From: Erysipelothrix larvae | GTDB lineage: Bacteria > Bacillota_I > Bacilli_A > Erysipelotrichales > Erysipelotrichaceae | Assembly: GCF_001545095.1 (NCBI RefSeq) | Contig: NZ_CP013213.1 | Coordinates: 2,430,001-2,462,000, forward strand | Length of the DNA: 32,000 nt | Reading direction: 5' to 3' | Shown here: positions 1 to 32,000 of the stretch, piece after piece | Position numbering within the stretch: the stretch's first letter is position 1 | Layout: each line of letters starts with the position of its first letter | Program-made: the position numbers and the translations under genes | The notes under the pieces: model-generated | Told to the model about the DNA's origin: nothing | Databases searched by the model: none | The model's input: only the letters and a program-made list of their open reading frames with translations

Positions 1-599
1 ATTTCTGGAGACCAAACTACAGTGAAGTTGCATTTGTACAAGGAAAGTTCTCCAATGAACAGTACAGTCGTTTCTTCCACCAAACTTTTGATGATTATAG
101 AGCAATGACAGGGCGTGGCTTCGATGACTTCCAAGCACTGTGCTTCCATATCCCTTATACAAAATTAGGGTTGAAAGCATTGAAATCTGTTGTTGATGAG
201 GACAGTCATTTCCTAGACATCTTCCAAAAGAGCATCACCTTTAATCGACGTGTTGGTAATATCTATACTGGTTCAGTATTTTTAAGCTTATTATCATTAC
301 TTGATTCAGGACACTTAAAAGGAAATGATCGCATTGGGTTGTTTAGTTATGGTTCTGGGGCAGTTGGTGAATTTTTCTCTTTGTTAACTGTTGAAGGATA
401 TGAAAATAATATCCCACACGATATCGAAGAAAATCTTGATAAGCGAATTAAACTGACTCGAGAAGAGTATGAAACAATGTATCCAAGCGAACTTCCTACA
501 GATGGTTCGCGCTACATTATTGATGACTCAAATGATCAGAGTTTCTGTGTGCTTGAAGGTATTGACAGTCATATAAGACTGTACAAAACCAAAGGATAA
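1..599 (+). CDS. mvaS: HMG-CoA synthase, C-terminal part (5' end outside window)
   Basis: The frame is open to the window edge (first full codon at 3: FWRPNYSEVAFVQGKFSNEQY...), upstream of the track Met at 105. Motifs FHIPYTKLGLKAL, NIYTGSVFLSLLSLL and RIGLFSYGSGAV match the C-terminal half of Gram-positive MvaS as I remember it. TAA at 597-599. Confidence 0.85.
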   Translation, partial: FWRPNYSEVAFVQGKFSNEQYSRFFHQTFDDYRAMTGRGFDDFQALCFHIPYTKLGLKALKSVVDEDSHFLDIFQKSITFNRRVGNIYTGSVFLSLLSLLDSGHLKGNDRIGLFSYGSGAVGEFFSLLTVEGYENNIPHDIEENLDKRIKLTREEYETMYPSELPTDGSRYIIDDSNDQSFCVLEGIDSHIRLYKTKG

Positions 600-611
600 A
601 TAGATTGTTTG

Positions 612-653
612 AAACACCATCAGGTCTGTCGTTAGACTAAATGGTGTTTTTTT
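612..653 (+). terminator. Rho-independent terminator after mvaS
   Basis: aaacaccat (612-620) pairs with atggtgttt (641-649), with an inner gtct/agac stem, followed by a T-run to 653. Confidence 0.7.
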
Positions 654-844
654 AATTGACACCATCGGATCCAATGATTAACTCCAATTCCTAATTGTTA
701 ACCTCAAATCCTTAAGCATACGTAACTAAGTAATCGAACAATTGATCCATTGCACCATCAAAGATGATGGATCAATACAAACCAAAAAGATACGGTTGAC
801 TAAAAAATAATGATATTTTTATGATATATAAAAGAGAATGACAC

Positions 845-1117
845 TCACGATTCTTCGTGATCATCATTCTCTTGTTCATATTCTAGTGTATCTTTTAGTT
901 CCATTAACATTTCGCTATTATGCATCGTTGCAGCGATGAGTTCACCCAATCCCCACAAAATCGCAAACCCAAATAAGGATACTGCAGAACCAAGAATAAC
1001 TACGCCTGGCGCATCTTCAAGTTGTGCGATTAGATAACTAAAAAATAACCCTACTATCAACACAATAAACGCAAATGTTAAGAATATAATCCGGATGGTC
1101 TTCATCCTTTTTGCCAT
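845..1117 (-). CDS. small 2-TM membrane protein with acidic C-terminal tail (unknown function)
   Basis: ORF-track 845..1123. The ATG at 1117 is preferred because aaaaaggaga lies 7 nt upstream; the track start is a TTG. Two hydrophobic helices (IIFLTFAFIVLIVGLFFSYLI, VVILGSAVSLFGFAILWGLG) and the tail LEYEQENDDHEES. Confidence 0.55.
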   Translation of the reverse strand: MAKRMKTIRIIFLTFAFIVLIVGLFFSYLIAQLEDAPGVVILGSAVSLFGFAILWGLGELIAATMHNSEMLMELKDTLEYEQENDDHEES

Positions 1118-1153
1118 AACCAAATCTCCTTTTTAAAATCGGTAATTACTCCT

Positions 1154-1330
1154 TTATTCAGCAGTATAGAAACATGCCTTTGGAGATGTAATCAACCCTT
1201 CTTTTTTCAATTCCTTAAATGCTTTATCAACCTCTTTGCGATCAATCTCCAGTATTTCCACAACGTTTACTGCTTTAAGTGGTTTATCTGATTCTTTAAG
1301 CAATTTTAAAACTCTATCTTTGTTGTCCAT
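1154..1330 (-). CDS. 58-aa winged-helix DNA-binding protein (sORF below the ORF-track length cut-off)
   Basis: My own translation of the minus strand: ggagggataaac ATG, then MDNKDRVLKLLKESDKPLKAVNVVEILEIDRKEVDKAFKELKKEGLITSPKACFYTAE, then TAA (1156-1154). Good RBS. The pattern resembles small stand-alone wHTH proteins common in Clostridia/Erysipelotrichia. Confidence 0.6.
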   Translation of the reverse strand: MDNKDRVLKLLKESDKPLKAVNVVEILEIDRKEVDKAFKELKKEGLITSPKACFYTAE

Positions 1331-1440
1331 GTTTATCCCTCCAACATAATATAATTATATTTTATACCCACAGAAGAAGCAAGCGAAGTTGGTGTTCTCA
1401 CGTTTTTTCACATACAAATTGTGAATATAAAGTGCACCTC

Positions 1441-1469
1441 AACAAAATATCCCGCAGTTGCCTACGGGA
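1441..1469 (-). terminator. Rho-independent terminator after the NagB-family gene
   Basis: Minus strand: UCCCGUAG-GCAA-CUGCGGGA (8 bp including one G-U, GNRA-like loop), followed by UAUUUUGUU. Confidence 0.55.
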
Positions 1470-1474
1470 CTTCT

Positions 1475-2212
1475 TCATTTATATTGATTGATTGTTATTT
1501 CATCAAGCTCAGATGCAGCCTCAGAATCGATTAAAATCGTTATTTTTGGATGAAGCGGGAGAATGCTTGCGGGAACTAAAGGATCCACAGGCCCTCCTAA
1601 AATACGTTTTATAATATCTGCCTTTTCTTTACCATTCGCAATTAACAGGATATTTTTTGTGTTCATCACACTTCGCGGTCCCATCGTAACATATGTATCT
1701 GGATACTCTTGTGGATCACTAAAATGAAATTCACCGACATTCTGACGCATTGCATCTGACATAACTACTTGTGTAGTTTGGTCAAAAAACTGTGTTGTAT
1801 TTGGTAAGTTTCCACAAAAATGTCCATCTGCACCGACTCCTAAGAGTATGAAGTCCATACCACCTCGGCTTTGAATCAAATGATCGTGTGCTTTGTAATT
1901 CGTTTCATCAAGTCGGTGAATGTTTTCTTCTGGTATATTAGCAGGTGTAAAGAAATAGCTTCTTAAATCACTGATGGTAATTCCTTCACGCTTAGATCGC
2001 TTGTAGGCAATCTCATCAAAATTATAGAATGTCGTATTATAAGATATATTCAACCCACTCATTTTTGTCACTAACTTCTCATACATCAAAGCAGGTGTTC
2101 TTCCACCAGTAATCGCAATATTTTGATTTTCTGGGCTCAGTATATAACCCAACAGAATATTACTAGCGATTTCGCTCATTTCTTCATACGTTTTCGTTAT
2201 TATTAATTTCAT
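1475..2212 (-). CDS. glucosamine-6-phosphate deaminase / 6-phosphogluconolactonase family protein (NagB-like)
   Basis: Motifs ITGGRTP, LLGVGADGHFCGNLP and C-terminal ITILIDSEAASEL resemble NagB-family proteins. Start moved to MKLIITK (ATG 2212), which is preceded by aaaggaag. Confidence 0.7.
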   Translation of the reverse strand: MKLIITKTYEEMSEIASNILLGYILSPENQNIAITGGRTPALMYEKLVTKMSGLNISYNTTFYNFDEIAYKRSKREGITISDLRSYFFTPANIPEENIHRLDETNYKAHDHLIQSRGGMDFILLGVGADGHFCGNLPNTTQFFDQTTQVVMSDAMRQNVGEFHFSDPQEYPDTYVTMGPRSVMNTKNILLIANGKEKADIIKRILGGPVDPLVPASILPLHPKITILIDSEAASELDEITINQYK

Positions 2213-2323
2213 AAGTCTTCCTTTCATTTAGTTTATTCAAACTATCCCTATGAAGACTATATCAACGATTCCGACTAAAATAAACGAACCCTTCTTCATG
2301 AATTTAAATAAAACCCATACTTT

Positions 2324-2647
2324 TTAAACCTTTTTTTTCTTTGGTTTTGGCTCAGGAAGTGCTTTATATGTTTCTATGACAAAATCTGTTAGCTTACTTC
2401 TGTCATCAAGACTTTCAATAACATAATAGGGTTTTGCGCCTGGATAAGGTGGTGCCATACTCAATCCTTCCCATACTATTGCTCCTGCTTGGGTTGGTTT
2501 TACAAACAACTGATCTTCACATATAAGTCCAATAATTTTGCCATTACAATATACGCCAAACTCACCAAACATTCTTTTATAGGTTATCATTCCAGCATCT
2601 TCCATCTGGTCACATACATATTCAACAAATTCTAATGATGAAGCCAT
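2324..2647 (-). CDS. TfoX N-terminal-domain family protein
   Basis: MASSLEFVEYVCDQM...MFGEFGVYCNGKIIGLICEDQLFVKPT is typical of the TfoX_N domain. Lys-rich tail. Start at ATG 2647, preceded by aaaagaggg. Confidence 0.6.
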   Translation of the reverse strand: MASSLEFVEYVCDQMEDAGMITYKRMFGEFGVYCNGKIIGLICEDQLFVKPTQAGAIVWEGLSMAPPYPGAKPYYVIESLDDRSKLTDFVIETYKALPEPKPKKKKV

Positions 2648-2712
2648 AAGAACCCTCTTTTCTAACACCACAATTATACATCGTGTATTTCGTATTATCT
2701 AGGGACAACGGT

Positions 2713-3330
2713 TCAAAAATGAGTGATTCTTAGATCCTTAAAGAATCCTTGAGTACCAACATCGACCCATAATCCAATGCTTCCTTTTTGATGAGCCCCT
2801 AGTTTTAAGTCATTCACAATCAGAACTGGATATTTTGAGTTGTGTAGATACAGTTTTGCACGTGTATCGATGACTTCAATCTTGAAATCAATCCACTCAT
2901 CCAACCCCATATCTGCATAAGACTCATACTCTCCAGGTGCTTCGATTCGCAATTGATTATATTTATGATTTGGATAGGAAAAATATTGTGTTGAGCAGTT
3001 TCTTCGTTTTTGTAGTTCACATCGTCCATTGGTTGGTCTAATATAAATACTTTCAAACTGTGTATCATCCTCATTGATACGAAAGGCAAGCCCAATAAAA
3101 CCTCTCGCAAGCTCGGGTGCATCTTGTAGAATTCTACTCAACACTTTGACTTTGATAATACCGTTGTGAAAATCGCAGTTTAATAATTTCGCATAGGTAG
3201 GTTCGTCATACTCAATGATGTGTTCGCCTTTAAGTACACAGATAGCTTGTTCTCCTTCCAACATTTCTGTCGTGATTTCAGTATTAATTGGCAAATAGAT
3301 TTCATCTTGAAAATGTACAGTCTTGTCCAT
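2713..3330 (-). CDS. hypothetical protein, probably a ConA/LamG-like jelly-roll (DUF1080-like) domain
   Basis: 205-aa ORF with RBS. The pattern GFIGLAFR...IYIRPTNGR...QYFSYP...WIDFKIEV...AKLYLHN...GSIGLWVDVGTQGFFKDLRI suggests a beta-sandwich lectin/glucanase-like fold. The functional call is weak. Confidence 0.5.
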   Translation of the reverse strand: MDKTVHFQDEIYLPINTEITTEMLEGEQAICVLKGEHIIEYDEPTYAKLLNCDFHNGIIKVKVLSRILQDAPELARGFIGLAFRINEDDTQFESIYIRPTNGRCELQKRRNCSTQYFSYPNHKYNQLRIEAPGEYESYADMGLDEWIDFKIEVIDTRAKLYLHNSKYPVLIVNDLKLGAHQKGSIGLWVDVGTQGFFKDLRITHF

Positions 3331-3439
3331 CGATAATCATCCTTTCTTCTTATACATACTACCCTAACGCCTCAAGTGCTACAAGTACCCACTTTAAGGT
3401 TCGTAACGTACTTTAAATGGAAAGAATTGAAAATCGGAT

Positions 3440-3492
3440 AATAAAAAGGCAGTTGTGACTCATGTGTTTAACTCATGAGTCACAACTGCCTT
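3440..3492 (-). terminator. terminator after ndk-like gene (19-bp perfect stem)
   Basis: aaggcagttgtgactcatg (3446-3464) is the exact reverse complement of catgagtcacaactgcctt (3474-3492). On the minus strand a T-run follows. Confidence 0.7.
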
Positions 3493-3515
3493 CATATTAT
3501 TCATATACTGATTCT

Positions 3516-3998
3516 TTAAAGATATTCACGCCACAAAGTAAGCTCACGCTCTTTGCTTTCAAATGAATCTGATGCATGGATTAGATTATTCACTAAGCGG
3601 TTTTGTGCTCCGGCTTTATCATAATCGTCATCACTTAAGTCGCCACGAATTGTTCCTTCTGCAGCGTTGGCTGGACTGGTAGCACCAACGAGTTTTCGAG
3701 TGTATTCAATGATATCTTCATCACCACTATAGCTTACACACATTGGCATGATTGTGTGTGGACCATAGTAATAAAACGAGTTGAAGAGTTTTCCCGGGAA
3801 ATTGAAAGCAGGATCCATTTTATCGATAACTTCACCATAATGTTCAATTAGTGTTTTCATAACATCGAGATCAACATTTACTGTTTTTGAAGATTCAATG
3901 ACTAAATGTGCACCTTTAAGTCTTTTTAGTATATCTTCCTGGTGATTACTCCTAAAAGCATCCGGCTTTAGCATTAAAAATGTTGTTTGTTTTGTCAT
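3516..3998 (-). CDS. ndk: nucleoside-diphosphate kinase-like protein (divergent)
   Basis: FLMLKPDAF at the N-terminus, GTIRGD, and NLIHASDS (the canonical motif is N..HGSDS with the catalytic His). It is longer than canonical Ndk, with an insertion. RBS gaggagg. Confidence 0.65.
   Translation of the reverse strand: MTKQTTFLMLKPDAFRSNHQEDILKRLKGAHLVIESSKTVNVDLDVMKTLIEHYGEVIDKMDPAFNFPGKLFNSFYYYGPHTIMPMCVSYSGDEDIIEYTRKLVGATSPANAAEGTIRGDLSDDDYDKAGAQNRLVNNLIHASDSFESKERELTLWREYL
3789..3802. promoter_or_regulatory. candidate Noc-binding site (NBS) inside ndk
   Basis: TTTTCCCGGGAAAT versus the B. subtilis NBS consensus ATTTCCCGGGAAAT. The 12-nt palindromic core TTTCCCGGGAAA is perfect. It is a GC-rich palindrome in an AT-rich genome that encodes Noc. 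Confidence 0.5.
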
Positions 3999-4011
3999 AA
4001 GATACGACCTC

Positions 4012-4041
4012 CTCTAATAAAAAGACCTTACGAAAGGTCTT
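4012..4041 (-). terminator. terminator after darA
   Basis: aagacctt-acga-aaggtctt stem-loop (4022-4041) overlapping the darA stop codon. On the minus strand UUUUUAUU follows. Confidence 0.6.
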
Positions 4042-4363
4042 ATAGTTTATGGAATTGTTCGACGTCAACTACGAATACTGTTGCACCGCCTACTGGTACT
4101 TCAATAGGGAATGATGCATAACGTCCGATATCGTACGAAGCACTAGAAGGTACAATTTCTGTACGTTTCTTACACTCAGTTCCAATGATATCAAGAGCCT
4201 TTGGTACGTTATCATCTTCTGTACCAATTATAATGGTTGTATTTCCAGCGCGAAGAAATCCACCTGTAGTCGCAAGGCGTGTTACCGAAAAATTCTCTTT
4301 TGTTAATGCTGATGAAACACTTGAAGCGTCATCATTTGATACGATTGCTAAAATTAATTTCAT
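4040..4363 (-). CDS. darA: PII-like cyclic-di-AMP receptor protein DarA (YaaQ/PstA family)
   Basis: MKLILAIV...FSVTRLATTGGFLRAGNTTIIIG...VPVGGATVFVVDVEQFHKL aligns closely along its whole length with B. subtilis YaaQ/DarA as I remember it. RBS aggagg. Confidence 0.85.
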   Translation of the reverse strand: MKLILAIVSNDDASSVSSALTKENFSVTRLATTGGFLRAGNTTIIIGTEDDNVPKALDIIGTECKKRTEIVPSSASYDIGRYASFPIEVPVGGATVFVVDVEQFHKL

Positions 4364-4556
4364 GAAGGTTACCTCCTAACTAAGCTAATTATATCACATA
4401 ATATTTAAGTATATACGAACTTTGAATGATTTCAAAGTGTAAATTTAGTTTTTCACACAGCCGAAAACAACCAACTGAACCAGCTAAATAACAGGAATAC
4501 GTTTCTTAGTATAAGCTCTATGATCTCCTAAAAAAGTTCAATTGGATTTTAATGAA

Positions 4557-5026
4557 AAATATCCAAATCAAAAACGATCGCCGATCAAAAGAGAATGGTT
4601 GATTACTCAGAGCAGTACGATGACAGTTTCTCAATTGCTAGTAGTAAAATTGAATTAAGTGATTCGGAACTAAGAAATATATACAGAGGGCTTTGGAAAA
4701 TAGAAGAATCATTTAAGGTTATAAAAAGTGAGTTTAAGTGAAGACCTGTATTTTTTGAGTGTTGAGGAGCCTATTAAAGCACATTTTTGATTTGCTTTGT
4801 TTCCCTGGTAGTTTACAGTATTCTAGAACACACATTAGGTAATGTCTACTCACCAAAAACAAACCGGAAATCCCTTATAGGTTACAGTTGCTCTCAAGCG
4901 CATGAACACTATTATTTGATTATCGTGATCATGTTATAAAAAGCTTTAGCAAACGTGTTCAAGGTAGACTTTAGTAGAAAATACCTAAGCAAATCAGAAA
5001 TTATTAATATTTTGAAAAGCACGTAA
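4557..5026 (+). pseudogene. decayed C-terminal remnant of an IS1634/IS4-family DDE transposase
   Basis: Translation gives ...ELRNIYRGLWKIEESFKVIKSEFK*RPVF, then after frameshifts SVEEPIKAHF / LICFVSLVVYSILEHTLG, and later VDFSRKYLSKSEIINILKST*. The YRGLW.IEE.F...K......RPV...........HF..CF...... signature is characteristic of this transposase family. There are at least two stops and two frameshifts, and the N-terminal two thirds are absent. Confidence 0.7.
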
Positions 5027-5061
5027 TTAACGTCCATTATACAATGGTCTCTACCAAAAAG

Positions 5062-5106
5062 AAAACCTCGAAATGTAGGCTTTTAATGCCTATATTTTGA
5101 GGTTTT
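5062..5106. terminator. long hairpin between the IS remnant and rpiA (terminator-like, usable on both strands)
   Basis: aaaacctcgaaatgtaggc (5062-5080) pairs with gcctatattttgaggtttt (5088-5106). That is 19 positions, two of which are G-U on the plus-strand RNA and mismatches on the minus-strand RNA. A-run upstream, T-rich downstream. Confidence 0.5.
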
Positions 5107-5156
5107 ATTACTTTTAATCTGCAAAACTTAAGATGTTATTTTCACAAATTTTACTC

Positions 5157-5831
5157 TTAATCTCGCGTAAATGTTTTAATACCATCCATAGAGGCAACTA
5201 TCACAATATCCGCAATATCTAAGAAAAGTCCATGTTCTACAACACCCGATGTATTATCCAATTGTTTTGCAAGTTCATATGGATTCTCAATAGACTCTAG
5301 GTGACAGTCAATAATGTAATTATTTGAGTCTGTAATATAGCGCCCTGTTTCTGATGGTCTGATTACTGGACTGTATCCCTTTTTCTCAAATTCCTTGAAT
5401 AGAAGGTCTGTTGCGAAAGGGACAACTTCTATGGCCAGTGGAAATCGCCCTAATGTATCGACACATTTGCTTTCATCACAAATCCAAATGTTTGTATTAG
5501 TGTGGTTAGCAACGACTTTTTCAAATAAAAGTGCTCCCCCACCGCCTTTGATTCCATTAAGATCTTGGTCAAATTCATCGGCACCATCTACAGTAATATC
5601 GATATAGGGCACTTCATGTACTTCTTTTACATCAATCCCTAAGCTCTCAGCTTGTTCTTTTGATCGGGTGGAGGTTGGAACACCCACAATGTTGAGTCCC
5701 TCTTCATTCACGCGACGACCCAATTCTTCAATGATATAGTATGCTGTAGATCCAGTCCCTAGGCCAACTACCATGCCATCGAGAATATATTCACTTGCTT
5801 TTAATGCAGCTGCTTTTTTTAGTTCACTCAT
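5157..5831 (-). CDS. rpiA: ribose-5-phosphate isomerase A
   Basis: GLGTGSTAYYIIEELG, VDGADE and KGGGGALLFEKVV are RpiA signature motifs. The ATGA overlap with the upstream gene indicates translational coupling. Confidence 0.9.
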   Translation of the reverse strand: MSELKKAAALKASEYILDGMVVGLGTGSTAYYIIEELGRRVNEEGLNIVGVPTSTRSKEQAESLGIDVKEVHEVPYIDITVDGADEFDQDLNGIKGGGGALLFEKVVANHTNTNIWICDESKCVDTLGRFPLAIEVVPFATDLLFKEFEKKGYSPVIRPSETGRYITDSNNYIIDCHLESIENPYELAKQLDNTSGVVEHGLFLDIADIVIVASMDGIKTFTRD

Positions 5832-6376
5832 AGTGTTCGCTCCCTTAAATATTCCCTAACTTTTGTTTTTGCATCATCTTGTATCTCAACAACTTCTGCA
5901 CCTCTTGATTTCGCAAGGACCCGTAAGTCATGCGCGATTGCTGTATGAAATGATGCGCCAATTACCAAGAAAACATCCCCACTTTGTAGTTCATTCACCA
6001 TTTCGTATGCTTTTGCATAATTTGGTGCAGGATCTTCATAAAGAACGGGTTTGTTCGTAAGTTGTGATGCATACACCAACTCTTCGTCAGTCGGTAAGGT
6101 ACCATGTAATGTTAATGGATTTGACCCTGCCAATTCATGTAAACCATCAATGTTCATAGTGATTATTGGAATGTTGTACTCAAAGAGGGCATGGTGGGCA
6201 TCGTTGGGCTTTTTATCACGCATCGAATTCACAAGCTGTGTGATCGTTTCGTTATAAGCTTGTGGATGTTGATTGGCAAACGAACGAAATAAACGTGCTC
6301 TTACTTCTGGTTTTTCCATAAAGGTGCTAATTCCAGAATCCTTACTGATTCCAGCTCCTGTAAATGCAAGTATCAT
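5828..6376 (-). CDS. Sir2-family NAD-dependent deacylase-like protein, short form with no zinc-ribbon module
   Basis: GAGISKDSGISTF (canonical GAGIS.ESGIPTF), ITMNIDGLHELAG (canonical QNIDGLH..AG), LHG with the catalytic His, and VFLVIGASF. It is only 182 aa and contains no Cys at all. RBS aaggagg. Confidence 0.65.
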   Translation of the reverse strand: MILAFTGAGISKDSGISTFMEKPEVRARLFRSFANQHPQAYNETITQLVNSMRDKKPNDAHHALFEYNIPIITMNIDGLHELAGSNPLTLHGTLPTDEELVYASQLTNKPVLYEDPAPNYAKAYEMVNELQSGDVFLVIGASFHTAIAHDLRVLAKSRGAEVVEIQDDAKTKVREYLRERTL

Positions 6377-6415
6377 TGTCAGCCTCCTTATAAAAAATCT
6401 TTTGTTTCCAAAAGA

Positions 6416-7282
6416 TTAGTGTTCAATTAAATTAAGTGTTTCAAGAATACGGTTTAAATCTTCATCATCTTCAAATCGAATGGACACTGTATTCTTATCA
6501 ATATTTACACGTGTTTGAAGTTTCTTTTCGAATAGTGTTTTAGCATATGCGTAATGTTTAGTATTGTCATCTTTTTTAGGTGTTGGTTTCTCAGGTTGTT
6601 TGACAAGTTTCTCAACTTGACGTGCTGATAAGTCACCCTTCTTAATCTCTTTAGCAAGCCGTTCGATTTCCTTTGAGTCGTCCAATGTAATTAATGGTCG
6701 AACTTGTCCCATTGTAAGATCACCCTGGTTAACCATCATTTGAACGGATTCGGGAAGCTTCAACAAGCGTAATAAATTTGCGATATGACTTCTTGACTTG
6801 TGGACGCGTTTGGCAACCTCATCCTGTGTTAAATTGAGACGTTCCATCAACAATTGATAGCCATGTGCTTCATCGATAACACTGAGATCTTCACGTTGAA
6901 CGTTTTCCACAAGTGCTATTTCCATCATTTGTTGGTCATCAAAACCAACAACAATCGCACTTATTTCTTTGAGTCCTGCAAGTTTACTTGCGCGTAGACG
7001 ACGTTCTCCTGCAATTAATTCATAGCCTTTGTTGCTTTCTCTTACGAGTATTGGTGTGAAGAGTCCATGTTCCTTAATTGAATCTGCGAGTTCTTGTAGT
7101 TTCGCATCATCAAAATGACGGCGTGGTTGATATGGGTTAACACGAATCGTGTTGACCTTAAGCGATGTTTTTACACCCCCATATTCGTCATGTGACCCTG
7201 TTTGAATCTCTTCTAATACAGATGAAACATCATCACCAAATATGGCCCCTAGACCCTTCCCTAAACGATTACGATCAGACAT
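6416..7282 (-). CDS. parB: chromosome partitioning protein ParB/Spo0J
   Basis: ParB N-domain motifs NPYQPR and LIAGERRLRASKLAG, then an HTH (LTQDEVAKRVHKSRSHIANLLRLLKLP). It lies immediately downstream of parA. Confidence 0.9.
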   Translation of the reverse strand: MSDRNRLGKGLGAIFGDDVSSVLEEIQTGSHDEYGGVKTSLKVNTIRVNPYQPRRHFDDAKLQELADSIKEHGLFTPILVRESNKGYELIAGERRLRASKLAGLKEISAIVVGFDDQQMMEIALVENVQREDLSVIDEAHGYQLLMERLNLTQDEVAKRVHKSRSHIANLLRLLKLPESVQMMVNQGDLTMGQVRPLITLDDSKEIERLAKEIKKGDLSARQVEKLVKQPEKPTPKKDDNTKHYAYAKTLFEKKLQTRVNIDKNTVSIRFEDDEDLNRILETLNLIEH

Positions 7283-7283
7283 C

Positions 7284-8066
7284 TTACTTCACCTCTTCTT
7301 TATTGTAGTTGAGGACTTCTTTTGCAAGTGCTGCATAGGCTTTGGCACCTTCTGAACGTACATCATATTCAAAAATTGATGATCCTCGTGATGGTGCTTC
7401 ACTCAACTTAATATTTCTCGGTATATTACTCTTATAAACGCGTTCTTTAAAGTATTTTCGTACTTCTTGTTGAACTTCAACACTGAGTCGTGTTCTGACA
7501 TCGAACATCGTCAGTAACACCCCTTCAATTCTGAGCTCAGGGTTGAAGAGCTTTTGTACAAGTCGAATAGTGGAGAGAAGTTGTGTCAACCCTTCAAGTG
7601 CATAGTATTCACATTGCACAGGGATAATAACTGAGTCTGCTGCTGTTAATGCGTTGGTATTAAGGAGTCCAAGTGATGGTGGACAATCGATAATGATGAA
7701 GTCATACGCATCACGCACTTCTAACAGTTTATTTTTTAGTAAACGTTCTCTTCCTACTTTAAACTCAACCATTTCAAGGTCTGCACCTGCTAAGTCAATG
7801 GTCGCGGGGATTAAATCAAGTGGGGGTGTTTTGAGTGTTTGCACTACATCCCGCACTTGTGTATCTTGCCCTAATAATAAATCATATGTACTCTTTTTAA
7901 TTGTGCTACGGTTTGCGCCTACACCTTGAGTCGTATTCCCTTGTGGATCTAAATCAATCAAGAGTACACGTTGCCCTAAATACGCTAAGCCAGCTGCAAG
8001 ATTAATACTTGTAGTTGTCTTACCAACGCCCCCCTTTTGATTCGCTATGGCGATAATTTTACCCAC
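7284..8066 (-). CDS. parA: chromosome partitioning ATPase ParA/Soj
   Basis: Deviant Walker A motif KGGVGKTT, plus IIDCPPSLG. GTG start at 8066 preceded by gaggtg. Confidence 0.9.
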   Translation of the reverse strand: MGKIIAIANQKGGVGKTTTSINLAAGLAYLGQRVLLIDLDPQGNTTQGVGANRSTIKKSTYDLLLGQDTQVRDVVQTLKTPPLDLIPATIDLAGADLEMVEFKVGRERLLKNKLLEVRDAYDFIIIDCPPSLGLLNTNALTAADSVIIPVQCEYYALEGLTQLLSTIRLVQKLFNPELRIEGVLLTMFDVRTRLSVEVQQEVRKYFKERVYKSNIPRNIKLSEAPSRGSSIFEYDVRSEGAKAYAALAKEVLNYNKEEVK

Positions 8067-8086
8067 TTAACTCACCTCAGATCTTC

Positions 8087-8842
8087 CTATTTTGGAAAAC
8101 GCAATGTAATAATTACCGCATCATCCGTTTCTTCAATATCTTGTTCTACTTTAATCCCTGTTTTTGTCACCATCGCGACGGTTTGTTTGATGGAATTAAC
8201 GCCAATCTTAATACTTTGCGATATTCCTTTGAGAACAGGTTTCTTTTTCTTTTTTGGTTTTTGAACCAATATTTCTGTTTGTTTTACATTCAATTTATCA
8301 TTCACGATTTTATTGAGTGTTGGCATGATTTCATCCCGTTCAACTCCCAATAGTGCCCGTGCATGTCTTTCGGTAATTTGACGATTACCTAAAGCATCAA
8401 GCGCATCATCTGGAAGTTCTAATAATCGAATCTTATTTGCAATTGCAGATTGTGATTTCCCAACTTTAGCTGCTAACTCTTTTTGAGTGATGCCTTGAAT
8501 TCTTAACAGATCTCGATAGGCATTTGCTTCATCCACAACATTCAAGTCTTCGCGTTGAATGTTCTCAATAAGTGCGAGTGCTGCACTTTTTTGAGAGTCT
8601 ACATCTGCGATGATTGCGGGCACAGTAATACTCCCAGTTAAGAGCATTGCACGGTAGCGTCGTTCACCTGCTACAATTTCATAATTCCCATTATCAATTG
8701 GTCTTACTACGATTGGTTGAATCAGCCCATTTTCTCGGATTGATTGTGCCAATTCAAACAGATGTTCGTCATCAAATTGTGTTCGTGGTTGATAGCGATT
8801 TGGTACTACTTTTTCAATTGGCAACTCTACATTTCTATTCAT
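8087..8842 (-). CDS. noc: nucleoid occlusion protein Noc (ParB paralogue)
   Basis: It sits between rsmG and parA, as in Bacillus. Motifs VPNRYQPR, IVAGERRYRA and ITERHARALL, and a C-terminus KKKKKPVLKGISQSIKIGVNSIKQTV...ITLRFPK that resembles the B. subtilis Noc C-terminus as I remember it. Confidence 0.8.
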   Translation of the reverse strand: MNRNVELPIEKVVPNRYQPRTQFDDEHLFELAQSIRENGLIQPIVVRPIDNGNYEIVAGERRYRAMLLTGSITVPAIIADVDSQKSAALALIENIQREDLNVVDEANAYRDLLRIQGITQKELAAKVGKSQSAIANKIRLLELPDDALDALGNRQITERHARALLGVERDEIMPTLNKIVNDKLNVKQTEILVQKPKKKKKPVLKGISQSIKIGVNSIKQTVAMVTKTGIKVEQDIEETDDAVIITLRFPK

Positions 8843-9551
8843 ATTTCCTCCCTGATAATGGTGCTCTCTTTATTTTACCATAAGTTCTTGGGTATTGAGG
8901 GGGCGTCTTACACATTTTTAAAATCTCAAGGTTAATTCGCGTCCCTAATGTTTCGTTGAATTCTTTATGTACCGCTTTTAATTCGCCACCACACAGTGTG
9001 ATTGCTTTTTGTGAAACCGCATATTCTTGTTCTCCAGAAGCACCTTTCATCGCAATAAAAAGCCCCCCTACCTTAACAAGTGGCAAACACAGTTCGCTAA
9101 GAATGTCTAAATATGCTACAGCGCGTGCGGTACACACATCAAACAATTCTCTGTGTTTTTTCACAAAGTCTTCCGCTCTTTCATTATATACTGTTACATT
9201 TGATAAATGGCATGCTTGAATTACTTGATTCAGAAAATTACAACGTTTCAGAGTGGGTTCGACACAAGATATCGTAATATCTGGTCTTAGGATGGCAAGA
9301 ACTAATCCAGGAAACCCTGCACCACTTCCAATATCACAGACAAAAGACCCCTTTTTAATTAAGGGGTTAATAAGCATTGAATCATAGTAATGTTTTAAAT
9401 AAATCCCTTCATCATCATCAATGGCGGTTAGATTTAAAACCTGATTCACAGTTTGTATTAAATGTTTATACGTAAGGAGATTGTCACGTTTGTTTTCGTC
9501 TACTTCAATTCCTAACTTTTCTAATTCTATGATTAATGCTTCAAATGTCAT
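8835..9551 (-). CDS. rsmG: 16S rRNA (guanine527-N7)-methyltransferase RsmG (GidB)
   Basis: SAM-binding motif DIGSGAGFPGLVLAI, typical length, conserved neighbourhood. It overlaps noc by 8 nt. Confidence 0.9.
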   Translation of the reverse strand: MTFEALIIELEKLGIEVDENKRDNLLTYKHLIQTVNQVLNLTAIDDDEGIYLKHYYDSMLINPLIKKGSFVCDIGSGAGFPGLVLAILRPDITISCVEPTLKRCNFLNQVIQACHLSNVTVYNERAEDFVKKHRELFDVCTARAVAYLDILSELCLPLVKVGGLFIAMKGASGEQEYAVSQKAITLCGGELKAVHKEFNETLGTRINLEILKMCKTPPQYPRTYGKIKRAPLSGRKYE

Positions 9552-10525
9552 TAGCTATCAAATTCCAATCCTATTTGTCTCCGTGCTTCTTGGGCAACCT
9601 TTACTACATCGAGACTTTCTTGTAAGTACACATCTCGTAGTGCAAGGTCATTATTATCCACCATATTCACAAAAGTTTCAAGTTCATAATACAATCGTGG
9701 CATGGTTTGCTCTTTAATTTCTTTATCGCCTTGAGAAGAAATGAATTTGAGTTTTTCAAGACTATTCACACCATCCTCAATGTACACATACCCTTTTTCA
9801 CCTTGAATTTGTCCAAAATTCTTAGAGAAACTGTCTTTTGCACCAACTAATACTGCTTTAAAATTACCATAATCAAGGACTAAGATTCCAGAAAGGTCAA
9901 TGCCATTATCGTGGACATTTGCATCATACTTGATGCCTTTTGGTAAACCAAAGAGTCCCACTACAAAGTGAATGTTGTAGATGTTGATATCGGCTAGTGC
10001 ACCCCCTGAAAACGCAGGGTTAAAGACGTTGGGTAAGTCACCTTCTAAAAGTGCATCATAGCGACTTGAATACTGACTGTAGTTACATTGGATTAATTTT
10101 ATATCACCCAAACTTGCTAGGTTTTCTTTGAGTATATTAAAGTGAGGCATATGAATGTTACAGATTGCCTCCATGAGAATTAATCCTTTTTCTTGTGCTA
10201 AATTAATGAGTTCTTTAGCACGGGTTTGATTACCTGCAAATGGTTTTTCAACTAAAACATGTTTGCCACTCAAAAGTGCTTGTTTCGCTTGTGGATAGTG
10301 AAGACTGTTTGGAGATGCAATATAAATTGCATCCAATGTTTGATCCAATAACATCGTCTCTAAATCAGTATATACATTTGGAATATGCAGTTTGTCTGCA
10401 AATTGACGACCCGTTTCTTCACGACGTGAAAGTACTGCATCAAAAGATACTCCTTCATGGACTCTTGCTGAACGTATAAACGTTTCTACAATAACACCTG
10501 TCCCCACTACACCAAATCGAATCAT
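9551..10525 (-). CDS. Gfo/Idh/MocA-family NAD(P)-dependent oxidoreductase
   Basis: N-terminal Rossmann motif IRFGVVGTGVI, and HVLVEKP (the EKP motif). Its stop shares one nt with the rsmG start (TAATG). Its start is 4 nt after the mnmG stop, with gggagg inside the mnmG 3' end. Confidence 0.85.
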   Translation of the reverse strand: MIRFGVVGTGVIVETFIRSARVHEGVSFDAVLSRREETGRQFADKLHIPNVYTDLETMLLDQTLDAIYIASPNSLHYPQAKQALLSGKHVLVEKPFAGNQTRAKELINLAQEKGLILMEAICNIHMPHFNILKENLASLGDIKLIQCNYSQYSSRYDALLEGDLPNVFNPAFSGGALADINIYNIHFVVGLFGLPKGIKYDANVHDNGIDLSGILVLDYGNFKAVLVGAKDSFSKNFGQIQGEKGYVYIEDGVNSLEKLKFISSQGDKEIKEQTMPRLYYELETFVNMVDNNDLALRDVYLQESLDVVKVAQEARRQIGLEFDS

Positions 10526-10529
10526 GCTT

Positions 10530-12383
10530 TTAGGCCTCCCTTTGTTTCAACACCATTGCGAGAATCGTCAGATCTGCTGGATTTACACCTGAAATGCGTG
10601 ATGCTTGCCCCATTGTACGTGGCCGTACTAGGTTAAGTTTTTGTCTTCCCTCAATGGATAAGTTTTGAACCCCATCATAATCCATAGATTCAGGGAGTTC
10701 GATATTTTCCATTGCGCGTAACTTCTCAGCATCTTTCATCGCTTTACGAATATATCCCTCATATTTGATTTCAACCTCAGCTTGAAACGCAAGATCATGG
10801 CGTAGGTCATATCCTATAAGGTCAAGCAGTGCATCCAATTTAATCTCAGGACGTTTCACAGCTTCATAAAGTGTAAGGTCATGTGCTTCAAACGGTGAAT
10901 TATTTGATTCAAAGTAAGCACGCATCGCATCAGAACGATCTAGACGAATTTTCTTCGCTTCTTCTATAAATGCATCAATTGATTTTATTTCTTCTTTAAT
11001 TATCGCATATTCTTCATCATTTAGTAACCCAACTTCATGACCAAAATGAGATAACCGTCGATATGCGTTATCATGACGCAAAAGGAGGCGGTATTCTGCA
11101 CGTGATGTTAACAGTCGGTAAGGTTCTTTTGTTCCTTTAGTAACAAGATCGTCAATCATGACACCAATATATGCTTCATCACGTTTCAAGATCAATGGAT
11201 TTCTATTTTGGACCTTAAGTGCAGCATTAATTCCTGCCATGAGCCCTTGTCCTGCAGCTTCTTCATAGCCTGATGTTCCATTAATTTGTCCAGCTGTAAA
11301 TAAGCCTGGCACTCGCATTACTTCCAAGGAAGGACTGAGTTGTAAGGGATCAATTGCATCATACTCGATAGCGTACCCATACTTTTGAACTTCACAGTTT
11401 TCAAGCCCTGGGATGGTTCGCAACATTTGGTCTTGAACAGCTTCTGGTAAAGAAGATGACAACCCTTGAACGTATGTTGTATCAAGGTGTGCACTTTCTG
11501 GTTCTAAAAATATTTGATGACGCTTCTTATCAGCAAACCGTACAATCTTATCTTCGATTGATGGACAGTATCGCGCACCCACGCCTTCCACAACACCTGA
11601 ATACATACTTGATTTGTCAAGATTTGCAAGAATAATTTCATGGGTTTTCTCATTTGTATACGTTAAGTAACATGGATATTGCTCTTGAATCAGATCCTGT
11701 GGTTTGGTTTTATTTGAAAAAGTATACGGTTCTGTATCACCTGGTTGAATTTCAGTTTTTGAAAAGTCAATCGAACGTGTATAAACACGTGCAGGCGTTC
11801 CAGTTTTAAGTCTAAACGTTTTAAGGCCTAAAGCTCTGAGTGATTCTGAGAGTTTGTTGGTTGTTGGATCACCATCTGGTCCACTCTCAGTTACGCTTGA
11901 AGACACTAAAATCTTTGAGCTCATGTAGGTCCCCGATGTGATAATCACAGTCTTTGATTGAATCACTTCACCTTCAGATGTAATCACACCCACACATATG
12001 CCATTTTCAATGGCAATGCCTTCAACCATCTTTTGCACAACATCAATTCCTGGTTCATTTAATACAGCATCCCGCATGGCATGGGAATACTCAATCTTAT
12101 CGGATTGGACACGAAGACATTGAACTCCTGGTCCTTTGGACGAATTTAAAATACGGAATTGAAGGGCTGTTTTATCAGCAATTTTCCCCATCACTCCGCC
12201 TAAGCTTTCGATTTCACGAACTACGATTCCTTTTGCAGGTCCACCTACAGATGGATTACAGGGCATCGATGCAATGCGATCAACATTTAAGGTAAAGAGC
12301 GCTGTTTTTCGCCCCATACGTGCTGCAGCCACACTTGCTTCAACACCAGCATGACCACCGCCCACAACAATTACTTCATACAT
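10530..12383 (-). CDS. mnmG: tRNA uridine-5-carboxymethylaminomethyl synthesis enzyme MnmG (GidA)
   Basis: [18 protein letters not shown]-binding motif and full-length GidA-like sequence. Start at ATG 12383 (MYEV), 8 nt after gagagg; the track start is an upstream GTG. Confidence 0.95.
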
Positions 12384-12447
12384 AATAAACACCTCTCATG
12401 AATTTTAACACATTTACAGTAAAATACGATGCTAAAGTGCAATGATA

Positions 12448-12505
12448 TTGACAATGATACACACTAGTGTTACTGTATTATTGTAAATAGTACAGTTAGT
12501 ACACT
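12448..12505 (+). promoter_or_regulatory. candidate promoter plus dyad operator of the YtrA-type operon
   Basis: TTGACA at 12448-12453. Imperfect dyad AGTGTTACTGTA (12466-12477) / TACAGTTAGTACACT (12491-12505), which shares the arms AGTGT..ACTGTA in inverted orientation, just upstream of the RBS aaggag. Confidence 0.4.
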
Positions 12506-12520
12506 GAAAGGAGACGCCAT

Positions 12521-12880
12521 ATGTTCTCAATCGATTTAAGAAGCAATGTTCCAATCTTTGAACAACTCTATCAAGAAATCGGAAAGTATATTGCCTTGAG
12601 TATATTGAAACCTGACGAACAACTTCCCACTGTACGGTCTTTAGCAAAAGAATTGGGGATTAATCCCAATACTGTGTCAAAAGCCTACCAGGAAGCGGAG
12701 CGATCGGGTCTTATCTATTCAGTATCGGGGGTTGGGATGTTTGTATCTAATACTAGCGAAGGTGTGAAAGCAGTGCTTGCGAAAGCCTATGCTACACTTT
12801 TTGAGGCCTATAATGCCTTAATAGAATTGGGTGAAGCACCTGATGATATAATAAATACATTGAGGGGACTTAAATCATGA
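12521..12880 (+). CDS. GntR-family transcriptional regulator, YtrA subfamily (short, no effector domain)
   Basis: wHTH motif LPTVRSLAKELGINPNTVSKAYQEAERSGLIYSVSGVGMFV. It is 119 aa with only a short helical C-terminus. ATGA overlap with the ABC ATPase gene. Confidence 0.85.
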   Translation: MFSIDLRSNVPIFEQLYQEIGKYIALSILKPDEQLPTVRSLAKELGINPNTVSKAYQEAERSGLIYSVSGVGMFVSNTSEGVKAVLAKAYATLFEAYNALIELGEAPDDIINTLRGLKS

Positions 12881-13758
12881 TAAAACTATATAACGTCAGT
12901 AAATCATTTGACCAAAAACACATCCTAGAAGATATTAATTGGGAAGTGAAAGAGGGTCACATTGTTGGATTAGTTGGACCAAACGGTTCAGGTAAGTCAA
13001 CTTTACTTCGCTTAATCAGCGGTGTTATCGAACCCGATTGCGGTACCGTTCAAATAGATGGTATGGAAGTCTTTGAGAACGTCAAAGCGAAATCAAACAT
13101 CTTATTTTTAGGTGATGATCCGTATTTCTTCCAACAATCTACCTTAGAAGATATGCGTAATTTCTATACCAAGTTTTATCCAAACTTTGACAATACCATC
13201 TACACATCCTTAATCGGAGTGTTTAAGATTAATCCAAAAGAGAAAATCAATTCATTCTCTAAAGGGATGAAACGTCAATGCGCCTTAATCATTGCACTGT
13301 CATGTAAACCCGATATTTTACTGCTTGATGAAGCGTTTGATGGACTCGATCCTGTCATGCGTTTTAAACTCCGTCAGATTATCGCGGATTCAGTAGCGAC
13401 TCAAAACATCATCGCAATTATTTCATCCCACAACTTACGTGAACTTGAAGATATCTGCGATACGGTTGTAATGATTAACAATCGCACGCTTGCACTGGAC
13501 CATTCTTCTGAAGAAGTGCATGATCTGTATCATAAATACCAAGTGGTCTTTCATGAAGACACGGATATTAACTCAATTAAATCAATTAAACCGCTTCATG
13601 TTTCTGGGAAATCGCGGATATTCTCAATTATTATGAAAGGTCCAAAAGATACCTGTGACCAATTAATCGAAAGTCTAAACCCAGCATTATTTGAACGTAC
13701 AGGTGTATCCCTTGAGGAAGTGTTTGTTTACGAAGTGGAGGATTCCAACAATGCGTAA
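12877..13758 (+). CDS. ABC transporter ATP-binding protein
   Basis: Walker A GPNGSGKST, signature-like FSKGMKRQ, Walker B ILLLDEAFDGLD, H-loop SSH. Confidence 0.9.
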   Translation: MIKLYNVSKSFDQKHILEDINWEVKEGHIVGLVGPNGSGKSTLLRLISGVIEPDCGTVQIDGMEVFENVKAKSNILFLGDDPYFFQQSTLEDMRNFYTKFYPNFDNTIYTSLIGVFKINPKEKINSFSKGMKRQCALIIALSCKPDILLLDEAFDGLDPVMRFKLRQIIADSVATQNIIAIISSHNLRELEDICDTVVMINNRTLALDHSSEEVHDLYHKYQVVFHEDTDINSIKSIKPLHVSGKSRIFSIIMKGPKDTCDQLIESLNPALFERTGVSLEEVFVYEVEDSNNA

Positions 13759-15829
13759 TTTATTGAAAGCACGGATTAATTTAAATCTTCTAAAGCATAA
13801 CTTGAAAACACAAAGAGCTTATATTGTTCTCTTCACAGTGTTCTTCTTTGTTCTATTCCCTTCGTCAACTATTGTGAAGATACTCAGAAGGGATGGCTTT
13901 CCATCAATGCTTTCAGGCGATAGTGTGCCATTCGCATTGATTATCTTTACAGGTATGGTGATGTTCTTTATGCCTTTTATCACCCAAAGCTATCTCAACT
14001 CTAAAAAGGCAGTTGATGTCTATCATGCCCTTCCAATCACACGAAACGACTTATACCTAACAAACGCTTTCTCCAGTTTCATTATAGTTTATCTTCCATT
14101 TACAATTAACTATGTACTGGGATATAGCCTATTAGCAAGCCAAGGGGTAAATTTCGCTAACCACCATGTGTTTCTCTATTTTGCATTTGCAAGTATCTTG
14201 TTCTTTGCGATTCAAACCTGTAATAACTTTGTAATTATGAATACAGGAACCCTTGCCAACGGTTTAGTTCATGCATTCATTTTATTCATCGCACCCTTTG
14301 TTGCGTATGGCGCATTTACGTCGTTTGTGGAATCGTTCATCTTTGGCGTATCTGCCTTTGACGAAATGATCCTAAGCTATCTTTCACCATCGTATGGACT
14401 TCTTCGATTGATTGGTGTTCCATCAAAAAATCAAGTGCTCGTTGTTGGAACGGTGTGGCTTATTGTCTCTATTGGATTTACATGTTTCAATCTCAATCTC
14501 TATAATAAGCGTAAGTCGGAACGGTCTGAGGAACCCTTTACCAATCACCGTTATTTCCCACTTGTTGTATCACTATTTACGGGTCTGGTATTGACAGGAC
14601 TCATGTCTTTATTTACCTATAGTAATGACTCATCATCCAATAAAGGTTTGGCTGATTATCTAACGCTCAATACCTTCCTCATTCCGATGGGTATTTCATT
14701 TGTGATGTATATCGTCCTTGATTTCTTCAGATATAAATCCACGAAGCACTTTGCGAAAGCTGTGATCCACTATTTTATTATCGCTGCAACCACAGTATCG
14801 ATCTGTGTCGTACTAATCTTTACGAACCTACTGGGCTATGGAAACTTCATTCCATCAACACAGTCCATTCGTGAAGTAAAAGTCACTCACTATTCCGTCG
14901 TCTCTCAGTTATATCCGACATCCTATTATTATGACATTTCAAATTTAGTGTTAACCGAGGACCAATCCATTCAAGAGATTGTGAATTTCCATCACAAGAT
15001 CCTTAATTTCTATGATGAAAACCCTAATTTTGGGTATTACGATTCCGACTATACTTTTGAAAATGAAAACGCTCAAAAGGCTCCGGTTTCAAACATCGAT
15101 ACGATCTCTATTGAGTACAAAGTAAGGGGAGGGTTCACAGTATCTCGAAACTATAACATTCCATCCTCACTCAGCACAAGCCTTTACACACTCGCAAACA
15201 ACTGGGATGTCCAAACCTCAGCGCATAGAATCTTGAATCCTGAAGTCGTGTTGGACACAAACAGCGTGACCTTCTTCAACGCAACAATGACGAAAACACG
15301 GACCCTATCTTTCACCGAAAATGTTCGAACTGAATTTATCAATCGATACAAAGAAGATCTCAGTTCAATGGATGACGAAACCTTTGCGTTTGAGGAAAGC
15401 GAACTGAAGTACGTTCTTCAATATTCCGCCTATACTTATGATGCTCAACGAGACATTTACGCATCCAGTAACGTATCGACCCTTTTCATTGATTCACGAT
15501 TCAAATATACCGTGGATTATCTTGATTCGCTTATTGGTGGGGAAGAAACGATGAACCCTTCGGGGTCTTCATTTACGCTTGCGACATTCGGTGAAAACGA
15601 CATCGTGATTCCTCAATATGGCCTGCCATTTATTACAATTGATGACTTATACGGCTATGCAATACTTGATAGTCGATCATTGACCCGTGATGAAGCACAC
15701 GCATTGAGTTCAAACATCAACGGTCCACACCTAAGAACGACATCGAAGGCTGTATATGTTGTGACTGTTGGGTCTTCAACGTACTTCTTGCCTACAGACT
15801 TCACAACTACTTCAACAATCGATAACTAA
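13751..15829 (+). CDS. large polytopic membrane protein (putative ABC-2-type permease partner) with a ~300-aa C-terminal soluble domain
   Basis: Start set at ATG 13751 (ggagga 9 nt upstream, 8-nt overlap with the ATPase stop). About ten hydrophobic segments occupy the first ~390 aa, followed by a Tyr/Ser/Thr/Asn-rich non-membrane domain. From memory this architecture is annotated DUF6449 in Firmicutes; not verified. Confidence 0.7.
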   Translation: MRNLLKARINLNLLKHNLKTQRAYIVLFTVFFFVLFPSSTIVKILRRDGFPSMLSGDSVPFALIIFTGMVMFFMPFITQSYLNSKKAVDVYHALPITRNDLYLTNAFSSFIIVYLPFTINYVLGYSLLASQGVNFANHHVFLYFAFASILFFAIQTCNNFVIMNTGTLANGLVHAFILFIAPFVAYGAFTSFVESFIFGVSAFDEMILSYLSPSYGLLRLIGVPSKNQVLVVGTVWLIVSIGFTCFNLNLYNKRKSERSEEPFTNHRYFPLVVSLFTGLVLTGLMSLFTYSNDSSSNKGLADYLTLNTFLIPMGISFVMYIVLDFFRYKSTKHFAKAVIHYFIIAATTVSICVVLIFTNLLGYGNFIPSTQSIREVKVTHYSVVSQLYPTSYYYDISNLVLTEDQSIQEIVNFHHKILNFYDENPNFGYYDSDYTFENENAQKAPVSNIDTISIEYKVRGGFTVSRNYNIPSSLSTSLYTLANNWDVQTSAHRILNPEVVLDTNSVTFFNATMTKTRTLSFTENVRTEFINRYKEDLSSMDDETFAFEESELKYVLQYSAYTYDAQRDIYASSNVSTLFIDSRFKYTVDYLDSLIGGEETMNPSGSSFTLATFGENDIVIPQYGLPFITIDDLYGYAILDSRSLTRDEAHALSSNINGPHLRTTSKAVYVVTVGSSTYFLPTDFTTTSTIDN

Positions 15830-15840
15830 CGATTTAATCT

Positions 15841-15878
15841 AAAAAACGCATTGAGTTACGCGCTCAATGCGTTTTCTT
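15841..15878. terminator. bidirectional terminator between the permease gene and arsC
   Basis: aacgcattgag (15845-15855) pairs with ctcaatgcgtt (15863-15873). A-run upstream and T-run downstream, between convergent genes. Confidence 0.7.
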
Positions 15879-16269
15879 ATGGTTTCAATTTTTGTGCTAG
15901 CGCTTGTATTTTAGAATCAATGGCTTGGATTGTTTCTTTGAATACGTCATCCGTATGCCCTGATGGGTCATCCAACCCCCAATCTTCTCGCCATTCACAG
16001 GCTAAGGTTGGTCATTCAACATTACACCCCATTGTAATCACAATATCGAGTGCCGGTATCTCAGACAACACCTTTGAATTGTGTGTTTTTTCCATATCAA
16101 TGCCATACAATTCCTTCATGAGTCGTACAGCATCTTGATTGATCTGAGGTTTCGTTTCAGTTCCAGCACTATAACTCTCAAAAACATCTGAAGCATAATA
16201 CCTACCCAATGCTTCAGCGATTTGGCTTCGACATGAGTTATGCACACAAATAAATCCAACTTTTTTCAT
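15877..16269 (-). CDS. arsC: arsenate reductase, LMW-PTP/thioredoxin-coupled type, interrupted by a single in-frame TGA (16012-16014): Sec-recoding candidate or nonsense pseudogene
   Basis: MKKVGFICVHNSCRSQ (CX5R P-loop)...VITMGCNVE-TGA-PTLACEWREDWGLDDPSGHTDDVFKETIQAIDSKIQALAQKLKP-TAA. That is 130 sense positions with no frameshift, and the WGLDDP motif is retained downstream of the TGA. Start at ATG 16269, preceded by aaagga. Confidence 0.75.
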
Positions 16270-16299
16270 ACAATCCATCCTTTAACATTTATCATCTTA

Positions 16300-16329
16300 A
16301 CTATAGAAGAAACGTATGGACTGCGTCAA
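16300..16329 (-). promoter_or_regulatory. candidate sigma-A promoter for arsC
   Basis: Minus strand: TTGACG (16329-16324), 18 nt, TATAGT (16305-16300), located between the kinase stop and the arsC start. Confidence 0.4.
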
Positions 16330-16333
16330 GTCT

Positions 16334-17368
16334 TTATCTTTGTGTGTCAATATGTACTGTGAAGGTTGTCCCAACACCCAACTCACTATCAACATCAATG
16401 GTTCCATTAAGTAGTTCAACACACCGTGCTACAAGTGCCATTCCCAATCCATTCCCTTGTACAAATCGTGAAGTATCCCCTTGATAGAACTTCTCAAACA
16501 GTCTTTGTTTCGTTTCATTACTCATACCAACACCACTATCTGATATTCTAACCACAATCCCTTTATCTGTTGATGTTTGGGTAATTGATATGGTTCCTTT
16601 TGCATCTGTAAACTTTGTAGCATTGGATAAAAGGTTTCGCCAAATGATTGATACAATTGCAGGATCTTGATAAAGGGTAGCAACATCTTCGATATTTATC
16701 TCATAGTTGATATTTTTCGCTTCCCACATATCAACAAATGAGATAATACACTCTGACAGCTGTTCACACACATTATAAGATTCATGGGATGAGATAATGC
16801 CTTGATTTTCAAGCTTACTGAGTTGAAGGATATTGGTAACTAATACACTCAAATTCTGAGATGATTGCATTAAGAAGTGGGTATAATCCAGACGTTCTTC
16901 TTCACTGAGTTGCGGTTTTTGAAGCATTCGCGCATACCCTTGAATACTTGCAAGCGGGGTTTTTATTTCATGTGAAACACTGGCAATAAAGTCTGTCTTC
17001 ATCGTTTCTAACGACCCCAATGCTTCCACCATTTTATTGAAGTCTTTAAACATTTCGTTGATATAGTTTGCTTGGCTCAAAGACCTAATGGGTTTGAGGT
17101 AAATTGAAAAATCACCCGATGCGACTTTTCGTGTTGCTTCTCCAAGGATCATCATTGGATCTTCATACGCCTTTCTCCGTTGGTGATTTGTAAGAAAGGT
17201 AAAACCTGCAGCAACGATCAACCAATACAGAGCATAATACAACCCAAAAGGAAATATGTATTCTCGAAATTGTGCTCCATAAAAGATTGCTGGTAAAGCA
17301 CCCAGCAATGATAGCACAACAAAGGACCAGAAATACTCAATCCATGTGAAATAGATGCGTCGTTTCAT
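16334..17368 (-). CDS. sensor histidine kinase, intramembrane-sensing type (2 TM with a ~7-aa loop, HAMP, HisKA, HATPase_c)
   Basis: H-box SHEIKTPL, N-box LLSNATKFT, G-boxes DSGVGM and GNGLGMAL. The two N-terminal TM helices are separated only by GAQFREY. 4-nt overlap with the response regulator gene. Confidence 0.9.
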   Translation of the reverse strand: MKRRIYFTWIEYFWSFVVLSLLGALPAIFYGAQFREYIFPFGLYYALYWLIVAAGFTFLTNHQRRKAYEDPMMILGEATRKVASGDFSIYLKPIRSLSQANYINEMFKDFNKMVEALGSLETMKTDFIASVSHEIKTPLASIQGYARMLQKPQLSEEERLDYTHFLMQSSQNLSVLVTNILQLSKLENQGIISSHESYNVCEQLSECIISFVDMWEAKNINYEINIEDVATLYQDPAIVSIIWRNLLSNATKFTDAKGTISITQTSTDKGIVVRISDSGVGMSNETKQRLFEKFYQGDTSRFVQGNGLGMALVARCVELLNGTIDVDSELGVGTTFTVHIDTQR

Positions 17369-18036
17369 GTTAGCACCACCTTATACCCAAGCCCATGGAC
17401 TGTAACAATCTTAAACTCGGTAATCTCTGAACACTTATCCCTCAGTTTCGTAATGTATACATCCACAGCCCGTGGACTGGTATCTGTATCGACGTCCCAA
17501 AACTCATCCATCAATTGAGTGCGTGAAAATGTTTTATTGGGATAGGACAATAATTTATACAGGATGTTGAATTCACGTAAGGTGCAGGGTATTTCAGTCC
17601 CTTGATACGAAACTGTATTTGAGTTTGCATTAATTTCAAATTGGTTCATTGTTAGGGTACGGTTTGTATTAATATGAGCCCTTCGAAGTAAGGCATAGAC
17701 TCTCATTTCAAGTTCATCAAGATCGATGGGTTTGACCATATAATCATCAATCCCTATTTTAAATCCTTTTTGTTTTGATGCGATATCATCCCGAGCACTT
17801 ACAAATAGAATTGGAATTGTTTCATTGAGTTTACGGACGGTTTGCGCAAATTCAAACCCATCAATTCTAGGCATCATGACATCCGAGACTATCAAGTCAA
17901 AGGTATTGTTGTACATCGCATCATATGCTTCTTCACCATTAATACACCCTTCAACATCAAACCCACAGCCTCTTAAAAACTTACACATTAAATGATTCAT
18001 TTCATAATCATCTTCAACAATCAAGATTCGATTCAT
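17365..18036 (-). CDS. OmpR/PhoB-family response regulator
   Basis: Receiver domain (ILIVEDD, DLIVSDVMMP, KP) plus a winged-helix output domain (LREFNILYKLL...VDVYITKLRDK...VHGLGYK). Start at ATG 18036, 8 nt after ggagg. Confidence 0.9.
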   Translation of the reverse strand: MNRILIVEDDYEMNHLMCKFLRGCGFDVEGCINGEEAYDAMYNNTFDLIVSDVMMPRIDGFEFAQTVRKLNETIPILFVSARDDIASKQKGFKIGIDDYMVKPIDLDELEMRVYALLRRAHINTNRTLTMNQFEINANSNTVSYQGTEIPCTLREFNILYKLLSYPNKTFSRTQLMDEFWDVDTDTSPRAVDVYITKLRDKCSEITEFKIVTVHGLGYKVVLT

Positions 18037-18061
18037 TTCACACGCCTCCATCCACGATTTA

Positions 18062-18101
18062 TTGACACACTTATAGTCTTTATTATAAGTATAGACTATA
18101 A
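18062..18101. promoter_or_regulatory. divergent promoter region with a 9-bp perfect inverted repeat
   Basis: TTGACA (18062-18067), 16 nt, TATAAG (18084-18089) on the plus strand. TTATAGTCT (18071-18079) and AGACTATAA (18093-18101) are exact inverted repeats with a 13-nt spacer. Confidence 0.4.
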
Positions 18102-18147
18102 ATGTTTCAGAAATGTTAAGTATTTCTCCTAATATTTAATAATCCCG

Positions 18148-18181
18148 AAACATCTTATAAGCATTCTACAAACATTCTTAT
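18148..18181 (+). repeat. direct repeat AAACAT(T)CTTAT x2 upstream of the papain-like gene
   Basis: AAACATCTTAT (18148-18158) and AAACATTCTTAT (18170-18181), 22 nt start to start. A TATACT -10-like hexamer lies at 18184-18189. Confidence 0.35.
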
Positions 18182-18215
18182 TCTATACTTCATCATGTAA
18201 GGAGCGATGAACACC

Positions 18216-18737
18216 ATGGAAACAAAGAAAATATACGTATTACTTCAAGGCTATCAGTGTTTGTTTGGGGATGTCTATAAACGATTGAAAGGGACACAAT
18301 ATAATCATGCATCTTTGGGAATTGTAGACTCAATGGATGAATTCTATAGTTTTAGATCAAAATGGGGTCTGTGCATTGAACATCCCTTTCGATTCAATAA
18401 ACCCTATAAAAAAGATGTTCAGTGTATGATTTACGAAATTGAAGTAACATCACAACAATATTCAGAAATACAAGAGACAATTCAGTCTTATTTGAATCAA
18501 CGTGAACACTTCCACTTCTCATATACAAGCCTCTTGTTAGGATTTCTCGGCATTCGGCACAATTTTAAACAGGGTTACACTTGTTCAAAATTCGTGGCTG
18601 AGGTCTTAGAGAAGAGCGGGGTAATGTCAATTGGAAAGCATACTTCGTTATGTTTACCTACCGATTTTGAAAACACACTGACGTTGACACACTATGAAGG
18701 TCTTGCGAGAAATTACAAAAGTTCTCTAGATTATTAA
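18216..18737 (+). CDS. permuted papain-like / NlpC-P60-superfamily protein (YiiX/C92-like), function unknown
   Basis: The order His...His...Cys (YNHASLG, IEHPF, GYTCSKFVAEVLEKSG) resembles permuted NlpC/P60 (YaeF/YiiX) enzymes. ATG 18216 is preferred over 18207, which lies only 2 nt after ggag. Confidence 0.5.
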   Translation: METKKIYVLLQGYQCLFGDVYKRLKGTQYNHASLGIVDSMDEFYSFRSKWGLCIEHPFRFNKPYKKDVQCMIYEIEVTSQQYSEIQETIQSYLNQREHFHFSYTSLLLGFLGIRHNFKQGYTCSKFVAEVLEKSGVMSIGKHTSLCLPTDFENTLTLTHYEGLARNYKSSLDY

Positions 18738-18799
18738 CACCTTAACAATTCAGAAACATCCTTACGCTATAATGCAAACAAAGAAAAGAGGAACTTTAT

Positions 18800-19333
18800 A
18801 TGAAAGCAATGAATGAAGAAAAAAATTTTGTAGGTTATGAATACCAAGATGTTACAGTAAAAAATGCCTATGTGAATCTCTACGTCGATTCATACGAAAA
18901 TTTTGGATGGGAATTTGAAGACAAGAAAAGTGCAACACATAATGTAGGGAGTACAACGCTTGTATTTAAACGTGATCGTAAAATTCGCAATAAAGCAGAA
19001 TTAACCCGTCTTCAAAGACAGTTTGACTCCCTTGTTGAGCAAGTCGATCACCTTGAAACAAAGAAGGTTTTTAAAGCGTCTGCAATTGCATATATACTTG
19101 GGGTTATAGGATGTGGTTTTATGGCTGCTTCTGTAATGGTTATGTCATTTCTAAGTAATACTATGCTCATGATCATCCTTGCAATCCCTGGTGTGATTCT
19201 ATGGATTATTCCATACCTTGTATTTAGACACATCAAGAATCAATCAACCCTTGAGGTAACACCAATGATTGATGAAAAATACGATGAAATCTACGATGTC
19301 TCAATGCGTGCAAACAGCCTTCTTAGTGTATAG
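18800..19333 (+). CDS. membrane protein: N-terminal soluble domain, coiled segment, 2 TM (unknown function)
   Basis: RBS agagga 7 nt upstream. TM segments AIAYILGVIGCGFMAASVMVMSF and MLMIILAIPGVILWIIPYLVF. I recognise no family. Confidence 0.6.
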   Translation: MKAMNEEKNFVGYEYQDVTVKNAYVNLYVDSYENFGWEFEDKKSATHNVGSTTLVFKRDRKIRNKAELTRLQRQFDSLVEQVDHLETKKVFKASAIAYILGVIGCGFMAASVMVMSFLSNTMLMIILAIPGVILWIIPYLVFRHIKNQSTLEVTPMIDEKYDEIYDVSMRANSLLSV

Positions 19334-19343
19334 CGCCACTATC

Positions 19344-19366
19344 AAACACCTTCGGGTGTTTTTTTG
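19344..19366 (+). terminator. Rho-independent terminator
   Basis: aaacacc-ttcg-ggtgttt followed by a T-run. Confidence 0.7.
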
Positions 19367-19536
19367 TCTTAAATTAAATGCGGACCCTTTATTACTCAAA
19401 TTTCTGTTATCCACCCTTCACTTATCTCAAAAAAATTTCAATGTATGGATTATTAATATTTCATAAACATACCTACAACACCAATGAAACATTTGTTCGA
19501 TATTATGAGTCTGTCAAAAGAAAAGAGGAACAGATT

Positions 19537-19866
19537 ATGAAACTGACAAAAGTTATCGATGCATTATTTATTGGAACACGTTATGGAAGTTGGGGAATGG
19601 GTGTACTGGGTATAATTCTATCGGTCATCCTTGCTTTCGCAAACTTATCAATGGGACTTGGCCCTACATTACTCTGCGTTGCCGCCTTGTTTGTATCCCT
19701 TGGAATCACGGTCTTACTCGCACCACAAAAGTTATCCGATAGATTTATGAAGTCCAATAATAAAGTCACTGCGGGGGTTGTTTGTATTTTAGGTGCTGCA
19801 ATCATAGCGGGGCTAACCTATTATACAAACGGTGGCTTTCCCATTATGAATTTGTTGTTCATCTAG
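19537..19866 (+). CDS. small 3-TM membrane protein (109 aa), unknown function
   Basis: ATG 19537 is preceded by aaaagagga; the track ORF begins upstream without an RBS. Hydrophobic segments GMGVLGIILSVILAF, LLCVAALFVSLGITVLL and GVVCILGAAIIAGL. Confidence 0.55.
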   Translation: MKLTKVIDALFIGTRYGSWGMGVLGIILSVILAFANLSMGLGPTLLCVAALFVSLGITVLLAPQKLSDRFMKSNNKVTAGVVCILGAAIIAGLTYYTNGGFPIMNLLFI

Positions 19867-19879
19867 GAAATAAGCGGTG

Positions 19880-20247
19880 ATGAGTGATGACTATAGATAC
19901 AAAAAAATAGCTAGGTATGAATACATCGAAGTTTCAATTTCCTTGTGAATTAAAAAAAGTTTGATGATACCTTCGATAGCATCAGGACCTTAGAATGTTC
20001 GAAAGGTTTCAAAGCGTCTGTCTATGCATATTGTATCGAATGCATTGCACTCATTGTCTTACTGGCGTGGCCCAATACAATGGCGATGCTTGTCATAACA
20101 GTATTATCACTTGTTGGGTTTACACTCCGATATGTCATTTATCGAGAAGTAAAGGGTCAAACCTTACGAATTATTACTCCGCAGATTGATGATTCTGATG
20201 ATGTCTTGCTTGACATTTCAACTCAAACAGACGCACTTGTCCATTAA
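19880..20247 (+). pseudogene. decayed paralogue of the 18800..19333 membrane-protein gene
   Basis: Frame 2 gives MSDDYRYKKIARYEYIEVSISL*. Frame 1 gives KKFDDTFDSIRTLECSKGFKASVYAY...NTMAMLVITVLSLVGFTLRYVIYREVKGQTLRIITPQIDDSDDVLLDIS, which parallels LETKKVFKASAIAY...NTMLMIILAIPGVILWIIPYLVFRHIKNQSTLEVTPMIDEKYDEIYDVS of the upstream gene. The internal ~45 aa are missing, and there is a stop plus a frame change. Confidence 0.5.
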
Positions 20248-20254
20248 AGAACCA

Positions 20255-20296
20255 ATAAAAGGACGTTATCTCAATGAAAAGATAACGTCCTTTGTT
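20255..20296. terminator. bidirectional terminator (metG / decayed paralogue)
   Basis: aaaggacgttatc (20258-20270) pairs with gataacgtccttt (20281-20293), flanked by an A-run and a T-rich stretch. Confidence 0.7.
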
Positions 20297-20298
20297 TG

Positions 20299-22224
20299 TT
20301 AACGAATTCGTGTTCCGTGTGCGATGCCTTGAACATTGACAAGACGAAGGGTATGCTCATCTTCTGCGGCAAGCACCATGCCTTGTGATTCAACGCCACG
20401 AAGTTTCGCAGGTTTTAAGTTCACAACAACCACAACATGTTGTCCTATAAGTTCTTCGAGTGAGTAGTAACCAACAAGTCCACTCACTACTTGAACAACT
20501 TTATATCCAAGATCAATCTTGAGGACATATAACTTGTCTGCTTTAGGATGTTTTTCACCCTCAATCACAACACCCGTTCTAAAATCAAGTTTCATAAAGT
20601 CATCGATTGTAACTTCAGGTTGTTCGGGTTCAGCCTTTGGAAGCTCTGGTTCATTTTGCTTCTCAAATTTTGCCATTGTTTCTTCCAAATCAAGCCGTTG
20701 AAGGATTGCTACAGGCGTCTTTGTGACAGGTTTATTGAGTTCAAAAAGACCAAAGTGTCCAGAAGACTCAAAGCTTGTATGCTCTGTTTGTAACTGATTT
20801 AAAATGTTTTGTGCAGTATCTGGAATGAATGGTTCAAGCAAAATTGCACCAATTCGAATTGACTCCAATAAGTTATACAGAACGGTTGCCAAGCGATCTT
20901 GGGTTTCTTCATCTTTCGCAAGTGTCCATGGTGCGGTTTCATCAATATACTTATTACAACGTCTAAACAATGCAACAATATCATTGATTGAGTCTGCAAC
21001 ATGAAGCGTATCCATATGCTCCACAACTTTCGATTGAAGGGTTGAAGCCATTTCAATCAATGCTTCGTCCAGTGTATCGGGTGTATGGTTTGTGGGAATT
21101 ACGCCATCGAAATATTTGTTTGTCATATTTAAAGTACGGTGAACACAGTTTCCAATAATATTTGCGAAGTCCGTGTTAATTCGTTCAATCATGAGTTCAT
21201 GCGTGATGGTACCATCACGCTCAAAAGGCATTTCGTGAAGCATGATGTAACGTACTGGGTCGACACCAAAGACTTCAACTAAATCATCTGCATAGATAAC
21301 ATTGCCTTTTGATTTGCTCATTTTCCCTTCACCAACAAGTAACCATGGATGTCCAAAGACTTGTTTCGGTAGTGGTTCCTTTAATGCCATTAAGAAAATT
21401 GGCCAATAAATCGTATGGAATCGTAGAATGTCTTTTCCAATTAAATGCACATCCGCTGGCCAAAACTCGTCGTAAAGCGGGCCATGATTTCCATCTACAT
21501 CAAATCCCAAGCCTGTAATATAGTTAACAAGTGCATCAAGCCATACATACACAACATGTTCTGGATCAAAGTCAACTGGAATACCCCATTTAAAACTTGT
21601 ACGCGACACCGCTAAATCTAAGAGCGGTTCTTTTAGGAAGTTTTGAAGCATTTCATTTTTTCTTGATTCTGGTTGAATAAAGTTTGGGTGTGTTTTAATA
21701 TGTTCAACAAGACGATCTTGATAGTTCGATAACTTGAAGAAGTAACATGCTTCTTCTTGGACCGTTAATGGACCACCACAATCTGGACAAATTTTGTCAG
21801 GTGCTTGTGTTTCTGTGAAGTAAGACTCACATGATTGACAATAGTATCCTGAATACTTGCCAAGATAAATATCCCCTTGATCTTTAAACTTCTTAAAGAT
21901 TTTTTGTACTTGTTCCATGTGATATGCATCAGTTGTACGAATAAACTTATCATAGGAAACATTCATTAAATCAAATAAATCACGAATTACTGTTGATATT
22001 TCATCTACGTGTTCCTTTGGAGTTCGGTTGCTTCTTTTTGCATAATCTTCGATTTTTTGCCCATGCTCATCGGTTCCTGTTTGAAAGCGCACATTATACC
22101 CTTGAGCTCTTTTAAAACGAGCAATACTATCTGCAAGCACAATCTCATAAATATTTCCAATATGAGGTTTTGCTGAGGTGTAGGCAATTGCCGTTGTTAA
22201 ATAATAATTTTTATCTGTTTTCAT
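20299..22224 (-). CDS. metG: methionine--tRNA ligase with C-terminal tRNA-binding (Trbp111/EMAP-like) domain
   Basis: HIGH-type motif KPHIGN, KMSKS motif, zinc knuckle CQSCESY...CPDCGG, and C-terminal KADKLYVLKIDLG...LRGVESQGMVLAA. Confidence 0.95.
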   Translation of the reverse strand: MKTDKNYYLTTAIAYTSAKPHIGNIYEIVLADSIARFKRAQGYNVRFQTGTDEHGQKIEDYAKRSNRTPKEHVDEISTVIRDLFDLMNVSYDKFIRTTDAYHMEQVQKIFKKFKDQGDIYLGKYSGYYCQSCESYFTETQAPDKICPDCGGPLTVQEEACYFFKLSNYQDRLVEHIKTHPNFIQPESRKNEMLQNFLKEPLLDLAVSRTSFKWGIPVDFDPEHVVYVWLDALVNYITGLGFDVDGNHGPLYDEFWPADVHLIGKDILRFHTIYWPIFLMALKEPLPKQVFGHPWLLVGEGKMSKSKGNVIYADDLVEVFGVDPVRYIMLHEMPFERDGTITHELMIERINTDFANIIGNCVHRTLNMTNKYFDGVIPTNHTPDTLDEALIEMASTLQSKVVEHMDTLHVADSINDIVALFRRCNKYIDETAPWTLAKDEETQDRLATVLYNLLESIRIGAILLEPFIPDTAQNILNQLQTEHTSFESSGHFGLFELNKPVTKTPVAILQRLDLEETMAKFEKQNEPELPKAEPEQPEVTIDDFMKLDFRTGVVIEGEKHPKADKLYVLKIDLGYKVVQVVSGLVGYYSLEELIGQHVVVVVNLKPAKLRGVESQGMVLAAEDEHTLRLVNVQGIAHGTRIR

Positions 22225-22339
22225 CGCAAACCTCCTTGCTGTCTCAATAATTATAACTTACTTGTCAATCGTAAACAACGGTCGAAATTGAGTATTACAT
22301 GAATCTTTTGAATTATTTTTACTTAATTTGAGAATATAC

Positions 22340-22370
22340 TTGACTGACCTTAGGGGTAGGGTTAGATAAT
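22340..22370 (+). promoter_or_regulatory. MerR-type promoter with 19-bp spacer and internal dyad
   Basis: TTGACT (22340-22345), 19 nt, GATAAT (22365-22370). The spacer contains ACCTTA-GGGG-TAGGGT (22347-22362), an imperfect dyad matching 5 of 6 per arm. Confidence 0.5.
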
Positions 22371-22389
22371 GTATGTGTGAGGTGATAAA

Positions 22390-23064
22390 ATGACTAAGAA
22401 ATTCTATACAGTTGGTGAGATGGCTGAATTATCAGGTGTTAGTGTAAAGACTTTGTATCATTATCAAAAGATTGGTATTTTATCACCGCATCGTACTGGG
22501 CCCAACAATTATCGTTACTATAGTGATCTAGAAATAAATCGACTTCAAGAAATCCTTATTTATCGAAACATGGGATTTAAACTTGAAACTATCAAAACAC
22601 TCTTTGATGCACATAGCACTGATTCACGTGTCGACATCTTAAACAATCAGCTTGCTTATGCACAAAAAGAAGTGCAACATTATGAACACATCATTGATCT
22701 TTTACACCGTTCAATTGAAGATGAACTGAAAGGACACACTGTAATGGAAAAGAAAGAAAAATTTGAGAACCTTGAGAAGTATGACGATTCGATTCCACGA
22801 ACACTCACAAACCTAACGGTTATAATGTCTAAACCCTATTTGATATTATTTATGCTCTTTGGAATTATGATGATATATTTTAACGGCGCATATCTTATCA
22901 ACGGAGACTATATTTGGGGACCGCCTTTTGAAAGTATCCTCATCAATGTGCTCTTTATCTTGTTAGGAATCGTAACGGTTTTCACTTCCGCGAAGATTGT
23001 ATTTTTCACAAAGACTAAGGACATGTTGCGAGATGTGAATGAGCCCTATCGTAAAACGAAATAA
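22390..23064 (+). CDS. MerR-family transcriptional regulator with two C-terminal transmembrane helices
   Basis: N-terminal FYTVGEMAELSGVSVKTLYHYQKIGILSP...YRYYS is a MerR HTH, followed by a coiled-coil. The C-terminus has PYLILFMLFGIMMIYFNGAYLI and ILINVLFILLGIVTVFTSAKIVFF. Confidence 0.8.
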   Translation: MTKKFYTVGEMAELSGVSVKTLYHYQKIGILSPHRTGPNNYRYYSDLEINRLQEILIYRNMGFKLETIKTLFDAHSTDSRVDILNNQLAYAQKEVQHYEHIIDLLHRSIEDELKGHTVMEKKEKFENLEKYDDSIPRTLTNLTVIMSKPYLILFMLFGIMMIYFNGAYLINGDYIWGPPFESILINVLFILLGIVTVFTSAKIVFFTKTKDMLRDVNEPYRKTK

Positions 23065-23072
23065 TGCATAAT

Positions 23073-23111
23073 AATGCTCCAAAACAATGAGAGTTGTTGG
23101 AGCATTTTTTT
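23073..23111 (+). terminator. terminator after the MerR gene
   Basis: aatgctccaa (23073-23082) pairs with ttggagcatt (23097-23106), followed by a T-run. Confidence 0.65.
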
Positions 23112-23166
23112 GTTCATTTGTCTTCATACACTGTGCTTTGATGTTTAGATTGACCTTGTCTTTGTT

Positions 23167-23224
23167 AAAAAAAATAAACCAAAGTCCTTTTGAACACACT
23201 TGTTCAGCGTTAACTTTGGTTTAT
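23167..23224 (-). terminator. terminator after the Fur-family gene
   Basis: ataaaccaaagt (23174-23185) pairs with actttggtttat (23213-23224). On the minus strand a run of 8 U follows. The loop is large and has an inner hairpin. Confidence 0.55.
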
Positions 23225-23610
23225 GATTCCGTATTCTTCTTACAATCTTCACAGATTCCTTCAAACATCAATGAGTGTGAACACACATCACCATTGATAT
23301 GTCTTTTTATCTCTTCATTAATCCCTTCGCCATACGGCAGGTCAACATCCAAGATATTATGGCATTTTGTACAATGGAAATGATAGTGCTCATTAACATT
23401 TTTATCATATACATAACCATATTGAGGATGATGAATGCGATTAATGTATCCCGCCTCATAGAGCAGGTTTAAAGCACGATATACAGTCGCAACCCCTATT
23501 GGGTCTATATCGTTTTTTAGAATATCATGTACCATCTCTGCACTTAAGTGAACATCGGATTGCATGATAAGATCAAGGATACGTTTTCTTTGTTTCGTTA
23601 TCATTAACAT
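23221..23610 (-). CDS. Fur-family metal-responsive transcriptional regulator (Fur/Zur/PerR not resolved)
   Basis: wHTH (VATVYRALNLLYEAGYI), HHFHCTKCH (CxxC) and a C-terminal CEDC pair. Typical length. Confidence 0.8.
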   Translation of the reverse strand: MLMITKQRKRILDLIMQSDVHLSAEMVHDILKNDIDPIGVATVYRALNLLYEAGYINRIHHPQYGYVYDKNVNEHYHFHCTKCHNILDVDLPYGEGINEEIKRHINGDVCSHSLMFEGICEDCKKNTES

Positions 23611-23795
23611 AAAAAATCACCGCGTATAGTATACCATATCAACTCTTATTTTGAGTGATATCATTGAAAATAATTACTTTTTTTATCGATTTTGTCGAAA
23701 ATCTCACGATGGAAGTTTTTGATTTAAATCGCGGTGCGCGCTTTAAGTTACTTAATCCGTACATCATGCTACAATAATCAAAGGAAGTGATACAC

Positions 23796-24380
23796 ATGAA
23801 CGCCATTGATGCAATAAAAGAAAATATCAAACACGATCCAGAAAACCTTCGCTATACACAACAGGATTACAACCCAATATTTATGGCACATCCTGATGCT
23901 CGTATTTTACTTGTGGGTCAAGCACCGGGTTTAAAAACACAACTGAAGAATGATGTGTTTCGAGATCGAAGTGGTGATCGTTTAAGAGCATGGTTGGGTG
24001 TTGATGAAGACACTTTTTATAACTCACATCTTTTTGCGGTACTCCCTATGGATTTCTATTTCCCCGGAAGTAAAAAAACAGGGGATTTACCACCACGAAA
24101 AGGGTTTGCTCAGAAGTGGCATCCGCAACTTCTTGCATGCATGCCCTATATTCAACTGATCATCTTAATTGGTCAATACGCTCAGAAATATTACCTAAAA
24201 GACACAATCAAGCCAACCCTAACACAAACCGTCCGTGCTTATCAATCGTATACTCCGAAGTATTTTCCAATTGTGCATCCATCCCCCTTGAATCAACGCT
24301 GGCTTTCTAAAAACCCATTTTTTGAACACGACGTCATACCACTGCTTCAAGAAATGGTTTCAAAAATCATCAACGCATAA
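23796..24380 (+). CDS. uracil-DNA glycosylase superfamily protein (family not resolved)
   Basis: Motif A-like LLVGQAPG and motif B-like VHPSPLN. ATG 23796 is preceded by aaggaag; the track start is a GTG 9 nt upstream. Confidence 0.7.
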   Translation: MNAIDAIKENIKHDPENLRYTQQDYNPIFMAHPDARILLVGQAPGLKTQLKNDVFRDRSGDRLRAWLGVDEDTFYNSHLFAVLPMDFYFPGSKKTGDLPPRKGFAQKWHPQLLACMPYIQLIILIGQYAQKYYLKDTIKPTLTQTVRAYQSYTPKYFPIVHPSPLNQRWLSKNPFFEHDVIPLLQEMVSKIINA

Positions 24381-24408
24381 AAAAACCGAAGTTTAGTCTT
24401 CGGTTGTT
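24381..24408. terminator. hairpin between convergent UDG-family gene and guaC
   Basis: aaccgaag-tttagt-cttcggtt (24384-24405). The upstream A-run gives a strong U-run on the minus strand (guaC side). Confidence 0.65.
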
Positions 24409-25384
24409 AGATATTATCTCCATTAAAGATTGAGTTCTTCACAATTACATAATCAACTTTACGAATTGCTTCTAGATCGTTTCCACCTGCATAAGAGATT
24501 GATGATTGAAGGTCTTGTTGCATTTCAATAAGGGTGTCTTTCACACTGCCTTTATGCGCAATCAAGATTTTCTTACCTTCTACGTTTTTACGTTCACCTT
24601 TTTGATATTCTGATGCACTTCCAAAGTATTCCTTGAACTTCGCGCCATCAATTTCAATGGTTTCTCCAGGTGATTCTTCATGTCCTGCAAACAGTGAACC
24701 AATCATACACAATGTTGCACCAAAGCGTAATGATTTGGCGATATCTCCGTGATTACGAATGCCTCCATCCGCAATAATTGGTTTACGCGCAGCTTTTGAG
24801 CACCAGTTCAACGCAGCCAACTGCCACCCACCTGTACCAAATCCTGTTTTTAATTTTGTGATACATACTTTCCCAGGGCCAATTCCCAATTTAGTTGCAT
24901 CAGCACCTGCATTTTCAAGTTCACGAACTGCTTCAGGTGTTCCCACATTTCCTGCAATCACAAACGCCTCTGGTAAATGTTTTTTGATATGTTGAATCAT
25001 ATCAATTACACTTTGTGAGTATCCATGGGCAATATCAATTGTGATGTACTCTGGTACATTCTTATCTTTGCTTAGTTTTTCAATAAAATCATATTCTTCT
25101 TTTTTTACACCAACACTTATTGATGCATAAAGGCCTTTATCATGCATCATCTTAATGAAGTCGTAACGACGTGCTTCATTGAATCGGTGCATAATATAAA
25201 AGTAATCATTCTCAGCCAACCAGATTGATAATGATTCATCAACAATCGTTTGCATATTCGCTGGAACTACCGGTAGTTTAAAGGTTCGTCCACCGAATTC
25301 TACCGATGTATCACACTCAGATCTACTGTTAACGATACACTTATTTGGAATTAACTGAATATCTTCATAATCAAATATTTTCAT
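24407..25384 (-). CDS. guaC: GMP reductase
   Basis: [18 protein letters not shown]... N-terminus and the IMPDH/GMPR barrel motifs [11 protein letters not shown] and [15 protein letters not shown], with no CBS insertion. RBS aggagg. Confidence 0.9.
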
Positions 25385-25452
25385 AAGAACCTCCTAAGCC
25401 CAAATTACTATAAACAATATCATTGGGTTTGTCAAAGCATATTCTTTATATT

Positions 25453-26295
25453 TCATGTTCTTGACATATATTCTTGATAAATCACATTTTTTGATAGACC
25501 TTTTTCTTTCGCAACCGCTGCGATAGCTCGTGATGGCGAAAGCCCTTCAGCGATTTTCTGATCCACTAATTCAAGATAATTCTCTTCAGTTACCTGGATA
25601 TCGCTTTGTCCCTCAATCACTAAGACAAACTCTCCTTTGAGTGTATCCAGTGCTTCGATAACCTCGCTAATTGTTCCACGTAAAAATGATTCATAGCGTT
25701 TGGTGAGTTCACGGGCCAAACAGATGTTTCGATCACCCAATACGTCTCTAACAAGGGCTAATGATTTCTCTACCCGATGTACCGACACATAGAAAATTAG
25801 GGTTTCTTGACGATCTTTTAGCGCATTCAGTTGATTGCGCATTGCTTGGTCTTTATGCTCTAAAAATCCACAAAATGTAAAGGGCATTGTATCCAGTCCT
25901 GATGCAACAAGGGCATTTAAAAACGCACTACTTCCAGAAATAGGTACAACAGGATATCCTGCTTGGGTCACAGTGTCCACTAGAATATAGCCTGGATCAC
26001 TGATAAGGGGATATCCAGCATCACTGATTAGCGCAACTGATTTCCCTTCACTCAAAAGTGAAAGAATACCTTCTGCACTTGAACGCTCGTTGTGTTTATG
26101 ATAACTTATCTTCTTTGTTTCGATGCCAAAGTGTGCCAATAACGGCCCGCTTGTTCGTGTGTCTTCACATGCAATAACATCAACATCTTTCAACACTGCA
26201 ATTGCACGCGGGGTCATTTCATCACGATTTCCAATAGGTGTTGCGACAACATATAAGGTAGGGGTTGTTTCATCAAAACTTCTTTGAAGTATCAT
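25453..26295 (-). CDS. rsmI: 16S rRNA (cytidine1402-2'-O)-methyltransferase RsmI
   Basis: LYVVATPIGNRDEMTPRA...DVIACEDTR is a tetrapyrrole-methylase-fold RsmI signature. 4-nt overlap with holB. Confidence 0.9.
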   Translation of the reverse strand: MILQRSFDETTPTLYVVATPIGNRDEMTPRAIAVLKDVDVIACEDTRTSGPLLAHFGIETKKISYHKHNERSSAEGILSLLSEGKSVALISDAGYPLISDPGYILVDTVTQAGYPVVPISGSSAFLNALVASGLDTMPFTFCGFLEHKDQAMRNQLNALKDRQETLIFYVSVHRVEKSLALVRDVLGDRNICLARELTKRYESFLRGTISEVIEALDTLKGEFVLVIEGQSDIQVTEENYLELVDQKIAEGLSPSRAIAAVAKEKGLSKNVIYQEYMSRT

Positions 26296-27191
26296 AGATT
26301 GTCCTCCCTTATGAGTTCGTATGCAAATTGATCCATTAACATACTACTGATAACACCTGGTTGGATGCGGTCTTGAATCGCTAAGGATGCCTTGAGTACC
26401 GGCAAGAACTTTACGTCTTTATGTTTGAATTCATTGTAGTATGCAATGTGCATAAGACATAACCAATTGATGCTCTTTAGGTCCATTTTCTTTTCTTTAC
26501 ACGCTACTTGCAACAAAATACCAGCAACTTCCATTTCTCTTTTTTCATAATGTAATGAGAGTTGTTCCATCAAGTCAAGCAGTTGGATAAATTGTGTACT
26601 CTCACCAATCTTCAGTGCCTCATCCTTGTTTTCTGCAATGTAGGATAGATAGATGGACTCTCTTTTTGGAAACCCTGCATCCTGGATTGCACTCACAAGT
26701 GATCGTCGAAGTAATGGTTTTAAATGTACCAACAAGCAACGGCTTTGTACTGTTTCCAATACTTTATTTACATTTTGTGTTGTTAGAATTGCGGTAATGT
26801 CTGACTCGGGTTCTTCTAAGAATTTAAGAAGACTGTTAAGTGCCGATGGAGATGCTTGATCAACATCGTGTATGATGTAGATTTTCTTTGAATTGGATTC
26901 AAAAGCAGTCTGCGCCATCACTTCTTTGAGATCTAAGATTTCATCCTTTTTAATTGAGGTTTCTTTCCCACTGATGATGTGTAAATCAGCATACTCATTG
27001 TGATCAATACGCTGACATATCACGCAATTGTCTTCTCCGCCTTGGGGGCAGAAAATACGTTTGGCCATCGCAAGGGCTACTTCATAGGTATCGTTTTTTC
27101 CGATTAACATATACGCATGGGATACACGGTCCAACTTTATTTGCCGATCGAAAAAGGACAGGAATTGGTGTTGGCGTTCAAGGCCAGTCAT
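26292..27191 (-). CDS. holB: DNA polymerase III subunit delta'
   Basis: SHAYMLIG, zinc module C..C.C, NSLLKFLEEP and VQSRC motifs. 4-nt overlap with tmk. Confidence 0.85.
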   Translation of the reverse strand: MTGLERQHQFLSFFDRQIKLDRVSHAYMLIGKNDTYEVALAMAKRIFCPQGGEDNCVICQRIDHNEYADLHIISGKETSIKKDEILDLKEVMAQTAFESNSKKIYIIHDVDQASPSALNSLLKFLEEPESDITAILTTQNVNKVLETVQSRCLLVHLKPLLRRSLVSAIQDAGFPKRESIYLSYIAENKDEALKIGESTQFIQLLDLMEQLSLHYEKREMEVAGILLQVACKEKKMDLKSINWLCLMHIAYYNEFKHKDVKFLPVLKASLAIQDRIQPGVISSMLMDQFAYELIREDNL

Positions 27192-27808
27192 AGTCCAAAT
27201 CTTCCTTCAAGCACATCGATAATATCGTGAACTACTTTCCCAGGTGACTGGGTTGCATCAATCACAACGATTCGCTCTGGATTATTTTTGATGATTTCTT
27301 GGTATCCTTCATAGACACGTTTATGAAAAGCATCCCCTGCGAGCTCTAATCGATCTTCTGCAGCACGTTTCCCAACACGTTTTAAGCCTTCCTCAGGACT
27401 AATATCTAAAAAGAATGTAACATCTGGCATATGGTGTTCAATCGCAAATAAATTGATGCTTAAAACAGCCTCCATGCCAATACCGCGACCAACACCTTGA
27501 TATGCTAAAGAACTATCCACAAATCGCTCACACCATACAACTTTATCTTCTTTTAAAGCGGGTAATATCTTTTCAATTAAATGTTGGCGTCTGCTTGCTG
27601 CATAGAGCAATGCTTCAGTTCGATCATCCATCGTATCATGTTCAACATCCAATATTATTTCTCTAATTTTTTCTGAAATACCAATCCCACCTGGCTCACG
27701 CGTCAGTACAAAAGGGATTTGTTTTGATTTAAAGTATGATTCTATATTTTTTGTAACGGTAGTTTTTCCACTACCATCAGGACCTTCTAATGTAATAAAT
27801 AAACTCAT
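27188..27808 (-). CDS. tmk: thymidylate kinase
   Basis: P-loop ITLEGPDGSGKTT, TREPGG and the DRFVDSSLAYQG-like motif. Confidence 0.95.
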   Translation of the reverse strand: MSLFITLEGPDGSGKTTVTKNIESYFKSKQIPFVLTREPGGIGISEKIREIILDVEHDTMDDRTEALLYAASRRQHLIEKILPALKEDKVVWCERFVDSSLAYQGVGRGIGMEAVLSINLFAIEHHMPDVTFFLDISPEEGLKRVGKRAAEDRLELAGDAFHKRVYEGYQEIIKNNPERIVVIDATQSPGKVVHDIIDVLEGRFGL

Positions 27809-27906
27809 ATCAGCACTCCTTCATCAACCATTATACCATGATAAAACCCGTGCAAATAGTGATTGTGTTTTTCTTTATCGATAACTCCACGGAATCAACA
27901 TGTACC

Positions 27907-27933
27907 CAAAGAAAAAAGGATATTTGTATCCTT
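27907..27933 (-). terminator. terminator after the VOC-family gene
   Basis: aaggata-tttg-tatcctt (27916-27933). On the minus strand UUUUUCUUU follows. Confidence 0.6.
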
Positions 27934-27943
27934 CTTCACGTCA

Positions 27944-28327
27944 TTACTCGGTTATTTCGATTTGATGTCCTTCAAAGCCAACAATGCAACTTTCATAATA
28001 TCCATCACCCGTTGTACGCGGTCCAGAAATCACTTGGTATCCTTCATTTTGCAGTTGTTTTGTCAGTGTATCTACTTTTTCTTTTGAACCCACACTAAAT
28101 GCGAGATGAGTATACCCCGTTTCATAGGGTGCTGGTTCTCTAACAATCAGGTGAGGGCGGGTCATTATTTCAAGTCTTGCGCCATCTTCAAACGTAATGA
28201 AGTAAGTTTTAAGTCCGGTTGATTTATTGTGATAGAGTTCATTTGATGTACCTTCAAAATAGGTCTCAAAGAAATTCTTTGCACGTTCAAGATCCTCAAC
28301 ATAGATTGCGACATGTTCAAGTTTCAT
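27944..28327 (-). CDS. VOC (glyoxalase/bleomycin-resistance/dioxygenase) family protein
   Basis: MKLEHVAIYVEDLERAKNFF...THLAFSV...GYYESCIVGFEGHQIEI is a paired beta-alpha-beta-beta-beta VOC pattern. ATG 28327 lies 6 nt after ggagga. Confidence 0.8.
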   Translation of the reverse strand: MKLEHVAIYVEDLERAKNFFETYFEGTSNELYHNKSTGLKTYFITFEDGARLEIMTRPHLIVREPAPYETGYTHLAFSVGSKEKVDTLTKQLQNEGYQVISGPRTTGDGYYESCIVGFEGHQIEITE

Positions 28328-28376
28328 GTGAAATCCTCCAATCAATTATTATTATATCCCAAATTTGATTTCGATA

Positions 28377-28877
28377 TCATGATTTCACTGATTTTGTGGC
28401 ATTATTTTGATCACTGATTTTTTTGTGACCAAGATGTACTCCAATATGACCGACTCCCAGGATTGTAATTGATATGATCATAGCGATTGAACATCCGTAT
28501 ACTCCAAGAAGGAAAAACGCAATAACAGGTAGCGTCGCACCTGCAACTGGAACACCAAAGTAGCTACTGTAGAAATCCTGCAGTGTATGCTCACTTTTAA
28601 AATATCGAATCCACCATGATTCATACATACACATCACAAAAAAAGCAACAAATAACCAAATGGTCCATAGATCAATTGATGTTATGTTAAAGCTGGGGGT
28701 CAAAAGGGCAAGTGTAGTCACGAGGACTTGTCCGAATCGTTCACAAAATACAAGCCATTTATTCTCTTGGTTTGGATTATAGTTTTTAGGTTGGTTTTGA
28801 GTCCAAAGCAAATTGGGTATTGTGAGCATTAGAATAAAGAGCAATCCAATATAGGAAAAACCCAGTGAATCAAACAT
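28377..28877 (-). CDS. polytopic membrane protein, unknown function
   Basis: 166 aa with about five hydrophobic segments. Probably co-transcribed with the VOC gene. Confidence 0.6.
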   Translation of the reverse strand: MFDSLGFSYIGLLFILMLTIPNLLWTQNQPKNYNPNQENKWLVFCERFGQVLVTTLALLTPSFNITSIDLWTIWLFVAFFVMCMYESWWIRYFKSEHTLQDFYSSYFGVPVAGATLPVIAFFLLGVYGCSIAMIISITILGVGHIGVHLGHKKISDQNNATKSVKS

Positions 28878-28900
28878 ATTTTTGGTCCTCTTTTTACGTG

Positions 28901-28921
28901 TTTATAATCTGAAAACGACCC
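28901..28921 (-). terminator. weak terminator after divIC/ftsB
   Basis: cgaccc-ctta-gggtcg stem (28906-28921), with UUUU following on the minus strand. Confidence 0.4.
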
Positions 28922-28940
28922 CTTAGGGTCGCCTCATTTC

Positions 28941-29261
28941 TTATTCATCTGCTTTTGGCAATACAAAGATTTGTTCTTCTGATTTTGACATCAAATGAAC
29001 ACCGCGTGCAAAGTTTTGAACATAGTCAGGGTTTGATAGTTTATCTTTAGTTGCTTCAAGCGCAGCTTGTTTTTCTTCAAGTTCTGATAACTCTTGTTGA
29101 ACTGTTTGCAACGTTTGGGATGATTCGTAATAACGGAACCACTCTTTCGCTGAGTTAAAGATAAGCACCCCAGAAACAAATACGATTGCGAGAGCAACTA
29201 CTCCGCCAATTGCACGATTTACTGAAAATTTTCGTTTTTGTCTCAATGTCGTTTGTGTCAT
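28941..29261 (-). CDS. divIC: septum formation initiator family protein (DivIC/FtsB)
   Basis: Basic N-terminus, single TM (AIGGVVALAIVFVSGVLIF), coiled coil (LQTVQQELSELEEKQAALEATKDKL) and NPDYVQNFAR. This is the typical DivIC/FtsB layout. Confidence 0.8.
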   Translation of the reverse strand: MTQTTLRQKRKFSVNRAIGGVVALAIVFVSGVLIFNSAKEWFRYYESSQTLQTVQQELSELEEKQAALEATKDKLSNPDYVQNFARGVHLMSKSEEQIFVLPKADE

Positions 29262-29296
29262 AACTCATCCACTTTCTATCTTGACTTACACCCACT

Positions 29297-29324
29297 ATTA
29301 TACTGACAATCCATTTAAAATCAA
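29297..29324 (-). promoter_or_regulatory. candidate sigma-A promoter for divIC
   Basis: Minus strand: TTGATT (29324-29319), 16 nt, TATAAT (29302-29297), about 35 nt upstream of the start codon. Confidence 0.5.
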
Positions 29325-29384
29325 GGGTTGTTAGTTTCTTTCATCGCTTTCAAAGCATTTCACATCATTCTAACACAGTTAAGT

Positions 29385-30521
29385 CTATCCTAAATTTTTA
29401 ACGAATTTTTCAAGAAGATCCAATCCTTTTTCGATGGTTTCCATGTTGTAACAGAAGGAAATTCGTACGTGTTTATCATCACCAAACGGTTTTCCTGGTA
29501 CTAACATGACGCCCCCTTCTTGCGCAGCACGAATACAAAATTCTTTTGATCCCATATTAAATTTCTCAATGGAAGGGAAGATATAAAATGCACCATCTGG
29601 TAGCGCAACATCAAAGCCCATATCAACAAGTCTTTGATATGTATAATCCCGTCTTGCTTTGTATTCTTCAACAATGTCGGTTACATCGAGTTTTAAGGCA
29701 GGTATGATTGCATGTTGAATAAAGCTTGTAACACCAGTCATAACATTGTGATGCCATTTCATAAAGGCTGTAATAAGTTTTGGTGTTGTAGCGACATACC
29801 CAAGACGCCATCCTGTCATTGCATATATTTTCGAAAATGATTGAACCACAATCACTTTATCACGCAAAGCTTCAACTTGAGCGAAGCTGTGATACTCTGT
29901 ATATAAAATTTTACTGTAAATTTCATCAAGGATGATAAATACATCTTTTTCTTTGAGTACTTCTGATAGTGCATTGATTGCTTCTTTTGTATAGACAGTA
30001 CCTGTAGGGTTGTTTGGTGTTGTGAACATAACCGCTTTTGTATTCTCATTAATCACTTCATTTAATCGTTTCGGATCTACCATAAAATCTGTGTCGCTTG
30101 TATCAACTTCAACAAGCTTTGCACCACACATTTCAATAATTGTACGATAGATTGGATAATACGGCATCGGTACAACAACTTCATCCCCTGGGTTTAAAAT
30201 AGAGTTCAAAATACATGCTAAACCTTCTGTCGAACCTTGTGTTATTAAGATATTCTCAGCAGTATAGTGTGTTCCATGTTTTTCGTTTTCATAGTCTGCA
30301 ATTGCTTTTCGTATGTGTTCATACCCTTGTGCTGGAGGGTAATGCGTATCGTTATCTAAGAGGGCTTGAATGGCGGCTTTTTTGATTGAATCATCAGTAT
30401 TGAAGTTAGGTTCCCCAATTGTAAGTTTTACATACTCTGGTTTTTCTTGAACATAACCTGTCAAATCCTTTACGCCGATTACTGTAGCGCTCTCAATCAA
30501 TTTATTCATCGTTTTAGCCAT
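29385..30521 (-). CDS. pyridoxal-phosphate-dependent aminotransferase, class I/II
   Basis: PLP-lysine motif SFSKIYAMTGWRLGY, plus NPTG. Start at ATG 30521 (MAKTMNKL), 8 nt after aaaagagga; the track start is an upstream TTG lying inside a TATAAT element. Confidence 0.85.
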   Translation of the reverse strand: MAKTMNKLIESATVIGVKDLTGYVQEKPEYVKLTIGEPNFNTDDSIKKAAIQALLDNDTHYPPAQGYEHIRKAIADYENEKHGTHYTAENILITQGSTEGLACILNSILNPGDEVVVPMPYYPIYRTIIEMCGAKLVEVDTSDTDFMVDPKRLNEVINENTKAVMFTTPNNPTGTVYTKEAINALSEVLKEKDVFIILDEIYSKILYTEYHSFAQVEALRDKVIVVQSFSKIYAMTGWRLGYVATTPKLITAFMKWHHNVMTGVTSFIQHAIIPALKLDVTDIVEEYKARRDYTYQRLVDMGFDVALPDGAFYIFPSIEKFNMGSKEFCIRAAQEGGVMLVPGKPFGDDKHVRISFCYNMETIEKGLDLLEKFVKNLG

Positions 30522-30586
30522 TTCAAATGTCCTCTTTTCTATTTTGTTATTATACACCAAAAAGCAGTAAAGCGTTTATAAAATTT

Positions 30587-30672
30587 GGTGTAACACAGGT
30601 ATAAAAACCACTTATATCTATAAAAAAATTATTCTCAACGCGTGTCTGTTTTATCTCTTTCACTGTGTTACA
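30587..30672. repeat. 10-bp perfect inverted repeat pair upstream of the aminotransferase gene
   Basis: TGTAACACAG (30589-30598) and CTGTGTTACA (30663-30672) are exact reverse complements 64 nt apart. The left copy is itself the dyad GTGT-A-ACAC and lies ~35 nt upstream of the minus-strand TATAAT (30554-30549). Confidence 0.45.
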
Positions 30673-30738
30673 TCATAAAATAATCTATGGACACCTTGTA
30701 TCAATTTATGAACACCCTACCTAGCATCGTTTCTCATA

Positions 30739-31740
30739 TTATCGTTTCACTTTAATGCTGTGAATCCGCTCTTCAATCGCAGTAAGAGAAGTACGCGTTA
30801 GCATGTATTCAAAATGAATAATCTTCCCGCCATTAAGAATGAATTCATGGTTTCTTTGTTGAAATGCCGGATTGGTATACAATGGTGATTCATTGAAGTT
30901 AATAATCGCATTGACCCCATTAAGGCTGTGATTCTTGGGATTGTAATCATGTTCATAATAGGCATAGATATTTTCGAATTTAAAGCCTAAGTTTGTAAGT
31001 GTATCAATGACGAGTTGTTTGAATACGTCTGTACGATATATTACTGTGATTCGTGAATATTTTGGTAAAGAACTCAAAAGCTTTAGAGTCGAGTTTGTTG
31101 GTACAATGTTTGCACGAAGGATTTTGTGATTATGTTCAGGGATTATTTCTACCAGTTGATCATAATCAATGATTGTTGCAATAATTAAATCATATGTCAT
31201 CAATAAATCGCTTGGGTTTTTGCTAATTTGTATGCTATTAAGTGTCATAAAAGACAAGGTAAAAAGATAAAAAGTCTTTTGCGTTAAATACGACAACTCT
31301 GATTCAAGTTTCGATAAGATTAAGTGATTATTTGAAACAATGAGAATATTGATGTTCTCCAGTGACTTTTGGGCACTGATTTTTAGTTTTATAATATTCA
31401 CAATTTCAGTATCTGTAAGCCCCATTTCATATAATTGATCAAAAGCATGATCCATAAGATCCATGGCATGTTTCTTCGTGATATCATTCAGAATTTGTGG
31501 CTGAAAAGACACATAATAGCCATCATTATGTTTCGATTCAACCAAAGACAAATCAACAAGTTGTTGATATGCCTTGCTAATTGTGCCGCGTGCGACACCC
31601 AAAAGAGAAGACAATTGCCTTTCTGATGGCAACTTAACATTATTTTGAATTCGACGTGTAAGGATTGCAGCTTTATAATATGAGACAATCTGTTCGACAA
31701 TACTTAACGGCGAATCTCGGTTAATTTTGAGATTTTCCAT
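30739..31740 (-). CDS. GntR-family transcriptional regulator with a ~260-aa C-terminal domain (YhfZ-like architecture)
   Basis: N-terminal wHTH LPSERQLSSLLGVARGTISKAYQQLVDLSLVESKHNDGYYV. The long C-terminal domain belongs to no family I can name with certainty. RBS aaggggg. Confidence 0.75.
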   Translation of the reverse strand: MENLKINRDSPLSIVEQIVSYYKAAILTRRIQNNVKLPSERQLSSLLGVARGTISKAYQQLVDLSLVESKHNDGYYVSFQPQILNDITKKHAMDLMDHAFDQLYEMGLTDTEIVNIIKLKISAQKSLENINILIVSNNHLILSKLESELSYLTQKTFYLFTLSFMTLNSIQISKNPSDLLMTYDLIIATIIDYDQLVEIIPEHNHKILRANIVPTNSTLKLLSSLPKYSRITVIYRTDVFKQLVIDTLTNLGFKFENIYAYYEHDYNPKNHSLNGVNAIINFNESPLYTNPAFQQRNHEFILNGGKIIHFEYMLTRTSLTAIEERIHSIKVKR

Positions 31741-31800
31741 AAGCCCCCTTTAGTCCAACGCTTTTTATTTATAGTCCAATTTAAATCTTTCGCAAACACT

Positions 31801-31825
31801 ATTGGTATATTCATTATATACCAAT
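31801..31825. promoter_or_regulatory. 10-bp perfect palindrome in the divergent intergenic region
   Basis: ATTGGTATAT-tcatt-ATATACCAAT. Confidence 0.45.
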
Positions 31826-31857
31826 CCCGCTATTTTTTTTAGTTTTATCGATGCGTA

Positions 31858-31885
31858 TTGCACAATAAAGTTCTAGACATATAAT
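31858..31885 (+). promoter_or_regulatory. candidate sigma-A promoter reading out of the window
   Basis: TTGCAC (31858-31863), 16 nt, TATAAT (31880-31885). Confidence 0.5.
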
Positions 31886-31922
31886 AAAGCTATAAACACA
31901 GGGGGACACCGTTAGTTATAAA

Positions 31923-31987
31923 TGACACATATGTCACGTGTTCTTTTGTGAGCAGTCAAAAGAAAGGAGAAGTGACATATTTGTCAC
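31923..31987 (+). repeat. two copies of a TGACA-N4-TGTCAC dyad downstream of the promoter
   Basis: TGACAcataTGTCAC (31923-31937) and TGACAtattTGTCAC (31973-31987). The second lies between aaaggag (31964-31969) and the only usable ATG (31992). Confidence 0.5.
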
Positions 31988-32000
31988 GCGTATGATTCAT

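Follow-up and report, generated by a model that had tools for sequence, protein, structure and literature searches.

The arsC reading frame of Erysipelothrix larvae, which lies near the middle of the 32,000-nt stretch of DNA analyzed here (hereafter, the window) and is interrupted by a single in-frame TGA, is best explained as a pseudogene of an orphan thioredoxin-type arsenate reductase. In this reading, to which we give a probability of about 0.85, a Cys codon became a stop before the split of the two strains sequenced to date, and too little time has since elapsed for further lesions to accumulate. The mutation would have altered one base in the codon for the third cysteine of the catalytic relay, so that TGT or TGC became TGA, and it would inactivate arsC; translation most likely stops at the UGA and yields a fragment of 85 residues. 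The first-pass annotation of this DNA had favored a different explanation, the recoding of the TGA as selenocysteine (Sec), and had kept a very recent Cys-to-stop mutation or a sequencing error as its alternative. The evidence that has led us to reverse this order of preference is presented below, and the features concerned are collected in Table 1.

Table 1. Features of the arsC locus of E. larvae discussed in the text (positions are those of the window).
Feature	Position	Strand	Description and basis
Whole arsC reading frame	15877..16269	-	130 sense positions and TAA, one TGA inside; translation, Pfam, PDB alignments
In-frame TGA replacing the Cys86 codon	16012..16014	-	Homologue and PDB alignments; codon counts in homologues
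N-terminal ORF, 85 codons	16012..16269	-	Product if UGA terminates; has P-loop and Cys82
44 codons 3' of the TGA	15880..16011	-	Still open; translation, alignment
Proposed SECIS-like stem-loop	15972..16011	-	Loop UGUGAAU (+13..+19) on a 3-bp inner stem, with an outer stem formed by +1..+7/+34..+40
Strong bidirectional intrinsic terminator	15843..15875	.	14-bp stem, then T run
Promoter-like site	16300..16329	-	TTGACG-18-TATAGT, 10/12; in the 64-nt gap between histidine-kinase stop and arsC ATG
HisKA/HATPase_c sensor kinase	16334-17368	-	Upstream of arsC; Pfam
OmpR-type response regulator	17365-18051	-	Upstream of arsC; Pfam

On the minus strand the frame opens with an ATG at 16269, 5' of which there is a Shine-Dalgarno sequence (AAAGGA), and reads MKKVGFICVHNSCRSQ...DIVITMGCNVE up to the TGA at 16014-16012; thereafter it continues through 44 open codons (PTLACEWREDWGLDDP...KLKP / PTLACEWREDWGLDDPSGHTDDVFKETIQAIDSKIQALAQKLKP) to a TAA at 15879-15877. 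The TGA is the sole defect, and the frame is not shifted at any point. Translation thus bore out, to the exact coordinate, the earlier description of an otherwise intact arsC of 130 positions, as well as the survival of the WGLDDP motif among the 44 codons 3' of the TGA. When a Cys is restored at the interrupted codon, the 130-residue product has a match to the Pfam family LMWPc (PF01451; E 1.4e-16) that extends from residue 4 to residue 124, and it can be aligned with the PDB entries 3t38, 1ljl, 1jl3, and 2l17, the first of these over residues 3-126 with the MGCxxxCP motif kept. Its CX5R P-loop (C8-V-H-N-S-C-R14) is invariant in the alignment of homologues. The NCBIfam models for the thioredoxin- and glutaredoxin-type ArsC of the low-molecular-weight phosphatase (LMW-PTP) fold are matched at 67-78 bits, and since this is far under their equivalog cut-offs of 157-215, the E. 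larvae gene belongs to a separate subfamily. This subfamily is the one whose members NCBI names "arsenate reductase ArsC" in the Clostridia, Fusobacterium, and the Erysipelotrichaceae; thousands of proteins so named, from these groups and from the Bacilli, are 70-80% identical to the arsC product, and for the best full-length homologues the figure is 72-80%. As judged from these sequence matches, the frame is that of a thioredoxin-type arsenate reductase of the LMW-PTP fold, which we read as a pseudogene.

The fold family PF01451 also includes the structurally characterized ArsC of pI258 (1LJL), that of Bacillus subtilis (1JL3), and ArsC1' of Corynebacterium glutamicum (3T38). With such thioredoxin-coupled enzymes the E. 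larvae sequence shares the CX5R loop with its nucleophilic Cys8, Cys82 within "MGC", the site of the "CP" motif, and DWGLDDP; it differs from them in having TGA as its third Cys codon and in not being part of an ars operon. When 13 homologues are aligned, the column of the TGA holds Cys throughout and the next column Pro throughout, and the former position (Cys86) aligns with Cys89 of the Staphylococcus aureus pI258 enzyme and with Cys166 of C. glutamicum ArsC1'. We take it to be the third, resolving Cys of the relay that hands the disulfide to thioredoxin. The spacing between Cys82 and Cys86 is of four residues, as in ArsC1' (Cys162/Cys166), whereas it is of seven in the pI258 enzyme (Cys82/Cys89). 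The structural alignment therefore agrees with the original proposal that the TGA stands in place of the CP-motif relay Cys of a thioredoxin-type ArsC. Of the last two cysteines in the consensus given earlier for this segment (GCNV.CP...C), that of the CP motif is invariant but the following one is not, residue 91 (15997-15999) being Ser, Tyr, or Ala in the homologues L014, L036, L044, L046, L047, L053, L057, and L081. Because Cys82 and Cys86 are invariant and Cys91 is not, the relay can be assigned as C8-C82-C86. Cys82 is still encoded in E. larvae, and with TGA as the third relay codon the three-Cys enzyme is not encodable under the standard code.

The position of the lesion speaks against a chance mutation, and it is useful to ask how great a coincidence it represents. 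The TGA is one base away from both TGT and TGC, and the other four Cys codons of arsC are all TGT. There are 63 ways by which a single base change can create a nonsense codon in arsC, five of them at Cys codons and three at the relay cysteines. That a chance nonsense mutation should land on a Cys codon is thus roughly a 1-in-12 event, a coincidence of 5-8%, and coincidences of such a size are to be expected occasionally when whole genomes are screened for the TGA-at-Cys signature.

The simplest objection to any biological reading is that the true codon is TGT or TGC and that the TGA is an error of sequencing or assembly, for which a single wrong base would suffice. A second strain of E. larvae (L001; Logan assembly SRR6161627) is represented by a 97-kb contig that is collinear with the window. 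Between positions 6012 and 26268 the two sequences have 99.5% DNA identity, with 101 differences in 20,258 nt (100 substitutions and 1 indel), and L001 is consequently a different strain. The segment 15722-16927, which includes all of arsC and the TGA, is identical in both. An identical TGA in a second, independently assembled strain means that it is neither a sequencing error, a reading that is hereby effectively refuted, nor a mutation private to one strain. The alternative that the first-pass annotation held in reserve has therefore fared well in its essential part, the change from Cys to stop; its qualifications, "very recent" in the sense of strain-private and possible sequencing error, have not. 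The mutation would be older than the ancestor that the two sequenced strains share. A comparison of substitutions between the two arsC sequences is uninformative, as they have none and SNP-free runs of >1 kb are common in this strain pair. The differences between the strains are clumped, with SNP-free stretches of 0.9-1.8 kb (for example, 12091-13898 and 15722-16927), and the one indel, of 1 nt, is at 23175 between a MerR and a Fur gene.

A code in which UGA specifies Trp (code 4), as used by the related Mollicutes, was also considered and is excluded by the stop codon usage of the window. Its 34 ORFs end in TAA (20), TGA (9), or TAG (5), and those other than arsC are uninterrupted. TGA is accordingly a genuine stop in this genome, as had been supposed.

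If the UGA were instead decoded as Sec, SelB and tRNA-Sec would act through a stem-loop in the mRNA and the product would be a full-length ArsC with Sec as its resolving residue. Such a reading has attractions: the TGA falls exactly on a conserved redox Cys, the frame downstream is intact, the stop is kept in two strains, and there is a stem-loop immediately 3' of the UGA. Nonetheless, we consider recoding very improbable, and the same low odds apply to the form that it would have to take, namely a very young, lineage-specific conversion of Cys to Sec in a single species whose decoding machinery is present or was recently acquired. The most direct evidence comes from the homologues. The best 80 genomic loci, confirmed by tblastn in a collection of one genome for each of 185,579 species, are 69-76% identical and span numerous Bacillota along with a few further phyla. 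All 80 have Cys at the position of the TGA; of the 73 codons counted, 37 are TGT, 36 are TGC, and none is TGA. The comparison of orthologous codons that had been suggested as a check has thus gone against a conserved TGA. Fusobacterium ulcerans, of which strain ATCC 49185 is listed as having the Sec trait (Table S2 of PMC5029168), has TGC at this codon (L045).

Searches that were directed specifically at the TGA gave a similar picture. An exact degenerate pattern (G-C-N-[V/I/M]-x-TGA-P-x3-C-x3-E-D-W-G), which has one match in the window, has none elsewhere in the 185,579 species genomes, the source genome itself aside. A relaxed version of the pattern found a single match in 241 million metagenome records, on the minus strand of L082:1-330 (Ga0334898_1002507), which reads SRLLSPVDIVVTMGCNVS-stop-PFLPCSHREDWGLNDP... 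with TGA at the same Cys codon. This locus retains only the final ~60 codons of arsC, situated directly behind the end of an HD-GYP-type frame (HHEHWDGTGYP), and as it is without the P-loop half it is clearly a pseudogene, the remnant of a decayed arsC. A further disrupted frame was noted in an Erysipelotrichaceae MAG (L042; JAAYWN010000199.1, ~862-864), in which GAA has become an in-frame TAA (…TGASD-stop-VFIE…) at a residue that is Glu in L034, whose protein is identical in all other respects; L042 is either an independent nonsense-disrupted arsC in a relative or an assembly error. Both loci resemble that of E. larvae in having a single in-frame stop within a recognizable arsC, which in L082 is even at the same codon; the E. 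larvae gene, however, is complete except for its stop, whereas L082 has also lost its 5' half.

The RNA downstream of the UGA provides no better case for recoding. Both of the pairings that had been claimed for it, CCAACC(U) with (G)GGUUGG and the compact hairpin at +6..+25, can indeed form, and the conjecture that the hairpin fits a bacterial SECIS failed against published constraints. In the bSECIS model the apical loop has 3-9 nt with a G within its first two positions, the upper stem has 4-16 bp, the distance from UGA to loop is 16-37 nt, and the MFE is <= -7.5 kcal/mol (PMC13188914). The proposed hairpin does have a G at loop position 2; its spacing of 12 nt, its stem of 3 bp in the MFE fold (6 bp if a bulge is allowed), and its energy of -3.8 kcal/mol all fail. 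The larger 40-nt stem-loop has an energy of -11.2 kcal/mol. The 60 nt 3' of the UGA fold with an MFE of -17.5 kcal/mol, which is unexceptional (z = -0.86), since 34 of 200 dinucleotide shuffles fold as well; among 80 Cys-encoding homologues the median for the same 60 nt is -17.2, and 35 of them fold at least as well as E. larvae. We also ran a loose implementation of our own of the bSECIS model on the same 78-nt segment of E. larvae and of the 80 Cys-encoding homologues. E. larvae yields some weak candidates that pass; 66 of the 80 homologues pass as well, and passing the model in this loose form is therefore uninformative. The pairing of CCAACC with GGUUGG is made up of Pro-Thr codons and of the Gly-Leu codons of the conserved WGL, and hence represents nothing beyond the structure of a coding sequence. 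We judge that this stem-loop is probably not a SECIS.

What is known of the distribution of Sec points the same way. No tRNA and no Rfam family, tRNA-Sec and SECIS included, was found by Rfam and ARAGORN in the 32-kb window, which is a small part of the genome. The list of Sec-utilizing bacteria compiled from ~5,200 genomes in a 2016 survey, to which E. larvae did not belong (Peng et al., Table S2 of PMC5029168), has no Erysipelothrix, Holdemania, Turicibacter, Solobacterium, Bulleidia, or other member of the Erysipelotrichia, and its "Firmicutes/others" block consists only of Negativicutes and three unnamed Firmicutes genomes (PMC5029168). Literature searches linking Erysipelothrix or the Erysipelotrichia to selenocysteine or to selenophosphate synthetase gave nothing relevant, and the deep-Sep supplements contain no Erysipelothrix entry and no PF01451 family. 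We infer from these relatives that the Sec machinery is probably missing from the E. larvae genome. Furthermore, in the compiled selenoprotein family lists that were consulted, neither PF01451 nor the phosphotyrosine-phosphatase families appear. Arsenate reductases that contain Sec do exist; they have the same nominal function as ArsC, with Sec in place of a redox Cys (PMC1088965, PMC13188914). Their fold, however, is unrelated (COG1393 ArsC), and their Sec occupies the catalytic site near the N-terminus: the arsenate reductase selenoproteins of the Sargasso Sea are COG1393/TIGR00014 proteins with a UxxS motif, and the arsenate reductase-like family NF041106 has UxxC (PMC1088965, PMC13188914). 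Neither TIGR00014 nor NF041106 is matched by the E. larvae product in NCBIfam. These families contain many TGA-bearing sequences, 14 of them from the Sargasso Sea, each with a stable stem-loop downstream (PMC1088965, PMC13188914), whereas the E. larvae TGA is found in one species and is accompanied by no distinctive RNA structure. Because the known Sec arsenate reductases are unrelated, recoding in E. larvae would constitute a new selenoprotein family of a single species, which lowers its prior probability. In sum, with a TGA unshared by the 80 homologues, a hairpin outside the bSECIS limits, and a class absent from the list of Sec users, the headline claim of the first-pass annotation is not sustained.

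The 44 codons beyond the TGA carry no second lesion and keep all 16 of the invariant family positions in this segment (P87, L89, C91, E95-L99, D101, P102, G104, D107, F110, I114, I117, and L124). In a comparison of N-terminal with C-terminal identity over 187 homologues they are slightly over-diverged, with a mean residual of -0.057 that ranks 26th of 188 and, at ~1 SD, is not outlying. Intact and conserved downstream codons are accommodated equally well by a young pseudogene and by a frame that is still translated. On the pseudogene reading, they would still be intact and conserved because the mutation is young relative to the history of the gene, and the observations fit a mutation that is young when compared with the 20% protein divergence that separates E. 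larvae arsC from its nearest homologue.

The second of these possibilities could be realized without Sec if termination were leaky, a few ribosomes inserting Trp or another near-cognate residue at the UGA so as to produce a functionally meaningful amount of full-length protein. UGA followed by C terminates weakly in both Escherichia coli and B. subtilis. The context here is TGA-C, the frame beyond it is intact and conserved, and the terminator, which arsC shares with a convergent ORF of 712 aa, lies immediately beyond the TAA that closes the full-length frame. We nevertheless regard functional readthrough as unlikely, although less so than recoding. There is no sign that readthrough has been selected or has a function. 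Of the window's nine genuine TGA stops, one also has C as its next base, and no arsenite pump is near to serve as a partner. Moreover, Trp at the position of the resolving Cys would abolish the relay disulfide, and a readthrough protein could perform the first steps of the reaction but not thioredoxin-coupled turnover.

A functional role for the 85-residue product itself, for example as a P-loop-only phosphatase or as a regulator tied to the two-component system upstream, appears still less credible than recoding. It is true that the CX5R P-loop and Cys82 are still present in the fragment, that its ORF comes with a Shine-Dalgarno sequence and a promoter-like site of its own, and that it is conserved in two strains. 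The promoter-like site is a consensus match only, and the number of such sites equals the expectation from shuffled sequence. When the N-terminal 85 aa were compared with 5.8 billion protein clusters, no other product among the 120 best matches ended at the site of the TGA, an observation that argues equally against Sec; after the E. larvae fragment itself came full-length proteins, and the three short ones (92-100 aa) all extend past the Cys-Pro and end later. The 85-aa product is recorded only in Logan SRR6161627, as a cluster of one member, and is 90% identical to P0001 over the part that they share. Finally, the fragment ends before WGLDDP and is thereby deprived of the C-terminal third of ArsC; this segment and all that follows it are kept in the homologues without exception and in the aligned ArsC structures. 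To judge from those alignments, a product so truncated would not be a working arsenate reductase.

The surroundings of the gene make the loss of such an enzyme easier to understand. Among the identified genes in the ~20 kb around arsC there is no arsenic gene, be it an ArsR, an arsenite pump, or a partner thioredoxin. In two loci from the Erysipelotrichaceae, that of Amedibacillus dolichus (L049) and L050, an operon of the composition ArsR-ArsP permease-Thioredoxin_3-ArsC ends with arsC, and in L002 the gene follows Acr3-ArsD-ArsA. An orphan arsC that has neither a pump nor a thioredoxin to work with could plausibly decay. In E. larvae it stands next to a two-component system with no ArsR, pump, or thioredoxin nearby, and the loss of its function would therefore have been cheap.

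Other aspects of the neighborhood may be recorded here. Convergent on arsC, on the plus strand (12521-15829), are a GntR regulator (12521-12880), an ABC ATPase (12877-13758), and the 712-aa ORF already mentioned (13691-15829), which has no Pfam match, starts 68 nt inside the ATPase gene, and is probably the membrane component of an ABC transporter. Divergent from the response regulator are three plus-strand ORFs (18207-19866) of 176, 177, and 162 aa; they are not paralogous to each other, and apart from one weak DUF2207_C match they have no confident Pfam assignment. The minus-strand genes at 6416-12392 are mnmG (GidA), a GFO/IDH/MocA oxidoreductase, rsmG (GidB), a ParB-like gene, ParA/Soj, and ParB/Spo0J, a set of origin-proximal genes from which it can be concluded that the window adjoins the replication origin region of E. 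larvae.

Were the Sec reading true after all, E. larvae arsC would give the LMW-PTP fold its first selenoprotein and the bacterial selenoproteome a new fold, and it would reveal the use of Sec in a class for which the 2016 survey recorded none (PMC5029168). As a pseudogene it is of little import in itself, the dead and orphaned arsC of a species from the beetle gut. It is, however, a useful negative control for those screens that search for selenoproteins by means of Cys/TGA pairs: a TGA at a catalytic Cys within an intact frame is insufficient unless it is accompanied by recurrence elsewhere, a distinctive SECIS, and the Sec machinery.
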